Assembly (NCBI GenBank): GCA_944388575.1
Contig: CALXJF010000004.1
Span: 4,122 to 68,121, forward strand
Direction of reading: 5' to 3'
Source of the DNA: an uncultured Clostridia bacterium
GTDB lineage: Bacteria > Bacillota > Clostridia > TANB77 > CAG-465
Length of the DNA stretch: 64,000 bases
The number at the start of each line of letters is the position of its first letter. Within the stretch, counting starts at the first letter, position 1. Below the pieces are notes generated by a model. It did no database searches. It had not been told where the DNA came from and saw only the letters and a program-made list of their open reading frames with translations. The translations under genes and the position numbers were made by a program. This document shows positions 1 to 64,000 of the stretch, in pieces.

Positions 1-265
1 TATCTGAAAGTAATAATTCGACAACCTTTATATGTCCATTTTTTGAAGCTAACCTTATTGCCTCATTATTATTTGCTGCAGGATTTACTCTTCCATCTTT
101 TAATAATATTTCAATAATTTCACTCCAGCCCTTATATACAGCTTTTTCAAACAAATTAGTCCAATATATAGGATCAAACCTACATTTATCAGATAATGAC
201 TCTTTTATCTCTTGTAATGTGTACTTTCCAAACTTTTTTGTCCTACCTTCGTATTTTGGTTTCAT
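1..265 (-). CDS. ankyrin-repeat protein, N-terminal part (gene runs off the window start)
   Basis: Not in the ORF track because no stop lies in the window. ATG at 263-265 is preceded by AAGGAG. The translation MKPKYEGRTKKFGKYTLQEIKESLSDKCRFDPIYWTNLFEKAVYKGWSEIIEILLKDGRVNPAANNNEAIRLASKNGHIKVVELLLSD fits the ankyrin repeat consensus (A..GH...V.LLL). Confidence 0.55.
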   Translation of the reverse strand, partial: MKPKYEGRTKKFGKYTLQEIKESLSDKCRFDPIYWTNLFEKAVYKGWSEIIEILLKDGRVNPAANNNEAIRLASKNGHIKVVELLLSD

Positions 266-594
266 TTTAAGTACTCCTTTACTAAATATTTTGTATATAT
301 AAATTCTCATTGAATTTATTAACACGTAAATACATTATATTGAGACAACTTTAACTTACTTCAGTAAGTAATATACTTTTTGAATTTTTAAAAAGTTTTT
401 TCGACCATTTCATTTTGTTATTATATTATTTTTTACATAAAAAGTCAAATCTGTTATTTTATTGTTATTTTATTAAATTATATAATAAAAAATAATTTTG
501 TTTCAGTTTCTATGTAGGTCAAAAGCCTAGATTTTTTCTATAAAAATTGAGATGAATTTTTGTCCACCTCATTTTACTTTTTTTATTTATTATA

Positions 595-1230
595 TTACAA
601 TTCTAATATTTTATCTATTTCTGCACTTGATTTTTTTACTGATTCATTTATATAATCTTCCAAATCTTTTTTTGTTATAAATATATTCTCTTTTTCAAAA
701 TCAGAATTATTTATTATAAATAATTTATCTATTTTTTGTTTAATTTCATCATCTGGAGAAATTTGTTTTAATGTATTTTTTAATCTATCAAGATCTAAGT
801 CATATTTTTTTACAAGATACTTATTTATATTCTCATAATCATTACTTATATCTTTTGAAAATTCTTTATCTGATTTAGTAATATTATATTCTAAATACTC
901 TACTCTACTTACATCATTTGCATCAGTTTTAGCATACTTTCCTATATATTTATCAAACCATATTTTATCCTGTACTAAATGTGACAAGTATCCTAAAGTT
1001 TTTTCATCTTTTAAACTATTCTCATTTATTTTTTCATACATTAATATGTTTGGTAAATGTTTTACACTAGATTGTTCAATAACTTCTTCTAAATAATGTG
1101 TAATACTTTTATCTTTACCAGCTAGTTTTAATAGATCTGGCATCAGTTCACCAATTATAAACTTATCTGAGAACTTATATTTATTTTTTAATTTGTTTGC
1201 AACACATAAATGCATAACTAATGATCCCAT
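595..1230 (-). CDS. hypothetical protein, possibly a zinc-dependent phospholipase C-like metal hydrolase
   Basis: 211-aa ORF with a GAGGT SD, 23 nt downstream of mutS. Spaced H / PD / H / H..D residues (MHLCVA, MPDLL, THYL, SHLVQD) are reminiscent of the Zn-PLC fold. The family call is weak. Confidence 0.45.
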   Translation of the reverse strand: MGSLVMHLCVANKLKNKYKFSDKFIIGELMPDLLKLAGKDKSITHYLEEVIEQSSVKHLPNILMYEKINENSLKDEKTLGYLSHLVQDKIWFDKYIGKYAKTDANDVSRVEYLEYNITKSDKEFSKDISNDYENINKYLVKKYDLDLDRLKNTLKQISPDDEIKQKIDKLFIINNSDFEKENIFITKKDLEDYINESVKKSSAEIDKILEL

Positions 1231-1253
1231 ATTTCAACCTCATTTTCCCATAA

Positions 1254-3857
1254 TTATTTTAATTTTCCCTTTAATCTATATAATACATCTAACGCATCTT
1301 TTGGTGCTAATTCATCTAAATCTGTTTTTTCTAAAATTCTAGTTATTTCAGCCATTTTATAATTAAACATATCTACTTGAATTTCCTCAGTAGTAATCTT
1401 TTTCTTTTTTTCTTGAACGGCTTTTTTAGCTAAATCAACATTTTCTAATTCTTTTAAAATCTCTTTTGCCCTTTTTATAACTGTCTTTTCAATACCTGCA
1501 AGCTTCGCAACATAAATTCCATATGACTCATCTGCACCACCTGGAGTTATTTTTCTTAAGAAAATTACTTCATCACCTTTTTCCTTTACCTCAACAGAAT
1601 AATTTTTTACACCTTCAACTTTACCTTCTAACTCTATAAGTTCATGATAATGTGTTGCAAAAAGTGTCTTTGCTCCAATTTTTTCTTTATCTGCTACATA
1701 CTCTACAGTAGCCCAAGCAATTGCAAGTCCATCATAAGTAGATGTTCCTCTTCCTATTTCATCTAAAATTATCAAACTATTTTTAGTCGCATTTTCCAGT
1801 ATATTTGATAATTCTTGCATTTCTACCATAAAAGTAGATTGACCCATAGCTAAATCGTCAGAGGCTCCAATTCTTGTAAATATTCTATCTACAATTGATA
1901 TTTTAGCCTTTGTTGCCGGAACAAAACTTCCTACTTGAGCCATATATGTAATAATAGCTACCTGCCTCATATATGTTGATTTACCAGCCATATTTGGCCC
2001 TGTAATTAATAATAATCTATCAGACTCTTGATCCATATAAACATCATTTGGAATAAAATTATCAATTTTTATAGCTTTCTCAACTACTGCATGTCTTCCA
2101 TCTTTAATATCAATTACCCCATCTTCTACTATTTCTGGCTTTATATAGTTATTATCTATCGCAACATTTGCAAACGAACAAAGTACATCTAATATAGATA
2201 ATACATTTGCACACCTTTGAATCTTTATAACTTGCGATGCAATTTTTTGCCTAATTTCACAAAATAGTTTATATTCAATATCTACTAGCTTATCTTTAGC
2301 ACCAAGAATTTTATCTTCAATTTCTTTTAATTCTTCAGTAATATATCTTTCTGCACCAGCTAAAGTTTGTTTTCTTATATATCTATCTTCAGGTACTTGG
2401 GATTTGTATGAATTAGTAACTTCAATATAATATCCAAATACTCTATTATATCCAACTCTAAGCCATTTACCATGTATTCCAGTACGCTCTTTTTCCTTAG
2501 CCTCTAATTCCATTAACCAATTTTGTCCTTCAGTAGATGCTTTTCTATATTCATCTACCTGTTCATTAAATCCATCTTTAATTATTCCGCCCTCTTTAAT
2601 TGTTACCCCAGGATCATCAACAATAGATATATTTATTAACTGCTTTAAATCCTCTAAAGTATCTAACTCATTAAATAATTCCTTTAAATATATATTATCT
2701 GTCTTATTAATTAAATCAGCTAATGTATTTTTTATACTAGGTAACTTTTCAAACGAATTTTTTAAAGAGATTAACTCCCTTGCATTAGCACTTGCTCCAA
2801 CTACTTTTGAAATTAATCTTTCTATATCATAAACTGTTTTTAAAGAGTCCTCTAAATCATTTCTTAAAATATTATTATTTACTAAAACCTCAACTGCTGA
2901 TTGCCTCTTTATAATTTCATTCTTTTCAAGTAAAGGAGCTTCTAACCATTTTCTTATTTTTCTCCCACCCATAGCTGTTAAAGTTTTATCTAAAACCCAA
3001 AGCAAACTACCTTTTTTTACTTTTTCTCTATTTGACTCTAATATTTCAAGATTTCTTCTAGTATATGAATCGAGTTGCATATATTTTTCAATCTCATATT
3101 TCTTTATGCAATTTAATTGATTTATATTTGTCTTTTGAGTCTCTTCTACATAGTTTAACAATAAAGTACATGAATTATACTCTATATCTGATAATTTTAA
3201 ATTACTATTATTGACAATATCTTTTAATATAGCATTATTATCAAGATTATCATACCCAGAAATATAGATATTAAAAGCTTTCTCTAGTTCTTTTTTAAAA
3301 ATGTCAATTGTTTTATTAACATTTTTTAGCATAATTATTTCTGCTGGATTTATTCTTGCAATTTCATTGATTAGTTTTATATTATAATCCGTTCCTGTTA
3401 CATTTGAAACCATAAATTCACCAGTTGAAATATCACAAAAAGCAATTGAAGCATTATTAATTCCAAAAACTATCGAAGCTATATAATTATTCTTTTTTTC
3501 ATCAAGCATTGTAAGTTCTGTTATAGTTCCTGGTGTAATTATCTTTACAACATCTCTTTTTACAATTCCTTTAGCTTCTTTCGGATCTTCTAATTGTTCA
3601 CAAATAGCAACTTTATATCCTTTTTCCACTAATTTTGGAATATATGTATTAACAGCATGATGTGGTATACCACACATTGGAGCCCTTTCTTCTAATCCAC
3701 AATCTTTTCCAGTAAGAGTAAGTTCAAGTTCTCTGCTACAAGTTATAGCATCTTCAAAAAACATTTCATAAAAATCGCCTAATCTATAAAATAAAATACA
3801 ATCTTTGTATTTTTCTTTAGTTTCAATATACATTTGCATCATTGGTGTTAATGCCAT
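1254..3857 (-). CDS. mutS: DNA mismatch repair protein MutS
   Basis: 867 aa. N-terminal MMQMYIETKEKY..FYRLGDFYEMF, Walker A GPNMAGKST, and DEIGRGTSTYDG. Confidence 0.97.
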   Translation of the reverse strand: MALTPMMQMYIETKEKYKDCILFYRLGDFYEMFFEDAITCSRELELTLTGKDCGLEERAPMCGIPHHAVNTYIPKLVEKGYKVAICEQLEDPKEAKGIVKRDVVKIITPGTITELTMLDEKKNNYIASIVFGINNASIAFCDISTGEFMVSNVTGTDYNIKLINEIARINPAEIIMLKNVNKTIDIFKKELEKAFNIYISGYDNLDNNAILKDIVNNSNLKLSDIEYNSCTLLLNYVEETQKTNINQLNCIKKYEIEKYMQLDSYTRRNLEILESNREKVKKGSLLWVLDKTLTAMGGRKIRKWLEAPLLEKNEIIKRQSAVEVLVNNNILRNDLEDSLKTVYDIERLISKVVGASANARELISLKNSFEKLPSIKNTLADLINKTDNIYLKELFNELDTLEDLKQLINISIVDDPGVTIKEGGIIKDGFNEQVDEYRKASTEGQNWLMELEAKEKERTGIHGKWLRVGYNRVFGYYIEVTNSYKSQVPEDRYIRKQTLAGAERYITEELKEIEDKILGAKDKLVDIEYKLFCEIRQKIASQVIKIQRCANVLSILDVLCSFANVAIDNNYIKPEIVEDGVIDIKDGRHAVVEKAIKIDNFIPNDVYMDQESDRLLLITGPNMAGKSTYMRQVAIITYMAQVGSFVPATKAKISIVDRIFTRIGASDDLAMGQSTFMVEMQELSNILENATKNSLIILDEIGRGTSTYDGLAIAWATVEYVADKEKIGAKTLFATHYHELIELEGKVEGVKNYSVEVKEKGDEVIFLRKITPGGADESYGIYVAKLAGIEKTVIKRAKEILKELENVDLAKKAVQEKKKKITTEEIQVDMFNYKMAEITRILEKTDLDELAPKDALDVLYRLKGKLK

Positions 3858-4016
3858 ATTTTACCTCTTCTTTCTATTTTAAAAACTAAGTTTATTATAT
3901 CAAAAAAAAGCTTAAAATACAACAAAAACATAAAGTTAAAATATCAAAACTCTTAACCTTAAATTTATATATAAATCATATTCTATGCACATTTATAGAA
4001 ATTTTTAAATACGAAG

Positions 4017-4045
4017 TTGACATATTAAATAGCTAGTGATATAAT
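4017..4045 (+). promoter_or_regulatory. sigma-A type promoter
   Basis: TTGACA, 17-nt spacer, TATAAT, about 50 nt upstream of ORF 4095. Confidence 0.5.
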
Positions 4046-4094
4046 TAAATTCATATTATTCATGTAATACTAATAAAATTAGGAGGTATAAATA

Positions 4095-4490
4095 ATGAGT
4101 GAACTAAGAATTGGTGACGTACGGTCAAGAGGTTGTATGTGGACTTTAGGGCCAGCATCTGAAGAGGCTAATGTAAATATAAATCTAATGATAGCTCTAC
4201 TTGATGCAGCATATTATAAAATTCCTTACGAGTCTATTTATAATCTAAAGAAAAAAAGGATACCCTATTGGCCTCAACTTTACACAAAAGAAGAACTTCT
4301 AAACAGCTCGAGAAATGTACCTATTAATGATCTTATAGAAGCTAATTTAATAACTCCAACAAGCCAGTTACAAGAGCATTTCTTTTTAACAACAAAAGCT
4401 TTAAAAATTTTTTTAAGAGCAAAAGAAATTGATATAAAACTATCAAAACAAGAGTTTCATTGTTGTCCGTGCATATGCCAATTTTTCTAA
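4095..4490 (+). CDS. hypothetical protein with a Cys-rich C-terminus
   Basis: 131-aa ORF with a strong SD (AGGAGG) and its own promoter. I recognise no family. The C-terminus is HCCPCICQFF. Confidence 0.55.
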   Translation: MSELRIGDVRSRGCMWTLGPASEEANVNINLMIALLDAAYYKIPYESIYNLKKKRIPYWPQLYTKEELLNSSRNVPINDLIEANLITPTSQLQEHFFLTTKALKIFLRAKEIDIKLSKQEFHCCPCICQFF

Positions 4491-4508
4491 AAATAACAGG
4501 TTGGATAA

Positions 4509-5585
4509 CTATTTCCAACCTGTTTCTATATCTAACATTTTTGCATATTTTTCAAAATCATCCTCTATATTACCAACAATCTCTTCCAATATATCCTCCA
4601 TAGTAATAACACCAATAGCTATATTTTTTTCTTTTACGATAATAGCCATATGTTCTTTATTCTTTTTCATATCATGAAATAATAAATCTATCCTCTTTCC
4701 ACTAGAAACATACATGCATGGTTTTACATATTTTTTAGTTTCAAAATCCTTTATATATTTTTTTTCAAAGCTATCCTTTAATATATTTTTTACATTCATA
4801 ATTCCAATTATATTTCTTTTATCTCCATCACAAACAGGGATTCTTGTATAACCTGAATTAATTATTATCTCTTTAATATCCTTTTTACTACTATTAATAT
4901 CTAATACTGTTACTTCTTCTATACCTTTCATTATATCTTTAGCAGTCATTTCATCAAGTTTTAAAAAATTAGAAATTATATTACCTTCTTGATTTGATAA
5001 ACTTCCTTGTTCTCTTACTATTTCCACTTCTTCCCTTACTTCAGAATCTTTATATGAAATTTTATCTTTACCATTAAAATTAAAGATTCTCATAATTAAT
5101 TCATCTGTAGTTTTTAAAAATTTATTTATCGGAGAAAAGATTTTTGCTATTATATATATAATATCTATTGTCTCTAATACAATTTTATTTCTTTTCTTAA
5201 TTGCTATTGATTTAGGAATTACTTCTGCAAAAACATATAAAAAATACGAAAGAACTATAACTGTCAATAAAATAATAATATATTTTAATACATATAACGT
5301 ACCAGGAGATGTAAATTTAAATTGTTGATATATTGGACTTGCAAATATTTCAACAATTAATGCACCTAGCCATAAATTACAAAAAGATATTCCAGACTTT
5401 ATAGAATATACAAAAGTACTAGATTTGTTTAATATAAATTTTAACTTTTTTATTTTCTTTTTATCTTTGATTTGATCTATTCCTAACTCTTTTTCCTTCA
5501 CCGAAAGATAAGCTGTACCTATTGCACTCATATACCCCATTACTAAAAAAATAATTATACTTGTTATAATTTCTAAATAAATCAT
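4509..5585 (-). CDS. CNNM/TlyC-type membrane protein (DUF21 plus CBS pair), apparently lacking the CorC_HlyC C-terminal domain
   Basis: N-terminal TM helices followed by a CBS-pair region (TAKDIM..., GIMNVKNIL, AIGVITMEDILEEIVGNIEDDF). Start moved to ATG 5585, which has a GAGGA SD. Confidence 0.8.
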   Translation of the reverse strand: MIYLEIITSIIIFLVMGYMSAIGTAYLSVKEKELGIDQIKDKKKIKKLKFILNKSSTFVYSIKSGISFCNLWLGALIVEIFASPIYQQFKFTSPGTLYVLKYIIILLTVIVLSYFLYVFAEVIPKSIAIKKRNKIVLETIDIIYIIAKIFSPINKFLKTTDELIMRIFNFNGKDKISYKDSEVREEVEIVREQGSLSNQEGNIISNFLKLDEMTAKDIMKGIEEVTVLDINSSKKDIKEIIINSGYTRIPVCDGDKRNIIGIMNVKNILKDSFEKKYIKDFETKKYVKPCMYVSSGKRIDLLFHDMKKNKEHMAIIVKEKNIAIGVITMEDILEEIVGNIEDDFEKYAKMLDIETGWK

Positions 5586-5749
5586 TATTTTCCTCACTTA
5601 TATAAAAATTTAATTATACATATTATATAACAATTTTATATAATTCATCAATCCCTTAAAGTATAAATTTTTTTATTAAGTAAAAGAAAATATTAAATTC
5701 TAACTATAACAATATTATTTATTTACTTTCAATTACATTTATTATCAAT

Positions 5750-6274
5750 TCATATAACACCTACATTAACTAAACATATTGCCACTATTGTAGCAACAAA
5801 ATCTGCTAAAAGTCCAGCAATTAAAATTCCTCTCATTTTCTTTATTTTTACTGCACCCAAAAATACTGTAATAGTATATAATGTTGTCTCATTTGCACTC
5901 ATAATTATAGAAGCCATTTTCCCTGCGACACTATCTGGTCCTTGTGTTTTAAATATATCCATTACTGCAGACATAGAGGCTCCACCAGAAAGAGGCCTTA
6001 AAATACAAAGTGGTAAAATTTCAACAGGTATATTTAATTTTTCAAGTAAAGGTTTTATAGGATATATGATAACATCAATAGCACCTGTTCCTTTTAAAAG
6101 TCCTATTGCAATTGTTATTGCAAGAATATATGGAAATATGTTATATACTACTTTCAATCCACTAATAACTCCATCAATAAAGTATTTAAATACATCTTTT
6201 TTCTCTTTTATACCAATAACTATAATTGTTAAAATTGTTAATGGTATTATTGAAACAATAAAATAATTTAACAT
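5750..6274 (-). CDS. spmB: spore maturation protein B (nucleoside-recognition domain)
   Basis: 174-aa polytopic protein directly downstream of spmA, the typical spmA-spmB pairing. Confidence 0.8.
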   Translation of the reverse strand: MLNYFIVSIIPLTILTIIVIGIKEKKDVFKYFIDGVISGLKVVYNIFPYILAITIAIGLLKGTGAIDVIIYPIKPLLEKLNIPVEILPLCILRPLSGGASMSAVMDIFKTQGPDSVAGKMASIIMSANETTLYTITVFLGAVKIKKMRGILIAGLLADFVATIVAICLVNVGVI

Positions 6275-6282
6275 TTAAACCT

Positions 6283-6855
6283 CTACATTTTTTTATTTAA
6301 AATTTTAATGCTAATTAATCCTATAATTAATGCAATGATAGTAACTATCCACACCGGCACTATGATTTCGCTTGGATTTTTCGAACCATATAAAGCTCTC
6401 ATTGCTATCATACTAGTTGGTATTAATTGTAATGAAGCTGTATTAATTAAAACAAAAGTTGTTATATTATCATTTGGTAAACTCTTAATTGGATTTTCTT
6501 TTTGCAATTCTTCCATAGCCTTTATTCCATTTACAGTAGAGGCATTTCCTACTCCAATTATATTAGTAGATATATTCATACTCATATATTCAACACTCTT
6601 TTTCGATAGTTCTTTTTTGTTAAAAATTTTATAAATAAAGCGTTTAAAAAAATTTCCAAACTTTTCAATAGCACTAGTATTTTCAAAGATATTAAAAATA
6701 CCACTCCAAAAACAAGTCATCGCAATCAACGAAAATATATTTTCTATTGCATTTTGTCCACTTTCCATAATATTTGTTATAACATTTTCTGTATAACCTG
6801 TAAAAAAAGCAACCACTATACTTACTACAATCATAAATGACCATATTTTAGACAT
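6283..6855 (-). CDS. spmA: spore maturation protein A
   Basis: Close match from memory to Bacillus SpmA (GVGNASTVNGIKAMEELQKENP, LIPTSMIAMRALYGSKNPSEII). Start set at ATG 6855 after a GGAGGCG SD. Confidence 0.82.
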   Translation of the reverse strand: MSKIWSFMIVVSIVVAFFTGYTENVITNIMESGQNAIENIFSLIAMTCFWSGIFNIFENTSAIEKFGNFFKRFIYKIFNKKELSKKSVEYMSMNISTNIIGVGNASTVNGIKAMEELQKENPIKSLPNDNITTFVLINTASLQLIPTSMIAMRALYGSKNPSEIIVPVWIVTIIALIIGLISIKILNKKM

Positions 6856-6982
6856 AAAATACGCCTCCAACAATCTTTACTTTTAAAAATATATGTTATA
6901 TAATTAAAATATATTCATATCGTTTTGTGCATATTTGTATTTATAAATAATATAATTAATTATAATTTATAGGAGGTATTTT

Positions 6983-7171
6983 ATGAAAGGCTTTAGATTA
7001 AATCCAGATAAAGAATACGTTAATAAAATAATAGAAGGAACTCATAAAAAAAATGGACATTGTCCATGCAGAGTAAAACAAGATGACTCAACTCTTTGTC
7101 CATGTGATGAATTTATCAAAGAAGGAATTTGTAAATGTAAATTATTTATACCAATAAAAAATAATGAGTAA
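6983..7171 (+). CDS. ferredoxin-thioredoxin reductase catalytic-subunit-like mini protein
   Basis: 62 aa with the CPC..CPC..CKCKLF cysteine pattern (HCPCRV...LCPCDEF...GICKCKLFI), characteristic of the FTR catalytic domain. AGGAGG SD. Confidence 0.7.
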   Translation: MKGFRLNPDKEYVNKIIEGTHKKNGHCPCRVKQDDSTLCPCDEFIKEGICKCKLFIPIKNNE

Positions 7172-7195
7172 GGTTTAATACACTTACTCATTATT
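7160..7195. terminator. bidirectional hairpin shared by convergent genes
   Basis: AATAATGAGTAAG / CTTACTCATTATT, a 13-bp stem that overlaps both stop codons. Confidence 0.6.
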
Positions 7196-7979
7196 CATAT
7201 AAATCATTTAATACTTTTGTTAATTTTCTACTCTTTCTTCTTCTTTTTAATATATCTAGATAATTAAAACTAAATTTACATATCATTTTAGCTACTACAT
7301 TTATAATTATTACTATAAAAAATGCTTTAATAAAAACTAAAAATATTTTTAAAGGGTTTAACATAATTTCCGCAATGTCTATATTTTTTAAACTATCAAA
7401 ATTTATAAATTCATTAAATTTATCTAATATAGATGTATCCACGTTAGAAATAGTACCTGCAATAAATCCAGTATTTATATTTTCATTTTCTTTATTAATA
7501 GTTTGTGTAACTTCTGAACTATTAATTTGTATTTTTGATGAAACATCTCCAATATTTATGTAACCGCTATTAGTTAATACTCTAATATCTTTTAATTTGA
7601 TATTTGCATATGATACTTTTAGACTTGACTTTGAAATAAATTTTATTTTTATTATATCATTACTTCTAATATTACTAATTACAAAAGTATTATTAGTTGT
7701 ATCGTATTCAATATTTTTACCTATATTATATAAAACAATATCACTTTTAGATACTTGATTAAAAATATGTTCATCATAATCCAATGTAAATTCAACTTTT
7801 TGTATGGTTTCATCTGATAACAAATTAGAAGTATTCAATGTAGCAAAAATTTCTTCATTTGGTCCTATACTCTCTTTACTAAAATTTAACTTAATATTTA
7901 AATTACTTACACCATATAGATTCTTTATACATAAAAAACATATTATAATCAGACTAAACATAATTTTTATTTTTCTCAT
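7191..7979 (-). CDS. signal-peptide protein with a cohesin-like beta domain and a C-terminal membrane anchor
   Basis: 262 aa with an N-terminal hydrophobic signal and a C-terminal TM plus basic tail (RRRKSRK). The central region resembles cohesin-type domains (EFTLDYDEHIF). The family call is weak. Confidence 0.5.
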   Translation of the reverse strand: MRKIKIMFSLIIICFLCIKNLYGVSNLNIKLNFSKESIGPNEEIFATLNTSNLLSDETIQKVEFTLDYDEHIFNQVSKSDIVLYNIGKNIEYDTTNNTFVISNIRSNDIIKIKFISKSSLKVSYANIKLKDIRVLTNSGYINIGDVSSKIQINSSEVTQTINKENENINTGFIAGTISNVDTSILDKFNEFINFDSLKNIDIAEIMLNPLKIFLVFIKAFFIVIIINVVAKMICKFSFNYLDILKRRRKSRKLTKVLNDLYE

Positions 7980-8126
7980 TTTTAAACACCATCTTTTATT
8001 ATATCTATTGTTTCGAAATTTACATAATTATTATATCATATTTTTTTATTTTGTAAAGCTTTTTAATCGATTTTATGTAAATTTATTTTTTCCATCGCCT
8101 GTATCTTAATAATTTTTAAAATTGTA

Positions 8127-8155
8127 TTGAAATTATCTGTGACTTGATGTATAAT
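8127..8155 (+). promoter_or_regulatory. promoter of the tRNA-Arg pair
   Basis: TTGAAA, 17-nt spacer, TATAAT with an extended -10 TG, ending 8 nt before the first tRNA. Confidence 0.55.
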
Positions 8156-8163
8156 AGTTATAT

Positions 8164-8240
<77 letters not shown>

Positions 8241-8243
8241 TAC

Positions 8244-8319
8244 GCTTCTGTAGCTCAGTGGATAGAGCAGCGACCTCCTAAGTCGTTGGTCGGACGTTCG
8301 ATTCGTCTCAGGAGCACCA
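8244..8319 (+). tRNA. tRNA-Arg (anticodon CCT), CCA encoded
   Basis: Acceptor GCTTCTG/CAGGAGC, anticodon loop CTCCTAA, T-loop GTTCGATTC. Confidence 0.92.
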
Positions 8320-8327
8320 AAATATTT

Positions 8328-8371
8328 AGAGCCAAGCGGATTCATACAATTTTCGCTTAGCTCTATTTTTT
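8328..8371 (+). terminator. rho-independent terminator after the tRNA pair
   Basis: AGAGCCAAGCG / CGCTTAGCTCT stem with one mismatch, followed by a T-run. Confidence 0.65.
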
Positions 8372-8516
8372 ACTTTTTCTGACTTTTTCCCAACTCTGTT
8401 TTGGTAGTAGCACACTTAAGTTATTTTATTTAACATTACTTCTAATATTTTATTATATACTCCTCATTCTCATCATATATGTATATATCTCCATATATTT
8501 TAATGTAATTATATTA

Positions 8517-8765
8517 TTTAACCTTTCTTAATTCTTTGAAAAACTCCGTTAATATTTTTGACCAATCTTCACAATTATCTAAATATTCATACTCAACCTT
8601 ATGAGTAAAATTTTCATCTAAAATGTTACACACTGAACCAACACAACCATTTTTGCAATCTTTTGCTCCACTTTGTTCTATTAACTTTTGTAATTTAAAA
8701 TTAATATTTAAATTAATGGCTTGTTTAGTTGTTCAATTAAAACCTACTACACTTTCATCGCCTAG
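8517..8765 (-). pseudogene. chimeric remnant: tadA 3' fragment fused to an internal cwlD fragment
   Basis: 8517-8670 aligns to 10519-10681 (tadA 3' end, about 8 mismatches in about 150 nt). 8660-8765 aligns to 11433-11535 (inside cwlD). The junction lies at the shared 11-mer CTTTTGCTCCA. Confidence 0.75.
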
Positions 8766-8806
8766 TTTTTTCCAATAATCCTAAAACTTAAAATTAAAAA
8801 TTTTAT

Positions 8807-9997
8807 TTATTCTAACATCCACTCTAAAGCATTTTTTACTATTATACCTTCTTCGTTAGATACTGGTATTTTATCCATAGTTAATATCATCTTTTCATAA
8901 TTATCATTAATTCTTTGTAATGAATTTAACTCTCTCTTTAATATTTTATTCTCATTATCTTTTAATGTTTCACATACCTGTACATATTTTTTTCCACTAC
9001 TATTGATTGCAACAAAGTCAACTTCATAATCATCAACTTTTCCAACATATACTTCATATCCTCTTCTTAGTAATTCAAGATAAACTATATTTTCTAATAT
9101 ATGACCTCTATCTCCTAGTTTTCTTCCAAGCATAAAATATCTTAAGCCTTGGTCTGAAACATAATATTTTTCACCTGTTTTTAGGTATTGTTTTCCTTTT
9201 ATGTCATATCTACTAGCTTTATATAAAAAGAATGATTCTGTAAATCCTTCTAAATATCTTTCTACAGTTCTAACATTTATTTGTCTTCCATCACTTGTCA
9301 TCGTATTAGCTATACTATTAATTGAAACAAGATTTCCAATATTGTCCAAAGCAAAATTTGCAACACTTTTTAACATTGTTTCATCTGATATTCCCTTTCG
9401 TAGCATTATATCTTTAATTATAATATCATTATACAAATTTCCTAAATATACACTTATTTCATCTTCTTCTAATTGTACTGTATAAGGAAATGAACCTAAA
9501 GAAATATATCTTTTATACACTTCTTCTAAATCATTTATATCTATTGTTTCTTTATATTCCTTAAAAGATAATGGTAACATTTTTATTTCAACATACCTTC
9601 CAGAAAGTAATGTTGCAAGTTCTGAAGATAATAGATTTGCATTTGATCCAGTTATATATAAATCAACATTTTTATTTATATATAAACTATCAGCTACTTT
9701 TTGAAAATTTGGAATTATTTGAATCTCATCTATAAAAACATAATTCTTTTTATCAGATTTTAATTTATCATTTATATAATTATATAAATCCATATAATTT
9801 TTTATAAAGTTATATTTCAAGTCTTCTAAATTTACACTGATTATTTGTTCTTGCTCGATACCTATCTCTTTTAAATAGTTCTTATACAACTCTAGTAATG
9901 TACTTTTCCCACATCTCCTTATTCCTGTAACAATCTTTATTAATTCTTTATCTTTAAATTTTTTTAATTTATCTATATATTCTGGTCTTTGTATCAT
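8807..9997 (-). CDS. AAA+ ATPase of the AAA_14/DUF4143 family
   Basis: 396 aa. N-terminal IKIVTGIRRCGKSTLL (Walker A), FIDEIQ (Walker B), and the C-terminal region typical of DUF4143 proteins. Confidence 0.85.
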   Translation of the reverse strand: MIQRPEYIDKLKKFKDKELIKIVTGIRRCGKSTLLELYKNYLKEIGIEQEQIISVNLEDLKYNFIKNYMDLYNYINDKLKSDKKNYVFIDEIQIIPNFQKVADSLYINKNVDLYITGSNANLLSSELATLLSGRYVEIKMLPLSFKEYKETIDINDLEEVYKRYISLGSFPYTVQLEEDEISVYLGNLYNDIIIKDIMLRKGISDETMLKSVANFALDNIGNLVSINSIANTMTSDGRQINVRTVERYLEGFTESFFLYKASRYDIKGKQYLKTGEKYYVSDQGLRYFMLGRKLGDRGHILENIVYLELLRRGYEVYVGKVDDYEVDFVAINSSGKKYVQVCETLKDNENKILKRELNSLQRINDNYEKMILTMDKIPVSNEEGIIVKNALEWMLE

Positions 9998-10334
9998 ATT
10001 AAATTCACCTCCTTATTTTATTATACTCATTATACAATATAATATTCTTTTTATCAAGTTTTTGTATTATAAATACAAAAATTATATTTTTTTTTGTTTT
10101 TTTGTATTATAATAAAAATATATTATTAGTTTTCATTAATTATTTGTCCAATAAAAAGTACATTAATAATAATTATAGTTTTATTTTCACCTATTCCAAT
10201 TTTATTTATTTTTTCATAATAGTAACTTAAAAATCATTTTATAATTATTTGCTTTTAAATTTGTCATAATTTATAAAAAAGGTGATATACTTTAGTAAAT
10301 TGATTGATATTTATATCTACCGTAAAAAACAACT

Positions 10335-10395
10335 TCGTTGGCACCAAATCACATAGCCAAGCGATTGTATAATTATTATCACTTGGCTCTTTTTT
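10335..10395 (+). repeat. decayed second copy of the tRNA-Arg(CCT) 3' end plus its terminator
   Basis: TTCGTTGGCACCAAATCACATAGCCAAGCG...CACTTGGCTCTTTTTTT parallels 8296-8371 (TTCGATTCGTCTCAGGAGCACCAAAATATTTAGAGCCAAGCG...CGCTTAGCTCTATTTTT). Confidence 0.6.
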
Positions 10396-10516
10396 TGTAT
10401 ATTTTCCTGACTCAGTAGATGTAAGTGAATACTTAAGTTATTTAACATTACATATAATATTTCAATTATATAGTCCTCATTCTCATCATATATGTCTATA
10501 TTTTACTTTAATTATA

Positions 10517-10963
10517 TCATTTAATCTTTCTTAATTCTTTAAAAAATTCTGTTAATATTTTTGAACAATCTTCACAATTATCTAAATATTCATACTCAAC
10601 CTTATGAGTAAAATTTTCATCTAAAATGTTACACATTGAACCAACACAACCATTTTTAAAATCTTTTGCTCCAATATAAACTTTATCTATTCTTGATTGT
10701 ATTAATGCACCAGCACACATAGGACATGGTTCCAGAGTAACATACATTTGTGCACCTTCAAGTCTCCATGTATTTAGTTTTTTACAAGCTTTCTCTATAC
10801 ATAAAACTTCAGCATGAGCTAGAGAAGATGTTTTAGTTTCCCTTAAGTTATGTGCTCTTGCTATTATTTTATTATCTTTTACTATAACAGCTCCAACTGG
10901 CACTTCTAATTTACTATATGCTTTTTTAGCCTCTTTAAAAGCTTCAATCATAAACTCATTCAT
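10517..10963 (-). CDS. tadA: tRNA adenosine(34) deaminase TadA
   Basis: HAEVLCIEKA and PCPMCAGAL zinc-binding motifs of the CDA fold. Start set at ATG 10963 after an AAGGAGGT SD. Confidence 0.92.
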   Translation of the reverse strand: MNEFMIEAFKEAKKAYSKLEVPVGAVIVKDNKIIARAHNLRETKTSSLAHAEVLCIEKACKKLNTWRLEGAQMYVTLEPCPMCAGALIQSRIDKVYIGAKDFKNGCVGSMCNILDENFTHKVEYEYLDNCEDCSKILTEFFKELRKIK

Positions 10964-11696
10964 TAGTACCTCCTTCATTTGTAAAATACTCTTGTAAACC
11001 TGTATATATTCCCCAAGCCAATTTGTTCTGATATGTATCTTCTTTTAGTAAACGAACTTCCTCAGGATTAGATAAAAAACCACATTCTATTATAACTGAT
11101 GGTATTTGTACATGATCCATAATATATATACCAGTTATTGGCATAGGAGTTCTATCATTTTTAAATTCTATATTATTACTAAGATTATTTTGAATTATAT
11201 TTGAAAGCTGCTTACTTTTCTCATTATTATTTTGATAAAAAGTTTGCCAACCTCTATATATCTCAGATGGCGGATATTTATTTAAATGTATAGAAATAAA
11301 CACATCAGCATTACTATTATTACCTATTTCCACCCTATTTTTTATATCACTTACTTTTTTATTTCTTATACTTTTACTGTCTAAAGAATATATTCCATTT
11401 TCATCACTTCTCGTTAAAACTACTTTTGCTCCACTTTGTTCTATTAACTTTTGTAATTTCAAACTAATACTTAGATTAATGGCTTGTTCAGTTGTTCCAT
11501 TAAAACCTACTGCACCCTCATCTGGTAAACCATGTCCTGCATCTATGACAATAACTTTATTAGTTATAGGTAATGCATTTACTGAAGCAACTTGATTAGG
11601 CAATCTTCTCATATTAATTATACCATACATAACAAGAGAAAGACAAATAAATATAATTACTATTATTATCCTTTTACGCATTATAGATAAATTCAT
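10956..11696 (-). CDS. cwlD: germination-specific N-acetylmuramoyl-L-alanine amidase CwlD
   Basis: N-terminal TM, then IDAGHGLPDEGAVG, ISIHLNKYP and WQTFYQ, the Amidase_3 signature as in CwlD. Confidence 0.85.
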   Translation of the reverse strand: MNLSIMRKRIIIVIIFICLSLVMYGIINMRRLPNQVASVNALPITNKVIVIDAGHGLPDEGAVGFNGTTEQAINLSISLKLQKLIEQSGAKVVLTRSDENGIYSLDSKSIRNKKVSDIKNRVEIGNNSNADVFISIHLNKYPPSEIYRGWQTFYQNNNEKSKQLSNIIQNNLSNNIEFKNDRTPMPITGIYIMDHVQIPSVIIECGFLSNPEEVRLLKEDTYQNKLAWGIYTGLQEYFTNEGGTNE

Positions 11697-11801
11697 CAAA
11701 CCACCTTATACATGTATATGTTAATTAATTACTATGTATCACAAATTTATAATAATAAAAAAAATAAAGTGCTACTATTAATAACACTTAAAATAATAAA
11801 A

Positions 11802-11945
11802 TTAATTATATATTTCTACTACCTTATTATCTACCTCTCTAAAATCAATATCAGTATTTAAAAATTCATGTACAAAAAGAGCCATTAAGGCTATTAATAT
11901 CACTCCTATATATAAAGTATATTTTTGTTTACTTGATAATTTCAT
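11802..11945 (-). CDS. small membrane protein (47 aa)
   Basis: Below the ORF-track cutoff. AGGTGG SD 5 nt before the ATG. MKLSSKQKYTLYIGVILIALMALFVHEFLN... has one TM helix. A hairpin plus T-run follows the stop. Confidence 0.4.
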   Translation of the reverse strand: MKLSSKQKYTLYIGVILIALMALFVHEFLNTDIDFREVDNKVVEIYN

Positions 11946-11988
11946 ATTTACCACCTAAACTAAATATATGTAATATACATGTACATTA

Positions 11989-12618
11989 TTATATAATAAA
12001 CATTAGAAAAAAAATTAATAAACATCTTATTATTTTACCAAAAAATAGTGATAAGAAAGAAAAAGGCAATAAAATTCTTATTTGAGTTGTATAAATATCT
12101 ATCATCTTTTCACATTCTTGCTTTTTAAGCTTTTTTTCTAAATATGCCCTTGACAATCTAATAGATCCCCTTATAGCATCCAGCTCTAAATATAGTCTAG
12201 GAATAATAGAAACAATACAAAAAGCAAAATAAAAATACATAATAGCATTTAATTTTATAAAAAAAGATATTATAGCTATTAATACAAATAAAGCTAACTC
12301 TATATTTGACAAACAAAAATTAATTTTTTGTATCACTTTTGATTGAATTGAATGTACACATTCATGTGCCACTAAACAACATCTATGAAAATTATTATTT
12401 TTTTCTTTATTTGATATATAAATAGTATCTCTTAAATATACGTAATAACTATTTTTTATATCTTTATCTAATACTACTTTAGTTTTTGTATTACCTATAT
12501 TATTTAAAATTTCCTTTGCTATAGTATCATTTGATGGTAATCTATCAGTTATTTTTTTAGCCTCTTTACTTTCATAACTATTTTTTCTTAAATATTTTAG
12601 CCCATCTATAAATTTCAT
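11989..12618 (-). CDS. putative membrane zinc metallopeptidase (HExxH)
   Basis: 209 aa with VAHECVHSIQ followed by several TM helices. Its start overlaps the stop of the upstream gene (TAATG). Confidence 0.5.
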   Translation of the reverse strand: MKFIDGLKYLRKNSYESKEAKKITDRLPSNDTIAKEILNNIGNTKTKVVLDKDIKNSYYVYLRDTIYISNKEKNNNFHRCCLVAHECVHSIQSKVIQKINFCLSNIELALFVLIAIISFFIKLNAIMYFYFAFCIVSIIPRLYLELDAIRGSIRLSRAYLEKKLKKQECEKMIDIYTTQIRILLPFSFLSLFFGKIIRCLLIFFLMFII

Positions 12619-12956
12619 TAAAATTCTACTATCTCCTTTATAGCTTCTCCCATGATTTTTTGCATATCAGCAAGAAAAACATCTATTTTCATTTCACACT
12701 CTAATAATTTCCTTATTTTTTCATCCTGTATTAAAATAGAATATAAATTTTGCATACTTTCTTGTTCTTCTTTAGAAACTGTTTGTCCATTTATATATTT
12801 AACTTGATGATCTCTTTGTTTATCTTTAAAGTCTTTCACCATATTATATTTTTTTTCATCTTTTTTTAATTCCTTCTTTAATTCCATATACTCTTTATAT
12901 TCATTTGTTTCTTTTAAAGCTCTTGTAAGTTCATGTATTTTATCATAAAAATTCAT
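12618..12956 (-). CDS. YlbF/YmcA-family regulatory protein
   Basis: 112-aa helical protein with the family pattern (L..AL.E..EYKEY...K......D...........F). Confidence 0.6.
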   Translation of the reverse strand: MNFYDKIHELTRALKETNEYKEYMELKKELKKDEKKYNMVKDFKDKQRDHQVKYINGQTVSKEEQESMQNLYSILIQDEKIRKLLECEMKIDVFLADMQKIMGEAIKEIVEF

Positions 12957-13027
12957 ATTAAATCCTCCTTTTTTCTATATTATATAACAAAAAGGAGTAA
13001 AAGCAAATACTTTTACCCCCAATCTGT

Positions 13028-14869
13028 TTAAACTCTTAAGATAATAAAATCATATGGTTCTATAACTTTTCCTTTAGAACTATTTAATCTTAAAACAATT
13101 TTTGAGTTTTCAAAACAATCTAAATATGGCATTTTATCTACAGGAATTTCATTTTCAGTTATATTTACTATAACCATATATTCTTCATTTTTATCATATA
13201 ACTTATATATCATAAAATGTTCATTTATACTTAATATCCTATATTCCTTTGATGAAATATGAATATTTTTTCTAAAGTCAGCTAATCTTGCTAAAGTTTC
13301 TTCTAAATCAGTTTCTGAATTTTCCCATTTCATATAACTCCTGTTTTCTAGATTTCCAATTCCATACATACCTTTTTCATCGCCATAATATATACAGGGA
13401 ATTCCTGGATAAGTATATTGGATACCAAATAACAATTTTAGTTGCTTCTTTGAAATGGTCATTTGTTCTTGCGTAAAATTTCTTTTTCCTTCTGCAGCTA
13501 AACGATTTCTAACTCTTTCTTTATCATGTGTAGACAAAGAATTCATTAAATTATTGATTGCATGTTTTGGATAATGATCTAATATAGTCATTATTGTATT
13601 ATAAAAATTTGACGCTTTACCATCTCTTACATATTCTATAGAACTTTCTAAAAAGGGATAATTCATTACCGAATCTATTTGATCTCCAAGTAAATATCTT
13701 CGTCTATTACCTTTTTCATCAAATTTACTTGTAGCATCTTCCCAAACTTCTCCAATAATAATTAATCCACCATATTTTCTTGTAGAACAGCATATATCAT
13801 CAATTAAATCATTTGATAATTCATCAATAACATCTAATCTAAAACCTGCTGCTCCTCTTTTTAACCAAGTATGTATAACTCCATTTTCTCCACATATAAA
13901 TCTTATATAATCTAAAGAAATTGTATCAAGAGCTACAAGATTAATTGGATCTCCCCACCAACCTTTATATAAAGTTGGATAATCATAAAAACTCTTTTCA
14001 AAAAATGGATAATACTTACTTTCTTTAGAATTATATGCTCCAGGATCATCTTTATAACGTTTATTTTTATTAAAATATATGCTATCTGCTCCTACATGGT
14101 TAAATACACCATCTAATACAATAAATATATCTCTTTTTTTAGCTTCTTCACATAGCATACAAAAATCCTCATTTGTTCCAAGTAATGGATCAACATTCAT
14201 AAAATCAGCTGTATTATATCTATGATTTGAATGAGCCTCAAATATTGGATTTAAATAGATTATTCCAACACCTAGTTTTTTTAAATAATCTAGTTTTTTT
14301 ATTATTCCCTTTAAATTGCCTCCATAATATTTATTATTCTTTATATTTTTCCTTTGATCTTCATCAACTCTAATTTGATAAGTAGTATCAACTATAATCC
14401 TATCTCCTGGTAGCTTTTCTATATTTAACTGTTCATAATAAAAACTATCCGGAAATATTTGATACATGGCACTATCTTCAAAACCAGTTTTTAAAAAATC
14501 TAGTTTTTCATCATATACTGTAATTTGCCATTTAAAAAACAAATTTTCACTAATTACAGATTTATTAGAGTCTTTATCCTTTACTATAAAAATTGTGTTA
14601 TCATTAGTTTTTACTTCAAAATAGTAAAAATAATAACCTATTTCTTTAAAAGAAACTCTACAGGTAAACATATTATCAGATACTTTTTCCATATAAATAT
14701 ACCTTGCGTCATTCTTAGCCCAAAAGCCATCTTTATATACAACAAGATATATACTATAGTTTTCTTTTAACCCCTCAACTAATATACTTATTTTACATTC
14801 TTTATTTGGAGTTAAGGCTCCAAAAGGTTCTTTAAATTTATTATCCCAAGAATCATGAAAAAATCTCAT
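13028..14869 (-). CDS. GH13 alpha-glycosidase (neopullulanase/cyclomaltodextrinase-like)
   Basis: GH13 conserved regions DGVFNH, GFRLDVIDEL, GEVWED and LSTHDKER, plus an N-terminal Ig-like domain. Start moved to ATG 14869 (AGGAGAGG SD). Confidence 0.9.
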   Translation of the reverse strand: MRFFHDSWDNKFKEPFGALTPNKECKISILVEGLKENYSIYLVVYKDGFWAKNDARYIYMEKVSDNMFTCRVSFKEIGYYFYYFEVKTNDNTIFIVKDKDSNKSVISENLFFKWQITVYDEKLDFLKTGFEDSAMYQIFPDSFYYEQLNIEKLPGDRIIVDTTYQIRVDEDQRKNIKNNKYYGGNLKGIIKKLDYLKKLGVGIIYLNPIFEAHSNHRYNTADFMNVDPLLGTNEDFCMLCEEAKKRDIFIVLDGVFNHVGADSIYFNKNKRYKDDPGAYNSKESKYYPFFEKSFYDYPTLYKGWWGDPINLVALDTISLDYIRFICGENGVIHTWLKRGAAGFRLDVIDELSNDLIDDICCSTRKYGGLIIIGEVWEDATSKFDEKGNRRRYLLGDQIDSVMNYPFLESSIEYVRDGKASNFYNTIMTILDHYPKHAINNLMNSLSTHDKERVRNRLAAEGKRNFTQEQMTISKKQLKLLFGIQYTYPGIPCIYYGDEKGMYGIGNLENRSYMKWENSETDLEETLARLADFRKNIHISSKEYRILSINEHFMIYKLYDKNEEYMVIVNITENEIPVDKMPYLDCFENSKIVLRLNSSKGKVIEPYDFIILRV

Positions 14870-14992
14870 ATTATCCTCTCCTTTATTCAAAGTTAAATAA
14901 TTATTCATCTATATATTTTATATTACATTTTTTATTATGTGTCAATATATTTTTTAGTATTCATTTATTAACTGGGTTTTATAAGGCATCTA

Positions 14993-15021
14993 TTGACATA
15001 ATTTAAATATAGTGTTATAAT
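14993..15021 (+). promoter_or_regulatory. sigma-A type promoter
   Basis: TTGACA, 17-nt spacer, TATAAT upstream of ORF 15069. Confidence 0.5.
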
Positions 15022-15068
15022 ATATCTACTTTAAAAACTAATTGTCACTTAATTAAGGAGGATAAAAA

Positions 15069-15713
15069 ATGATTACTAAAACAATTTTATTAAAGGAAAA
15101 TGAGTGTGCCTTAGACGCTATTGCATCTCTTTGTATAGACTCCAAAAACGCATGGATATATATTGATAAAATGTGTTTTTATGATATGAGAAAAACATGT
15201 TCAAATATTAATAACAAAGAAAACAACTCTTATCAAATATATTGGAAAGCAACAAGTACCGTACCAGAAACAACAATAAAATTTACACAAGATATTACAA
15301 AATGGTATGATGTACAAGAAATACGGGCAGATGATATAGCATTTACCTTAAAACCTTTAAATCCAAAAATTATTTTCTTTATAACAAAAGATTATGAAAA
15401 AAAACTATCTAATGCTACACAAATGTATGTTCCAGAAAATATGTGTCCAATTGATTTTATCACAAATCTAGGTGAAAAAGCTAAAGATAAAATATTTATT
15501 TTTCCAAAATATTTAGTAAGTAAAATAATGATGGGAAGAATGAAAAAAACTATTTCAAGATTAAATAAAATCTTGTATATACTATGGGATGAAAATGATG
15601 ATTTTATTGAATTTCATGAAATTGATACAACTCATACCTATATCTTAGCTAATATGGACGTTGATAATTTTATGACTAATAATCTAGGAAATGAACTTAT
15701 CTATCTAGTATAA
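15069..15713 (+). CDS. hypothetical protein
   Basis: 214-aa ORF with an AAGGAGG SD, its own promoter and a terminator. I recognise no family. Confidence 0.6.
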   Translation: MITKTILLKENECALDAIASLCIDSKNAWIYIDKMCFYDMRKTCSNINNKENNSYQIYWKATSTVPETTIKFTQDITKWYDVQEIRADDIAFTLKPLNPKIIFFITKDYEKKLSNATQMYVPENMCPIDFITNLGEKAKDKIFIFPKYLVSKIMMGRMKKTISRLNKILYILWDENDDFIEFHEIDTTHTYILANMDVDNFMTNNLGNELIYLV

Positions 15714-15724
15714 TATTAGATTAT

Positions 15725-15762
15725 AAAAGGTTTAAGCATACAGGCTTAAACCTTTTATTTTA
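15725..15762. terminator. hairpin terminator (AAAAGGTTTAAGC / GCTTAAACCTTTT)
   Basis: Perfect 13-bp stem with a T-run. Its stem sequence is nearly identical to that of the hairpin at 17316-17350. Confidence 0.7.
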
Positions 15763-15792
15763 TTTAAAGTCAAATAATTTTTTATCAAATAC

Positions 15793-16314
15793 TTAGTTTA
15801 AACTATCTATCCAAGTATTTATATCTAAGTCTGATGGATTAGAGCTAAAACGTTTTCCCTCAAGCCAATTTCCTCCGTTTGCTTCCTTTTTAAGTAAGTC
15901 TCCACTTTCTCCTAAACCTGATGATGCTGATGTACAAAAAGGTATAATTGTTTTTCCGTTAAAATCATTTGCTTTAACAAATGTATCTACTGGTCAAGCT
16001 GCAATCCCCCACCATATTGGATATCCGATTAATACTGTATCATAACTTTCCCAATTTTCTACTGTTGTAGAAACAAGTTCAATATTTCGTAATGATTCAT
16101 CTTCATGTTCTTTGGTTACTCTTGAATTATTATCTGTCCAATCTAAATCCTCTGTTGAATATTCATCTCTTGGTTCAATTTCAAAAATATCTGCACTTAA
16201 ACTTTCTGCAATTCTTTTTGCAATAATTTCCGTATTTCCAACTTTTAAATTCTTAATTTGACCATTTACATAGTTATAACCTGCTCTTGAATAAAATATT
16301 ACAATACTTTTCAT
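15793..16314 (-). pseudogene. flavodoxin-family gene interrupted by one in-frame TGA
   Basis: The 106-aa ORF ends at ...GYPIWWGIAA-TGA (15994-15996). The same frame then continues for 66 codons (PVDTFVKANDFNGKTIIPFCTSASSGLGES...), the expected flavodoxin C-terminal half. TGA sits where Trp (TGG) is expected. Confidence 0.8.
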
Positions 16315-16435
16315 TCTTTACCTCCTTATCTTTTAATAATTTTTTCTATAATAATTATAACATTATAATTCTTGACAAGGAAGTTCAAAAAAGTTATAAT
16401 GACTTTAACCAAAAGTTTAAGCAAGGTGTTATTAT

Positions 16436-17264
16436 ATGTATAATAAATATCTTGAGATATTTATTGAAGTAGCAGATACTGGCAGTTTTTCAAAAGCTGG
16501 AGAAAATCTTTTTATATCGCCTACTGCCGTTATGAAACAGATGAATTTAATGGAAAACGACCTTAATCTTACTTTATTAAATAGAACGAATCATGGAATT
16601 ACTCTTACTGAGTCAGGAAAACAAATCTATAAAGAGTGTAAATATATAATAAATTATTCAAATAAAGCAATTGAAAAAATTAAAAAAAGTCAATCTAAAA
16701 ATAAACGTTCCATTACAATTGGAACTTCCTTAATTTGTCCTTGTAAACCTTTAATTGATATATGGTACAAAATTAATGACAAACATACTGAATTTAAAAT
16801 AAAAATTGTTCCTTTCGAAGAAAACCATACAAATATACTAAATACACTTAATAGTAATGGTATACAGTTAGATTTTATTGTTTCTCCTTGTGACTCAAAA
16901 CAATGGTTAGAAAATTTTAATTTTTTAAAACTGGGAGATTATAATTTTTGTATTGCTGTTCCTTTTAATCATAGGTTAGCAAACAAAGATAAAATTTCAA
17001 TATCAGATTTATCAAATGAAAAAGTCACTGCCATAACAAGAGGAGATAGTAAGCAAAATCAAAATATATTAAATAAAATAAAAAATACTTGCACTAATGT
17101 AGAAATACTAGAAGCTCCCTTTTTGTTGGAGGGATATTCATCCTGCTTTTAAAACTATTCCTATTGATACTAATGAAAAAATGCCCTATGGTATTATATA
17201 CTCCAAAAAACCATCTAATGATGTTTTAAATTTTTTAAATATTATAAAAGATTTTATAAATTAA
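16436..17264 (+). pseudogene. LysR-family regulator with a frameshift or small deletion near 17112-17130
   Basis: An N-terminal LysR HTH is present (FSKAGENLFISPTAVMKQMNLMENDL). Frame 0 stops at 17152. The +1 frame carries the canonical C-terminus WRDIHPAFKTIPIDTNEKMPYGIIYSKKPSNDVLNFLNIIKDFIN, ending at 17264. Confidence 0.75.
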
Positions 17265-17315
17265 TCGTTTTAAATAAATCAATTATTATACTATAATTCC
17301 TTTTATATACAATAC

Positions 17316-17350
17316 AAAAAGGTTTAAGCTTTTTATACTTAAACCTTTTT
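17316..17350. terminator. hairpin terminator (AAAAAGGTTTAAG / CTTAAACCTTTTT)
   Basis: 13-bp stem between the convergent LysR remnant and the capA-like gene. Confidence 0.7.
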
Positions 17351-17354
17351 GTAA

Positions 17355-18620
17355 CTAAGTAAATAATGTATCTAATCTATCCTTTGCATCTTTCATTTTA
17401 TTATACTCTTTCGATGATAAGCTTGAACTACCTTTATCATAGTTATTTAATTCATCTTCTAATAAATATAATTCTTTAGAATATGTATTATCTACTACTG
17501 TCCATATAGCCGTTGGTTTTTTTACATTCATACTAATACTAGAATTCTTTACATTTCCATCTTTATCTTTAATTATAGTTTTCTTAAAATCAATATTTGC
17601 AATAACACTTAATGTATTTTCATCTGTAACATAACTTCCACAAAAATCTCCTAATGAATATATTGAATATATATGTTTACTATCTGCAGTTTGTTCTTCT
17701 ATACTTTCTTGAACTACCATACTTCCAGAACCTAACACTACATCTATACCTGCTTCAAATAATTTTTCAGTTGTCTTTTTTTGAGTAGAATTAACCATAA
17801 TTATATCTTCATTTGGTACATTTAAATAAGCCACAATAAAATCTACTGAATTATTTTTTAAATATTCAACATCCTCTTGTAATTCCTCCTCATCAAATAC
17901 ATTTAGAAGATATGTATTACTGCTTGACATTTTTACATTTGATGAAGTAGCATATGAAATAAATCCTATTTTTATATTATTTTTTTCTAATATGATCGGC
18001 TCTTTTCTATAGTCTAAATTAATTCCAGTTTGTTTTATACCAGCTGATTCTAAATTAGCAATAGTATCTTCAACACCTTTTTCATTTTTATCAAGTGCAT
18101 GATTTGTTGCAGTAGCAACAGCTGATATATTTAAATTTTTTAATAACTCTACTACTTCTTTAGGTGCATTATATACTGTTTTTGTTGAATAACCAAGACT
18201 ACTATCTGCAATAGGAGTTTTTAGACTTGCAACAACAAGATCATATTCTTTTAAATTATCTGCAATGGTAGCTGTCCCTTGTGTAAAATCATACGTACTT
18301 CCACTCCTAGCTCCTCTTATCATATTAGTAGTAAAATATATATCTCCAAGTCCAGCAAATCTTAAAGTATACTCTTCAGTTACATCTGTGGGTGACTTTT
18401 CTCCTATAATCATTTCTATAAAAGCATTAACTCCATTATATAGCCACATTGTTTCTTTATCTCTTTTTCCAAGCGTATACATTACTAACTGAAATAACTG
18501 ATATATAACAAAGATTGAAATAATTATCCATATAACCATTACGATTATATTTTTCTTTGTAACCTTATTCTTTTTAATTTTAGTTTTATCTTCCTCAGTT
18601 TCTATACTACCTTTTCTCAT
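17355..18620 (-). CDS. CapA/PGA_cap-family metallophosphatase-like membrane-anchored protein
   Basis: 421 aa with an N-terminal TM, then FAGLGDIYFT, ATNHALD and the GSGSMVVQ pattern of CapA-family proteins. It starts 45 nt downstream of the ATPase operon with no terminator between them. Confidence 0.75.
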   Translation of the reverse strand: MRKGSIETEEDKTKIKKNKVTKKNIIVMVIWIIISIFVIYQLFQLVMYTLGKRDKETMWLYNGVNAFIEMIIGEKSPTDVTEEYTLRFAGLGDIYFTTNMIRGARSGSTYDFTQGTATIADNLKEYDLVVASLKTPIADSSLGYSTKTVYNAPKEVVELLKNLNISAVATATNHALDKNEKGVEDTIANLESAGIKQTGINLDYRKEPIILEKNNIKIGFISYATSSNVKMSSSNTYLLNVFDEEELQEDVEYLKNNSVDFIVAYLNVPNEDIIMVNSTQKKTTEKLFEAGIDVVLGSGSMVVQESIEEQTADSKHIYSIYSLGDFCGSYVTDENTLSVIANIDFKKTIIKDKDGNVKNSSISMNVKKPTAIWTVVDNTYSKELYLLEDELNNYDKGSSSLSSKEYNKMKDAKDRLDTLFT

Positions 18621-18665
18621 TTACTTCTCCTAAATATTATTATATCATACTTAGGTTCTATTATA

Positions 18666-19397
18666 CTATAAATTGTTACATATTTGCAACTGCATATTTG
18701 ATAATTTATCCTTTTTATTATTTACTAATTTCATCATATTTTGAATTATATTAATTTCTTTTACACATTCAATATCATTTGCTACTTTGTTTCTTTCCCT
18801 ATTTAAAGCTTTAGCTAAATTATTCATTTTTTCAAAATCAAGTTTTTCGTAATATTTATACCACTCTTTACACTTATCTTTAAATTTATCAGCTCTATTT
18901 AAAATATTATTTATCCCACTTTCAATTTTATTACTAAAAGATTTATTAAATATAAAATCTTTAGTTTTATTTATAAAATCTTTTATTATATTATAAAAAA
19001 TATTATTTTTTAAATATTTATTAGTAACTATATCTATAGCAGCACAGATTCCTTCTCTTAATCCACCTTTAAAAGTAATATCTGTAATTTTAGTTATATC
19101 AGTTATAACATTTTTGGGCAATTTTAATAATTCTAATCCTTCACTAATACTACTTCCAACAGCAGTTTTAATTATTTGCTTAAAATCTTTTGTCTCAAAA
19201 GATTTCTTTACATCTAATAATATATTTTTTATATTATTATTAATCGGCATTGATTTTATAACATAATCAGCCCCCCTATTTACTACATCAAAAGCAAGAT
19301 TTGAGAAAACTCTTTGTGATCTATTTGCAGCTACATCTATCTCAATATTTCTATCTCTATTTTTTATAATTTCATTTGAATCTATTAATAATTCCAT
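18666..19397 (-). CDS. soluble helical/coiled-coil protein of unknown function (last gene of the ATPase operon)
   Basis: 243 aa with no TM segment and a GGGAGG SD. Its start lies 1 nt after the stop of the platform gene. Confidence 0.6.
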   Translation of the reverse strand: MELLIDSNEIIKNRDRNIEIDVAANRSQRVFSNLAFDVVNRGADYVIKSMPINNNIKNILLDVKKSFETKDFKQIIKTAVGSSISEGLELLKLPKNVITDITKITDITFKGGLREGICAAIDIVTNKYLKNNIFYNIIKDFINKTKDFIFNKSFSNKIESGINNILNRADKFKDKCKEWYKYYEKLDFEKMNNLAKALNRERNKVANDIECVKEINIIQNMMKLVNNKKDKLSNMQLQICNNL

Positions 19398-19398
19398 T

Positions 19399-20286
19399 TT
19401 ATTCCTCCCTTTTTATAATTTTCATAATAGTTAAAATAATTATCAAATATAAAAAAACGTTAAAATCAATTAAAACTCTACCTAAAATTGAATTAAATAT
19501 TATCTCTTTATATATTGTATTTTTTAAAATAACGTAGAACACTAAGAAAATATTTACTAATATAATAATTCCTAATATAAATAAATAATAATTCATTTTT
19601 TCTTTCTGTTTTTTTCGTAAACTACTAATTTGCACATAATATTTATTAAATTGATTTATAACTTTACTTATGCATCCTCCATTTATATAACATAACTTTA
19701 ATAAGTGAATAAATATATTTATTTCTTTTATATTTATTTCATCAGCTAAAAAATTAAGAGCTTTAACTATTTCAAATCCACTGTTTAATAAATTATTAAA
19801 TTCATTAATAAATATATTCAAAGGCTTAGTAGCTTGAATTTGTTTTAATGCCATAATAATATCATTTGAATTTTTAGAAAAACTTTCAAATCCTATAATA
19901 TATAGTGAAAAAGATTTCTTTATTTTATTTTTTAATTGTATTTTTATTATTTCTAAAAATAACATTGGTAAAATAAAGAATATTATAGAAATTATAAATG
20001 AACTAAGAATTAATTTTAAATTATAAAAAACTAGAATAAAAACTATTATGGCAAAAATAACAGAAAAAACAAATAAGTTAAAAGTATTAATTATTGATAT
20101 ATTAATAGGATATACTTTTTTTATATAATCTAAAGATTTAGATATATTTTTAATATAATTATTTTTTTTTACAAAATATTTAAAAATTTTAATTATGTTA
20201 GTATAATTTAATGATAATATATAATTTATTATATGGTAAATTAGTATTAGCGTAATTATACATATAAAAACTTTAATAATTATCAT
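19399..20286 (-). CDS. T2SS-F / TadB-TadC-like platform membrane protein
   Basis: 295 aa with the layout N-terminal TM, cytoplasmic helical domain (IIMALKQIQATKPLNIFINEFNNLLNSGFEIVKALNFLADEI...), then C-terminal TMs. ATGA overlap with the upstream ATPase gene. Confidence 0.72.
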   Translation of the reverse strand: MIIIKVFICIITLILIYHIINYILSLNYTNIIKIFKYFVKKNNYIKNISKSLDYIKKVYPINISIINTFNLFVFSVIFAIIVFILVFYNLKLILSSFIISIIFFILPMLFLEIIKIQLKNKIKKSFSLYIIGFESFSKNSNDIIMALKQIQATKPLNIFINEFNNLLNSGFEIVKALNFLADEINIKEINIFIHLLKLCYINGGCISKVINQFNKYYVQISSLRKKQKEKMNYYLFILGIIILVNIFLVFYVILKNTIYKEIIFNSILGRVLIDFNVFLYLIIILTIMKIIKREE

Positions 20287-21443
20287 CTAGGATACCTCTT
20301 ATAAATAGATCTGATAAAGTATTTATTTTTCTTTAAATCGTATTCTATATTTCCAATTTCTTCTATTTTATAATCTTTCATAAAAATTATACAGTTAATA
20401 CAACTATACAGTATTTTTTTTATGAACTCTTCGTCATACTTTTGTGCTTTTATATCTCTTTTACATAGAAGTACTAATCTGTCTATTACAGTAAAAATAG
20501 AATCTGCATGTACTGTCGAAAAACCTATATGTCCAGTATTAATAGCATCAAAAAATACAGAAGTTTCTTCTCCTTTTAATTCTCCAACTACAATTATATC
20601 GTTTGACATTACTAAACTATGTTTTAATAAAGTCTTTAAATCAATTCTATTATTAATTTTATTCATACCAATTTCTCTTTGGATAATATTTTTATTTTCT
20701 ATAAATAATTCACTAGTCTCCTCACATACAGTCATAGGTATTATATCTGGAAAAGTTGTTAAAATTGTTCTTAACAACGTAGTTTTTCCGCTACCTCCTT
20801 TTCCTGCTATTATGGTACTATACCTATTATTTATTATATATCTTAGTTCTTTTAAACTCTTCTCATCTAACATTTTCTTTTTATATAAATCATTTAAATT
20901 ATAATTACTAAATCTATGTATTCTTATAATTAAGTTATCATCTATATAATTAATTGGAGATATTCCAGCTTCTATTCTAAGCTTATATTCTTTATCACTA
21001 ACAATAACAATAGGGTTATCATAATTAATAACACCATTATTTTTTACAATACAATATTTAATGTAATCTCTAAATTCTTCCTTGTTATTAAATTTTTCAT
21101 CAACAATTTTCCATGCTCCATTTATTTTTATATATACTAGATTATATCTTACTACTCTTATATCAGACACACTCTTATTATCTATATACTTTTGAAGAAC
21201 TCCATATCCAAAAATTTTATTTAATACACTACTTATTATATCTTTATAATTATAACTCTTATCAACACAATATTTTAAACAGATATATTCTTTTATTTTT
21301 CCTTCAAAAAAATCCTTATTTTTAGTAAATAGATATTTAGAATAATTTGTAGATATATATTTTATTACTTCATCAATATCTACTGTACTGTTCTTTTCTT
21401 TTATAATATTTTTTTTACTAACATCAAAAGGATTAATTATCAT
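20283..21443 (-). CDS. CpaF/TadA/VirB11-class secretion ATPase
   Basis: Walker A GKGGSGKTTLL, Asp box CEETSEL, Walker B IIVVGELKGEE, His box NTGHIGFSTVHA. Confidence 0.88.
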   Translation of the reverse strand: MIINPFDVSKKNIIKEKNSTVDIDEVIKYISTNYSKYLFTKNKDFFEGKIKEYICLKYCVDKSYNYKDIISSVLNKIFGYGVLQKYIDNKSVSDIRVVRYNLVYIKINGAWKIVDEKFNNKEEFRDYIKYCIVKNNGVINYDNPIVIVSDKEYKLRIEAGISPINYIDDNLIIRIHRFSNYNLNDLYKKKMLDEKSLKELRYIINNRYSTIIAGKGGSGKTTLLRTILTTFPDIIPMTVCEETSELFIENKNIIQREIGMNKINNRIDLKTLLKHSLVMSNDIIVVGELKGEETSVFFDAINTGHIGFSTVHADSIFTVIDRLVLLCKRDIKAQKYDEEFIKKILYSCINCIIFMKDYKIEEIGNIEYDLKKNKYFIRSIYKRYPR

Positions 21444-22653
21444 ATTTCTTTCCTATTGTATATATTTTTTTCAATAAATTATATCTATTACAATCTGATT
21501 TTAATCCTAAACTTTTATATAACATATTCATATCTATATCTATATTTAAATTAATACTTCCTCCATTTATATACGCTTCAACCTCTTTATAATAATCTAA
21601 TGTACATACAATTTTATATCCATTTAATAATGACTCAATTTGTTTTTTATCTAAAGAATCCTTTTGCCTTTTGTTAATGATTAAATGAATTTTACCTGTA
21701 TCATTATCCCAAAACCTTGTTATTAAATTAATATACTTTATAGCTTGTCTAATACTCATGTAGTTTGCATTAATAATAAATAATATTTTATCAGCTATAT
21801 TTAACGTATAAGGAACCACATCTAAAAAAGGTGATGATGGTAAATCTATTAAAGTATAATCACATTTTTTATGCACACTACTATATAACTTATCATAATA
21901 CTTACTAGATAGCTTATTTTGACAATCAAATAAACTGCAATTATTTGTTATGTACCAAAGATTTTTATTATCACAATCCTTAATCATATATTTTGAGATT
22001 ATGCTATTAACATCTTCTGAATTGTCTACACTTTCCACTATTTTGGAAAAAAGTGCATCTTTTTCATCGATGTTATTTATAATATCAATAGAAGGAGATT
22101 GTATATCCATGTCAAGAAGAGCAACCTTTATTTTAAAATCTTTTGCTAGTTTTTTTGCAATAATACTTGAAACTACTGATTTTCCTGAACCACTAGTACC
22201 GTAAATAGCTATAATTTTTTTAGTTATAACGTTATTATCGATTATATAATTTTGTGTTTCCTCTTTTATTACTTCATTATTTTTATATACAACCTTTTTA
22301 TCCTCTGTTATACTAGTTAATACCTCATTAATATCTATCTCTTCTCCTTCAATAATATTAAATACTTCATTTGCGAATAAAAATTCTTTATACTCCTTTG
22401 TTAATCTATTAACTAAATAAACAATATTAGTTTTAGGATTTGCTAATTTTATTTGTTTTATATACATTTTATTATCAATATTTCCATTTAAACTATCTCT
22501 TGTTACAAGAATAAATTCTGTATCATTTTGACTTAGAAATTCTATTACATTTTCTTTGGAATCTATATCATATTTATAAACCTTGTCTTTTACAAATTTA
22601 TTATTTATTCTTTTATATATTTCTTCATTATCAAGTGCGACCAATATATTCAT
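21433..22653 (-). CDS. TadZ/CpaE-like protein: atypical receiver domain plus a ParA/MinD-type ATPase
   Basis: The N-terminal region of about 120 aa has a receiver-like beta-alpha pattern (ILVALDNEE..., FILVTRD). The C-terminal part has the deviant Walker A IAIYGTSGSGKSVVSS and LLDMD. Start set at ATG 22653 (AAGGTG SD). Confidence 0.72.
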   Translation of the reverse strand: MNILVALDNEEIYKRINNKFVKDKVYKYDIDSKENVIEFLSQNDTEFILVTRDSLNGNIDNKMYIKQIKLANPKTNIVYLVNRLTKEYKEFLFANEVFNIIEGEEIDINEVLTSITEDKKVVYKNNEVIKEETQNYIIDNNVITKKIIAIYGTSGSGKSVVSSIIAKKLAKDFKIKVALLDMDIQSPSIDIINNIDEKDALFSKIVESVDNSEDVNSIISKYMIKDCDNKNLWYITNNCSLFDCQNKLSSKYYDKLYSSVHKKCDYTLIDLPSSPFLDVVPYTLNIADKILFIINANYMSIRQAIKYINLITRFWDNDTGKIHLIINKRQKDSLDKKQIESLLNGYKIVCTLDYYKEVEAYINGGSINLNIDIDMNMLYKSLGLKSDCNRYNLLKKIYTIGKKYDN

Positions 22654-24400
22654 TATTTTCACCTTCTATTATCTCATCTTCATAATTGCTTGCCTTAACT
22701 TTTAATACTGTATTATTATTACAAAATCCCAATAACATACTTCCTTTTTCTAATCTAGATACATCTTTTAATGTATCTTTAGCTATGACATTCAACTTAG
22801 ATAAAACTTCACTATCTGAATACTCTAATTTAAAAAACACCTTAAATTCAGAGTTGTTTAGTATAACTTTACCATAGTTTCCTTTATTTATACTAAAAAA
22901 ATCTGAAATATCTTGAGTTATTGTAACAATACTTGCCTTATTTTTTCTAATAGACTTATATAGAGAACAAATTAATTTAGCTATATTTCCATTTACATCA
23001 TTATTTATATATTTCCATAATTCATCTACATATATAATAACATCATTATTTAATCTATTATTTCTTAAATATTTATTTATCTTATTTAATAAATAAGATA
23101 CTACAACCTTCATTTTATCATATGTTAAAAAGCTCGTATCAAATACGACACTTGTATCAAGATTAATATTAGAATAATTAGAAAATTCACTATATTCATC
23201 TACTATATATTTTATTTTTTTTCTTAAATCATTTTCACTTATTTCATTAAGCAGATCATACATATTTGGAAACATATTATTTTTTTTAAGTTTTTTTTCT
23301 ATAAATATCTTTTCATCAGTATTTTCTATATATAAACTATTGATATCATAAGTAATGTTTTTTTCTAAATATACTTTTATCAAATAATCTTTTAAAATCT
23401 TTTTATCATTATTGTTAAGTTTTACAATAATAGAAATAAAGTCTATTATTTCTTGAATTTTATATTTTAATACATTAGATTCATATATTTCTATATCGCC
23501 CTCATTTATATCCATTATATTAATAAATTTATTATTATTTTTATTTCCAAACCTTACTAAATTTATATTTAATTTTTCAGCTAAATTATTATATTCTCCT
23601 TCAATATCAAATATATATTGTATTTTTCCTTTTAAAAAATGTCTTAAAACAATCAATTTAGTAAAATATGATTTACCACTACCACTACTACCTAATATAA
23701 TAATATTAGAATTTATATATTTTCTATCAAATATATCTATAATACTTAACTTATTTTCATTTTTGGTATAACCAAATATTATTCCATTTTTATCAAATGC
23801 ACTCCTAGTATAAAAAGGGAATATATTGGATAATGTAGAAGTAGTAATATTTCTATAGTTTTTATTAATTAAAATATTATCATAATTATTTATTGGTAAT
23901 GTTAATATATAGGAATCTAAATTTCTAAAATTACTTATATTAGAATAAATCTGTTTTGAAAAAAGTTTGCTTTGAAAATTTTTTATTATTTTAAATAATT
24001 CATCTTTATTATATGAGTAAAAAGTTATAAATAAGTTAAATTTATATACTTCTTCATTATTAAGTTGTATTTGCTTTCTTAATTCTTTTGAATCTATTTG
24101 TTGTTTATTTAATAAATCTATATCAATTTGATTTTTATTTGTTGTTTTTAATTCAGATTTATAGTTTGATAAATTATATGATATATCTTTTAGAACTTTT
24201 AAAGTATCTAATTTTTGAATATAAATACTAACATCATACATATATTTTTTTTCTATTGAATTAATTATTTGAGTAAAATATATTTTTACAGGATAATCAT
24301 ATATAACTAAACTAGCAATATATTTATCATCTACTTTTAAATAATTAAAATTAGAATTATCTATAAATGATGGAAAAAAATTAAATTTTATATTATGCAA
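22631..24400 (-). CDS. VirB4-family (TraE/TrsE-like, AAA_10) ATPase, main body
   Basis: FFPSFID...YIASLVIYDYP entry motif, Walker A ILGSSGSGKSYF, FDIEGEY, Walker B IIYVDELWKY, and VTITQDISDF. TTG start, in frame with the upstream 170-aa ORF. Confidence 0.8.
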   Translation of the reverse strand: MHNIKFNFFPSFIDNSNFNYLKVDDKYIASLVIYDYPVKIYFTQIINSIEKKYMYDVSIYIQKLDTLKVLKDISYNLSNYKSELKTTNKNQIDIDLLNKQQIDSKELRKQIQLNNEEVYKFNLFITFYSYNKDELFKIIKNFQSKLFSKQIYSNISNFRNLDSYILTLPINNYDNILINKNYRNITTSTLSNIFPFYTRSAFDKNGIIFGYTKNENKLSIIDIFDRKYINSNIIILGSSGSGKSYFTKLIVLRHFLKGKIQYIFDIEGEYNNLAEKLNINLVRFGNKNNNKFINIMDINEGDIEIYESNVLKYKIQEIIDFISIIVKLNNNDKKILKDYLIKVYLEKNITYDINSLYIENTDEKIFIEKKLKKNNMFPNMYDLLNEISENDLRKKIKYIVDEYSEFSNYSNINLDTSVVFDTSFLTYDKMKVVVSYLLNKINKYLRNNRLNNDVIIYVDELWKYINNDVNGNIAKLICSLYKSIRKNKASIVTITQDISDFFSINKGNYGKVILNNSEFKVFFKLEYSDSEVLSKLNVIAKDTLKDVSRLEKGSMLLGFCNNNTVLKVKASNYEDEIIEGENNEYIGRT

Positions 24401-24409
24401 TTCCTCCTC

Positions 24410-24922
24410 CTATAATTTGTTTAAATGTTTATATAATATCTTTTCAAATTCATATCTACCATGTACTCTAATTACTTTACAACCAATCTCTTCAAGTTTA
24501 TAAACAACTCTATCATACTCATCAACATTTATTTTTTCCTTACTATTTTCAGATATTACAATTAAAATTTTTGTTTCATATACATCTTCAATCTCTAATT
24601 TTTGTTTTATATCTTCAATGTATTTTATATATATATCAAGTGGAATTATTTCTTTATATGAATAATACCTTTCTATATAATTATCTATATCTAACCTCTC
24701 ATTAGATATAACAATCTGTATTTTAAAATTACATTCTCTTAAAAGCTGAGTATATACTTCTATAATGTTGTATTGTATACTTTCTGATAAATCTAAAAAC
24801 AGTACAGGTTCTATTCTATATAAATATACCCTTTCAATATTTTTATTTATTCTTGTTAAAATGTACTCATCTTTCACAGCCTCAATTTTAAATAATTCTT
24901 CTATATCTTTATATTTTGACAT
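24410..24922 (-). CDS. detached VirB4 N-terminal domain (170 aa)
   Basis: The pattern I..I.......Y.I.P......S......II..Y..LL....FKIQIVI, then a K.EE.G.KV....G.E.... tail, matches from memory the first ~170 aa of Gram-positive VirB4 proteins. It is separated from the ATPase body only by TAG plus 3 codons in the same frame. Confidence 0.55.
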   Translation of the reverse strand: MSKYKDIEELFKIEAVKDEYILTRINKNIERVYLYRIEPVLFLDLSESIQYNIIEVYTQLLRECNFKIQIVISNERLDIDNYIERYYSYKEIIPLDIYIKYIEDIKQKLEIEDVYETKILIVISENSKEKINVDEYDRVVYKLEEIGCKVIRVHGRYEFEKILYKHLNKL

Positions 24923-24958
24923 ATCCCTCCTTTGATTATATAAACATTTTATATTTAT

Positions 24959-24987
24959 ATATTAATACAATTATGTAAAATTGTCAA
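24959..24987 (-). promoter_or_regulatory. sigma-A type promoter of the VirB4/Tad-like operon
   Basis: On the minus strand: TTGACA (24987-24982), 17-nt spacer, TAATAT (24964-24959), about 35 nt upstream of ATG 24922. Confidence 0.6.
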
Positions 24988-25009
24988 CCATTTTTTGTTT
25001 ATTTTTCGT

Positions 25010-25023
25010 CGCAAGTTTCGACA
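25010..25023 (-). promoter_or_regulatory. conserved 14-nt element TGTCGAAACTTGCG (contains a Spo0A-box-like TGTCGAA), copy 1
   Basis: Identical to the 14-mer at 26415-26428. In both cases exactly 22 nt separate it from a TTGACA -35 box. Confidence 0.6.
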
Positions 25024-25053
25024 TAAAATTTAAATAAATATTTTTTTATTATA

Positions 25054-25082
25054 TTCACAGTTTTAAAAGTAATGCATATAAT
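25054..25082 (+). promoter_or_regulatory. divergent promoter of the small-protein operon
   Basis: TTCACA, 17-nt spacer, TATAAT. It lies 31 nt from the 14-nt element. Confidence 0.5.
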
Positions 25083-25115
25083 TAATATATATACATATAA
25101 AAGGAGATGATTAAC

Positions 25116-25307
25116 ATGAACAATAATTCAAATGAAATGAATAATATGTTAAACTCAAAACTAGTAGAATTGCTGTCTAATATTGATAAAAACAAAATAG
25201 AACAAGTTAGTAGAATGGTACAGAATATGTCAAGTGAAGACTTAACAAATTTGGTTGGAATGCTTAGTAAACAAACAAACAAAAATAATAATTCTCAAAA
25301 TACTTAA
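25116..25307 (+). CDS. small Asn-rich soluble protein (63 aa)
   Basis: GGAGA SD 8 nt before ATG 25116. First of three tightly packed genes. No family recognised. Confidence 0.55.
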   Translation: MNNNSNEMNNMLNSKLVELLSNIDKNKIEQVSRMVQNMSSEDLTNLVGMLSKQTNKNNNSQNT

Positions 25308-25309
25308 TT

Positions 25310-25768
25310 ATGAATGAAAATACAACTCAAAGTACTGAAAACCAAACTGCACTATATGATTTAATTCAAAGCATTCAATCAAAAATGGATTTAAAAAAAG
25401 TTGAACAAATTGAAGAAAATAATACTAAAGAAAATAATGAATTAAATAAAGAAGAAAATATAATAAATAGTAATAATAATATTTCTTCATTGTTAAATAA
25501 TTTAGATATTTCTAAAATTATTGGAATGTTTAATTCAAACTCAAATTCTAATACAAATGAAAATATTTTTAATGATATAGATCCAAATACCATTCTAAAA
25601 ATACAAAAAATTATTTCAAATTTTAGTAAAAATGATCCTAAAAAAGATCTTCTAAAATCATTAAAACCGTTTCTTAGAAAATCAAGACAAGATAAAATAG
25701 GAGAATATATAACTATTTTATCACTAGTTGACGCAATAGATATTTTTGGTAGTAAAGGTAGTGATTAA
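25310..25768 (+). CDS. Asn/Glu-rich protein with a conserved-looking C-terminal helix (LKSLKPFLRKSRQDKIGEYITILSLVDAIDIF)
   Basis: 152 aa. Its start is 2 nt after the upstream stop. Confidence 0.55.
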   Translation: MNENTTQSTENQTALYDLIQSIQSKMDLKKVEQIEENNTKENNELNKEENIINSNNNISSLLNNLDISKIIGMFNSNSNSNTNENIFNDIDPNTILKIQKIISNFSKNDPKKDLLKSLKPFLRKSRQDKIGEYITILSLVDAIDIFGSKGSD

Positions 25769-25769
25769 A

Positions 25770-26210
25770 ATGTTCAATCAATATCCATATTTTAGATTTA
25801 ATAATACATATAATAGATTTAACAATTATAATCCTGCCTTTTTTACTAAAAAAAATAATGTAAATCCTATTCAAGAAGATAAAAAAAACAATGAAGAAAT
25901 AGAAGAAAATTTATATAATCAACCAAAAACAGATGACGCCACTAATTCAGATAATGAACAAGAAAAAAGAAAAACTAACCATACAAATAATGAATCAAAA
26001 AATACAAAATTTAGACTAGGTCCTATTGATATCACAAATGAAAGATTATCAATTTTTGGATTTAGTATTGCCTTTGATGATTTATTATTAATTGGTTTAA
26101 TTCTAATACTACTATTAGACTCAGATTGTGACTATGCCTTAATAATAGTATTAGGTCTAATGTTATTAAATATTAATATTAGTAGTTTAAATCTTTTTAA
26201 ATTCTTCTAA
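25770..26210 (+). CDS. Asn/Tyr/Phe-rich protein with C-terminal TM helices
   Basis: ATG 25770 lies 1 nt after the upstream stop. MFNQYPYFRFNNTYNRFNNYNP..., with C-terminal LLLIGLILILLLDSDCDYALIIVLGLMLL. Confidence 0.55.
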   Translation: MFNQYPYFRFNNTYNRFNNYNPAFFTKKNNVNPIQEDKKNNEEIEENLYNQPKTDDATNSDNEQEKRKTNHTNNESKNTKFRLGPIDITNERLSIFGFSIAFDDLLLIGLILILLLDSDCDYALIIVLGLMLLNINISSLNLFKFF

Positions 26211-26339
26211 ATCTTTATAATATTTTACTAATAATTTGTCAATTTCTACACTAGTCTCATATATTGTATCATATGAGTCTTCTTTTTTTATCTGTTCTTC
26301 TAATTTCTTTTTTAAAATATCTATTTCTTCAACAATCAC
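26187..26339 (-). CDS. Spo0E-family aspartyl-phosphate phosphatase-like protein (50 aa)
   Basis: GTG 26339 sits 9 nt after AAGGAG. MIVEEIDILKKKLEEQIKKEDSYDTIYETSVEIDKLLVKYYKDLEEFKKI fits the Spo0E pattern (I..L...L........S.E.D.LI..YY). The track start (TTG 26405) overlaps the predicted promoter. Confidence 0.6.
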   Translation of the reverse strand: MIVEEIDILKKKLEEQIKKEDSYDTIYETSVEIDKLLVKYYKDLEEFKKI

Positions 26340-26363
26340 TTTAATCAACTCCTTTGTAACATA

Positions 26364-26392
26364 TTTATACCATTTATGACTCCGTATGTCAA
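26364..26392 (-). promoter_or_regulatory. sigma-A type promoter of the Spo0E-like gene
   Basis: On the minus strand: TTGACA (26392-26387), 17-nt spacer, TATAAA (26369-26364). Confidence 0.55.
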
Positions 26393-26414
26393 TATTTGTT
26401 GTCAAAAAATCGTT

Positions 26415-26428
26415 CGCAAGTTTCGACA
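26415..26428 (-). promoter_or_regulatory. conserved 14-nt element TGTCGAAACTTGCG, copy 2
   Basis: Same sequence and same 22-nt distance to the -35 box as copy 1. Confidence 0.6.
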
Positions 26429-26563
26429 GTTTTCAAGTATTCTATCGACATATTTTTTACATAACTTTTAACTATATTATATATATTATGCAAAAAAGAA
26501 AGATTTTATACAAGAAAAAGAATAGTAGTATAATATATCAACTACTATCCTTTTCTTATATAT

Positions 26564-27310
26564 TTAAGAAAAATCATATATGTTTTTAGGTTTATCCACA
26601 ATACTTGTAAAACATATCTTGTCACAAGTAATACCCGTTACCAAATATTTGTCTGGTTGAATTAATATAAGTGTGGCAAATACAGGTATATTATCTTTAG
26701 GAAATCTACCAACAACACTAATTACAGAAGATTCTCTTAAATTCCCAATAACTTTATAGTTATTAGATTTTCTAAAAAAATCCACGATCGATTTAGAAAA
26801 GTAAATAATACTATTTCTTGATTTTCCGCCTTCTTTTTGAAGAAAAATGAAAGGATCTTCTTTTATTTCAATAATCTGCTTCTTACAGGTATTTATATTA
26901 TATTTAGATTTAATTTGATTTAGTGTTTTAGAAATCTCACTATTAAAGTTCTTAAAACAGTTATACTGTTTATAATCCTTACTAACTAAAGCATCTTCTT
27001 TATTTAATCTTAGACTATATCTATACTGACCAAAATATGGTACATCAAATTGAATATATGAATTCTCAATTTCATGAATATTTCCATTTACTAGTACAAA
27101 TCTCGATATAATAACTTTAAATGTAAAAATTTTTATATTTCCTTCTTGTCTTAAGGTTAATGATCTAAGAAATTGCTTAAGGTCAGATTGTTTTTGATAT
27201 ACGGCAATATTAGGATACATATCCATTTTTGCCTTATCAGATAAAAAATAAGCAACTCCATAAAGATCAATATCATAATTTTCTACTCGTTCTTCCTTGT
27301 TATTAAACAT
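26564..27310 (-). CDS. hypothetical protein (248 aa)
   Basis: Has its own promoter (TTGACG, 17 nt, TATAAT on the minus strand at about 27350-27385) and a GGAGG SD. It sits downstream of the M16 pair, where Bacillus carries ymf genes. Family not recognised with confidence. Confidence 0.6.
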   Translation of the reverse strand: MFNNKEERVENYDIDLYGVAYFLSDKAKMDMYPNIAVYQKQSDLKQFLRSLTLRQEGNIKIFTFKVIISRFVLVNGNIHEIENSYIQFDVPYFGQYRYSLRLNKEDALVSKDYKQYNCFKNFNSEISKTLNQIKSKYNINTCKKQIIEIKEDPFIFLQKEGGKSRNSIIYFSKSIVDFFRKSNNYKVIGNLRESSVISVVGRFPKDNIPVFATLILIQPDKYLVTGITCDKICFTSIVDKPKNIYDFS

Positions 27311-27420
27311 TAAAAAACCTCCTAATTATAATTGATTTATAAAATTTACGAACTAGAATATTATAACACTTTTTTTATTTTACGTCAAATTTTCTTTTCT
27401 TAATTTTAACTTTAAAAAAT

Positions 27421-27446
27421 AGAAATAGTAATAGTCGACTATTTCT
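27421..27446 (-). terminator. terminator after the M16 peptidase pair
   Basis: AGAAATAGT / ACTATTTCT stem followed by a T-run on the minus strand. Confidence 0.6.
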
Positions 27447-27464
27447 ATATTTAATTAATTCAAT

Positions 27465-28763
27465 TTATTTTTCTCTAATAATTGATATAACTTGTTTACT
27501 AACATCTAATAAATTTAAAAATTGTTTTATATCTTCCTTATTTAAATCTTTTAAAATTTTAACATCCTCATATATATCAAAACTATTTAATGAACTTTCT
27601 ATTATCCTTCTATAACTAATATTTAAATTATCTGCTCTCCTTATTAATTCACCAATTTTTTTCTTTTTTATAAGTTCAAACATTTCAGTATCTATATCTT
27701 GCTGTTTTATTTCTTCTAAATATTCACATAAATCGAATTTCAATTTATCTATATTTGTTGAACTAGCAAATAAAATAGCATGCGCAAATGTTGCAGTTCC
27801 CTCATATCCAAATGTAGGAACATCACTAAGTATTCCTTTTTCATATTCTTTTTCAAAAAAAGGTGTAATTTTAGAAAAATATAAATCTGATATAATATCA
27901 CATACTAAGCTTCTCTTTACAATTTCACTTTCAGTTACAATATTAAGTTTATATCCAATGCATAATTGTGGCATATAAATATCCATTTTCTGTTCAATTT
28001 CTTTCTTTGCTATATCTTTTATTTCTTCCTGCGAAAAAGTTTCAATTTTATCTATTTTATTATTCTTATCATAATCTTTTTCATATAATTTAATATTCTT
28101 TTCTATTAAATTAATAGTTAAATCAACATCTACATCACCAACAACTACAATAAACATATTTTGTGGGCTGTAAAATGTATTATAACAAGTGTATAAATAC
28201 TCTTTAGTAATATGAGAAATAGATTCAACTGTTCCTGCAATATCAATTCTTACAGGATTAGTATTATACATAGCTCTTAATGCATTAAAATACACTGCAA
28301 AATTTGGATCATCGTCATACATTTTTATTTCCTGAGCAATTATCCCTTGTTCTTTTTGAACATTTTCATCGGTAAAATACGGAGTTTTTACCAATTTTAT
28401 TAATAATTCAATTCCTTCATTAAATTTATCCATAGTTTCAAAAAAATATACAGTATGATCAAATGTAGTATATGCATTTGAAGAAACACCAATTTTAGAA
28501 AATAAATCCAATGCATTGGCACCCTCCTGTTCAAATAACTTATGTTCCAAAAAATGTGCTATTCCATCAGGTACTTTTATTCTTTTATTCCTTGTAATAT
28601 CTACAAATTCATTAATCACAGAGCCATATTTAGTGCCAAACATTCCTATTTTCTTTTTAAAACCTTTTTTCTTACAGATATATACTTCTAACCCATTTTT
28701 TAATATTGTTTTGTATGTTTGTTCCTCTAATTCTTTACAGTTACTTACTTCTATTTTATTCAT
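27465..28763 (-). CDS. M16-family zinc peptidase, catalytic subunit (HxxEH)
   Basis: GIAHFLEHKLFE inverted zinc motif. Start ATG 28763 follows a GGAGGTG SD and overlaps the upstream stop. Confidence 0.88.
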   Translation of the reverse strand: MNKIEVSNCKELEEQTYKTILKNGLEVYICKKKGFKKKIGMFGTKYGSVINEFVDITRNKRIKVPDGIAHFLEHKLFEQEGANALDLFSKIGVSSNAYTTFDHTVYFFETMDKFNEGIELLIKLVKTPYFTDENVQKEQGIIAQEIKMYDDDPNFAVYFNALRAMYNTNPVRIDIAGTVESISHITKEYLYTCYNTFYSPQNMFIVVVGDVDVDLTINLIEKNIKLYEKDYDKNNKIDKIETFSQEEIKDIAKKEIEQKMDIYMPQLCIGYKLNIVTESEIVKRSLVCDIISDLYFSKITPFFEKEYEKGILSDVPTFGYEGTATFAHAILFASSTNIDKLKFDLCEYLEEIKQQDIDTEMFELIKKKKIGELIRRADNLNISYRRIIESSLNSFDIYEDVKILKDLNKEDIKQFLNLLDVSKQVISIIREK

Positions 28764-30018
28764 TTGCAGCACCTCCGAGTAAAAATATCTTTTCTAATAC
28801 TATTTTATTAGCAACATTAACTACATCTTCTAAAGTTACTTTTTTCATTTTTTCAATCATCTCATCTATAGTTACTCCATCATAATGATATGTAAGTAGA
28901 TTAGATAAAAGCATTTTTGAAAGAGCAACTTTAGAATCATCCCATTCTTTTAAATCCGCTATAATACTTTCTTTAGCTGCATTAAATTCTTCATTTGTTA
29001 CTTTTTTTTCTTTTATATCATCTATTTGTTTTTTTATTACATCTTTTGCTTTGGAATAATTCTCTTTTTCTATTCCAGCATAAATAACAAAAATATACTT
29101 AAATCTATAATATCTAGAACGTACCGTATAAGCTAAAGATTCTTTTTCTCTAAAATTTTGAAATAATTTTGAGCTAGGAGTTGAACCAAGTATTGCATTA
29201 TATAAACTTAATGCGTAAAAATCTTCTTTTGCTACATTATTTACTCTAAGCCCTAAACTTAATACACTTTGAGTTGTATCTCCTTCTTCAAATACCTCTT
29301 CAATCTCTTTAGAATCCATGCTTTTATCTATATTTGTTAATAAATTTGTATATGATACTTTAGAATTAATTTTATCCCTAAATATATCTTTAATTATTTC
29401 TTCTATATTTTCATAACCTAATAAATTACCAGAAACTATTACTGTTATACATGAATTATTCAATAATTTTAGATAACTTTTATATAACTCCTTTGCTGTT
29501 ATATCCTTAACTATATCTTCATTACCATATAAATACATACCAAAAGGTTCATTTTTACACATTAATTCTTCCATCTTTAAAACAGAATATCTTAATTTAT
29601 CATCCTTTTTAGTTCTTATTTTATCAAGTATATATTCTTTTTCCCTCTCGACAATATTTGCTTCAAATGTATTATCAGTTATATTTTGATTATATATTAT
29701 CTCATTTAAAAAATATAAACAATCTGGTATTATATCTATATTTTTAGGTAAGAATTTTTTATTAATTCCTTCAATAGCAAATTCTACATTATATAAATCT
29801 CCATATTTTTCTACATTTACTTCAAACTCAGCCCCATATAAACTATATAAGTATTTTTCTATATCTTTTTGAGTTTTAAATTTTTTACACGATTTTGAAA
29901 GAACAGATGCAAGTACAGCATTTTCACTTATTTCTTTTTCATTTGCACTAATAGTAAAATTTACAGAAAAATAAATGCTTTTAAATTTTTCATTATTAAT
30001 TTTATAAATATTAATCAT
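28756..30018 (-). CDS. M16-family peptidase, non-catalytic partner
   Basis: 420 aa with M16-like architecture but no HxxEH. It is paired with the catalytic subunit, as in ymfF/ymfH-type pairs. Confidence 0.75.
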   Translation of the reverse strand: MINIYKINNEKFKSIYFSVNFTISANEKEISENAVLASVLSKSCKKFKTQKDIEKYLYSLYGAEFEVNVEKYGDLYNVEFAIEGINKKFLPKNIDIIPDCLYFLNEIIYNQNITDNTFEANIVEREKEYILDKIRTKKDDKLRYSVLKMEELMCKNEPFGMYLYGNEDIVKDITAKELYKSYLKLLNNSCITVIVSGNLLGYENIEEIIKDIFRDKINSKVSYTNLLTNIDKSMDSKEIEEVFEEGDTTQSVLSLGLRVNNVAKEDFYALSLYNAILGSTPSSKLFQNFREKESLAYTVRSRYYRFKYIFVIYAGIEKENYSKAKDVIKKQIDDIKEKKVTNEEFNAAKESIIADLKEWDDSKVALSKMLLSNLLTYHYDGVTIDEMIEKMKKVTLEDVVNVANKIVLEKIFLLGGAANE

Positions 30019-30037
30019 ATAAACCTCCTATAAATAT

Positions 30038-30065
30038 AAAAGCCAAGGTAGAAGTCTTGGCTTTT
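30038..30065 (-). terminator. terminator after yqeY
   Basis: AAAAGCCAAG / CTTGGCTTTT stem. Confidence 0.65.
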
Positions 30066-30076
30066 AAGTATAATCA

Positions 30077-30520
30077 TTAAATATTATTTAAACTATTTTT
30101 TACAATATCACTAACTATTTTTCCATCAGCTTTTCCTGCTATTTTAGGTCTTAAATATTGCATAACCTTTCCCATCTCTCTTGGTGAAGTCGCTTTAGTA
30201 TTTTCAATTGCTTCTTTAACAAGCGCCTCTATCTCTTGATTTGTCAATTGCTCAGGTAAATATTTAGATAGTACATTAATTTCCTCTTCTAATTGATTTA
30301 CAATATCTTCTCTACCACCTTTTATATAATCCTCAATTGATTCCTTTCTCTTTTTAACTTCTTTAGCCACTATTGTACAGATATCGCTATCTGATAATTC
30401 CTTTTGTGTATCTTTTTCAACTTGTAATATTGCAGCTCTTAACATAGTAATGGTATCTTTCTTTACTAATTCTTTATTTTTCATTGCCTCTTTAAGGTCT
30501 TGTAATAACTCTTCTTTCAT
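30077..30520 (-). CDS. yqeY: GatB/YqeY-domain protein
   Basis: MKEELLQDLKEAMKNKE..K.TITMLRAAILQVEKD and PREMGKVMQYLRPKIAGKADGK are hallmarks of YqeY. Confidence 0.9.
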   Translation of the reverse strand: MKEELLQDLKEAMKNKELVKKDTITMLRAAILQVEKDTQKELSDSDICTIVAKEVKKRKESIEDYIKGGREDIVNQLEEEINVLSKYLPEQLTNQEIEALVKEAIENTKATSPREMGKVMQYLRPKIAGKADGKIVSDIVKNSLNNI

Positions 30521-30571
30521 TTTTTCTCCCTTCATATATATTATACTTTTTTATACAACTTTATACACATA

Positions 30572-31657
30572 TTATTTATCTTTATGTTTGAATTCTTCTT
30601 TTACATCATCATCTGTCTCTGAATGTTTTGTACTTAGAAAACCTATTATAACAAAACAAATTAATGCTATAATAAGCAGCAGTAATTTCCAAATATCAGC
30701 TGATATCATTACCACAGATATAATACATAAAATACTAGTAACAGTGTATAAAACTAATACTGCTTGACGTTGATTTAACCCTCTTTTTAATAATCTATGA
30801 TGAATATGTGCCCCATCTGGTTTTAACATTGGTTGCCCTTTTAAAAAACGTCTTATCATAGCAAATAATGTATCAAAAATTGGAACTCCAAGTGCAAGTA
30901 TTGGAACAATAATTGCAACTATTGTATATCCTTTTGCAAAACCCAAAATGGAAACAATAGATAAAGTAAATCCTAAAAAGTTTGAACCTACATCTCCCAT
31001 AAATGTTTTGGCTGGGTTAAAATTATATGGTAAAAATCCAAGTGTAGCTCCAACTAATACAGCAGTTATAATTATTGCTTCTAAACTTGCTGAAGTTGCT
31101 ATAAATATTGTAAGTAATGCAGTAGCTGATATTGCAGATATTCCAGCAGCTAATCCATCTAAACCATCTATTAAATTAACTGCATTTGTTACTCCAATCA
31201 CCCAAATTAATGTTATAGGAAAATCAATTAACTCAAAATTAATTATATCTGTATGTATAAATGGAATTTTAAATCCTGATATTCTAATACCAAAATAATA
31301 TACAACTATACCTGCTAATAATTGAAATATAAATTTATATCTTGCTCTTAAATTAAATACATCATCTATTATTCCCATTAAAGCTATTATAAATGCTCCA
31401 AGTGCATATCCAAAAAATTTTTTATTTAAAGCAATGGACTCAATATCTTTTGTAAATAAATAATAAATAAAAAAAGAAATAAACATAGCTACAACAATAG
31501 CTACTCCACCTATACGTGGCATTGGCTTTTTATGTATTCTTCTTTTATCAGAAGGAATATCTACTAAATTAAATTTATGAGCAAGCTTTATAGTAAGTGG
31601 TGTTAATGCAAGAGTTAATATAAACGTTATACCTATTATACTATATACAGCTGCCAT
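30572..31657 (-). CDS. GT4-family undecaprenyl-phosphate N-acetylglucosamine-1-phosphate transferase (TagO/WecA-like)
   Basis: Polytopic protein with the NAVNLIDGLDGLA and DVGSNFLGF motifs of the MraY/WecA family. Confidence 0.88.
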   Translation of the reverse strand: MAAVYSIIGITFILTLALTPLTIKLAHKFNLVDIPSDKRRIHKKPMPRIGGVAIVVAMFISFFIYYLFTKDIESIALNKKFFGYALGAFIIALMGIIDDVFNLRARYKFIFQLLAGIVVYYFGIRISGFKIPFIHTDIINFELIDFPITLIWVIGVTNAVNLIDGLDGLAAGISAISATALLTIFIATSASLEAIIITAVLVGATLGFLPYNFNPAKTFMGDVGSNFLGFTLSIVSILGFAKGYTIVAIIVPILALGVPIFDTLFAMIRRFLKGQPMLKPDGAHIHHRLLKRGLNQRQAVLVLYTVTSILCIISVVMISADIWKLLLLIIALICFVIIGFLSTKHSETDDDVKEEFKHKDK

Positions 31658-32126
31658 ACTCTTTACCGTCCTCGATATTCATTTCTTCCAATTTTCTTAT
31701 TTTAACTAATCTTCTTTCATGCCTTCCCTTTTCATAGAATGTATTAACAAAAGCATTTACTACACTTTTTACATTATCAAATCTCTGGAAAAATTCAAGT
31801 CTTGCACCAAGACATAAAACATTTGCATTATTATGTTTTTTGGCCAATTCAGCCATTTGTACATTACTACAATTTGCTGCTCTAATCCCTTTAACTTTAT
31901 TGCAAGCTATTGATATTCCAATGCCTGTACCACAAATAGCAATACCTATATTATTACTATCTTTTAATACATTAGTACAAATATTATATGCAACATCTGG
32001 ATAATCATCACCATCTTGATCTTCAAAATTTGTAACATCCATGTAATCAATATGACTTTTTTTTAAATAATTAATAATTTCCTTTTTTAGATCAACTCCT
32101 GCATGATCTGAACCAATTATTACCAT
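31641..32126 (-). CDS. rpiB: ribose-5-phosphate isomerase B
   Basis: IIGSDHAGVDLK and CGTGIGISIACNKVKGIRAA. Confidence 0.9.
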   Translation of the reverse strand: MVIIGSDHAGVDLKKEIINYLKKSHIDYMDVTNFEDQDGDDYPDVAYNICTNVLKDSNNIGIAICGTGIGISIACNKVKGIRAANCSNVQMAELAKKHNNANVLCLGARLEFFQRFDNVKSVVNAFVNTFYEKGRHERRLVKIRKLEEMNIEDGKEYGSCI

Positions 32127-32140
32127 AAAATCAACTTCCT

Positions 32141-32596
32141 TTAGAATTTTTCAATTAATTTATCAACATAATCCACTATTTCTTTTGCACAAGATTTATA
32201 AATATAAATATTAAATCCCCATGGATCATCAATATCTTTATACGAAATGCTTGGATCTACATATTCTTTTAAAGTGTACACTTTATTTTTTATAGTCGGA
32301 AATAATCTAATTATATTTTCCTTGTGCTGATTAGTAAGTCCTATAATCAGATCAAAATCTTCTAAGTTAATTTGATAAATATTTTTAGCCCTATGACTTT
32401 CCATATCTATACCATATTCTTTTATAGCTTCAATGGCATTTTTAGTAGCTTTTTCACCAGGATTAGCATATATACCACAAGAATCAATAATATATTCTTC
32501 ATTTTTTTTTAATTCTTTTATTTTTCCCTGCATATAATGTTCTGCCATTGGACTTCTACATACATTTCCAGTACAAATAAAAACTATTTTTTTCAT
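32141..32596 (-). CDS. low-molecular-weight protein phosphatase (YwlE-like, arginine/tyrosine)
   Basis: P-loop CTGNVCRSPMAE and DDPWG. Start set at ATG 32596 after GGAGG. Confidence 0.88.
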   Translation of the reverse strand: MKKIVFICTGNVCRSPMAEHYMQGKIKELKKNEEYIIDSCGIYANPGEKATKNAIEAIKEYGIDMESHRAKNIYQINLEDFDLIIGLTNQHKENIIRLFPTIKNKVYTLKEYVDPSISYKDIDDPWGFNIYIYKSCAKEIVDYVDKLIEKF

Positions 32597-32694
32597 ACAT
32601 CCTCCATAAAAAAACAAGTAAAATCTTCCAAAATAATATTATCACATTTATAGTCTAAAGTCAATTAAATACAACACTATTAATACATTGTTAC

Positions 32695-33405
32695 CTAAAT
32701 TTTTGTAATTATAGCTCCTATTAATATTCCCACTATATATACAACATATACTTTTTTATTTTTCGATATTTTATTAGAATTTGGAATTAAATCACTAGAA
32801 ACAATATATAGCATTGATCCTGCTGCAATAGACAAACAAATTGCTATATATCTACTATTTAAATCACCTATTAAATAACCAAATAAAGCTCCTATACCCG
32901 TAAATATCCCGCAAACAATAGAATTAAATATTGTTTCTTTATTTCTATTTGTATCCACTTTACTAGTTATTCCAACCACCATGCTTTCAGGTATATCATG
33001 TAAAACCATAGATACAAGAATTTTTGTACCTAATACTACCGAATAAATATATGAAGAACCTATTGCAATTCCTTCAATAAAATTATGAAAAGACATTGCA
33101 ATAAGAAGAATTAATGACACCCTATTATACTTTTTATATTTTTTTACACTAACCTTTTCTTCTATGTAAATAATTACTAATGTACCCATTATAACTCCTA
33201 TTATAGTTAAAAATATACTTGAGATTTCAAAACATTCTGGCAACATATCAAAGCAAACAATAGAAGTCATTATTCCTGCCGTAAATTCATATAATGCTGC
33301 AATTACATTTTTATTACCAACTTTAATTAAACAACTAATGATTCCACCAATTCCACTACTAAGTAAACTTATTAAAATCATTATCACAAAAATCTTTAAA
33401 GCCAT
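32695..33405 (-). CDS. ZIP-family metal transporter
   Basis: HNFIEGIAIG and HDIPES motifs in a polytopic protein. Confidence 0.85.
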   Translation of the reverse strand: MALKIFVIMILISLLSSGIGGIISCLIKVGNKNVIAALYEFTAGIMTSIVCFDMLPECFEISSIFLTIIGVIMGTLVIIYIEEKVSVKKYKKYNRVSLILLIAMSFHNFIEGIAIGSSYIYSVVLGTKILVSMVLHDIPESMVVGITSKVDTNRNKETIFNSIVCGIFTGIGALFGYLIGDLNSRYIAICLSIAAGSMLYIVSSDLIPNSNKISKNKKVYVVYIVGILIGAIITKI

Positions 33406-33513
33406 AAAACCTCCTTTATATATACTTATTATAATTTTGTAAAAATATATAATAATTTTCTTAACTTTTTTTCTCTTTTATGTTATACTAAGAACAATAA
33501 AGGAGGTTTTATT

Positions 33514-34047
33514 ATGGAAGAATATATAAAAAAATATAGTAGATATACTATTTTACTCTCTTTAGCACTAATTCTTCTTTCAATATTTCTAATTGCAAAG
33601 CCCTTAGAATCTTTAAATGCTATAATGATAGTAATTGGTATTGTTTTAATAATAAGTGGTATTATTCAATTAATCTCATATTTTACCAGTCCCAAAGAAT
33701 TAAAGGCTTTTAGTTTTAAACTTATCCTTGGAATTATAAGTATTATTCTTGGAATAATTGTTATAGTTAACACTAGTGCTATAAATACTATTTTAACTGG
33801 GGTTATTGGTGCTTGGATGATAATTCAAAGTATAATAAAATTACAAATTGCTTTTAACCTAAAAGAATTAGCAAATAGTAACTGGAAAGCAATCGTTTTG
33901 CTTTCATTATTAACATTAATTCTTGGAATTTTAATAATATTTAATCCATTTGGTGCAATTATAACTATAGGAAGAATATCTGGAATAATGTTACTTATTT
34001 CTGAAATCATAAATTTATTTGAATCAATATTTATATTAAGGATTTAA
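33514..34047 (+). CDS. HdeD/DUF308-family membrane protein
   Basis: 177 aa of repeated TM hairpins with the DUF308 pattern (GIVLIISGIIQLISYF...). Confidence 0.7.
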   Translation: MEEYIKKYSRYTILLSLALILLSIFLIAKPLESLNAIMIVIGIVLIISGIIQLISYFTSPKELKAFSFKLILGIISIILGIIVIVNTSAINTILTGVIGAWMIIQSIIKLQIAFNLKELANSNWKAIVLLSLLTLILGILIIFNPFGAIITIGRISGIMLLISEIINLFESIFILRI

Positions 34048-34244
34048 AAAAATAAAAATACCTTAAATTAATGAAGTGAACTAAAATCTTTAGATAAAAA
34101 ATTTTAATAACAAAAGTTCATTTCAAAATAAGGTATTTTTTTCATTTAACATATTCAATTAATATTTTAAGATAATAAAAATTATATAAATCCTTGACAA
34201 AAAATCTTTTTTAAATATACCAATAATAATTGGGGAGAATCCAC

Positions 34245-34595
34245 ATGAAAAAAGTGTTATTAAATATATTTAGTTTTCTTTTTAATTTACCTTTTTTATT
34301 CTATACTTTGATGCTTACTTCAATATACTTATCAGTTGATAGAGGAGCTATTATGGTAGCATCAGCAATTTGTAATATGTTATTACTACTTATAATTGGT
34401 ATAGGATTATCATTCAATAACAAACTAATAAGTTTTATTTTTATAACTCTATTTCTAATAAAAAGTCTTATAGAAGCAATACTTAATCCTTCTCAATGGA
34501 TAAGTTCTATATTTATAGGTATTTTATTAATTATATATTATTTATCTATATACTTAATAAAAAATAATACTTGCAATCACTTTAAATCTGTGTAA
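34245..34595 (+). CDS. small polytopic membrane protein, unknown function
   Basis: ATG 34245 follows a GGGGAGAA SD. Three to four TM helices. Confidence 0.5.
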   Translation: MKKVLLNIFSFLFNLPFLFYTLMLTSIYLSVDRGAIMVASAICNMLLLLIIGIGLSFNNKLISFIFITLFLIKSLIEAILNPSQWISSIFIGILLIIYYLSIYLIKNNTCNHFKSV

Positions 34596-34735
34596 ATTTA
34601 TTTATTTCTCTTTTTTTAAATTTTTAACAAAAAGACAATAGATTTATAACCTACTGTCTATATAATATTTACACATATTTTTTAACATTTTCCAACTATT
34701 ACTTGATTTTTTAATATCCCATTTAAAAAATTTTA

Positions 34736-34825
34736 TGGCGGAGACGAGAGGGTTCGAACCTCCGCTGCCCTAACGGACACTAGCAGTTTAGCAAACTGCC
34801 CCCTTCACCACTTGGGTACGTCTCC
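34736..34825 (-). tRNA. tRNA-Ser (anticodon GCT), CCA encoded
   Basis: The reverse complement is GGAGACGTACCCAAGTGG...GCAGTTTGCTAAACTGC...long variable arm...GGTTCGAACCCTCTCGTCTCCGCCA. Confidence 0.9.
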
Positions 34826-34863
34826 AATGAAAAGAAATACCCTAATAGTTATTTCTTTTTTTA

Positions 34864-34952
34864 TGGCGGAAGCGGTAGGATTCGAACCCACGGTGCCTTG
34901 CGACATCATCAGTTTTCAAGACTGACTCCTTAAACCACTCGGACACGCTTCC
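34864..34952 (-). tRNA. tRNA-Ser (anticodon TGA), CCA encoded
   Basis: The reverse complement is GGAAGCGTGTCCGAGTGG...TCAGTCTTGAAAACTGA...long variable arm...GGTTCGAATCCTACCGCTTCCGCCA. Confidence 0.9.
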
Positions 34953-34971
34953 AATAACCAGTACAATTTAT

Positions 34972-34999
34972 ATTATACCAGTTTTTTTTGATTTGTCAA
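34972..34999 (-). promoter_or_regulatory. promoter of the tRNA-Ser pair
   Basis: On the minus strand: TTGACA, 16-nt spacer, TATAAT, ending about 20 nt before the first tRNA. Confidence 0.5.
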
Positions 35000-35017
35000 G
35001 CGATTTATTTTACTTTT

Positions 35018-35443
35018 TTATAATTCGTCTATTATTTTTTTCTTAACTTCTATAGGAAGAATATTATAATCATTTAAATCTTTTTTATCTATCTGAACTA
35101 TTTCATATTTTCCATACTTTAAATAATCTATATTTTTAAATTCTGGTCCATTACCAGTTCCAAGCTTTCCTCCCATTATATTTGCTAAAAAAAATTTTTC
35201 ATCACGATTTAAATCTTTATTATGTAAATATACTAATTCTCTTACAATATCTACATCTATTCCTAATTCTTCATATACTTCTCTAATAGTAGCCTCTTCA
35301 TAACTTTCATTTCCTTCCAAATGTCCTCCTGGAAAAGTATAATATTCTTTTTTTATGCTTCCATCTTCGTTATATTTAGTCCTTTTTATAAATATTATAT
35401 TATTATTGTTAAAAATTATCGCTCTACCAGTTTTAGGTATCAT
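35018..35443 (-). CDS. NUDIX hydrolase
   Basis: Nudix box GGHLEGNESYEEATIREVYEELGI. Confidence 0.88.
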   Translation of the reverse strand: MIPKTGRAIIFNNNNIIFIKRTKYNEDGSIKKEYYTFPGGHLEGNESYEEATIREVYEELGIDVDIVRELVYLHNKDLNRDEKFFLANIMGGKLGTGNGPEFKNIDYLKYGKYEIVQIDKKDLNDYNILPIEVKKKIIDEL

Positions 35444-35453
35444 CTAGTACCTC

Positions 35454-36344
35454 CTATATATTTATATCAAGCTTATTTAACAAACTTTCTAAGCCTTCTT
35501 CATCATTATATTCAACAACAAGTCTTTGATGTTTTTTAGTACAATCTAATTTTACTTTATATCCAAAATAATCTTTTAATCTATCTTCAATTTTTTGATA
35601 ATATACTGTCTTAGGTTGTTTTTTATTCGATTTTCTATTATAATCATCAGCACCATAAATCAATTTTTCAACTTCTCTAACAGTTAATTTCTTTTCAATT
35701 ATTTTTTCCGCAATTTTTAGTTGTTTCTCTTTGTCATCAATAGCAAGTAAAGCTCTTGCTTGACCTTCTACTAATTTTCCTTGTAATATATAATCTAATA
35801 TCTGTTCTGGTAATTTTAAAAGACGAGTAATATTAGATATAGACGATATACTTTTTCCTGTAATTTTAGCAACATCAGATTGACTATAGCCATCTATTTC
35901 CATTAACTCTTTTATAGCCTTAGCTATTTCAACTATATTTAAATCTTCTCTTTGTATATTTTCAATTAAAGCAACTTGTTTCTTTTTTCCATCTGTATAG
36001 TCTTTTATAATAGCTGGAATTTCTTTAAGCCCGGCATTTTTAGCGGCTCTCCAACGTCTTTCTCCAGCTACAATAGTATAACCATTTTCGTCTTTAACAA
36101 CTAAAATTGGTTGTAAAACCCCGTGCTCTTTAATAGAACTAGTTAATTCATCCAACTTTTCTTTATCAAAAACCTTTCTAGGTTGATTAAGCATAGGTTC
36201 AACTTCTGTTATATTTAGTTCAACTACTTTATCAATCTCTTTATGTTTTTTCTCTTTTTTAGATTTAACTATCTCTTCAACTTCCAAAACATCATCGCCA
36301 AAAAAGGCATCTAAGCCTCTACCTAGCCCTTTTGATTTAGCCAT
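35454..36344 (-). CDS. spo0J: chromosome partitioning protein ParB/Spo0J
   Basis: MAKSKGLGRGLDAFF, GERRWRAAK and an HTH region. Confidence 0.93.
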   Translation of the reverse strand: MAKSKGLGRGLDAFFGDDVLEVEEIVKSKKEKKHKEIDKVVELNITEVEPMLNQPRKVFDKEKLDELTSSIKEHGVLQPILVVKDENGYTIVAGERRWRAAKNAGLKEIPAIIKDYTDGKKKQVALIENIQREDLNIVEIAKAIKELMEIDGYSQSDVAKITGKSISSISNITRLLKLPEQILDYILQGKLVEGQARALLAIDDKEKQLKIAEKIIEKKLTVREVEKLIYGADDYNRKSNKKQPKTVYYQKIEDRLKDYFGYKVKLDCTKKHQRLVVEYNDEEGLESLLNKLDINI

Positions 36345-36346
36345 AT

Positions 36347-37117
36347 CTATACCCCTTTCTCATTTATTTTTATTAGTTCTTTAGCTAATTTTTTATATTT
36401 TTCTGCACCTTTAGAATCTGCATCATACAAAGTTATTGGTAATCCATGACTTGGTGCCTCACTTAAACGTATGTTTCTTGGAATAATAGTTTGAAAAACT
36501 TTATTTCCAAAATATTTTTCAACTTCATTTGCAACTTCTGTAGATAAGTTAGTTCTAGAATCAAACATAGTCAAAACAACACCTTCTATTTCTAGATCTT
36601 TATTTAAATGTTTCTGAACCAATTTTATTGTATTTACTAATTGTCCTAGTCCCTCCAAAGCATAATATTCGCATTGTATTGGTACTAATACACTATCAGA
36701 AGCTGTAAAAGCATTAAGTGTAATAAGTCCTAGTGATGGTGGACAATCAATTAATATATAATCATATTTATCTCTAATTAGATCTACCGCATTTTTTAGT
36801 CTATTCTCTCTAGAAACCATTGATACAAGTTCAATCTCTGCACCAGCTAAATTAATGTTTGCTGGACATACATCAAGTTTTTTTACTACAGTAGGACGTA
36901 TAGTCTCAATAATGTCTAAATCTTCTACTAAAACGTTATATATAGATTTATCTTTATGTGCCTCTACTCCCAAACCGCTTGTAGCATTTCCCTGAGGATC
37001 AATATCTATTAATAATACTTTTTTTCCTTTTTGAGCTATACAAGCACTTAAATTGACAGCTGTAGTTGTTTTACCAACTCCACCTTTTTGATTTGCAATT
37101 GATATAACTTTTGCCAC
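36347..37117 (-). CDS. soj: chromosome partitioning ATPase ParA/Soj
   Basis: Deviant Walker A NQKGGVGKTTT. Start taken as GTG 37117 after a GAGGTG SD. Confidence 0.93.
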   Translation of the reverse strand: MAKVISIANQKGGVGKTTTAVNLSACIAQKGKKVLLIDIDPQGNATSGLGVEAHKDKSIYNVLVEDLDIIETIRPTVVKKLDVCPANINLAGAEIELVSMVSRENRLKNAVDLIRDKYDYILIDCPPSLGLITLNAFTASDSVLVPIQCEYYALEGLGQLVNTIKLVQKHLNKDLEIEGVVLTMFDSRTNLSTEVANEVEKYFGNKVFQTIIPRNIRLSEAPSHGLPITLYDADSKGAEKYKKLAKELIKINEKGV

Positions 37118-37163
37118 TTTTTTCACCTCGTATTAACATTATATTACATTTTTATAAAAAAAA

Positions 37164-37205
37164 AAAGAGTAAATTACAAAATCAATTATAATTTACTCTT
37201 TTTTT
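37164..37205 (-). terminator. terminator between ORF 37332 and parA
   Basis: AAGAGTAAATTA / TAATTTACTCTT, a 12-bp stem flanked by A- and T-runs. Confidence 0.65.
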
Positions 37206-37331
37206 CATTCAATAGTTTTTTATTAATTCTTGTACCAACTCATTATTAAACATATATTCAATAATTGCTTTATATATATTTGCTGGCAAATATGTAACAT
37301 CAATTTGATTAAGATATTCTCTAAATTTTTT

Positions 37332-37922
37332 TTAAACTCCAATCAAGCCATACAACATCATTAAATTCATGCCACCTGTTATAGAATTAATACCTATTAT
37401 ATTATATTCATTTACAAATGCCAAGCCCATATTTTGAACAAATGAGAATAACGGCTCTATTTTATATCGTTGCTCATGTTCATCTATTACAAAAAATCCA
37501 AAAGTTGTTATACGTAATAATTCTTCTATTATTTTACATTTATTATCTTTATATTTATTGTTAAAATCAACTTCTTCTAGCCTTTCTGCTATTTTAGGTA
37601 TTTCTTCACTTATTAGACATTCAAGTTCAATACAATAATTATCTTTTACTATATATATAATCCTTTTTACTATATCATTAATTTCACTATATAAATCTTC
37701 GATCTCATTTTTAGTTTTATAATAATCATATTCATCAATAAGTTGGTGTATATTTATAAATTCGTTCTTTATTATTTTATTTATCCCCGTTGGTAAACCA
37801 ACTCCATATTGAATTTCACACCATTTTTTCTTTTCCCGTAAAAAATTAGATACATCTTTTGCAATTTCATCAAATTCTTTCTTCTTTGATTCAATTAGAC
37901 TATCATACATTGAAACACTCAT
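37332..37922 (-). CDS. hypothetical protein occupying the position usually held by noc between rsmG and parA
   Basis: ATG 37922 follows an AAAGGAGAA SD. About 196 aa, with no ParB-like motifs. The TAA stop is followed by 40 open in-frame codons. Confidence 0.5.
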   Translation of the reverse strand: MSVSMYDSLIESKKKEFDEIAKDVSNFLREKKKWCEIQYGVGLPTGINKIIKNEFINIHQLIDEYDYYKTKNEIEDLYSEINDIVKRIIYIVKDNYCIELECLISEEIPKIAERLEEVDFNNKYKDNKCKIIEELLRITTFGFFVIDEHEQRYKIEPLFSFVQNMGLAFVNEYNIIGINSITGGMNLMMLYGLIGV

Positions 37923-38003
37923 TACTTTTTCTCCTTTCTTAATAAAAAAAATAGACATATATGTTAATAAGTACATTATAGCATATATGTCAACTACTTC
38001 TGA

Positions 38004-38738
38004 TTATAAAGGGGATTTTTTTATTTTACCATAAGATCTGGGATATTTAGGTGAGCATTTCTTAAATTTATTTATTTCTATTATATTTCTATTATAAATA
38101 TCTTCATTTACTTGATAATTGTATTTATATATATTAGATAAATGACAGTTAAGTATTTTCAAAGCATTATCTGAATCTTTTATTTCTTCTAGAACATTAT
38201 TTCCCTTTAAAAGTAATGCTCTTCCACCTACTTTGATATAAGGTATGTCATACTCTAAAAGTATATTAAGAGGTGCAACAGCTCTAGAAACAACTAAATC
38301 ATACCTTTCTCTAAACTCATTTTTATGAGCACATTCTTCGGCTCTTGCATGAATTATTTTAACATTTTTTAGAGTTAACTTTTTTACAACTTCTTCTAAG
38401 AATAAAATTCTTTTATTCAACGAATCTAATAAGGTAATATTTACTTTATTATCATAATATATAGCAATAACTACACCTGGGAAACCAGCACCTGTACCAA
38501 TATCAATTATACTCTCATCATTTTTTATATATTTTACGATTTCTAAACAATCAATAAAGTGTTTCAAAATAATTTGATAATCTTCAGTTATTGCAGTAAG
38601 ATTAATTTTACTATTCCATTCTATTAATAATTCTTTATATACATACAATCTATCTAACTGTATATCATTCAGCTGTATATCTTTTTTTAATGCTTCTTCT
38701 TTTAATGTTTGTTTAAAATCATCTTTATTATTTTTCAT
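38004..38738 (-). CDS. rsmG: 16S rRNA (guanine527-N7)-methyltransferase RsmG
   Basis: SAM motif IDIGTGAGFPG, in the conserved position after mnmG. Start ATG 38738 (AAAGGTGGGA SD). Confidence 0.92.
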   Translation of the reverse strand: MKNNKDDFKQTLKEEALKKDIQLNDIQLDRLYVYKELLIEWNSKINLTAITEDYQIILKHFIDCLEIVKYIKNDESIIDIGTGAGFPGVVIAIYYDNKVNITLLDSLNKRILFLEEVVKKLTLKNVKIIHARAEECAHKNEFRERYDLVVSRAVAPLNILLEYDIPYIKVGGRALLLKGNNVLEEIKDSDNALKILNCHLSNIYKYNYQVNEDIYNRNIIEINKFKKCSPKYPRSYGKIKKSPL

Positions 38739-38755
38739 ATGAAAAAGTCCCACCT

Positions 38756-40651
38756 TTATTTAATATTATTTTGACTTAAGTAAATTAAAAGTACTGATAT
38801 ATCTGCTGGAGATACTCCAGATATCCTAGAAGCTTGACCTACAGATAAAGGCTTTTGTTTATTTAGCTTTTGTCTTGCCTCTAAACTTAATCCTTTAATA
38901 TCTTCATAGTTAATCTCTGAGGATAATTTCTTATTCTCTAATTTTTTAAATTCTTCTATTTGTTCAAGTTGCAATTTAATATATCCTTCATACTTAATTT
39001 CTATTTCAGCCTCTTCTTTAACCGAATCCGGTAATTCTTTTCTATCTATATCTAACGGTTTCAAATTCTCATAATTAAGCTCACTTCTTTTTAATAATTC
39101 TGCCAAACTAGTTCCAGACTTTATTTTTGAACTATTTAAACTTTCTAATAGTTCATTGGTATACTCTATAGGCTTTACTTTTGTATTTTTCAATCTTTTT
39201 ATTTCATTTTCTATTTTTTGTTTTTTTTCAAGAAACTTTAGATATCTTTCATGTGAAATTAATCCTAATTCATATCCCTTTTGAGTTAATCTTAAATCAG
39301 CATTATCCTGCCTTAACATCAATCTATATTCAGATCTAGACGTCATCATCCTATAAGGTTCATTAGTTCCTTTTGTAACTAAATCATCAATCAAAACTCC
39401 AATATATGCCTCGGATCTATCTAAAACAAATGGCTCTAATCCATCTATTTTTCTACTTGCATTAATTCCAGCAATAATTCCTTGAGCAGCCGCCTCCTCA
39501 TATCCAGAACTTCCATTAACCTGTCCAGCGAAGAAAAGTCCTTCAATTCCTTTATACTCTAAACTTAACTTTAAATTTGTAGAATCAATACAATCATATT
39601 CTATTGCATACGCAGGACGCATTAATTTTGCATTTTCAAGTCCCGCAACTGTTTTATACATTTGTATTTGAACTTCTTCAGGAAGCGAAGAGGACATTCC
39701 TTGTATATACATTTCTGAAGTTTTTTCTCCAAGTGGTTCAATAAATAATTGATGTCTTTCCTTATCATTAAACCTAACCACTTTATCCTCAATTGATGGA
39801 CAATATCTTGGTCCTATCCCATGAATTTTACCACTATATATTGGGGACCTATCTAAATTATTCATAATAATTTCATGAGTTTTCTTGTTTGTATATGTAA
39901 GATAACAATTAACTTGTTTTTTATTTATAATATCTAAATTTCCCTCATTATCAAAAGAAAAAGGAACTATTTTTTCATCTCCGTATTGTATTTCCATTTT
40001 AGACAGGTCCATATTTCTTATATTAATTCTAGCTGGAGTACCTGTTTTAAATCTTCTTAATTCTACTCCTATATCAAGTAAACTTTGAGAAAGATCATTA
40101 GCTGGAAATACACCATCCGGACCACTTTCATATGATACTTCGCCAATTATAACTTTTCCTTTTAAATATGTACCAGTAGCAACAATAATGGTTTTAGTTA
40201 AAAAAGTAGCTCCTATTTTGGTTTTTACCCCAACAACTTGTCTATCTTTAGTAATTATTTTTACAATTTCAGCTTGATAAACATCTAAATTCTCTTGATT
40301 TTCCATAGTTTTTTTCATTTCTATATGATACATTCTTCTATCAGATTGAACTCTTAAAGAATGTACTGCAGGGCCTTTAGATTTATTTAACATTTTAGAT
40401 TGAATAAATGTCTTATCAGCATTTTTAGCCATCTCACCACCTAAAGCATCTATTTCTCTAACTAAATGACCTTTAGAAGTACCTCCAATACTTGGATTAC
40501 AAGGCATATTTGCTAATGTGTCTAAATTGATAACAAAAGCCGCAGTTTTTTTACCAAGTCTAGCTGATGCTAAAGCCGCTTCACAACCCGCATGTCCAGC
40601 ACCAATTACAACCACGTCATATTCTCCTACCACGTAATCTTGTTTTTCCAA
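38756..40651 (-). CDS. mnmG: tRNA uridine 5-carboxymethylaminomethyl modification enzyme MnmG
   Basis: [19 protein letters not shown] motif and full-length similarity. The track ORF extends to 40678, but TTG 40651 has an AGGGGTGA SD and avoids overlap with mnmE. Confidence 0.93.
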
Positions 40652-40662
40652 TATTTTCACCC

Positions 40663-42039
40663 CTACTTTCCTAAACAAAACTTCTCGAATATCTTGTTAA
40701 CTATATCTATATTAACATCACAACCAATTATTTCTCCTAATGTAGAAGTTGCTTTTTTTACATATATTGATATTATGTCAATTGGATTTCCGTTTTCAAT
40801 TTCTTTTTTTGCGTCATTAAGATAATTTATTGATTTAACTAATAAATCCTTATGTCGAGAACTAGTAATAATAAGTTCTTGTTGAAAATCTAAATCCTGA
40901 TTAAAGAAAATATTTTCAATAGTATTTTTCAAATCATCTATTCCTTCATTCTTAATAATAGACATATTAATAGCTTCATTTATATCATAACGTTTTAATT
41001 CGTTCAAAAAAGTATTAAAAATCGATTTATTTGCTTTATCCATCTTATTTATAGCAGCAATAACTTTTATTCCTTTATTTTGGATTTTAGAAAGCATTTC
41101 AAAATCTGTATCAGAAATTTTTTCTTCAGCATTAAAAATATATATAACTAAATCGACTTCATCTAATATTTTTATACTTTTTTCAACACCAATCTTTTCA
41201 ACAACATCATCTGTGTCTCTAATTCCAGCTGTATCAAAAATGTTCAAAACAATATTACCAATGCAAATTGTCTCTTCAACTATATCTCTTGTAGTTCCCG
41301 GAACATTTGTAACTATAGCTTTTTCATATTTTGCTAATGCATTTAACAAAGAAGATTTTCCAACATTTGGTTTTCCTAAAATTGCTACATTAATACCATC
41401 TTTAATATATCTTCCTTGATCATATGTATTAATAATTTTCATTATATCATTTGCTTTATTATTTAACAAAACAGAAACATTATCAATTTTAATTTCTTCA
41501 TAATCATATTCCGGGTAATCAATACTAACCTCAATATGAGCTAATAATTCTATTAAATCTTCTCTTAATAATCTAATCTTATTAGACAATTCTCCATCTA
41601 ATTGTTTAGTAGCTATTCTCGATGCAGTCTTTGACTTAGAATTAATTAAATTAATTACAGCTTCTGCTTGAGATAAATCCATTTTTCCATTTAGAAAAGC
41701 TCTCTTAGAAAATTCACCAGGACTTGCTAAAACAGCACCTTTTTTTAAAACTAATTCTAATATTTCCTTAGTTATTTGAACCCCACCATGACAATTAATT
41801 TCACACACATCTTCTCCAGTAAAAGACTTTGGAGCTTTAAAATATGAAACTAATACATTATCTAAATGTACATCATTATCATATATTTTTCCATAAACAA
41901 TAGAATTTGGTAAAATATTAGATTTAGTTTTAAAAATCTTATTTATTATATTCAAACTATCTTTTCCACTTATTCTAATTATACTTATACCACTATTTGA
42001 TAAAGCTGTACCAATTGCAGCGATTGTATTTGTTGACAT
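40663..42039 (-). CDS. mnmE: tRNA modification GTPase MnmE
   Basis: G1 [18 protein letters not shown], and the C-terminal CLGK tetrapeptide. Confidence 0.95.
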
Positions 42040-42060
42040 AACCTACTCACCTACTCATTT

Positions 42061-42083
42061 AAAAATCAGCAATATCGCTGATT
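42061..42083 (-). terminator. short hairpin with T-run between ORF 42093 and mnmE
   Basis: AATCAGC / GCTGATT stem followed by TTTT on the minus strand. Confidence 0.4.
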
Positions 42084-42092
42084 CTTAAGTTT

Positions 42093-42488
42093 TTATAAAT
42101 CTTTAAAAATATCATCATAATTTATTTTAACATCATTTGTCTTCAATGCAGATCTTTCTTTAAAATCTCTTATTTCATGTTTTTTTCTATATTCTGCTTT
42201 ATAATTATCTAAAGTATCATTCTTTTTATTTGAAGTTTCTTTAATACCTAACAACTCTTTAGCTTTCTCTACTTTTTGATAAGTCTCTTCTCTAAGTTCT
42301 TTTTGTGTTTTCTCTTTAACTTTATTAAGCCTACTATCATAAATTTTCTTATCTTCAGTTCTTTTTTCAATCATTTGACTTAAATCTTCATGTGAGCTAA
42401 ATCTCACACTACTTTTACCTCTATTATCATTAGCTAAATAATTTAAATTTAAGACACCATTAACATACTTTTTCATTGGTTTTTTCAT
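42093..42488 (-). CDS. highly charged hypothetical protein (131 aa) inserted between jag and mnmE
   Basis: AAGGTGG SD. Lys/Glu-rich, with no recognised family. Confidence 0.55.
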   Translation of the reverse strand: MKKPMKKYVNGVLNLNYLANDNRGKSSVRFSSHEDLSQMIEKRTEDKKIYDSRLNKVKEKTQKELREETYQKVEKAKELLGIKETSNKKNDTLDNYKAEYRKKHEIRDFKERSALKTNDVKINYDDIFKDL

Positions 42489-42502
42489 AATACCACCTTA
42501 AT

Positions 42503-43156
42503 TTAATATTTCTTTTTTATTACAACTCTCCTTCTTGGTTCTTCTCCAATACTCTCAGTAACCACATCTGATCTTGGAGCAAGTTCAGTATGAATAATAA
42601 GTCTTTCATAAGCAGACATTGGCTCTAACTTAATAGGTTTTCTAAAACGTATCACATTATCAGCCATTTTATTAGCAAGTCTTTTTAATTTTTCTTCTTT
42701 CTGCTTTTTATAACCGTTAATTTCAACAAAAACTTTAGCATAATCTTCATCTTCTCTTTGAAGCATAGCATTTAATAAAGATTGCAAAGACTCAATTGTC
42801 TTTCCCTTATACCCTATCAAATGTGCAACTTTATCACCATTAATTGTAAGTAACATTTGATTATTAACTTTTTCAACAACATACTCAATATTATTTTCAT
42901 TAGTAATCCTAAATATATTACTTAAAATTTCCTCTAATTTTTTCCTTGTTATTTCTGCTTGACTATCACTAATTTTCTTATCAACAGTAAGTCTAACCTT
43001 TGCAAGTTTAGCAGAAAGTATACCAAGAACACCACCAGAAGAAGGTTCTTCTAAAACTTCTATTATAACATCATCTCTTGATACTTTTAATTCTTCAAGT
43101 CCTTTCCTTATTGCTTCTTCTACTGTTTTTCCTATTTGTTCTGTAGTTTTTTTCAT
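42503..43156 (-). CDS. jag: Jag/KhpB RNA-binding protein (Jag_N, KH, R3H)
   Basis: N-terminal GKTVEEAIRKGLEEL and a C-terminal R3H region (ERLIIHTEL). Conserved position after yidC. Confidence 0.9.
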   Translation of the reverse strand: MKKTTEQIGKTVEEAIRKGLEELKVSRDDVIIEVLEEPSSGGVLGILSAKLAKVRLTVDKKISDSQAEITRKKLEEILSNIFRITNENNIEYVVEKVNNQMLLTINGDKVAHLIGYKGKTIESLQSLLNAMLQREDEDYAKVFVEINGYKKQKEEKLKRLANKMADNVIRFRKPIKLEPMSAYERLIIHTELAPRSDVVTESIGEEPRRRVVIKKKY

Positions 43157-43157
43157 T

Positions 43158-43997
43158 CTACTTTCCTCCTTTATCTAATGCTAAAGTTTCTTTTTCAGCA
43201 TCTCTTTTTATTTTATTAGATATAAATAATTGCTGTAAAATCTGCAAAATATTACCAAATAACCAATATACACCTAAAGCAAGTGGCATTGAAAACACAA
43301 TAATTCCTGAAATAAGTGGCATCGTGAAATTCATAGATTTTTGCATCTCAATTTGTTCTTCTGTCATACTCGAATTTTTCTGAGTAATCTTAGTTTGAAC
43401 AAAAGAAAATACAACTGTAAGTATTGGAATTAAAAGTGAAACTGGATTTGGCTTTTTACTTTCATCTTTACTAAATATATTTGAAGGAACATCTCCCATA
43501 TTTATTCCAAAAGCTACATCCATATCTATCAAATTCTTTTCTTTTGCTATTATTAACTCATTAGTATTAATTTCAGTTTGAGAAACATCCTCTTTTTGTA
43601 AATACTCTTGTGTATATGATTTTATCTCTTCAGCCGGTGTTTGAGTTATGTAAGTAAGTGGTTGCCTAACTATAGCAAACATAGCTAAAATTATAGGGAG
43701 CTGAATTAATAATGGTAAACATCCTCCCATTGGATTTATCTTATTTTCACTATATAACTTTGATAACTCCTCTGCTTGTTTTTGCTTATCATTTTTATAT
43801 TTATCAGTTATTTTTTGCACTTTAGGTTGCATTTTTTGTATTTTTTCTGTTGATTTTATTTGCATCCACGAAAGTGGAAATAATATTATCTTAGTTAATA
43901 ATGTAAATAAAATTATAGATAAAAAATAATTATTATTTACTAAATTATATATTAAACGAATTATAATTCCAAAAAAACTTGCTATTGCAGCTATCAT
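43158..43997 (-). CDS. yidC: membrane protein insertase YidC/SpoIIIJ
   Basis: GGCLPLLIQLPI motif and YidC topology. Confidence 0.92.
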   Translation of the reverse strand: MIAAIASFFGIIIRLIYNLVNNNYFLSIILFTLLTKIILFPLSWMQIKSTEKIQKMQPKVQKITDKYKNDKQKQAEELSKLYSENKINPMGGCLPLLIQLPIILAMFAIVRQPLTYITQTPAEEIKSYTQEYLQKEDVSQTEINTNELIIAKEKNLIDMDVAFGINMGDVPSNIFSKDESKKPNPVSLLIPILTVVFSFVQTKITQKNSSMTEEQIEMQKSMNFTMPLISGIIVFSMPLALGVYWLFGNILQILQQLFISNKIKRDAEKETLALDKGGK

Positions 43998-44011
43998 CTA
44001 AATTCTCCTTT

Positions 44012-44263
44012 TCATTTCAAATAATCCACTCCTCCACGTGAAAAGGGATTACATTTTAATATTCTTCTAATACCTAATATATTACCTTTAATTATACCAT
44101 ATTTGTCAACTGCTTGTAAGGTATACTCTGAACATGAAGGATAAAATATACATCTATGTCCAAAACTTCTAGAAATATTATTTTGATAAAACTTAATCAT
44201 TTTAATTTCTATAAATACAGGTACTCTTAATATAACTTTAAAAAATTTCTTTATTTTTCTCAT
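44012..44263 (-). CDS. yidD: membrane protein insertion efficiency factor YidD
   Basis: CIFYPSCSEYTLQA...CNPFSRGGVDY. Confidence 0.9.
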   Translation of the reverse strand: MRKIKKFFKVILRVPVFIEIKMIKFYQNNISRSFGHRCIFYPSCSEYTLQAVDKYGIIKGNILGIRRILKCNPFSRGGVDYLK

Positions 44264-44603
44264 ATAAATCTAATTCCTTAAAACATTTTACTATATCATT
44301 TTTTATAATATAAAAATCAACATTATTAATAGTTGTTGTTTTCTTAAACAAAATTATAATACTTTTACCTCTTTTTAAAAATTGTTCTTCATTTTTATAT
44401 ATTTCTCTAGCCCATCTTTTTAATTTATTTCTATGTACACTTATTCCATTTTTTTTTGAAACACATATCCCTAAAAAATTTTTACTAATGTCTTCACTAT
44501 TATTCATATAATGAACAACAATATACTTAGATGCAAAATATTTACCTTTTTTTAAAATACATTTTAATATCCTATTCTTCTTAATTGTTAATGTATAATT
44601 CAT
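44238..44603 (-). CDS. rnpA: ribonuclease P protein component
   Basis: VSKKNGISVHRNKLKRWARE (RNR-type motif) and synteny rpmH-rnpA-yidD-yidC. Confidence 0.9.
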   Translation of the reverse strand: MNYTLTIKKNRILKCILKKGKYFASKYIVVHYMNNSEDISKNFLGICVSKKNGISVHRNKLKRWAREIYKNEEQFLKRGKSIIILFKKTTTINNVDFYIIKNDIVKCFKELDLYEKNKEIF

Positions 44604-44682
44604 GCTATATCCACCTTAATATAAAGTTAAATAAAGTTAAAAGTGGATATGAAAAACATACCCACTTTTTTAAGTAGTTCTT

Positions 44683-44817
44683 TTAAGCACTTATAACTTT
44701 TCTTCCTTTAGCTCTTCTACGTTTTAAAACATTACGTCCAGATGCGCTACTCATTCTTTTTCTAAACCCATGAACCTTCTGAGTTTGTATTTTTTTTGGT
44801 TGATATGTTCTTTTCAA
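44683..44817 (-). CDS. rpmH: 50S ribosomal protein L34
   Basis: Not in the track (44 aa). A TTG start lies 6 nt after GGAGGTG. Translation: [44 protein letters not shown]. Confidence 0.93.
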
Positions 44818-45038
44818 TTGCTACACCTCCTAAATGTAAATATAATTATGTCTATTGACAATTTATTAACTCATCATTATTCTTTAAAAATCAAAGTAAA
44901 TATATTATACATTATATTTTCTTATTTGTCAAATAAATTCAAAAATAAAATTAAAACATAAAGAAAAAAATTATATTTTTACAATTATTTCAAAAAAATT
45001 ACAAAGTTATACAATAAAGCAATATGCTATATAAAAAG

Positions 45039-45280
45039 TTATCCACAGTGCTGTGGATAACTTTTTTACAATAAAACATACATTCTTTTATAAAAATTTA
45101 AAATAAAAAAACTCAAAAAGTATTGTATTTTCAAACTATTCATGATATATTTACTTTAGCAATTTTTATTTTATTTTTCACATGTTTCACATTAATCCAC
45201 ATTAATTATGTAAAGATAATTTTTAGATACTATTATTTTGTCGAAAAGTTATCAACACCTGTGGATAACTCTGTGGATAA
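45039..45280. other. oriC, upstream DnaA-box cluster (incA-like)
   Basis: TTATCCACA (45039) and TGTGGATAA (45052) as an inverted pair. Also TTAATCCACA (45192), TTATCAACA (45249), and TGTGGATAA twice (45260, 45272). TGTCGAA lies at 45239-45245. Confidence 0.85.
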
Positions 45281-45315
45281 CTTTTAAAAAACATGTGTTT
45301 ATGAAAGGTGGTTTT

Positions 45316-46737
45316 ATGGAAGAAAATTTTATGGATATATGGTCTCAAGCCTTAGAAATACTGCAAGAAGAAATTTCTCCTGTTGGCTATAAAACATATG
45401 TAGATGTAATGATACCAAGAGTTGTGGATAACAATACTTTATGCTTTCTATCTCCGTCAAATTATCACATAGATATTTGTAAAAAAAGATATTTAGATTT
45501 AATACAAAATACTTTAACTTTTCTAACAAAAAAATCTTATAATATAACTTTTGAAGCAAAAGAAATTATTCCAGACACAACTCAAGAAGATACAGCAGTA
45601 TATAATAAAGAGACTACATTAGAAAAAACCACAAAAGAAGAAACAGAGCAAATAAAAACTAATATAGTAAATACACAGATTGCTCAAGAAAATACTAATG
45701 AAAAAGCAGAAAGAGCAGGATTAAACCCAAGATATACTTTTGAAAATTTTATAATTGGGTCAAACAATAGGTTTGCTCATGCAGCAGCTGTTGCTGTATT
45801 TGAAAATCCAGGAAAGAAATACAATCCATTATTTATATATGGAGGAGTAGGACTTGGGAAAACACATTTAATGCAAGCAATAGGAAATGCTATGTATCAG
45901 GCAAATCCAGATATAAAAATAATTTATTGTACAGGTGAATTATTTGCTAATGAGGTTATATCTGCAATTATGAATAATCAAAATGAATCTTTTAGAAAAA
46001 AATATAGAAATATAGATTTACTATTAATTGATGATATCCAGTTTTTAGCAGGTAAGGACAAGTGTCAAGAAGAATTTTTCCACACATTTAATACATTATT
46101 TGAAAGTGGAAAACAAATAGTTTTAACCTCAGAAAAGCCACCTAAAGAGATTGCACTTTTAGAAGATAGACTAAAAACAAGATTTGAGATGGGACTTTCT
46201 GTAGATATTCAAACACCTGATTATGAAACACGACTAGCAATCCTTAGAAAAAAAGCAGAGAAAGAAAGATATGTTATTAGTGATGATATATTAGTAAAGA
46301 TAGCTACAAAAGTAAAATCCAATATAAGAGAATTAGAAGGCGTATTTAATAAATTAGTAGCGTATACATCATTTACAAATAATGAACTAACTGATGCAGT
46401 AGTAGAAAATACTATCGAGTCAATACTAGTAAAAAATACAAAAGTATTAACAAGTAAATTAATTATGCAAGTAGTATGTAAATTTTTCAATATAAAAGTT
46501 TCAGATATTGTGAGTGATAAAAGATCAAATAGTGTTGCTTTTCCAAGACAAATAGCTATGTACTTATGTAGGGAAATAGCAAATATGTCTTTTCCAGCAA
46601 TAGGAAAAGATTTCGGTGGAAGAGATCACTCTACAGTTTTACATGCATACTCAAAAATAAAAGATGAATATGAAAAGAACTCAGAAACAAAAGATTTAAT
46701 TGATGATATTAAAAAAGCTTTATCTATAGCGGATTAA
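45316..46737 (+). CDS. dnaA: chromosomal replication initiator DnaA
   Basis: GGVGLGKTHLM, LLIDDIQFL, and the C-terminal DNA-binding domain (RQIAMYLCRE...GGRDHSTV). Start moved to ATG 45316 (AAAGGTGG SD) because the track start lies inside DnaA boxes. Confidence 0.95.
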   Translation: MEENFMDIWSQALEILQEEISPVGYKTYVDVMIPRVVDNNTLCFLSPSNYHIDICKKRYLDLIQNTLTFLTKKSYNITFEAKEIIPDTTQEDTAVYNKETTLEKTTKEETEQIKTNIVNTQIAQENTNEKAERAGLNPRYTFENFIIGSNNRFAHAAAVAVFENPGKKYNPLFIYGGVGLGKTHLMQAIGNAMYQANPDIKIIYCTGELFANEVISAIMNNQNESFRKKYRNIDLLLIDDIQFLAGKDKCQEEFFHTFNTLFESGKQIVLTSEKPPKEIALLEDRLKTRFEMGLSVDIQTPDYETRLAILRKKAEKERYVISDDILVKIATKVKSNIRELEGVFNKLVAYTSFTNNELTDAVVENTIESILVKNTKVLTSKLIMQVVCKFFNIKVSDIVSDKRSNSVAFPRQIAMYLCREIANMSFPAIGKDFGGRDHSTVLHAYSKIKDEYEKNSETKDLIDDIKKALSIAD

Positions 46738-46793
46738 AGCTGATTATTACAATAATATTACAAAAACATTTCCAAATCATTACTTTTAAAAAA

Positions 46794-47069
46794 TTATCCA
46801 CATATAACTGTGGAAAACCCTGTGGACAAAATGTGAATAAGTCATTCTAAAAAAAATTATCCACACAGAACAAATTTTCTGTGGATAAAAATAACAAGTT
46901 ATCCACAGCTTTATCCACAAGAAAAAAACTAGCTATATCAAGGGTTTGAAATAGTTATCCACATAATCCACAATACCTACTATGACTACTACTAAATAAT
47001 AAAATAATATATAATAATATATGTATGTATACCAATTTTAAACATTTAACATGTGGATAGTGTGAATAA
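46794..47069. other. oriC, downstream DnaA-box cluster plus AT-rich unwinding region
   Basis: At least 10 perfect or 1-mismatch boxes. TTATCCACA at 46794, 46857, 46899, 46911 and 46955; TGTGGATAA at 46880; variants at 46809, 46821, 46832, 46964, 47052 and 47061. A nearly pure AT stretch spans 46985-47040. Confidence 0.85.
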
Positions 47070-47312
47070 ATAGAGTGAGTTTAAATATGAATAAATTTTT
47101 TATCAAGAAAATGAACTTAATATTGCTAAATATCAATTTGATTTTTGTAAATATAAAGACAGTAAAAAAATATGGATGTAAAAATATAAAATAGTAATTG
47201 AATATATACTAAATAATGAAAAAGCTTGTGATGAAATTCAAAAAAAGGGGAAATAAATACCCATGGCAATAACTATACATTTAAATGAATAATAAAAATT
47301 GGAGGATAAAAG

Positions 47313-48428
47313 ATGAATATTAAATGTAATTTAAAAGAATTAATAAATGGATTAAATGTAGTATCAGTAGCAACTAATACTAGAACTACAATGCCAATAC
47401 TTGAAGGAGTTTTAATAGAAGCATATCAAGATAAATTAAAACTTACAACTAATAATTTAGAACTTGGATGTGAACATGTACTTGATTGTAATATTATAAA
47501 AGAAGGAAAAACAGTTGTAGATATTAGAATGTTAAATGAAATTATTAGAAAAATAGAAGATGAGATTGTAGAAATAATAGTAGAAGATAATTTGTTTACC
47601 TTAAAATCAGTTAATGGTATTTTTAAATTAACTACTATGGATGCAAATGAATATCCTAAATTACCTATATTTAATGTTGAGAGTACTATAGAATTAGAAC
47701 AAAGAGTATTTAAAGACATGATAAAGAGAACTATATTTTGTGTAAGCAATGATGAAAATAGACCTATATATAATGGAGCATTAGTAAAAGTTGATGATAA
47801 TATATTAACAATTGTAGCAGTAGATGGTTTTAGATTAGCTTTAAGAAAAAATTTAAGTGAAAAAAATATAAATAACTTTAAAGCTATTATTCCAGGAAAA
47901 GTATTAAATGAACTATTGAAAATATTAAGTGATAATGAAGATTCTTACGTAAAAATTGGAGTTAATAAAAATCAAGCTTTATTTCAAATTGGACAGAGTG
48001 TTATAATTTCAAGAATTATAGAAGGTGAATTTTTAAATTATAATTCTATAATACCAGAAAATTATGAAACAAAAGTAAAGGTAAAAACAAAAAATTTATT
48101 AGACTCATTTGAAAGAGTTGCACTATTTGCTAAAGAGAATAAAGAAAAAGATAAAAAATCTCCTGTTAAAATGCAAGTAGGTATAGATGGAATTGTTTTA
48201 AGTTGCGTTAGTGATACTGGAGATGCTAAAGAAGTAATAACATCTATAGTAGAAGGTAAAGATATTGAAATTGGATTTAATCCAAGATATGTAATTGAAG
48301 CATTAAAAGCAATAGATGATACAGAAATTTCTATTGAATTTACTACAAATATATCTCCAGTTTTAATAAAGCCTACAATTAATAATGATTATATTTATGT
48401 AGTTTTACCGATAAAATTAAGACAATAA
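47313..48428 (+). CDS. dnaN: DNA polymerase III beta sliding clamp
   Basis: 371 aa in the conserved position after dnaA, with typical three-domain length and motifs. Confidence 0.93.
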   Translation: MNIKCNLKELINGLNVVSVATNTRTTMPILEGVLIEAYQDKLKLTTNNLELGCEHVLDCNIIKEGKTVVDIRMLNEIIRKIEDEIVEIIVEDNLFTLKSVNGIFKLTTMDANEYPKLPIFNVESTIELEQRVFKDMIKRTIFCVSNDENRPIYNGALVKVDDNILTIVAVDGFRLALRKNLSEKNINNFKAIIPGKVLNELLKILSDNEDSYVKIGVNKNQALFQIGQSVIISRIIEGEFLNYNSIIPENYETKVKVKTKNLLDSFERVALFAKENKEKDKKSPVKMQVGIDGIVLSCVSDTGDAKEVITSIVEGKDIEIGFNPRYVIEALKAIDDTEISIEFTTNISPVLIKPTINNDYIYVVLPIKLRQ

Positions 48429-48437
48429 AGATAATAA

Positions 48438-48480
48438 AATAACAAGAGACTGATTGAAGTTTCTTGTTATTATTTACTTT
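48438..48480 (+). terminator. hairpin after dnaN
   Basis: AATAACAAGA / TCTTGTTATT stem. Confidence 0.5.
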
Positions 48481-48529
48481 TTATTATTATTACTTTAATA
48501 CAATTAATAAAAAATATAATGAGGTAAAT

Positions 48530-49603
48530 ATGAAATTAAATGAATTAAAAATAAAAAATTTTAGGAACTATAATGAAGAACATATAGAATTTATAAATGG
48601 AATAAATTTATTTGTTGGAAATAATGCACAAGGAAAAACTAATATAATAGAATCTATTTATATGTGTGCTTTTGGAAAGTCATACAGAACAACAAAAGAT
48701 ACAGAAATAATTAAATTTGATAAAGAGTTTTGTAACATAGAATTAAATTATGAAAAAAACAATACATTTAACAACATAAAATTAAATTTAAATAAAATAA
48801 ATAAAAAAGAGATAACAAAGAATGGTATAAAAATAAATAAAATTTCAGATCATGTAGGAGATATTTTAGTTGTTATATTTTCTCCAGATAGTTTAGATAT
48901 TGTAAAAGGAGCTCCTGGAAAGAGAAGAGCATTTATTGATATGATATGTTGCCAACTTTCAAAATCATATTTAATTATTCATCAGGAATATATGAAATGT
49001 TTAAAATTAAAAAATATACTATTAAAGAAGGATATAATTGATAAAGAGTATATATATGTATTACACGAAAAAATGAGTGATTATATATTAAAAATAGTAA
49101 ATTTTAGAAATCAAACAATAGGAAAATTATTAGAAAAAGCCAAAAATATAGAGTTAAGTTTAACTGATGGTAAAGAAAATATAGATATAGAATATATAAG
49201 TGATTTTATAAATTTAAATAAATATGAAATTAAGAAATATTTAGATGATCATTTATATATAGATATTTTAAGAAAATCTTCTGTAAAAGGTATACAAAGA
49301 GACGATATTAATATTTATATAAATAATATGGAAGTAGGAAAATATGGTTCTCAAGGTCAAAATCGTACGGCATTACTTACATTAAAATTAGCAGACTTTG
49401 AAGTACTAAAAGATGAAAAAGAAGATAGACCTATTTTATTACTTGATGATATTATGTCTGAGCTCGATAGTACAAGGATTAACTATTTATTGAAATATAT
49501 AGAAAATTATCAAAGTATAATAACTACGACAGATTCTTCATTTGTGGAAAATGTGGATAATATACAAATTTTGAAAGTTTTAAATGGAAGACTTGAAAAA
49601 TGA
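48530..49603 (+). CDS. recF: DNA replication and repair protein RecF
   Basis: MKLNELKIKNFRNY, Walker A GNNAQGKTN, and signature SQGQNRT..L.LKLA. Start ATG 48530 after GAGGT. Confidence 0.92.
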   Translation: MKLNELKIKNFRNYNEEHIEFINGINLFVGNNAQGKTNIIESIYMCAFGKSYRTTKDTEIIKFDKEFCNIELNYEKNNTFNNIKLNLNKINKKEITKNGIKINKISDHVGDILVVIFSPDSLDIVKGAPGKRRAFIDMICCQLSKSYLIIHQEYMKCLKLKNILLKKDIIDKEYIYVLHEKMSDYILKIVNFRNQTIGKLLEKAKNIELSLTDGKENIDIEYISDFINLNKYEIKKYLDDHLYIDILRKSSVKGIQRDDINIYINNMEVGKYGSQGQNRTALLTLKLADFEVLKDEKEDRPILLLDDIMSELDSTRINYLLKYIENYQSIITTTDSSFVENVDNIQILKVLNGRLEK

Positions 49604-49639
49604 TGTTAATGTATGATATAAGTAAATAAGACAAAATGA

Positions 49640-51571
<1,932 letters not shown>

Positions 51572-51580
51572 TAGAATTAT

Positions 51581-51620
51581 AAAACTACTTTATTATAAAA
51601 AATTAATAAAGTAGTTTTTA
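51581..51620 (+). terminator. strong terminator directly after gyrB
   Basis: AAAACTACTTTATTA / TAATAAAGTAGTTTT, a 15-bp stem. Confidence 0.7.
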
Positions 51621-51650
51621 TTGAATGTATTAAAAAATAAGAGGTATAAT

Positions 51651-51743
51651 ATGTTAAAATCATTAAAAGATATAATAATAAAAAAATGCTTATTAATTGG
51701 TATTTCGATTCCTATACTTGTATTATTAAGATTTACAGATTAA
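51651..51743 (+). CDS. possible 30-aa membrane peptide
   Basis: AAGAGGT SD 5 nt before the ATG. MLKSLKDIIIKKCLLIGISIPILVLLRFTD. Short and unsupported by homology. Confidence 0.3.
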   Translation: MLKSLKDIIIKKCLLIGISIPILVLLRFTD

Positions 51744-51948
51744 AATGGTAATACAATAAATAATGAACAGACAAAAATGTAACCATTAGTTTATTGGATG
51801 ATAATTTAATTAAAGCCAATAATTTTATAGGAAAAATATATAATATAATGGATTTTCATTAGAGATTACAGATTTTTTATAGAAAAATATAACAATAAAA
51901 TACATGAATAATTATTTTTGTGTATTTTATTGTTATAATAATACTTTT

Positions 51949-52137
51949 TTAAATAGAATATTCTTTTGGACAATTTTGAATTATCCATTTTTCTAATTCA
52001 AATTTAGCTCCTATATAGGTATAACAATTTGGTGTAACATCTTCCCAATCAGTATATTCACCACAAAATATATTATTCCATGTAGCATATACTTGTCCAT
52101 ACCACCAATTACCAACTTTAATAATTCTTTTTTTCAT
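51949..52137 (-). CDS. small Trp/Cys-rich hypothetical protein (62 aa)
   Basis: AAAGGAG SD before ATG 52137, followed by a 14-bp hairpin terminator (51889-51935). Confidence 0.5.
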   Translation of the reverse strand: MKKRIIKVGNWWYGQVYATWNNIFCGEYTDWEDVTPNCYTYIGAKFELEKWIIQNCPKEYSI

Positions 52138-52256
52138 ATTACAAGCTCCTTTCAAAATAAATTATTTTTTGAATAAATATAGTATTAAAACTATTATATT
52201 ATAATTCAATCAAAATTACAAGGTTATAAATTTTTTGTTAATTATAGAATTAAATG

Positions 52257-52456
52257 TTGACAATTATTAAAAAATTATGTATAATACTATTTGTAAAGTA
52301 GAGGAAATCTTCTCACCTTATGGTTATGTCTTAATAAGGTTATACAATAATATACTTATTACATATGTAATATATTTATATATTTGCGTATGTAGATATA
52401 TTGGAGTTAATGAGAAGGTTGCCTTAATATAAAGAGCAATCTTTTTTTATATATTT
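52257..52456 (+). promoter_or_regulatory. promoter plus L20-type leader/attenuator of the infC-rpmI-rplT operon
   Basis: TTGACA (52257), 17-nt spacer, TATAAT (52280). A leader of about 160 nt ends in the terminator hairpin AAGGTTGC / GCAATCTT plus a T-run (52415-52448), just before infC. The arrangement matches the Firmicute L20 leader. Confidence 0.6.
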
Positions 52457-52474
52457 TTGTTGGAGGTGTTTAAT

Positions 52475-52984
52475 ATAAAACAAGATTTTTTAATTAATGA
52501 GCAAATAAGATTTGCGGAAGTTCAAGTTATTACAAATGAAGGAGAAAAACTTGGAAAAATGTCTACAAAAGCTGCTATTGATATAGCTGAAGAGAGAGGA
52601 TTAGATTTAGTTTTAGTTTCTCCTAATCCTGAAAATCCAGTTTGTAAATTATTAGATTATAGTAAATACAAATTTGAGATGGCTAAAAAAGCCAAGGAAG
52701 CTAAAAAGAATCAAAAAGTTGTAGAAATTAAAGAAGTAAGACTTTCTCCAAATATTGATAAACATGACTTAGAAGTAAAAGCCAAAATGGCAAATAAGTT
52801 TATTGATGCAGGTAATAAAGTAAAAGTTACAATGAGATTTAGAGGAAGAGAATTAAATTTTGTAAATCAAGGTAAAGATATAATGAATAAATTTCATGAA
52901 CTAGTTGAAAATTCACAAATCGAAAAACAAGCTAAAATGGAAGGTAGAAATCTTACAATGTTTTTATCACCAAAACAAAAATAA
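52475..52984 (+). CDS. infC: translation initiation factor IF-3 (non-canonical ATA start proposed)
   Basis: KQDFLINEQIRFAEVQVI...and onward is canonical IF-3. The GGAGGTG SD at 52462-52468 places initiation at ATA 52475. The track TTG 52457 lies upstream of the SD. Confidence 0.88.
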   Translation: MKQDFLINEQIRFAEVQVITNEGEKLGKMSTKAAIDIAEERGLDLVLVSPNPENPVCKLLDYSKYKFEMAKKAKEAKKNQKVVEIKEVRLSPNIDKHDLEVKAKMANKFIDAGNKVKVTMRFRGRELNFVNQGKDIMNKFHELVENSQIEKQAKMEGRNLTMFLSPKQK

Positions 52985-53008
52985 GTGTTTAAGAGAGGAG
53001 AGATTATT

Positions 53009-53206
53009 ATGCCAAAAATAAAAACACATAGTTCATCAAAAAAGAGACTATCAGTTACTGGTACTGGTAAAGTAAAAAAGAATGTAGCAAATAGAGCACA
53101 TAAATTAACTCACAAATCAGCAAAAAGAAAAATGTCTTTAAAGCAATCTTCTTATGTTGATAGTGCAAACAAGAGTGCTGTAAAAAAATTATTACCATAC
53201 AAATAA
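53009..53206 (+). CDS. rpmI: 50S ribosomal protein L35
   Basis: MPKIKTHSSSKKRLSVTGTGKVKK... with a GGAGAG SD. Confidence 0.93.
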   Translation: MPKIKTHSSSKKRLSVTGTGKVKKNVANRAHKLTHKSAKRKMSLKQSSYVDSANKSAVKKLLPYK

Positions 53207-53231
53207 TAACAATTAGAAGGGAGAGATAAAT

Positions 53232-53579
53232 ATGGCAAGAGTAAAAGGAGCTGTTACAACAAGAGCTAGACATAAGAAAGTTCTAAAAAGAGCTAAAGGA
53301 TATTTTGGAGCAAAATCTGTAAGATTTAGAATGGCAAATCAAGCTGTTATGAAATCTTTAAAGTATGCATATATTGGAAGAAAGCAAAAGAAAAGAAATT
53401 TCAGACAACTTTGGATTTCAAGAATTAATGCTGGTGCAAGAATGTGTGGAACTACATATAGTAAGCTTATGTCTTCATTAAAGAAAGCAAATGTAACAAT
53501 TAATAGAAAAATGTTAGCTGAAATGGCTGTAAATGATTTTGATGGTTTCAAAGCTTTAGTAGAGAAAGTAAATAAATAG
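53232..53579 (+). CDS. rplT: 50S ribosomal protein L20
   Basis: [26 protein letters not shown]... Confidence 0.95.
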
Positions 53580-53594
53580 TATAGGAGGAGCTTT

Positions 53595-54152
53595 ATGATT
53601 TTAGCAGGAGATTTTAGAAATGGTGTTACTTTTGAGATGGATTCAAATGTTTATAGGGTTGTAGAATTTCAGCATGTAAAACCAGGTAAAGGTGCAGCTT
53701 TTGTTAGAACAACATTAAAAAATGTAATAACTGGTAAAAATATAGAAAAAACATTTAATCCTACTGAAAAAGTAGAAGAAGCACAAATTACAATACAAGA
53801 AATGCAATATTTGTATAATGATGGTGCTAATTATACTTTTATGGATACAACTACATATGAGCAAGTAGAACTTACAAAAGAACAAATTGAGGATACACTT
53901 CCTTATTTAAAAGATAATATGAATGTTAAAGTATTATCATATAAAGGAAATGTATTTGGAGTAGAACCTCCTACATTTGTCGAATTAGAAGTAACATATA
54001 CAGAACCTGGAATTAAAGGAAGTACTGCAACAGGTACTACAAAACCTTGTACTGTAGAAACGGGTGCGACATTTAATGTACCTATTTTTGTAGAAATAGG
54101 GGATAAGATTAGAATAGACACTAGAACAGGTTCTTACATGGAAAGAGTATAA
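53595..54152 (+). CDS. efp: elongation factor P
   Basis: [19 protein letters not shown] and three OB-like domains over 185 aa. Confidence 0.93.
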
Positions 54153-54200
54153 TAAAAAATAGATACTGAAATTATTTAAATCAGTATCTATTTTATTTTT

Positions 54201-54776
54201 TTAAATATATTTTATATTTCTTTTTTTAGCAAAAGCTATAGCTTCTTCATTATCATTTGCAATAATAATCTGTATAGACTTGGCTTCTAAAAAAGCATCA
54301 TCATGTATGAATTTTATTGATTTTGGAAAAAATATTTTTTTTATATTTTCACAATCTCGAAATGCACCTGAAGTAATTGTTTCTACACCTTCTTTAAATT
54401 TTATTGTTTTTAAAGATTCACAACTTTGAAAACAAAAGCCTATCTCTTTTAAACTTCCTGGTATAATTAATACTTTTAAATTTGAACAACCATTAAAGGC
54501 TCTATCATATATATTTTTTATAGTATTTGGAATTGTAACGTATTCTAATGATTTTATATCATTAAAAGCATTAGAATAAATTGAAGTAACGGGGATTCCC
54601 TCTACATTATTCGGAATGCAGAGCCGTTTAATAGTATGTGGAAATGGATAATAAGATGGTACGCGTTGTATTGTATAAGCCGATAATTGAGAATCTTCTA
54701 AAAATAAAATTAATTTATGAATATTAATCTCCTTAATATACATACTTACGACAATTTCGCCAAATAATTTCGACAT
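54201..54776 (-). CDS. BspA-type leucine-rich-repeat (LRR_5) protein without a signal peptide
   Basis: Repeats of I.IP..V..I...AF..C..L (VTIPNTIKNIYDRAFNGCSNLK, LIIPGSLKEIGFCFQSCESLK, FKEGVETITSGAFRDCENIK). Confidence 0.75.
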   Translation of the reverse strand: MSKLFGEIVVSMYIKEINIHKLILFLEDSQLSAYTIQRVPSYYPFPHTIKRLCIPNNVEGIPVTSIYSNAFNDIKSLEYVTIPNTIKNIYDRAFNGCSNLKVLIIPGSLKEIGFCFQSCESLKTIKFKEGVETITSGAFRDCENIKKIFFPKSIKFIHDDAFLEAKSIQIIIANDNEEAIAFAKKRNIKYI

Positions 54777-54940
54777 AATTTTTTCCTTTCTATCACATTA
54801 GTGATTAAATATAATAGATTTTTTATCATTCTACCATAGTATTATTTTTATGTCAATAAATACATGAAAATATTTTAGACACTTTACTTTTTTAAAATAT
54901 ATAGTATAATAAAAGTTATAAAAGAAAGATGTGATAATAC

Positions 54941-56230
54941 ATGGACAGTAAAGAAATATTAGATTTTATATATAGAAAAAGAGACTCAAAACCTAAACTT
55001 GGATTAGAAAGAATAAAAAAACTCTTAGAGTATTTAGATAATCCACAAGATAAATTAAAAATTATACATATAGCAGGAACTAATGGAAAAGGTTCTACTA
55101 CTACTATGATAGCGAATATTTTAAAATTATCAGGATATAAAGTTGGTAAGTTCATATCTCCATTTATAGTTGACTTTTGTGAAAGAATACAAATAAATGA
55201 TGAATATATAAAAAATGAAGAAATAAAAAGAATTATAGAAAATATTAAAGATATAATAAATAAAATGGAACAAGAAGGAGATGCACCGAGTTCTTTTGAG
55301 ATTATAACAGCTATTGCTTTTGTATATTATTTTGAAAACAATTGTGATTATGTATGTTTAGAAGTTGGAATGGGGGGAAGATTTGATGCAACTAATGTTG
55401 TAAAAAATACATTAGTATCAGTAATTACATTAATAGATTATGATCATATGAATTTTTTAGGTAATACTCTTGAAGAAATATCTTTTGAAAAATGTGGAAT
55501 TATAAAAGAAAATAGTAATGTTATTTCTTATCCATTGCAAGATAATTCTTCTAAAATTATGATTGAAGCTATGTGTAAAATAAGGAATTGTAAATTAGTA
55601 ATACCAAATATTTATAATTTAAAAATATTAAGTGATAATAAAGGAACTTTTAAATATAGTTTTATCTATAATGATATAAAATATGATTTAAGTTTAGTTG
55701 GTAAATATCAAATTTATAACGCTTTAACAGCTATTGAATGTGCTAATGTATTAAATAAAATTGGAATAAAAATAGATGTAAAGAATATAGTACAAGGAAT
55801 TAATACAGCAATGATTCCAGCTAGATTAGAAATACTAAAAACTAATCCACTTATAATAATAGATGGATCTCATAATATATCTGGTGCAACTACTGTTAAA
55901 AATTTTATAGAAAATCAAAATATAAAGCATAGTATTGGGATAATTGGAATGATTAAAGGAAAACAACATGAAAGTTTTTTAAAAATTGTAGCACCTTTAT
56001 TTGAAAGAATAATTGTAGTACCTGTATTTAAATCAGGTGGATATACAAAAGAAGTGGATGAACATATAAACATTTTTAATATTGTGAAGAAATTTAATAC
56101 TAATGTTAATATTTGTGAAAATTATGAAGATGCATATAAATTAGCAAAAAGTTATAAAGAAATAAAATGTATTTTTGTAACTGGATCACTTTATTTAGCT
56201 TCTGAGTTTAGATCTTTATTATTAGATTAA
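54941..56230 (+). CDS. folC: bifunctional folylpolyglutamate synthase/dihydrofolate synthase
   Basis: HIAGTNGKGST P-loop and Mur-ligase architecture. Confidence 0.9.
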   Translation: MDSKEILDFIYRKRDSKPKLGLERIKKLLEYLDNPQDKLKIIHIAGTNGKGSTTTMIANILKLSGYKVGKFISPFIVDFCERIQINDEYIKNEEIKRIIENIKDIINKMEQEGDAPSSFEIITAIAFVYYFENNCDYVCLEVGMGGRFDATNVVKNTLVSVITLIDYDHMNFLGNTLEEISFEKCGIIKENSNVISYPLQDNSSKIMIEAMCKIRNCKLVIPNIYNLKILSDNKGTFKYSFIYNDIKYDLSLVGKYQIYNALTAIECANVLNKIGIKIDVKNIVQGINTAMIPARLEILKTNPLIIIDGSHNISGATTVKNFIENQNIKHSIGIIGMIKGKQHESFLKIVAPLFERIIVVPVFKSGGYTKEVDEHINIFNIVKKFNTNVNICENYEDAYKLAKSYKEIKCIFVTGSLYLASEFRSLLLD

Positions 56231-56293
56231 CTATTGATTGAAATTTAAGATGAAATGTTGTATAATGTCAATTATTGTTTATAGGAGAAAAAA

Positions 56294-57667
56294 ATGAGGT
56301 TTGTAAATAGTTATAGTGATAAAATAAAAAAATATGTTATTGAGAATAATCTTACATATACTATTGATACTATGGGATGTCAAATGAATGAGAATGATTC
56401 AAACAAATATTCTGGCATTTTAGAGAGTATGGGATTTAAAAGAGAAAATAATGAGAAAAAATCTAATCTGATATTATTTAATACTTGTTGTGTTAGAGAG
56501 AATGCAGAAAATACTTTATTTGGTAGATTAGGTTATTTAAAAAATAGGAGATTAAAAGAAGAAAATGTTTTTTTAGTTGTAGTTGGTTGTATGACACAGC
56601 AAAAACATATATTAGAAAAAATAAAAATATCTTATCCTTTTGTTGATATTGTACTTGGAACAAGTGCTATGAGTATATTTCCACAAAAACTATATGATGC
56701 TATTTTAAATCATAAAAAATCAATTGAGTATATAGATATAGGAAATGAAATAGAAGAAGAAGTTCCAATAATATATGAAGACAAATACAAGGCAAGTGTT
56801 AGTATTATTTATGGTTGTAATAATTTTTGTTCTTATTGTATAGTTCCTTATGTAAGAGGTAGAGAACGTAGTAGAAGACCAGAGGATATTTTGAAAGATA
56901 TAAAAACATTGGCTAAGAACGGATATAAAGAAATAATGTTACTTGGACAAAATGTTAATTCTTATGGTAATGATTTTAAGGATATAGATTATAATTTTTC
57001 TGATTTATTGCAAGATGTAGAAAAAATAGAGGGAATTGAAATAATTAGATTTATGTCTCCTCATCCAAAAGATTTTAAAGATGATGTTATAGAAGTTATA
57101 AAAAATTCTAAGAAAATAGCTAGACAAATACATTTACCATTACAGTCTGGAAGTACAAATATATTAAAGCAAATGAATAGGAAATATTCAAAAGAACAAT
57201 ATTTAGAGATTGTAGAAAAATTAAAAAAGGCTGATCCTAGTATATCTTTTTCAACAGATATAATTGTTGGATTTCCAAATGAAACAGAAGAAGAATTTTT
57301 AGAAACTTTAGATGTAGTAAAAAAAGTTCAGTTTGATCAGATATATATGTTTATATATTCTAAAAGGAAAGGAACTAGAGCAGCGACAATAGAAGATAAA
57401 GTAACTGCTGAAGAAAAGGTTGAACGACTTGAAAGATTAAAAAAATTATATGAGAAAATGTTACCAGATTTAAATAAAAAATTAATAGGAAATAAATATA
57501 AAGTCTTAGTAGAAGGAAAAAGTAAAAATAATGAAAATTTTTTTACCGGTAGAACAAGTCAAAATAAGGTGGTTATTTTTAAAGCCGAAAAAGAAGATAT
57601 AGGAAAAATAAAAGATGTAAAAATAACTAGTGAACATCTTTGGTATCTAAAAGGAGAAATAGTTTAA
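56294..57667 (+). CDS. miaB: tRNA-i6A37 methylthiotransferase MiaB
   Basis: N-terminal MTTase cysteines (GCQMN), radical-SAM CNNFCSYCIVPYVRGRERS, and a TRAM domain. Confidence 0.93.
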   Translation: MRFVNSYSDKIKKYVIENNLTYTIDTMGCQMNENDSNKYSGILESMGFKRENNEKKSNLILFNTCCVRENAENTLFGRLGYLKNRRLKEENVFLVVVGCMTQQKHILEKIKISYPFVDIVLGTSAMSIFPQKLYDAILNHKKSIEYIDIGNEIEEEVPIIYEDKYKASVSIIYGCNNFCSYCIVPYVRGRERSRRPEDILKDIKTLAKNGYKEIMLLGQNVNSYGNDFKDIDYNFSDLLQDVEKIEGIEIIRFMSPHPKDFKDDVIEVIKNSKKIARQIHLPLQSGSTNILKQMNRKYSKEQYLEIVEKLKKADPSISFSTDIIVGFPNETEEEFLETLDVVKKVQFDQIYMFIYSKRKGTRAATIEDKVTAEEKVERLERLKKLYEKMLPDLNKKLIGNKYKVLVEGKSKNNENFFTGRTSQNKVVIFKAEKEDIGKIKDVKITSEHLWYLKGEIV

Positions 57668-57691
57668 AATTTCTCTGTGTAATTTCAAAAA

Positions 57692-57718
57692 TTAGGAGGA
57701 TACATTGCATCCTCCTAA
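57692..57718. terminator. bidirectional terminator between miaB and the ABC gene
   Basis: TTAGGAGGAT / ATCCTCCTAA, a 10-bp stem. Confidence 0.7.
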
Positions 57719-57741
57719 CAAAAAATAGTTGCTTGAATATG

Positions 57742-59565
57742 TTAAATCTCTCTTACTAAATGACATTCTCCATCCTTTGAAAAATGTAAGTTCCTAAATG
57801 TATACTCATTAGAAAGTTTATGTTTAAATCCATCTATATTTTGATGAGTTGAGATAATTACAATTCGTTTTTTATCTAAGTTGGCATATCTCACGATGTA
57901 CTCTAAAATCCTTTCTGCATCAGCTGAATCAGATTCTGCCTTATCATCAAGACCTGATGTACATTCATCTAAGACCATAACATCAATTTTATTATCTAAC
58001 CAGTATAGCATCTTTGCGAGAATAAGTCTCTGTTTCTGTCCATTTGAAAGAGATTGATTGAAATACTTTTCTTTCATCCATTTCCAAACATCAAAGCAAT
58101 TAGATTTTATTTCACACCATAAATGTAGATTCTCTAATATATTTTGCATCTTTGCAAGATCTGGATTTTTATTGCAACAGAACAGTTCTTCAAAAATACT
58201 CAAGCTACCAAATATCAATTTCTCATCATAGAACATAAATCTTGATGTTGAAGGTATTTCTGTACTTTTTTTTAATCGTATTCTTTCGGTTAACATTTTC
58301 ATAAATGTTGATTTTCCGCTACCAGAAGGACCATACAGAATAACTACCTCTCCGTTATTGATGTGTATCTGTTTCTTTGAAATTAGTGTGAAAGGCTTAT
58401 CATTTTCTGAATCTTCCAAATATTGAATCGAAAAAGGATTGATATTTATATTGTCAATAATTTTGGGTTTAGAAATCTTTTCAGATTCGTTATGAAATAC
58501 ATCCAAGATTAAAGACATATCTTGTTCTTCTTTTTCTAGTATTGTCAGCCTTTCATTATGAGTGTTTAATGTTTCAGCAATTTTACTAATCTGTCCTAGT
58601 ACTGTTTCAACAATTAAAAGTGTTGCAGTGATTTCTGTTATAGTTGCTAAACTGATACTACTCCATTCAACTTCCAACAGGTAGAATATTATAATTCCAT
58701 ACTGACTAAATGCTTCCATTATTGTTACAAACAATCTCGATAAATTCATCTTCTTATGGAACTTAGTAATGTTTTCATTACTTGCAATAACATTTTTTTG
58801 AAATTTATTGCATCTCATATCCAAGTCATCTTTGACTATTACTGGAATACGAAGTAGGTCATTAACTATTAAGGACTGTTCGTTGTTATATTCTCTATGT
58901 TTCTTATAATATGTCTCTCTATTCAAACTGATATATGCTGAACTAAAGAAAGATATAATTACAAATACGAAAATCAGGGGAATAAAAACAACTTGTGAAA
59001 TAGATGTGTTGGTTAGTATGGAAACAACTAGCATAATTATTACACTAATTAATTCTAATACATCATATGTGTGCTGAATTTTTTGTCGCCATAGATTGTA
59101 CAAATAATTCTTAATAGTATTTAACACCGATTCATTGCTCATTACCTTATACAGATTATTTGATGTGTCATACTTTAAAACCTTATTTGCTGTCTTGCCA
59201 ATAATCTGAATACCTCTAGATACAATTTCATCCTCAAAAATGAGTTCGAATTTTTTGTTTTCAGAAGTTTTAAAAAGATAAAAAGTCTCTTTTACCACTT
59301 GCTGTCCACGATACAACATAAATAATATGATTCCAAGCAAAATCATCCTGTACTCAATCATTAAGTTTGTAGCTTTAAGCATAAAGGCAAAAACAAGGGA
59401 GATTACGGTCATTCCAAGATTCATTAAACCTACTTTAAATCCCATCCGTTTAACACTTTTAGGAATAATAAGCATCTTATCTGAAAGACCATAGGGCTTG
59501 AAGAATTTAATAATGAGATTTATCACCTCTAGAATTAAATGTTTCAATTTTTCCTGTCCATTCAT
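57742..59565 (-). CDS. fused ABC transporter (N-terminal TM domain plus C-terminal ATPase), orphan
   Basis: Walker A GPSGSGKST, signature LSNGQKQRL, Walker B VMVLDECTSGLD. About six TM helices lie upstream. The gene looks GC-richer than its neighbours. Confidence 0.8.
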   Translation of the reverse strand: MNGQEKLKHLILEVINLIIKFFKPYGLSDKMLIIPKSVKRMGFKVGLMNLGMTVISLVFAFMLKATNLMIEYRMILLGIILFMLYRGQQVVKETFYLFKTSENKKFELIFEDEIVSRGIQIIGKTANKVLKYDTSNNLYKVMSNESVLNTIKNYLYNLWRQKIQHTYDVLELISVIIMLVVSILTNTSISQVVFIPLIFVFVIISFFSSAYISLNRETYYKKHREYNNEQSLIVNDLLRIPVIVKDDLDMRCNKFQKNVIASNENITKFHKKMNLSRLFVTIMEAFSQYGIIIFYLLEVEWSSISLATITEITATLLIVETVLGQISKIAETLNTHNERLTILEKEEQDMSLILDVFHNESEKISKPKIIDNININPFSIQYLEDSENDKPFTLISKKQIHINNGEVVILYGPSGSGKSTFMKMLTERIRLKKSTEIPSTSRFMFYDEKLIFGSLSIFEELFCCNKNPDLAKMQNILENLHLWCEIKSNCFDVWKWMKEKYFNQSLSNGQKQRLILAKMLYWLDNKIDVMVLDECTSGLDDKAESDSADAERILEYIVRYANLDKKRIVIISTHQNIDGFKHKLSNEYTFRNLHFSKDGECHLVREI

Positions 59566-59729
59566 GTACTTTTTCCTCCTTATTTATGTATGATAAAAAA
59601 ATTACAAAGATATGTATATTATACTTTTAATATAAAGTATTTTTTTATTTAATCTATTTATATTATATAGCAAAATCTATATTATGTCAATTTGATGTAT
59701 ACTTTTTGCATAGTAATTTTATAAAAAAC

Positions 59730-59758
59730 TTGACTTTTGAAATTTCATATATTATAAT
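59730..59758 (+). promoter_or_regulatory. sigma-A type promoter driving the long leader
   Basis: TTGACT, 17-nt spacer, TATAAT. Confidence 0.55.
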
Positions 59759-59764
59759 GTACTT

Positions 59765-60145
59765 ATTAAAAAATCTAAAAGATGCTGATTATGTATTTTG
59801 GTATATTAAGGTATATTTTATTTTTACGGTTAAGACTTAATTAACTGTAAGGTTTGAAGTATACTTTATATATAAAAATTCAATATAATTTAAAGTCATG
59901 ATGATGAGTTTAAGTTATATAGTAAATAGTATTGCATAAGTGGAGAGTAGTGTAATATTAGCAGAGTAGACTAAGGTGAAATGTTCAGTGATTGATGTAA
60001 GTTTTGGCCAAGTTATATTGAAAGATACTGAAAGCTCTGTGGATACATGGGAAAACTCCATTTCCTGTCCGAAAGGTCTATAACACCAAAAAAGAAAGTT
60101 CAAAATTGAACAAAAGGAGGTTCAGAAATGAACTTTCTTTTTTTG
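59765..60145 (+). ncRNA. unclassified leader or small RNA of about 380 nt ending in a strong terminator
   Basis: It starts after the promoter above. Nested pairings: TGGAG 59941 / CTCCA 60056, GCAGAG 59961 / CTCTGT 60035, TTCAGT 59984 / ACTGAA 60027. The terminator is AAAAAAGAAAGTTCA / TGAACTTTCTTTTTT (60088-60143). I cannot assign a class. Confidence 0.4.
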
Positions 60146-60204
60146 CATATTTTTATATTTTTGTAATATACTTTAATATAAACTTGTACAATGGAGGTAA
60201 AAAA

Positions 60205-61233
60205 ATGGTAGCAGCTAGAAGATTAAGAAAAAGTATGTTAAAAGATATGCCTGACATTAATTTAGACTCTATAGATAGTATTTCTAATGTAAAGCATAAA
60301 CATATAAATGCTTTAGGAGATGAAAATTTTATAAAAGATAATTTGGGTACTTTTGACGATGAATATAAACCTAAAATATCTATAAAGTTTAAGTATATTA
60401 TAAAAATATTTATGTGTGTAATAATAATTTTTTCATGTCTTTTGATAAAACTTTTTTTTAAAGAAAAAGTTTTATCAAATAAGTTTGTTGAAATATTAAT
60501 TACTGAATATAACAAAGATTATTCAAAAGAAGGTTGTATTGAAAAAGCAGAAGATATATTTAATGATATTTATACAAAATCTAAATATATAATTCCAGAA
60601 TCTTTGGCAATAAAAGTAAAATCAAAGTATATATCAGATATAAAACCATATTTAGTTAACTTTGAAGTTAAAGATGTATTTAATAAATTATTTTCAAGTA
60701 GTCAAAAAATTAATTCTACTGATAATAAAAAAGAGAGTACTTCTGAGGATACTGGAATGGGTGGAGGAGAACCAGTATTACAAACTATGGAGATTCCAGA
60801 TACGCAAATTAGTGATAATATTTATGCTATTTTAAATAAAAATATCGATATTAAACAACCTGTTCAAGGAACTATAACTTCTAAGTATGGAACAAGAGAA
60901 CAAATTTTTGAAGAATTAAGTAATTATCATACAGGTATAGATATTGCAAATAAAATGGGCACTGAAATATATAGTGCAACAGTTGGATTGGTAAAATCAG
61001 TTGAAGAGAATAATAAATATTATGGAAATAATATAGAAATTGAAACAAATGGTGTCATTTTTAAATATGCACATCTTAAAGATTTTAATGTAAAGGTTGG
61101 AGATGCAGTGACTCAAGATAGTATAATTGGATACATGGGGAGTACAGGTATGTCGACAGGACCACATTTACATTTTGAAATAAAAATAAATGGAGAAGCT
61201 GTGGATCCAAATGAAATAATCAAATTTTATTGA
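60205..61233 (+). CDS. M23/LytM-family metallopeptidase with an N-terminal membrane anchor (SpoIVFA-position gene)
   Basis: HTGIDIA and GSTGMSTGPHLHFEI catalytic motifs. Start at ATG 60205 after GGAGGT. The track start (TTG 60106) lies inside the terminator hairpin. Confidence 0.85.
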   Translation: MVAARRLRKSMLKDMPDINLDSIDSISNVKHKHINALGDENFIKDNLGTFDDEYKPKISIKFKYIIKIFMCVIIIFSCLLIKLFFKEKVLSNKFVEILITEYNKDYSKEGCIEKAEDIFNDIYTKSKYIIPESLAIKVKSKYISDIKPYLVNFEVKDVFNKLFSSSQKINSTDNKKESTSEDTGMGGGEPVLQTMEIPDTQISDNIYAILNKNIDIKQPVQGTITSKYGTREQIFEELSNYHTGIDIANKMGTEIYSATVGLVKSVEENNKYYGNNIEIETNGVIFKYAHLKDFNVKVGDAVTQDSIIGYMGSTGMSTGPHLHFEIKINGEAVDPNEIIKFY

Positions 61234-61240
61234 GGTGTAT

Positions 61241-61873
61241 ATGAAAATTAAAACACCATTTTTGGTATTAGAGATAGAAATCCTATTTATAATCGTAATT
61301 TTTATTTCCATATTTTCTAGTACATTTTTTGATTATATTTTAAATTATTTTATTTGTTATTCTTTTATATTGTTTCATGAGTTATCTCATATGTTTATGG
61401 CTTCAGTATTTGGAAAAGAGATCAATATTTTTAAATTTTCTATCTCTGGTGTCAATATAAAATTTAAAGAGGAAAGTCATAAAAAAAATATTAATATATT
61501 AAAAGAAATTCTAATATATATTGTCGGACCATTTTCAAATGTTTTTTTAGCAATGCTATTAAAAAACAATATTATGATATTTCAAATGAATTTATTTTTA
61601 GCATTTATAAATATTTTACCTATATATCCTTTAGATGGTTATAATATCTTAAGAAATATTTTTTATATATTTTTTAGTAAGAAGAAAAGTAATATAATTT
61701 TAGAGTGTACTAATAAGTTTGTTTTTATAATAATGTTAGTTATAGCCTTATTACAAGTAATTTTTTTGAAAAATCCATCTATAATTATTTTTTCTATATA
61801 TATTTTCTTTATTAATCAAAATAGTAAAAAAGATAGAAGATATAAAGAAATTTTAGATACTATAATATGTTAA
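61241..61873 (+). CDS. M50 site-2 protease, SpoIVFB-like, without a CBS domain
   Basis: HELSHMF (HExxH) within a TM helix and NILPIYPLDGYN (NxxPxxxLDG). Confidence 0.8.
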   Translation: MKIKTPFLVLEIEILFIIVIFISIFSSTFFDYILNYFICYSFILFHELSHMFMASVFGKEINIFKFSISGVNIKFKEESHKKNINILKEILIYIVGPFSNVFLAMLLKNNIMIFQMNLFLAFINILPIYPLDGYNILRNIFYIFFSKKKSNIILECTNKFVFIIMLVIALLQVIFLKNPSIIIFSIYIFFINQNSKKDRRYKEILDTIIC

Positions 61874-61983
61874 AATAATATGTCAAATAAATTACAAAAA
61901 TATTACACTTTTTTATAAAAATGCTTGATTTTTTTGTAAAAAGATAGTATTATATATATAACATATTTTGGGGGTGTTTTAGA

Positions 61984-63258
61984 TTGGCTATAGGAGATAT
62001 TATAGTTGGCTTAGATATAGGTGTCTCTAAAGTAAGCTGTGTAATAGGACAAGTTAACAAATTTAATGAAATTGAAGTAATTGGATATGGCCTTTCAAAT
62101 AATTCTGGTGTAAAAAAAGGTTTAATAATAGATCCCCAAAGAGTATCAAAATCAATAAAAGAAGCTGTATCATCAGCAGAAGAAATATCAGATTTGTCAG
62201 TTAATTCTGCATATGTTAATATAAAAGGAATGAATGTTAGAATTGAAAAAATAGTTATGGAATCAGATGTAGAAAAACCAGATGATGGAATGACTATTAA
62301 CGATATATATAATTTGTTTACGAAAATACAAGTATCTACAAAGTTAGAAAAAGATGAACAAATTATAGATATTCTTCCATATGAATATCGAGTTAATGGA
62401 AGAGTATATAAAGAGGAACCTATTGGAGCTTTTTGTAAAAGTTTTGCTATGGAAGTTGAAGTAGTTATTGCAAAGGGAAGTTATATAGCTGGATTACAAA
62501 AAGCTTTAAAATATGCGGGAATTAAATTAGATGGATTAATATTAGAAACGTTAGCAACCTCAAATATAGTATTAATGCCTGAAGAAAAAGAAATGGGCGT
62601 TTTGCTTGTTGATATAGGTGGGGGGCATACAGATATATCTGTATATAAAAATTCTAAAATAGAATTTTATACAACTATTCCTGTTGGTGGTGATCATATA
62701 ACCAGTGATATAGCTTTGACTTTTGATATATCAACTGATGAGGCTGAAAAATTAAAGAGGCAATATAATTTAGCCATTATGGCTATGATTACAAATAATC
62801 ATGATGTAAAATTGTCAACTAAGATGTCTAATCAAGAAGATAATATTATTAGATGTAGTGATATAGTACAGGTGATTGAAGCTAGAATTAAAGAATTATA
62901 TCAAATAATGAAAAAGATGATTGCAGATAATAATCTTAATGGTAAAATTGAATGCATGGTACTTACTGGACAAGGTATAAGTCAAATAGTTGGTGCAGAA
63001 GAGCTTGCTATGTTAACTTTAAAAATAGATCAAGTTAGAGTTTGTAGTCCAAAATTAATAAATATTATAAAACCACAACATACTACAGTGTTTGGTATGG
63101 TTAGATATATAGCAAGTTTAGGGGTTAGCAAACATGTAAATAGTGATGTGGCAATAATAACAGAACCTACATTTAAAGATAAAATAATTGGTAATTTAAG
63201 GAATTTTAAAAATAATATATTTAAAAAAAGAAGTAATGAAAATAATGAGATGTATTGA
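61984..63258 (+). CDS. ftsA: cell division protein FtsA
   Basis: TTG start after GGGGGTG. VGLDIGVSKV, VDIGGGHTD, and the actin-like fold pattern. Confidence 0.92.
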   Translation: MAIGDIIVGLDIGVSKVSCVIGQVNKFNEIEVIGYGLSNNSGVKKGLIIDPQRVSKSIKEAVSSAEEISDLSVNSAYVNIKGMNVRIEKIVMESDVEKPDDGMTINDIYNLFTKIQVSTKLEKDEQIIDILPYEYRVNGRVYKEEPIGAFCKSFAMEVEVVIAKGSYIAGLQKALKYAGIKLDGLILETLATSNIVLMPEEKEMGVLLVDIGGGHTDISVYKNSKIEFYTTIPVGGDHITSDIALTFDISTDEAEKLKRQYNLAIMAMITNNHDVKLSTKMSNQEDNIIRCSDIVQVIEARIKELYQIMKKMIADNNLNGKIECMVLTGQGISQIVGAEELAMLTLKIDQVRVCSPKLINIIKPQHTTVFGMVRYIASLGVSKHVNSDVAIITEPTFKDKIIGNLRNFKNNIFKKRSNENNEMY

Positions 63259-63279
63259 TTTTTTAAGGAGGAGTAAATA

Positions 63280-64000
63280 ATGGAAAATGAGTTGCAAACA
63301 GGAGTAGCAAATATCAAAGTTGTTGGTGTCGGTGGCGGCGGTAACAGCGTTGTAAATAGAATGGTAGATGCTAATATTAGGGGTATAGAATTTATTGCTA
63401 TAAATACAGATAAACAAGCATTAAGTCTATCAAAAGCATCTAGAAAAATACAGATTGGTGAGAAATTAACGCGAGGATTAGGTGCTGGAGCTAACCCTGA
63501 TATTGGTAAGTGCAGTGCTGAGGAATCAAAAGCAGAAATTGCAGAAGCTTTAAAAGGAGCTGATATGGTATTTGTAACTGCTGGAATGGGTGGTGGAACA
63601 GGAACAGGAGCAGCACCCGTTGTAGCCGAAACTTCTAAGGAGATGGGAATACTTACAGTAGCAGTTGTAACAAAACCTTTTCCGTTTGAAGGTAAAAGAA
63701 GAAATTTACAAGCTGAATCAGGTATAGAAGAATTAAAGCAATCTGTAGATACGTTAATTGTTATTCCTAATGAAAAATTACTCCAAGTTGTAGAAAAACA
63801 AACTTCAATAGTGGAAGCATTTAAAATGTCTGATGATGTATTAAGACAAGGTGTACAAGGTATATCTGATCTTATTACAATTCCTGGTCTTGTAAATCTA
63901 GATTTTGCCGATGTTAAAACTATTATGGTTAATGCTGGTATTGCACATATTGGAATAGGTAGAGCATCTGGAGATCATAGAGCTCAAGAAGCTGCAAGAC
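63280..64000 (+). CDS. ftsZ: cell division protein FtsZ (C-terminus beyond the window)
   Basis: Not in the track because no stop lies in the window. [27 protein letters not shown], and the tubulin signature [13 protein letters not shown] at about 63590. Confidence 0.95.

Follow-up and report, generated by a model that had tools for sequence, protein, structure and literature searches.

The window, i.e. the entire 64-kb stretch of DNA analyzed here, contains six translationally coupled genes on the minus strand in the order g170, VirB4 ATPase body, ParA-like ATPase, CpaF-type ATPase, platform protein, and g243, with junctions of 9 nt, −32/−23 nt, −11 nt, −4 nt, and +1 nt. A re-check of the open reading frames reproduced the gene content, coordinates, coupling, and junction lengths given in a preliminary description of this DNA. 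The operon is indeed more AT-rich than its surroundings (19.7% GC compared to 24.8% for the window); however, this value belongs to the low quartile of genes but stays within the range of the others (minimum 17.7%) and does not support a recent transfer. The genes flanking the operon are housekeeping genes, as described before; no tRNA gene flanks it, and no mobile-element genes were found nearby. The dnaA gene is located at approximately 45.2 kb, at the switch point of the GC skew. A capA-like gene (17355..18620, minus strand; PGA_cap, 6e-43) lies 45 nt downstream of g243 and comes after g243 in most loci of the window's clade, termed Group A. It is possibly co-transcribed with the operon; no terminator-like site was found in the region 18300-26700. 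On the other side, the divergent operon p66-p152-p154 (25107..26210, plus strand), which is Asn-rich, shares the intergenic region with the Spo0A (0A) boxes described below and has a promoter-like sequence TTCACA-17-TATAAT of its own (25054-25082). The p154 protein ends in a hydrophobic, TM-like stretch, and family searches with all three proteins remained without a match. In almost every Group A locus examined, the three genes keep their synteny with the module, and they are possibly co-regulated with it.

The first two genes encode a split VirB4. The ATPase body (22631..24400, minus strand, 589 aa) contains the motifs GSSGSGKS, FDIEGEY, VDELW, and TITQD and no TM segments, and its Walker A and B residues are invariant across 14 diverse relatives. 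The earlier VirB4 assignment held up in profile HMM searches, with matches to NCBIfam families (VirB4_plasma 2e-52, conju_CD1110 5e-43, TraC 2e-27), though all scores stayed below the curated NCBIfam cut-offs; VirB4 of Thermoanaerobacter pseudethanolicus (PDB 4AG5) matched at 5e-25. The preceding g170 (24410..24922, minus strand, 170 aa) corresponds to a free-standing VirB4 N-terminal domain as in the TrsD/TraD-like split. The window protein alone had no match in Pfam/NCBIfam-type family searches. Its identity is backed by an orthologue in a related locus (L043), which matches conju_CD1110 at positions 1-148 (8.5e-10), VirB4_plasma at 102-268, and the TrsD/TraD family at 8e-6, and by the fused window sequence of g170 and the body, which aligns with positions 100-893 of VirB4_plasma. 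The g170 family HMM also matches a 331-aa gene directly 5' of virB4 on a plasmid of Paenibacillus thiaminolyticus (NZ_CP106993; 6e-16). The VirB4 body matches PADLOC mad8 (1.2e-18) and, weakly, several HerA models, as might be expected of an anti-phage or anti-plasmid defence system organized around a HerA/VirB4-like ATPase. Such a function is highly improbable: the VirB4 family score is far above that of mad8 (178 vs 66 bits), no further MADS or HerA-system partner accompanies the gene, the site is a fixed core-genome position rather than a defence island, and the promoter carries Spo0A boxes.

The third gene (21433..22662, alternative start 22653, minus strand; CbiA 4e-10) encodes a receiver-like N-domain and a MinD/ParA-class ATPase, which is TadZ-like by homology and position. 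Of the TadZ/CpaE architecture proposed in the preliminary description, the MinD/ParA ATPase was confirmed, while the receiver-like part is more doubtful (E = 0.026 against response regulators, in register). The family profile matches MinD (PDB 4V03) at 1.7e-17; the listed best 60 PDB profile matches of this family do not include TadZ of Eubacterium rectale. The Walker A motif reads G[TP][SN]G[SAV]GK[ST], and the signature lysine of ParA is absent. The family HMM matches, over the full length, both AAA ATPases flanking cpaB beside cpaF on the Paenibacillus plasmid (2e-27 and 1e-26) as well as the gene upstream of cpaF in plasmid pVpro of Vallitalea pronyensis (NZ_CP058650) and in two metagenomic loci (L108, L110). 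The genes of ParA/MinD ATPases usually adjoin those of their cargo and partner (PMC10241942).

The CpaF/TadA-type secretion ATPase (20283..21443, minus strand; Pfam T2SSE 6e-25) has its best PDB matches in afGspE and CpaF (~3e-21), with VirB11 behind at 5e-14. Its nearest relatives outside the module are located in complete Tad loci, and CpaF of pVpro matches the window's CpaF family HMM at 1.5e-67. The following gene (19399..20286, minus strand) encodes a single TadB/C-like platform protein with a T2SS-F domain and about five TM helices (segments 1-27, 61-119, 230-259, and 266-291), the sole membrane protein among the six operon products. Against Pfam T2SSF, the window sequence alone scored weakly (E = 0.04), but the earlier assignment is supported family-wide, with all 10 of 10 members matching (best 3.4e-7); the T2SSF protein of pVpro matches the platform family HMM at 7.5e-29. 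The last gene, g243 (18666..19397, minus strand, 243 aa), belongs to a lineage-restricted family of only 166 clusters among 1.84 billion representatives. Its confident AlphaFold2 model (pLDDT 88.6) is all-helical and the protein has no TM segment, in agreement with the soluble, helical protein described before; the coiled coil is putative. A PDB fold search gave no match at E ≤ 0.001, and sequence searches against Pfam, NCBIfam, PADLOC, and PDB gave none either.

Relatives of the VirB4 body were found in at least 505 species-level genomes, all of them MAGs of uncultured Clostridia/Bacillota. The module lies in core chromosomal synteny in all 79 loci examined, with intact and coupled ORFs. In Group A the order is M16-M16-spo0E / p154-p152-p66 <-> module-capA, in the sister clade (Group B) dnaA-dnaN-recF-gyrB-[module]-gyrA. 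In the tree the chromosomal VirB4 proteins are monophyletic with respect to plasmid outgroups, and catalytic residues are invariant among the relatives. The six-gene set thus recurs chromosomally, but CpaF and the platform are confined to Group A, where some members (L010, L011) lack them as well. The core conserved in both clades consists of the split VirB4, the ParA-like ATPase, and g243, which follows either the ParA-like gene or the CpaF-platform pair. This core contains no predicted membrane protein, and with CpaF and the platform dispensable, the former view of a stripped-down three-ATPase membrane machine does not hold for the module as a unit. Because it occurs in basal as well as derived Group A lineages and beside TadZ on plasmids, the CpaF-platform pair is judged to be ancestral, with losses in Group B and L010/L011.

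The same data bear on the idea of a fossil, i.e. a decaying remnant of an integrated conjugative element without present function. The conjugative ancestry, the loss of most T4SS and Tad parts, and a GC content below that of the flanks would fit. This explanation is nonetheless strongly disfavoured, given vertical inheritance and purifying selection: the number of genomes with relatives, the intact reading frames of the examined loci, the invariant catalytic residues, a conserved promoter, and a monophyletic clade with two stable core syntenies all contradict decay, and integrase, att site, and tRNA flank are absent.

Searches of the 64-kb window (phmmer and regular expressions) did not reveal ORFs for pilin-like proteins, a prepilin peptidase, TadC/E/F, CpaB, or PrgI-like proteins, nor was a VirB3/B6-like gene, hydrolase, coupling protein, relaxase, or integrase present in it, which agrees with the reported lack of pilin, peptidase, T4SS envelope, and DNA-processing genes. 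Other parts of the genome may encode the missing partners. A working Tad-type pilus or pseudopilus could then be formed by the TadZ-like protein, CpaF, and the platform, with pilins and peptidase supplied from other loci and VirB4 as an accessory; in Tad systems these three proteins form the core in the cytoplasm and inner membrane, and the kinship of CpaF to proteins from complete Tad loci points the same way. We consider such a pilus improbable, since pilin, peptidase, TadC, TadE/F, and CpaB are contiguous in related Tad loci, one platform gene is found where two are expected, and Group B as well as L010/L011 keep VirB4, the ParA-like ATPase, and g243 without CpaF and platform. The earlier proposal that the operon fits neither the canonical Tad pilus locus nor the canonical T4SS is supported.

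Upstream of g170, a tandem Spo0A-box element TGTCGAAACTTGCGA was identified (25009..25023, minus strand) with an exact 0A box at 25017-25023. It is followed, 21 nt downstream, by a sigma-A-type promoter TTGACA-17-TAATAT (24959..24987, minus strand) and by the ribosome-binding site GGAGGG at 24925-24930. 

Two copies of the 15-mer are present in the window, where 0.03 would be expected. The second, identical copy (26414-26428) belongs to a Spo0E-like gene (26187..26428 including the element, minus strand; GTG start at 26339; Pfam SpoOE-like 23.7 bits, cut-off 23) and is located 21 nt upstream of TTGACA (26387-26392)-17-TATAAA. In Group A, composite 0A and TTGAC sites away from the module likewise map upstream of the Spo0E-like gene, e.g. 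in L001 (site at 7973, gene at 7996-8214). In 38 of 70 loci, the 350 nt upstream of g170 contain an exact TGTCGAA, without exception on the strand of the gene (background 0.079 per kb). The aligned architecture TGTCGAA-n3-TGnCGAA-8/10 nt-TTGACA-17-TAnnAT precedes the module in 49 of 72 relatives, approximately 110-fold above background, and the −35 box TTGACA is kept at phased distances of 9, 19, or 29 nt from the first 0A box. Under relaxed criteria a site was present in 8 of 16 loci of Group A and in 40 of 51 of Group B (0.95 per kb upstream vs 0.0086 per kb elsewhere); no recognizable 0A site lies upstream of g170 in half of the Group A loci, among them L007 and L015, the closest relatives of the window. 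The promoter element shared with the Spo0E-like gene, noted before as a hint of sporulation control, is thus a tandem Spo0A box conserved in most relatives sampled, and what was the weakest point of the preliminary description became the strongest new evidence. Because the tandem boxes sit just upstream of the sigma-A promoter, the module is probably switched on together with the Spo0E-like phosphatase gene as Spo0A~P rises in stationary phase or at sporulation entry. Against this reading, the promoter has a consensus −35 box with no obvious need of an activator; control by Spo0A may be positive or negative.

A sporulation link would also suit a cytoplasmic role, with the chromosome itself as the target of VirB4 and the ParA-class ATPase, e.g. 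in origin capture or segregation into the forespore, without membrane translocation. VirB4 is a member of the HerA-FtsK superfamily, the module is origin-proximal in both clades (between gyrB and gyrA in Group B), its promoter has Spo0A boxes, and its core lacks a membrane protein. Even so, DNA handling seems unlikely to us: judging by the sizes and location of the ORFs, a canonical soj/spo0J pair probably lies at ~35.4-37.1 kb of the window, the ParA-like protein is kin to Tad-locus ATPases and is missing the lysine that marks DNA-binding ParAs, no DNA-binding partner was detected, and a membrane platform is retained inside the Group A operon.

We favor, with a probability of roughly 0.55, the following reading. 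The operon represents a domesticated ATPase core, derived from a Gram-positive apparatus of plasmid type that combined a VirB4 T4SS with a Tad-like pilus, and it is linked to Spo0A and re-used. It looks like a re-used machine rather than a pilus, a conjugation system, or junk, because it is kept in the chromosomes of hundreds of species and has a Spo0A-site promoter in most sampled relatives; as far as sequences can tell, T4SS/Tad ATPases have here been re-used in an undescribed, Spo0A-linked way. According to tree and synteny, a single chromosomal fixation would have taken place in the ancestor of a large clade of uncultured gut Clostridia, followed by vertical inheritance. Envelope parts (VirB3/PrgI-like, VirB6-like, hydrolase, pilins, prepilin peptidase, CpaB) and DNA-processing parts (coupling protein, relaxase) would have been lost, while the split VirB4, the TadZ-like MinD/ParA-class ATPase, and g243 are retained everywhere, supplemented in the window's clade by the CpaF motor and the TadB/C-type platform. 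Transcription would start from the sigma-A promoter with its tandem Spo0A boxes. The ParA-like ATPase, with g243 as adjacent partner or adaptor, would place the VirB4 hexamer, and in the window's lineage likewise the CpaF-platform pair, at a defined envelope site, most likely the pole or the asymmetric septum, where the ATPases would power the translocation or assembly of some macromolecule. The term translocation is an extrapolation from the role of VirB4 elsewhere, because the core comprises no membrane protein, identifiable substrate, channel, or filament subunit.

The origin of the operon is conjugative, because five of its six genes match, by family profile, Firmicutes plasmid clusters in which VirB4 T4SS and Tad-like genes are joined; on this point the earlier conjecture of an ancestral plasmid-type conjugation region, in which VirB4 sits beside Tad/VirB11-like genes, was right. 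These clusters share with the window homologues of the split VirB4 N-domain, the VirB4 body, the TadZ-like protein, CpaF, and the T2SS-F platform. In pVpro, one co-oriented cluster reads PrgI - 253 aa - VirB4 - 562 aa - M23 - 427 aa - TadZ-like - CpaF - T2SSF - ... - SAF/CpaB, with TadZ-like, CpaF, and platform in the identical order. The Paenibacillus plasmid carries PrgI - g170-like - VirB4 - M23 and, 10 kb off, AAA - CpaB - AAA - CpaF - TadB - TadC - Flp - prepilin peptidase; a relaxase-type gene lies nearby. A combination of VirB4, VirB11, and VirD4 was reported for pAW63 (PMC9673590), and pAW63-type tra regions count among these clusters. Unlike the window, the plasmid clusters additionally contain PrgI, a large protein in the VirB6 position, an M23 hydrolase, CpaB, pilin-like genes, prepilin peptidase, and relaxase- or VirD4-type genes. 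The window in turn has g243, for which the family HMM detected no homologue in the plasmid clusters, chromosomal core synteny, and Spo0A boxes, and its VirB4 is at most 27% identical to any plasmid copy.

Monoderm Tad/Flp loci from metagenomes (L107-L110) share the order TadZ-like - CpaF - TadB (CpaF identity 32-34%), followed by TadC, a 63-66-aa Flp-type pilin (KG|FSE), TadE/F-like proteins, CpaB, and prepilin peptidase; they lack VirB4, whereas the window has VirB4 and none of these subsequent components. In staphylococcal TrsD/TraD and TrsE/TraE, VirB4 is likewise divided between a small protein with the N-domain and an ATPase body of its own; unlike the window genes, these are part of full conjugation operons on plasmids of the pGO1/pSK41 type. 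SpoIIIAA and SpoIIIAB of the sporulation "feeding tube" are a sporulation-specific secretion-superfamily ATPase and a GspF-like platform without a pilin. Their likeness to the CpaF-platform pair is an analogy only (27 bits for CpaF against spore_III_AA, cut-off 281); spoIIIA depends on sigma-E instead of a Spo0A box and has no VirB4 or ParA-like partner. By gene content, the module can be likened to the archaeal Ced/Ted DNA import systems, which are domesticated, chromosomal, relaxase-less conjugation derivatives around a VirB4-like ATPase; these differ in being archaeal, in retaining a VirB6-like channel and VirB2-like pilins, and in having no sporulation regulator. Ted loci contain a VirC1-like ParA/MinD ATPase alongside VirB4, a role filled in Agrobacterium by VirC1 (PMC9905601).

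The module at 18666-24922 consists of six minus-strand genes, whose reading frames lie exactly where the preliminary description had placed them and whose junctions (9, -32/-23, -11, -4, and +1 nt) were reproduced. A site search revealed no terminator-like site within the operon or just 3' of it. The second gene product (589 aa), previously described as VirB4, was matched by the NCBIfam models VirB4_plasma (2e-52), conju_CD1110 (5e-43), and TraC (2e-27) and by PDB entry 4AG5 (5e-25, residues 203-582), in line with this assignment. It has the homologous C-terminal RecA-like ATPase domain with Walker A and B motifs. Its scores are below the curated equivalog cut-offs (178 bits vs. 590 for VirB4_plasma, 147.5 vs. 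325 for CD1110), which makes this VirB4-family ATPase a member of a divergent subfamily. The product of the first gene, g170 (24410-24922, 170 aa), gave no profile match on its own. An orthologue from a related genome matched positions 1-148 of the CD1110 VirB4 model as well as the TrsD/TraD family, and a fusion of the window's g170 with the VirB4 body aligned to positions 100-893 of VirB4_plasma. VirB4 is therefore split across two genes, its N-terminal domain being supplied separately by g170; the NCBIfam TrsD/TraD family also represents such a split arrangement. A defence system was considered on account of a PADLOC match to mad8/HerA. This match was weak and confined to the ATPase, with no other component of a HerA/MADS system, and the defence reading was therefore rejected as highly improbable.

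The third product (409 aa) had been described as a receiver domain joined to a ParA/MinD ATPase, the architecture of TadZ/CpaE. The ATPase half of this assignment held, as the domain is of the MinD class (1.7e-17 against the MinD profile), whereas the N-terminal 120 or so residues are weakly receiver-like, aligning with response regulators in register at E = 0.026. Over its full length, the ParA-like protein is homologous to ATPases encoded beside cpaB/cpaF in Tad loci of plasmids and metagenomes. TadZ (3FKQ) was not among the best 60 PDB profile matches listed for it. The Walker A motif reads G[TP][SN]G[SAV]GK[ST] across the family, and the ParA/MinD signature lysine (KGGxGK[ST]) is absent. 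The single-sequence AF2 model was unusable (pLDDT 34.8), and the conservation of an MTS-like amphipathic C-terminus was too low for this feature to be claimed.

The 386-aa protein was recognized as a CpaF/TadA ATPase with all four motifs readable, as anticipated from its earlier placement in the CpaF/VirB11 class; profile comparison placed it nearer CpaF and GspE of archaea, with VirB11 more distant. An identity as SpoIIIAA was rejected (27 bits vs. a cut-off of 281). The 295-aa platform protein is the sole membrane protein among the six products. It is a single-domain T2SS-F protein, as proposed, and the Pfam model was matched by 10 out of 10 family members. A TadC-like second platform ORF is absent from the window, which has a single T2SS-F gene instead of tadB and tadC. 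The last gene, g243 (18666-19397), encodes a 243-aa protein with a confident, all-helical AF2 model (pLDDT 88.6). Neither Foldseek (E <= 0.001) nor a profile search found a match for it in the PDB, and Pfam scans of longer members together with a search of 1.84 billion representatives identified it as a small stand-alone family. The composition of the module is established by these assignments.

No window ORF of at least 30 aa matched Flp prepilin, prepilin peptidase, pseudopilins, TadC/E/F, CpaB, or PrgI-like proteins, and none contained a class-III signal pattern; the previously noted absence of pilin, peptidase, and TadE/F thus extends to the ORFs of the entire 64 kb. No VirB3/PrgI, VirB6-like, or VirB8-like protein and no cell-wall hydrolase turned up in the operon, elsewhere in the window, or in the related loci that were inspected. 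Plasmid relatives possess VirB3/PrgI- and VirB6-like proteins and other channel and envelope parts, together with a hydrolase. A coupling protein (VirD4/TcpA) or a relaxase was not detected within 10 kb on either side of the module, be it in the window or in relatives with annotated neighbours.

In a scan of one genome per species, a relative of the VirB4 body was encoded by at least 505 genomes, without exception metagenome-assembled genomes of uncultured Clostridia/Bacillota (Clostridium sp. CAG:465, CAG:793, CAG:921, and similar), which we take to be GTDB TANB77-type gut lineages. Among 79 loci compared for gene order, two stable contexts were found, both purely chromosomal. The clade of the window (Group A) has the order yqeY, two M16 peptidase genes, spo0E-like, and p154-p152-p66, followed in divergent orientation by g170, virB4, the ParA-like gene, [cpaF, platform], g243, and a capA-like gene. 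The sister clade (Group B) lacks cpaF and the platform gene and has the order dnaA-dnaN-recF-gyrB-[g170-virB4-ParA-like-g243]-gyrA; in the related loci L020-L085, the Group B module separates gyrB from gyrA. In the window, infC-rpmI-rplT comes after gyrB across a gap of about 880 nt (49655-52456), and gyrA lies outside. A third, small group (loci L071, L073, and L077) has g170, virB4, and a gene for a 345-aa ParA-like protein next to metabolic genes and is devoid of g243. The reduced module of L077 (9384-13310) precedes a gene for a ParE-family toxin and genes for PFOR and alcohol dehydrogenase, which rules out a transfer cluster downstream. A relaxase, a coupling protein, an integrase, or a tRNA flank was not seen at any locus with annotated neighbours.

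In a neighbour-joining tree, the chromosomal VirB4 proteins formed one clade against plasmid outgroups, which divides into Groups A and B, and vertical inheritance of the module is established. The catalytic residues, including Walker A and B, are invariant across sequences of 33% to 70% identity. The idea that the operon is a fossil, which the preliminary description had entertained, was rejected in the face of the large number of carrier genomes, the stable chromosomal synteny, the single VirB4 clade, and these invariant residues. A dead remnant, to which the missing partner genes might point, is accordingly a very remote prospect. The surroundings of the operon are housekeeping genes around oriC. 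The GC content of the operon is low (19.7% vs. 24.8%) and inside the range of other window genes; together with the conserved synteny, this rules out low GC as an indication of recent horizontal transfer.

The unit under constant selection is the split VirB4, the ParA-like protein, and g243. This core includes no predicted membrane protein. A cytoplasmic role in chromosome handling would accord with such a core and less readily with the kinship of the ParA-like protein to Tad-locus ATPases; we consider it doubtful. Basal as well as derived branches of Group A contain CpaF and the platform, which also adjoin the ParA-like gene on plasmids; both were therefore probably present in the ancestor and lost later in Group B and at loci L010 and L011.

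Origin from a conjugation region of the Bacillus cereus plasmid type, offered earlier as a fallback, proved correct as history. HMMs built from the chromosomal families were searched against plasmid genes, and five of the six found relatives: g170 matched a 331-aa Paenibacillus gene product encoded upstream of VirB4 (6e-16), the VirB4 body matched VirB4 of Paenibacillus and of pVpro (2e-85 and 8e-54), the ParA-like family matched Paenibacillus AAA ATPases over the full length (2e-27 and 1e-26), CpaF matched pVpro CpaF (1.5e-67), and the platform matched the pVpro T2SS-F protein (7.5e-29). The g243 HMM had no match in the plasmid clusters. Plasmid pVpro of Vallitalea pronyensis, the closest plasmid relative with respect to CpaF, carries a co-oriented cluster in the order PrgI - 253 aa - VirB4 - 562 aa - M23 peptidase - 427 aa - ParA-like - CpaF - T2SS-F - ... 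- SAF/CpaB. The Paenibacillus plasmid has the order PrgI - g170-like - VirB4 - M23 and, 10 kb away from this VirB4 cluster, AAA - CpaB - AAA - CpaF - TadB - TadC - Flp-like - prepilin peptidase, with a relaxase-type gene nearby. In pAW63-type plasmids, VirB4, VirB11, and VirD4 reportedly occur together (PMC9673590). The ancestry of the module is established by these matches. The nearest CpaF relatives outside the module are encoded in complete Tad loci of monoderms, which also include TadC, a Flp-type pilin of 63-66 aa, pseudopilins, CpaB, and a peptidase, and the absence of these Tad partners from the module is therefore a derived loss. A real pilus with pilins encoded elsewhere would make use of the retained CpaF and platform and would have to be reconciled with this loss; we regard it as unlikely.

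The promoter element reported earlier for the operon and the Spo0E-like gene was recovered at both as TGTCGAAACTTGCGA, upstream of g170 (25009-25023) and of the Spo0E-like gene (26414-26428), with two copies in the window vs. 0.03 expected. The element begins with a canonical Spo0A box (0A box), and 21 nt separate each copy from a downstream TTGACA-17-(-10) promoter. Upstream of g170, the architecture TGTCGAA - 3 nt - TGnCGAA - 8-10 nt - TTGACA - 17 - TAnnAT recurs in relatives. An exact box on the gene strand within 350 nt of g170 was found at 38 of 70 loci, against a locus background of 0.079 per kb, and the distances from the first box to the -35 hexamer (9, 19, or 29 nt) are helically phased. 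With one mismatch allowed, the composite site was present at 8/16 Group A and 40/51 Group B loci, at a density of 0.95 per kb upstream vs. 0.0086 per kb elsewhere. At Group A loci, composite sites that lie apart from the module fall upstream of the Spo0E-like gene. At L007 and L015, the closest relatives of the window, and at several other Group A loci, the intergenic region is short and has no recognizable box. The conserved 0A-box promoter is established, with TGTCGAA boxes positioned at a promoter as expected for the Spo0A regulon. Tandem boxes just upstream of the -35 hexamer are the layout of Spo0A-activated sigma-A promoters, and activation is therefore the likelier direction of the predicted Spo0A control.

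The Spo0E-like gene itself (26187-26428, minus strand) shares with the operon the identical 15-nt element and its 21-nt distance to the -35 hexamer. What the ORF list gives as a TTG "start" at 26405 is the TTGACA hexamer, and the real start is GTG at 26339. Composite 0A and TTGAC sites are also found at the Spo0E-like gene of Group A relatives. The window contains seven exact Spo0A boxes (1.7 expected), one of which lies in the origin region (45239-45245, plus strand) and precedes the called start of dnaA by about 70 nt. Spore formation by the organism is suggested by a pair of neighbouring Gate-domain (PF07670) genes (5750-6873, minus strand), presumably SpmA/SpmB-like, and by an M23/M50 peptidase pair at about 60.1-61.9 kb.

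Divergent from the module lies the three-gene operon p66-p152-p154 (25107-26210, plus strand), encoding Asn-rich proteins; a C-terminal hydrophobic stretch of p154 resembles a transmembrane segment. No family match was obtained in Pfam or PADLOC for any of the three or in NCBIfam for p152 and p154. Synteny of the operon with the module is preserved in nearly all examined Group A loci, and the two share the 0A-box intergenic region, so the operon may be part of the same regulon or system. In Group B, a conserved non-coding element some 400-450 nt long occupies this position (e.g., L022:8705-9095(-), L043:8693-9136(-), and L025:8770-9162(-)). The element was found at 45 loci, stays linked to the module even without a gyrB neighbour or outside the gyrB-gyrA context, and displays strong covariation. 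It has a promoter-like sequence of its own, and tandem Spo0A boxes lie between the two divergent promoters. RNAalifold predicted 136 pairs, 53 of them with compensatory changes, compared with 24.6 in shuffles and 8-16 in slid controls; none of 500 shuffles reached 53. Conserved G-U pairs fix the transcribed strand. The candidate RNA had no Rfam match and was not found in the window or in viral contigs, two viral pattern matches having neither the RNA nor the module. The Group B module may have a structured RNA dedicated to it, some 400-450 nt long and transcribed divergently from the same Spo0A-box region.

On the other side of the operon, a capA-like (PGA_cap) gene with an N-terminal transmembrane segment (17355-18620, minus strand) begins 45 nt beyond g243 without an intervening terminator. 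Most Group A loci repeat this placement after g243, and the gene may be transcribed together with the operon. The gene of a 248-aa protein with no family match (26564-27310, minus strand), which separates the M16 peptidase genes from the Spo0E-like gene, was seen only in contig copies of the same species and not at other Group A loci.

TadZ-class proteins position Tad machines at the poles. The genes of ParA/MinD ATPases normally adjoin those of their cargo and partner (PMC10241942), and VirB4 is accompanied by VirC1 and, in the archaeal Ted system, by a ParA/MinD protein (PMC9905601). On these grounds, a positioning model is proposed. As Spo0A~P rises, the ParA-like protein, with g243 as its partner, would position a hexameric split VirB4 at an envelope site and, in the lineage of the window, also the CpaF-platform pair; the positioned ATPases would then power the translocation or assembly of some macromolecule. 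A more far-reaching possibility, to which we assign a probability of about one in five, is a conjugation/Tad apparatus that was turned into a Spo0A-switched machine of sporulation or stationary phase in a large clade of uncultured, spore-forming gut Clostridia, with g243 as a new partner. Examples would be the movement of DNA or protein at the pole or the asymmetric septum, or the release or uptake of DNA at sporulation onset. If functional at this stage, the module would be a new ATP-driven component of the early sporulation programme in an abundant uncultured gut lineage and a natural minimal system for VirB4 action without a channel and for TadZ-class cargo positioning.

We rate the module as real, conserved, and undescribed. 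Literature searches yielded no description of it, no link between Spo0A and VirB4, and no chromosomally fixed, Spo0A-wired, envelope-stripped hybrid of VirB4 and Tad parts in Gram-positive spore-formers. The re-use of T4SS parts is known from effector delivery, DNA uptake (ComB), and archaeal DNA import (Ced/Ted). The operon contains parts of T4SSs and Tad systems, yet the membership tests of both place it in neither: it differs from T4SSs in having no channel, hydrolase, coupling protein, or relaxase within the searched loci and from Tad systems in having no pilin, peptidase, second platform, or CpaB within the window. The closest concepts are the relaxase-less, re-used T4SSs (Guglielmini et al., PMC3548315) and the archaeal Ced/Ted systems.

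Follow-up and report, generated by a model that had tools for sequence, protein, structure and literature searches.

A VirB4 ATPase encoded by two genes has already been published, for pGO1-type plasmids and for Patescibacteria. In the staphylococcal conjugative plasmids pSK41 and pGO1 (MPF-FATA, pGO1 subclass) a small gene for a VirB4-N-like protein, trsD, lies directly 5' of trsE, which encodes a shortened ATPase; the equivalents of the two proteins in pIP501 are TraD and TraE. The boundary in pSK41 consists of the TAG of trsD, 14 nt containing AAGGGAG and the ATG of trsE, with the genes for the 227-aa and 672-aa products lying in different frames. TrsD has been published as a homologue of the VirB4 N-terminus. 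In the type IV secretion systems (T4SS) of Patescibacteria, small-genome bacteria with a chromosomal locus near the replication origin, the two-gene form (a TrsD homologue and VirB4) is normal and conserved (Microb Genom 2025, PMC12102498). VirB4 also occurs as a fused protein, as in CD1110 and in TrwK of R388 (PDB 7o42, 7o43, 8rtd).

The locus described here shares the design of pSK41 and, like that of Patescibacteria, is chromosomal, near the origin and from a small-genome bacterium. It lies in a window of 64,000 nt from an uncultured Clostridia bacterium, where a 170-aa ORF on the minus strand is followed by a 589-aa ORF (Table 1). At the junction the minus strand reads ...AAA CAT TTA AAC AAA TTA TAG GAG GAG GAA TTG CAT AAT..., which confirms the sequence-only reading of a TAG, three in-frame codons and a TTG that, in contrast to pSK41, share one frame. 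That reading had taken the whole as one VirB4 frame interrupted by TAG. The evidence argues that these are very probably two ancient, separate, functional cistrons and not one interrupted gene. The nine bases between TAG and TTG (24409-24401, GAGGAGGAA) had been considered as either a Shine-Dalgarno sequence (SD) or former Glu codons; because a GAGG-type SD recurs at the same place in many relatives, they are read as an SD, and the former Glu codons are set aside. The SD, AGGAGGAGG, covers the final two bases (AG) of the TAG stop, and its first AGGAGG stands 5 nt from the TTG, which itself sits at the position of the ATG in the sister species.

Table 1. Features of the two-gene locus and its operon, with positions counted along the window.
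Feature	Position	Strand	Basis or remark
170-aa TrsD-like protein gene, free-standing VirB4 N-terminal domain	24410..24922	minus	ATG 24922, TAG 24412-24410
SD AGGAGG of 170-aa gene, 3 nt 5' of ATG	24926..24931	minus	read from sequence
Promoter-like TTGACA, 17 nt, TAATAT, 5' of 170-aa gene	24959..24987	minus	consensus match only, weak
SD of ATPase gene, AGGAGGAGG	24403..24411	minus	read from sequence; GAGG-type SD at same position in many relatives
589-aa VirB4-like ATPase body (TrsE-like) gene	22631..24400	minus	starts TTG 24400-24398; profile matches
409-aa ParA/CbiA-type ATPase (TadZ/CpaE-like), next operon gene	21433..22662	minus	Pfam/NCBIfam
386-aa T2SSE/VirB11/CpaF-class ATPase	20283..21443	minus	Pfam/NCBIfam
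295-aa polytopic membrane protein, six hydrophobic stretches	19399..20286	minus	simple hydropathy scan

The 170-aa protein is the N-terminal domain of VirB4, as had been proposed from the sequence, on the basis of its family, its fold match and a collinear alignment. Twenty of the 28 members of its family (N) match the N-terminal part of VirB4 profiles (VirB4_plasma, about positions 99-277 of 894), while three match CD1110 at positions 2-162 of 752, one matches TIGR00929 at positions 5-134 of 792 and five match TrsD/TraD NF041427 at positions 10-175 of 201. The window's own protein gave no meaningful match to Pfam (also with E up to 10) or NCBIfam, NF041427 included, and a search of PDB sequences with the N family profiles was equally negative. 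PF26593, a precomputed Pfam assignment of one homologue, was not matched in the Pfam scan. The AlphaFold2 model (pLDDT 85.2, pTM 0.74) is predicted to have the fold of the solved VirB4 N-terminal domain and superposes on TrwK. Its top Foldseek matches in the PDB are to TrwK/VirB4 of R388 (7o42, 7o43, 8rtd, 8rtb), with probability 0.99-1.00, E = 4e-4 and a query TM-score of 0.44-0.56; Foldseek was used without target coordinates, and the placement at the N-terminal domain comes from the sequence alignments. In these its counterpart is the segment of residues 25-180 in a fused relative of 736 aa.

The gene is small, stands alone and lies directly 5' of, and in the same orientation as, that of a shortened VirB4-like ATPase, as trsD does. 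The protein is a remote TrsD homologue with a TrsD-like role that falls outside the curated threshold: the best scores of its relatives against NF041427 are 26-36 bits, where the cut-off is 200 bits, and hhalign of the N profile with pSK41 TrsD gave a moderate probability of 58% (E = 1e-4, 112 columns). In contrast to the 227-aa TrsD, it has 170 aa, without a hydrophobic segment.

The 589-aa protein has a P-loop NTPase core of the VirB4/HerA/TraG type, matching DUF87 (43.6 bits, cut-off 23.2), P-loop_TraG (28.0, cut-off 25.8) and AAA_10 (28.0, cut-off 27.5) in Pfam, with a Walker A motif (GSSGSGKS) and a Walker B motif (VIIYVDELW) that are invariant across 18 homologues. It matches only positions 307-893 of VirB4_plasma and 192-726 of CD1110, and with the 170-aa protein covers the whole profile. 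In a BLASTP comparison it is collinear with pSK41 TrsE (3e-17). It is a distant VirB4 relative that belongs to none of the named equivalogs, scoring 147.5 against a cut-off of 325 for CD1110, 178 against 590 for Mbov_0397/VirB4_plasma and 95 against 567 for TraC. Joining the ORFs does not change this, the read-through product scoring 141.5 (CD1110) and 186.7 (VirB4_plasma), far under the same cut-offs. That product nevertheless aligns end to end (residues 16-746) with the fused 736-aa relative, which bears out the earlier suggestion that the two ORFs together make a full-length VirB4. The TAG falls in a short linker in this alignment, and in contrast to the fused proteins the window's polypeptide is cut at this interdomain linker into two products.

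The separation of N from the ATPase part (C) is both ancestral and widespread. The locus is present in 40 of the 41 genomes of the order, with N and C as separate matches in most. A wider set of 79 related loci from GTDB genomes, spanning gut Clostridia, Saccharibacteria and DPANN archaea, was retrieved with the ATPase alignment, the 28-sequence N alignment having no stretch conserved enough. In 74 of these, C is immediately preceded by an N-like ORF, which with one exception is adjacent or within a few hundred bases, and in none are N and C in a single ORF. Among the Saccharibacteria the C relatives are distant (25-26% identity) and again have an N-like ORF upstream. A word-index search found no long proteins with an N-like N-terminus, and among the best 150 N-family matches in an exhaustive profile search 149 are proteins of 82-432 aa, the other being the fused 736-aa protein. 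The C homologues among the matches listed (n = 120, lengths up to 1030 aa admitted) have 368-612 aa, or 541-612 aa where coverage is full, and include no fusion. The idea of a single interrupted frame does not hold against these relatives, in which two separate genes, often in different frames, are the ancestral and widespread state.

The layout of the boundary is variable. In the nearest species, with identities of 67% for N and 69-70% for C, it reads '...AAA ATA TAG gagggtta ATG', and the 8-nt spacer places the genes in different frames. The 63 complete junctions have frame offsets 0/1/2 in 14, 18 and 31 cases, so that fewer are in frame than the one third expected by chance, and N ends in TAG 27 times, TAA 25 times and TGA 11 times. 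Some of the gene pairs overlap, as ATGA or TAATG, others are as much as about 450 nt apart, and one in-frame relative (L003 = L042) has TAG, TGA and TAA all within its spacer. In many relatives a GAGG-type SD comes after the conserved ...INK with which N ends, either in the last N codons or past the stop. Since 65 neighbouring ORF pairs (>=150 aa) in this genome are split by one in-frame stop and only 14 of the 63 related junctions are in frame, the same-frame layout of the window is not beyond chance; that the two genes share a frame is owed to a spacer that happens to be 9 nt long.

Programmed or leaky read-through of the TAG would yield some fusion of about 763 aa besides the two separate proteins. 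The ORFs do share a frame, just three sense codons apart, a read-through product would align collinearly with a fused relative that really exists, and termination at TAG is not particularly strong when G follows. However, such read-through is not conserved: the relatives, down to the sister species and the one with three stops, differ in frame, stop codon and spacer. The junction itself showed no unusual RNA fold that might stimulate it (fold z-score = -0.03) and no terminator, and no suppressor tRNA was found. It does not look like a programmed read-through or frameshift site, and although read-through survives better than the other alternatives it is very improbable.

In some relatives C lies in the -1 frame without an ATG, GTG or TTG, and a programmed -1 frameshift was considered for these and rejected. 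The overlap of 16-19 nt has no slippery heptamer, and a GAGG SD stands about 3-7 nt 5' of an ATA overlapping with the stop (ATATAG). In the same operons even the first gene, with nothing upstream to shift from, starts with ATA, ATT or CTG after a strong SD. Non-canonical starts as a genome-wide habit were likewise rejected, just 28 of 893 long open frames being without an early canonical start, and few of those 28 showing an SD followed by ATA, ATT or ATC.

A recent nonsense mutation in a fused virB4, which would now be decaying or rescued by a fortuitous restart, is less probable still. In its favour, the in-frame layout resembles the result of one base change, and in other T4SS classes VirB4 is most commonly fused. 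It is excluded as an explanation, at the level of a very slight residual chance, because the split is present in all relatives examined, with a stop after ...INK and a separate start across the order and beyond, and because dN/dS against the nearest species is about 0.2 in both genes (0.22 for the 170-aa gene and 0.24 for the 589-aa gene), values that point to purifying selection on both. The arrangement TAG-gaggaggaa-TTG is also identical in five metagenome assemblies of this species, made independently from different samples, which differ at 0-2 positions over up to 2292 nt of the gene pair, the first gene being incomplete in one of them.

Decoding of the TAG as an amino acid, by pyrrolysine or another reassignment, would make the pair really one ORF. 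Some Clostridia encode a Pyl system, and TAG is somewhat over-represented at same-frame junctions (20 of 221 against 45 of 1015 for other stops, p = 0.011; the 65 pairs comprise 39 TAA, 20 TAG and 6 TGA). This excess was examined as a sign of recoding and is explained by TAGGAG, a stop in overlap with an SD. This sequence closes 20 long ORFs, and an SD-like motif follows TAG stops 2.6 times more often than TAA or TGA stops (p = 3e-5). TAG serves this genome as an ordinary stop: 221-222 of some 1240 long ORFs (18%) terminate with it, and the next in-frame stop then follows after a median of 7 codons, as it does for TAA and TGA. The earlier reading had suggested a search for pyl genes; one that covered PylS and tRNA-CUA in this 53-contig MAG (96% complete) found no pyrrolysine decoding system, with a best PylS_Cterm score of 23.8 bits against a cut-off of 178, weak PylS matches resembling those in 13 control genomes, and no CUA anticodon among the 26 tRNAs found by ARAGORN. 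With TAA or TGA at the same junction in relatives as well, the chance that this TAG is decoded is minute. That the stop is an assembly or sequencing artefact, as might be raised for a MAG in 53 contigs, is the least credible of all and is refuted by the five independent assemblies, in which the junction is unchanged.

Of the four explanations first put forward for the TAG, the only one left standing is a split into functional domains with coupled (re)initiation. For two separate cistrons of this kind, both genes would be on one mRNA, with a promoter upstream of the 170-aa gene; promoter-like consensus matches in the region are no commoner than in shuffled sequences. Ribosomes would terminate at the TAG, and the second cistron would start at TTG 24400 by means of its own AGGAGG overlapping the stop. 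Translational coupling at this TTG may keep the two proteins at roughly equal levels. They presumably associate without a covalent link to form the counterpart of a full-length VirB4, the 170-aa protein supplying the N-terminal domain and the 589-aa protein the rest (middle domain and P-loop ATPase).

The surroundings of the pair differ from those of the known two-gene systems. The locus is chromosomal, in contrast to pSK41 and pGO1, about 20 kb from oriC among housekeeping genes, and throughout the genus it keeps the same place beside M16 peptidase genes. ParA/TadZ-like and CpaF/VirB11-like ATPases follow the pair, and the first of these genes overlaps the 3' end of the VirB4-like gene by 32 nt. 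A ParA/TadZ-like ATPase follows the pair in all genus-level and most order-level relatives examined, while the CpaF/VirB11-class ATPase is found in the nearest species and in order-level relatives and is absent at the locus in one genus subclade; in some lineages it follows the pair together with the polytopic membrane protein, which in the window has no Pfam or NCBIfam match. The Patescibacteria systems differ in that the window comes from another phylum, that of spore-forming gut Clostridia, with an identity of about 25%, and in that its partners are ParA-like and T2SSE-type ATPases, no VirB3, VirB6 or VirB2-like genes having been identified beside the pair.

A Pfam and NCBIfam scan covered most ORFs between about 10.9 and 34 kb, leaving out those at about 16.0-17.2 kb and short ORFs (<100 aa) at about 25.1-26.6 kb. 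Among the flanking ORFs scanned it found no relaxase, VirD4-like coupling protein, VirB6 or VirB1, the genes that mark a conjugative MPF-FATA T4SS. The matches were to ParA-like and T2SSE ATPases, PGA_cap, M16 peptidases, MraY-type GT4, YqeY, RpiB, amylase, CwlD and similar proteins. Proteins without matches (295, 243, 248, 214, 209, 152 and 154 aa) could be hiding divergent components. A second T4SS-like operon is present on another contig.

We suggest, tentatively and at somewhat less than an even chance, that the pair may be non-conjugative and act as motor for an apparatus encoded on the chromosome near oriC, passed on vertically and conserved order-wide in these small-genome gut Clostridia. 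The presence of the locus in 40 of 41 genomes, its constant place beside the M16 peptidase genes, and the ATPases and membrane protein that follow it favour this view. If this were true, a T4SS and a Tad system would have given rise to a domesticated machine, with a possible link to sporulation.

In annotation, the junction should receive no label as pseudogene, recoding site or read-through candidate, and 'TrsD-like VirB4 N-terminal-domain protein' is a suitable name for the 170-aa 'hypothetical protein'. The boundary requires no new mechanism, being an ordinary one between two old genes. Unannotated 'hypothetical' genes 5' of short VirB4 genes on Bacillota plasmids are of the same kind, and the range of the two-gene VirB4 is extended to a chromosomal operon conserved throughout an order of uncultured gut Clostridia.

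At 24398-24412 the minus strand is as the sequence-only reading had given it: the TAG that closes a 170-aa TrsD-like protein (N) is followed by GAG GAG GAA and then by the TTG that opens the 589-aa body of a VirB4-like ATPase (C). The same junction is present, letter for letter, in five independent metagenome assemblies of the species, with 0-2 differences across the 2292-nt pair. Because the junction, whose stability had been proposed as a check, is identical in all five, the stop of N must be real. Neither a terminator-like site nor an unusual RNA fold was found when both were looked for at the junction.

Features of the N-C locus and of related regions (window coordinates unless a contig is named)
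Feature	Position	Strand	Remarks
Promoter-like site	24987-24959	minus	upstream of N
N ORF	24922..24410	minus	170 aa; TAG stop at 24412-24410
Shine-Dalgarno (SD) sequence AGGAGGAGG	24411-24403	minus	overlaps N stop; first AGGAGG ends 5 nt ahead of TTG
C ORF	24400..22631	minus	589 aa; TTG start at 24400, same frame as N
T2SSE/CpaF-like ATPase and 295-aa membrane-protein genes	19399-21443
dnaA-dnaN-recF-gyrB	45238-51571		GC skew switches sign here
Second VirB4-like gene, contig C3 of the same genome	~61121-62977	minus	677 aa, 25% identical to C

C exceeds the cut-offs of Pfam DUF87, P-loop_TraG and AAA_10 and covers only the C-terminal three quarters of the full-length VirB4 profiles (CD1110 192-726 of 752, VirB4_plasma 307-893 of 894), with scores for both far under the equivalog cut-offs; on these profile matches it is a distant VirB4-family ATPase. 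By itself N gave no match in Pfam or NCBIfam profile searches. Among the 28 orthologs of N aligned for family-level profile matches, 20 matched the N-terminal part of VirB4_plasma, three matched CD1110 positions 2-162, one matched TIGR00929 positions 5-134 and five matched the TrsD/TraD family NF041427. An AlphaFold2 model of N built from a 72-sequence alignment (pLDDT 85, pTM 0.74) has as its top PDB fold matches TrwK/VirB4 of plasmid R388, with a probability of 1.0 and a query TM-score of up to 0.56. Residues 16-746 of an artificial read-through product align, free of gaps at the junction, with a naturally fused 736-aa relative that came from an exhaustive N-profile search. At the junction '...NKL-*-EEELHNIKFNFFPSFID' is paired with '...NNGAGKGELAINKIA--PQTID' of the fused protein, which places the TAG in the interdomain linker. 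The family matches, the fold and this collinear alignment together show that N and C equal one VirB4 severed at the linker, bearing out the suggestions that N is the VirB4 N-terminal domain and that the two ORFs add up to roughly the full-length protein.

The division into two genes is old, and the earlier description of an interrupted VirB4 frame is not supported. In the nearest other species (67% identity for N, 69-70% for C) the junction reads '...AAA ATA TAG gagggtta ATG', with the TAG kept, a spacer of 8 nt and the two frames different. When 41 whole genomes of the order were searched, 40 had the locus, with N and C mostly as separate matches and, where they are in frame, with TAG, TAA or TGA intervening. 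Related loci include those of the uncultured gut Clostridia Clostridium sp. CAG:465, CAG:921 and CAG:1219, which probably belong to the GTDB order TANB77. Of 79 loci taken from GTDB genomes, 74 have an N-like ORF ahead of C, which in every case but one adjoins C or is at most a few hundred bases away; the remaining five are cut short by a contig end or lack N in the stretch fetched. None of the 79, Saccharibacteria and DPANN archaea included, has a shared ORF. At the 63 complete junctions frame offsets of 0, 1 and 2 occur 14, 18 and 31 times and the N stop is TAG in 27, TAA in 25 and TGA in 11; layouts range from ATGA and TAATG overlaps through short spacers with an SD to intergenic gaps of up to ~450 nt, and one in-frame relative has a spacer with TAG-agg-TGA-TAA. 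All 120 C homologs listed, from a search that admitted proteins up to 1030 aa, are 368-612 aa long (541-612 aa at full coverage), and of the best 150 N-profile matches in a set of 1.8 billion representatives, 149 measure 82-432 aa. Two genes with differing frames are thus both ancestral and widespread, an outcome that had been named beforehand as one that would refute the interrupted frame. With dN/dS values of 0.22 (N) and 0.24 (C) relative to the nearest species, both genes are under purifying selection, and a recent nonsense mutation can be dismissed.

Relatives of C at 24-26% identity are found in metagenome-assembled genomes (MAGs) of Candidatus Saccharibacteria (L109, L110) and the DPANN archaeon Candidatus Iainarchaeum (L113, L115, L116). 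All five of these loci have an N-domain-like ORF upstream, immediately so in four and ~1.8 kb away in L115, so the two-gene layout spans bacteria and archaea.

N proteins close with a conserved ...(I/L)NK motif, after which a GAGG-type SD follows in many relatives. In many members of the genus this SD lies within the last codons of N (AAA GAG GTG GTA ATA TAG, ...KEVVI*), and in the window species and its closest relatives it comes immediately past the stop. The TTG of C stands where sister species have ATG, 8-10 codons ahead of the Pro-Ser conserved in the '(F/L)PS.ID' motif. The SD and the C start are fixed in place and the N stop shifts around them, so GAGGAGGAA is an SD and not a relic of Glu codons; of the two origins earlier allowed for this purine-rich stretch, the first stands and the second falls.

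Many N and C orthologs do not begin with any of ATG, GTG and TTG. In the N orthologs concerned (L002, L006, L007, L009, L012, L013, L016, L018-L021) the conserved position is occupied by ATA, ATT or CTG, 6-9 nt behind a strong SD, GGAGG[G]; L019 has no canonical start until 155 codons into the gene. C lacks a canonical start at 13 of the 63 junctions in L039-L108 (e.g. L069-L071, L073-L075, L077, L079), and in most of these the sole candidate is an ATA that shares bases with the stop upstream (ATATAG/ATATAA). From these comparisons, initiation at non-canonical codons seems unusually frequent in the N-C operon; a genome scan did not find such starts to be frequent across the window's own genome.

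That genome, a 1.47-Mb MAG of 53 contigs with 26% G+C and 96% completeness, gives no support to decoding of TAG as an amino acid. TAG terminates 221-222 of its ~1240 long ORFs, and the median distance to the next in-frame stop is 7 codons, equal to that for TAA. A search for PylS gave no match over the cut-off, weak matches of the same kind being found in 13 control genomes, and ARAGORN found no CUA anticodon among 26 tRNAs in this 96% complete assembly. These 26 are the only tRNA genes found (none, for example, for Ala or Ile), a shortfall that probably reflects a lack of rRNA-operon regions in the MAG, so the absence of a tRNA is weak evidence. In 65 pairs of neighbouring ORFs, both 150 aa or longer, the two are in the same frame with one stop between them, so an in-frame neighbour is unremarkable. 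TAGGAG ends 20 long ORFs, and 16% of TAG stops, versus 7% of TAA/TGA stops, have an SD-like motif after or overlapping them (p = 3e-5). A TAG overlapping the next SD is therefore a common design in this genome, and it, rather than recoding, accounts for the slight surplus of TAG where same-frame genes meet. The TAG of N is a real, ordinary stop.

The same genome carries a second VirB4-like gene in a long co-oriented operon. Directly upstream and overlapping is a 484-aa ORF whose product has a hydrophobic helix at its N-terminus, a domain resembling TrsD (E = 6e-9) and an acidic tail. Nearly all related genomes searched have a paralog of the 677-aa ATPase.

Two-gene VirB4 systems are known. In pSK41, trsD (227 aa) ends in TAG and is followed by 14 nt with AAGGGAG and the ATG of trsE (672 aa, DUF87/VirB4-like); this succession of TAG stop, short SD-bearing spacer and start codon is the design seen in the window, and trsE is in a different frame from trsD. 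C is collinear with TrsE (BLASTP 3e-17) and the N profile matches TrsD by hhalign with E = 1e-4 and a probability of 58%. TrsD, published as a homolog of the VirB4 N-terminus, is found in the pGO1 subclass of MPF-FATA and carries no assigned function; in Patescibacteria no other T4SS component is as abundant, and it mostly adjoins virB4 (PMC12102498). Directly upstream of short VirB4-like genes of 621 and 640 aa, the Pontibacillus plasmid NZ_CP062975 (L119:1579-2403, 274 aa, hhalign 97%, E = 1e-10) and C. difficile BI1 NC_017177 (L120:1369-2337, 322 aa, 62%, E = 8e-5) encode 'hypothetical proteins' which, on these matches to the N profile, are unannotated TrsD-like genes. One VirB4 labelled 'CD1110 family' is in fact the short form. 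The N-C pair is an ordinary case of the known TrsD and VirB4 two-gene layout.

The genes dnaA, dnaN, recF and gyrB at the GC-skew switch (45.2-51.6 kb) mark oriC, and hence the VirB4 operon, on the leading strand, lies ~20 kb from it, a parallel to the T4SS of Patescibacteria, often close to the origin (PMC12102498). Housekeeping genes stand on both flanks, and no relaxase or coupling protein was found among the scanned flanking genes. Downstream of N-C are a ParA/TadZ-like ATPase, an ATPase of the T2SSE/VirB11/CpaF class and a polytopic membrane protein, and the order M16-M16-N-C-ParA is conserved within the genus. By tblastn, the T2SSE/CpaF-like ATPase and 295-aa membrane-protein genes are present in the species of the window, in its nearest relative and in order-level relatives (window 19399-21443, L038 and L023-L029) and missing in one genus subclade (L013-L022), which has N-C-ParA-p243 only. 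As judged by homology, N and C are two conserved genes, each corresponding to its own part of VirB4. It would seem likely that both are carried on a single transcript from the promoter-like site, that C is initiated at its TTG by its own SD, coupled to termination of N, and that the two proteins would assemble non-covalently into a VirB4-like unit.

Follow-up and report, generated by a model that had tools for sequence, protein, structure and literature searches.

Autoregulation of Spo0A is established, and use with both sigma-A and sigma-H promoters is a hallmark of this master regulator of sporulation. Its classical sigma-A targets are poor promoters with boxes overlapping the -35 region. 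The sites of class I activators, e.g. that of CRP, are centred at -61.5. In B. subtilis, spo0E is under the control of AbrB, which represents an indirect Spo0A feedback. Within the 0A box, the bases G2, C4 and G5 are contacted (PMC3485338), and Spo0A dimers have been footprinted on sites in which 3 bp separate a consensus box from an imperfect one (PMC2731898). In C. difficile, 0A boxes are found upstream of spo0A and sigH (PMC3485338). At promoter A2b of phage phi29, a consensus box is located 26 bp upstream of the -35 box with an imperfect box facing the promoter, and binding represses by denying the alpha subunit access to the UP element (PMC2731898).

The element described here is located in a window of 64,000 nucleotides (the whole stretch of DNA analyzed), which represents chromosomal DNA with 24.8% G+C from an uncultured gut member of the Clostridia; megablast of 20-30 kb of the locus revealed no plasmid or phage match, which indicates a chromosomal location. 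Judged from its sequence and company, the element is most likely a Spo0A-type operator, ordinary in kind and unusually sharply defined.

Two promoters with one element

The 15-mer TGTCGAAACTTGCGA is found twice on the minus strand of the window, at 25023-25009 (copy 1) and at 26428-26414 (copy 2), in both cases upstream of a gene or operon at whose orthologues it is kept. An identical element of 14 nt in two promoters had been reported in a sequence-only reading of this DNA; this was correct, and the identity in fact comprises one more nucleotide. In a register-locked comparison of the two copies, as opposed to a free alignment, the identity breaks off sharply on both sides; beyond it the flanks show no relationship, their overall identity of 38% being typical for AT-rich DNA. 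The 14-mer TGTCGAAACTTGCG has exactly two occurrences in the window, at 25010-25023 and 26415-26428 on the minus strand, and no third copy was detected in the 64 kb with up to 3 mismatches allowed.

A chance repeat is a very improbable explanation of the element, as is a piece of some dispersed repeat or mobile element that has no regulatory role. AT-rich genomes are rich in short repeats, and two matches were reached in 28 of 100 shuffles if 3 mismatches were tolerated, but the simulated frequency of exactly repeated 15-mers containing 7 or more G/C is only 0.05 per window (60 Markov-1 simulations), in agreement with the earlier statement that the repeat exceeds chance, and the similarity is confined to 15 nt. 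The remaining G/C-rich 15-mer repeats of the window are paralogous coding DNA at 8.4-11.4 kb or a single coding pair. The possibility raised earlier of a longer dispersed repeat or MITE with copies at non-promoter sites is not borne out, as the identity ends at 15 nt and the two copies present in 64 kb are both found at promoters.

The distance to the promoter is the same for both copies, as noted in the sequence-only reading. Copy 1 is followed after 22 nt by TTGACA (24987-24982) and, after a further 17 nt, by TAATAT (24964-24959); downstream of copy 2, 22 nt precede TTGACA (26392-26387) and 17 nt separate the latter from TATAAA (26369-26364). The sigma-A-type promoter of the operon (24959..24987, minus strand) is supported by its sequence, by an independent promoter scan and by 36 orthologous promoters with TTGAC and TGnTA. 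The second promoter, that of a Spo0E-like gene (26364..26392, minus strand), is also of sigma-A type and includes an extended -10 TG (26372-26371). It is not among the promoters listed by the independent scan of the window, which include the operon promoter and a divergent TTCACA-17-TATAAT promoter, because its TATAAA lacks the final T demanded by the scan; it is backed by its sequence and by the consensus of 51 orthologous promoters, in which TTGAC...TGnTAT is conserved. Counted from a -10 hexamer placed at -12 to -7, about -71 to -57 are covered by the element, whose centre lies near -63, and the consensus of the orthologous promoters is A-rich between the element and the -35 box. A promoter formed by the element itself was ruled out for sigma-54 (there is no GG 10 nt before GC), for ECF sigma factors, which call for an invariant AAC and a CGT about 16 nt downstream (in GAAAC, the C falls on position 9, which varies), and for sigma-H, with its AGGA about 14 nt upstream of GAAT (there is no AGGA upstream of the element).

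In copy 1, a perfect 0A box (25023-25017, minus strand) is followed by 3 bp and then TGCGA. The first 7 nt of both copies read TGTCGAA, confirming the perfect match to TGNCGAA recognized earlier. This heptamer occurs 10 times in the window, a number reached in 2 of 100 shuffles; the earlier estimate of about 5 expected occurrences agrees with the computed value of 5.6 +/- 2.05, whereas the count of about 5 present was too low. Two additional 0A-like boxes accompany copy 2 on the minus strand. TGTCGAT (26444..26450) is located exactly 22 nt upstream of the start of copy 2 and is shared with the relatives L011 and L012 and absent from L014. TTTGACA (26400..26406) lies in reverse orientation within the 22-nt spacer and fits five of the six specified positions of TTCGNCA; a perfect TTCGACA is found in some relatives, and 31% of the Spo0E-like promoters contain a reverse box with at least 5/6 matches at this offset.

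The gene downstream of copy 2 (26187..26339, minus strand) has a GTG start and encodes 50 amino acids; its earlier designation as Spo0E-like is supported by gene calls and by a match to PF09388 (25.1 bits, cutoff 23). Copy 1 precedes an operon (18666..24922, minus strand; gene calls and protein profile matches) encoding a 170-aa protein, which is TraC-like in relatives, a VirB4-like ATPase (589 aa), a ParA/CpaE-like ATPase (409 aa) and a TadA/VirB11-like ATPase (386 aa), as well as two membrane proteins (295 and 243 aa) whose versions in relatives match T2SSF weakly. These protein matches agree with the VirB4-like/Tad-like operon recognized earlier. The gene arrangement of this locus is shared by relatives with just 44-70% identity in their VirB4-like proteins. 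On the opposite side of copy 1, the divergent promoter TTCACA-17-TATAAT (25054-25082; sequence and promoter scan) precedes three small, Asn-rich genes (66, 152 and 154 aa); promoter and genes together occupy 25054..26210 on the plus strand. The gene spo0A was not found within the 64-kb window, and the element has no Rfam match; the four tRNAs, the Rfam matches of the window, are all located elsewhere.

Conservation in relatives and use by phages

Orthologous loci were identified via protein homology, with up to 3 mismatches allowed in the element, which resulted in a set of 14 promoters from eight relatives and the window. Positions 1-8 and 10-14 of the element are invariant in all of them; variation is restricted to positions 9 and 15, which are C, T or G and A, G or T, respectively, while flank identity is 39% upstream and 53% in the spacer, and the distance to the -35 box is 22 nt in every case. 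The earlier proposal of a genuine cis-regulatory site is well borne out by these 13 invariant positions. Since search patterns fix positions in the sets obtained by scanning, such positions were not counted as conserved there, and the conservation argument rests on the homology-derived sites. At loci where the genome scan described below matched a single promoter, the partner promoter shows an element with one change (TGTCGAATTTTGCGA; AGTCGAAATTTGCGA), in one case a spacing of 21 nt, or no element at all; the spacing is thus 22 nt in all homology-derived and partner promoters but one. Three further unselected variants all retain TTGCG, and in several lineages the element is gone from one of the promoters. 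Judged from these comparisons, the constraint on TTGCG equals that on the 0A core, and the element is retained in full or not at all; purifying selection is evident, and the element appears to be a genuine, conserved cis-regulatory site whose phasing to the -35 box is fixed. Conservation of both sites and of their spacing across dozens of species is a further argument against a chance repeat, as is the lack of additional copies in the window and in about 20 kb around each orthologous locus, where copies are found at promoters only.

The sequence-only reading had suggested that copy 1 might control both divergent operons. This is not supported by the comparison across species, in which the element is located 6 to 44 nt from the -35 box of the divergent unit and at a constant 22 nt from that of the operon. 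The element is in phase with a single promoter, that of the operon, and a shared control of the three small genes is thus not supported; in addition, the divergent promoter is retained by lineages that lost the element.

For a broader survey, the composite of the element, 22 nt and TTGAC was searched in 185,579 genomes (one per species, 596 Gb), which yielded 81 stretches. About 10 of these come from unrelated phyla, for the most part from coding or G+C-rich sequence, in agreement with a chance expectation of about 17 (2 x 596e9 / 4^18). The others belong to metagenome-assembled genomes of gut Clostridia (e.g. Clostridium sp. CAG:1219, CAG:921 and CAG:465), in which the sites precede the Spo0E-like gene (51 distinct promoters) or the operon (36 distinct promoters). 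The same composite is located directly upstream of spo0A in two Acutalibacteraceae genomes (L160, L220; TIGR02875, 263.8 bits, cutoff 200), and the same architecture is found in two low-GC Clostridia before the gene of a secreted protein of roughly 200 aa, as well as upstream of a secreted DUF4474 protein.

The bare 15-mer is abundant in viral contigs (at least 120 matches), and it appears from these sequences that gut phages reuse the element. In at least 71 phage matches, comprising 21 distinct sequences and three promoter families, it is located 11 nt before a weak -35 box (TTGAAA, TTGAAT or TTGATT), that is, one helical turn from the 22-nt spacing. Among the matches listed, five unrelated phage promoters show the element followed after 12 nt by the sigma-H pattern AGGAWWW-N14-GAAW. 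A metagenome scan for this sigma-H composite yielded 48 stretches, 30 of which contain GAAT or GAAA at N13-15; one of the sites (L268, an unrelated contig) precedes another Spo0E-family gene (32.2 bits). By sequence, the element is thus paired with a sigma-A class of promoters at 11 and 22 nt and with a sigma-H-type class at 12 nt. One phage family has a second TGTCGAA exactly 10 bp upstream of the element, and a Spo0A_C protein without receiver (116 bits) is encoded in a phage operon downstream of the element. In phage DNA, unselected TGTCGAA boxes appeared by context to be mostly coding sequence and were uninformative with respect to the TTGCG extension.

The binding protein and the sign of regulation

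The anatomy, conservation, phasing and gene associations of the element are observed, whereas the identity of the protein binding to it and the sign of regulation are what we infer. The 15-mer is probably an operator for Spo0A, as proposed in the sequence-only reading, and several independent comparative observations back this prediction. A dimer of phosphorylated Spo0A would occupy the perfect 0A box TGTCGAA and, after 3 bp, a fixed imperfect second box (TGCGA..). In favor of Spo0A, the TGTCGAA core with G2, C4 and G5 is present in both copies and invariant in orthologues; the T-rich 5' and A-rich 3' flanks of the core in the consensus of the orthologous promoters (ttTGTCGAAA) also fit the 0A box, and TGTCGAA-AYT-TGCGAnn would have the geometry of footprinted dimer sites. 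The second unit, TGCGAAC or TGCGACG, begins 3 bp past the core and shares T1 and G2 with the 0A box, as well as A6 in copy 2, with C4 and G5 out of register; its 3-4 mismatches are equal to or slightly above those of the imperfect boxes of phi29 and Nf (PMC2731898). The relatives L165 and L184 encode Spo0A (PF08769, 146 bits), and its recognition helix SRVERAIRHAIEVAW is identical to that of B. subtilis Spo0A in the DNA co-crystal (chain 1LQ1). Further support is provided by the position of the element upstream of spo0A itself, of Spo0E-family genes and of sigma-H-type promoters, by the phased auxiliary 0A-like boxes and by the phage operons encoding a receiver-less Spo0A_C protein. We know of no other regulator that fits the company of the element as Spo0A does.

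The invariant TTGCG half is explained only partly by binding of Spo0A. It is not accounted for by the canonical box, as only T1 and G2 match in the 10-bp register, which counts against Spo0A, as does the spo0A promoter of L165 and L184, the nearest relatives in which this gene is seen, which has a reverse 0A box beside TTGCG and lacks the composite. The absence of spo0A from the window and the loss of the element from one promoter in several lineages are further points against Spo0A. A second 0A box at +12/+13 (CGAYGAA, GACCGAT) is present and variable, and leaves TTGCG unexplained.

A different regulator common to Clostridia and their phages also has to be considered. In this reading, a dimer of such a protein would recognize the imperfect palindrome TCGAAA-N-TTGCGA, and the resemblance to the 0A box would be a coincidence. 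The freely variable position 9 is the exact centre of this palindrome, TTGCG is as invariant as the 0A core and lies outside the published 0A consensus (PMC3485338), and the 14-mer was not found in the literature searched. Such a regulator is nevertheless improbable: none of about 90 promoters shows a shift of the asymmetric halves (TCGAAA versus TCGCAA) towards symmetry, and additional TGTCGAA-type boxes, single or in tandem, occur 10 and 22 bp from the element. The associations of the element, namely spo0A, Spo0E-family genes, sigma-H-type promoters and phage Spo0A_C genes, also speak against it, and no candidate regulator gene is conserved beside the element in the window or in the orthologous loci.

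As the binding protein, Spo0A would occupy two sigma-A promoters at about -71 to -55, on one helical face, and transcription of a Spo0E-family gene (of the Spo0A~P phosphatase type) and of a VirB4/Tad-like NTPase operon would thereby depend on how much Spo0A~P the cell contains. The favored mechanism is a class-I-like activation in which Spo0A~P would recruit RNA polymerase; activation of the Spo0E-like gene would then feed back negatively on Spo0A~P. This mode of action is suggested by three features, namely the strict spacing, the offset of one turn from the phage class and the use with weak -35 boxes and sigma-H-type promoters. Given Spo0A, we lean towards activation as the sign of regulation; the activator-type action suggested in the sequence-only reading is plausible. 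Counted against it are the consensus -35 box and 17-bp spacing of both promoters in the window and the extended -10 at copy 2; promoters near consensus usually need no activator.

These promoter features, near-consensus TTGACA-17-TA...T and the extended -10, would suit repression instead, whereby Spo0A~P bound at -71 to -55 would bar the alpha subunit's C-terminal domain from the A-rich region upstream of the -35 box. The spacer between element and -35 box is indeed A-rich, and the footprinted Spo0A site of phi29 provides a precedent with similar placement (PMC2731898). The phosphatase-type gene would then be shut off and cells locked into sporulation by positive feedback. Repression seems rather unlikely, however: occlusion requires neither an exact 22-nt spacing nor the one-turn relation to the 11-nt phage class, and the weak -35 boxes and sigma-H-type promoters found behind the element are typical settings for dependence on an activator.

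Comparison with described Spo0A systems

The fixed TTGCG extension, the rigid phasing and the breadth across uncultured Clostridia and phages were not found in the literature searched. Tentatively, TGTCGAAANTTGCGA might represent an undescribed, Clostridia-wide fixed-phase operator used by hosts and temperate gut phages, in which TTGCG would reflect a partner protein, or a way of binding by Spo0A~P, beyond what is covered by the classical 0A box. If this is true, the host uses of the operator comprise spo0A, Spo0E-type genes, a VirB4/Tad-like machine and secreted proteins, while temperate gut phages place it at the head of an early operon (antirepressor, receiver-less Spo0A, SSB), adjoining a promoter with a LexA-type box, so that prophages would read both the sporulation decision of the host and DNA damage. 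The element provides a precise and searchable operator (pattern TGTCGAAANTTGCG) for the sporulation-initiation circuit of never-cultured gut Clostridia. It predicts that Spo0A directly controls a Spo0E-type phosphatase gene, which would close a feedback loop, and likewise a VirB4/Tad-like operon of the secretion or pilus type, and it suggests that many gut phages couple early genes to the Spo0A state of their host.

Among described sites, the closest counterparts are site 0A-3 of phi29 and Nf and the site at B. subtilis abrB, in which a perfect TGTCGAA is likewise followed after 3 bp by an imperfect unit starting with TG, and which share the location upstream of the -35 box and the use by phages (PMC2731898). 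In contrast to these sites, the second unit does not drift here, as it reads TGCGA throughout many phages and about 90 promoters. Relative to the canonical register its CGA is shifted by one base, and the distance between site and promoter is set at 22, 11 or 12 nt. As at B. subtilis spoIIG, spoIIE, spoIIA and the spo0A Ps promoter, 0A boxes are located upstream of promoters of both sigma factors, there for the initiation of sporulation. The site also precedes spo0A, as in C. difficile and B. subtilis and as autoregulation would predict. Unlike the classical sigma-A targets, the promoters in the window are near consensus, with a site centred near -63, and the genes concerned are a Spo0E-like gene and a VirB4/Tad-like operon rather than stage II genes. 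With class I sites such as that of CRP, the element shares a centre at about -63, strict helical phasing, one-turn variants and an A-rich stretch before the -35 box, a likeness read from sequence alone for an asymmetric site that would be bound by a member of another protein family. Finally, as for spo0E and AbrB in B. subtilis, expression of a Spo0E-type phosphatase gene is predicted to be coupled to Spo0A activity, but here this coupling would be direct, via an operator in the Spo0E-like promoter itself.

Gene order and loss of the element among relatives

The three small divergent Asn-rich genes always accompany the Spo0E-like gene. The VirB4/Tad-like operon is missing in one relative (L165 1342-4707; L184), where these four genes are followed by yabG and spo0A instead. 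The operon promoter has lost the element, the Spo0A-type 15-mer, in some lineages (L014 8237-8333, where the intergenic region comprises only 97 nt; L025 9249-9568; several further loci), and the Spo0E-like promoter has lost it in a few. Half-decayed forms of the element were not seen. An ORF of 248 aa on the minus strand of the window (26564-27310) separates the M16 peptidase genes from the Spo0E-like promoter. It showed no family match and was found only in the window's species; none of the other species examined (L011-L025) has it at this position. Elsewhere in the window, several G+C-rich 15-mers are common to 8461-8680 and 10474-11443, which indicates that the two stretches are paralogous coding sequence.

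The element in gut phages

Among the matches listed, the element's promoter was located at the head of an early operon in gut phages (L073, with the element at 6717-6731 on the minus strand, L026, L027, L107 and some 70 other viral loci). About 100-150 nt downstream of this promoter there is a second one, TTGAC-17-TATAAT, which is overlapped by a GAAC-N4-GTTC (LexA-type) box, and the operon carries genes for an AntA antirepressor, a receiver-less Spo0A_C protein of 126 aa, SSB and an SbcC-like protein. This promoter pair with its LexA-type box, together with the gene content of the operon, suggests dual input from SOS and sporulation. A conserved hairpin (e.g. TGTCC-GAAA-GGACA) followed by CTTCAAGTTCTGG is found 60-90 nt after the start of the element (L073, L026, L027, L078), and would form the 5' start of transcripts from the phage promoters. 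Hairpin and CTTCAAGTTCTGG are common to promoter families that are otherwise unlike each other; they had no match in Rfam.

The element upstream of other genes

Composites of the element with a sigma-H-type promoter occur in digester and bioreactor metagenomes (L230-L232, L234, L236, L237, L247, L257, L261, L264, L266, L269, L272). In one family of contigs, the composite is followed by function-unknown genes with products of 242 aa and 370 aa. Other sigma-H composites are located upstream of genes for a secreted protein of 1528 aa, a membrane protein of 668 aa with a hydrophobic segment at its N-terminus, and a 560-aa protein.

The composite of the element with a -35 box, here with a good -10 box and ribosome-binding site, lies upstream of a 52-aa gene (L164 3938-4093) on a contig of 42% G+C that was binned as Prevotella sp. 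and looks like misbinned Firmicute or phage DNA. The arrangement element-22-TTGACA also precedes a gene whose secreted product is about 200 aa long (L171 1073-1660; L206 6095-6697) and has a signal region, IGGQTFSKY, that by eye seems to resemble TasA/SipW-type signal peptides.
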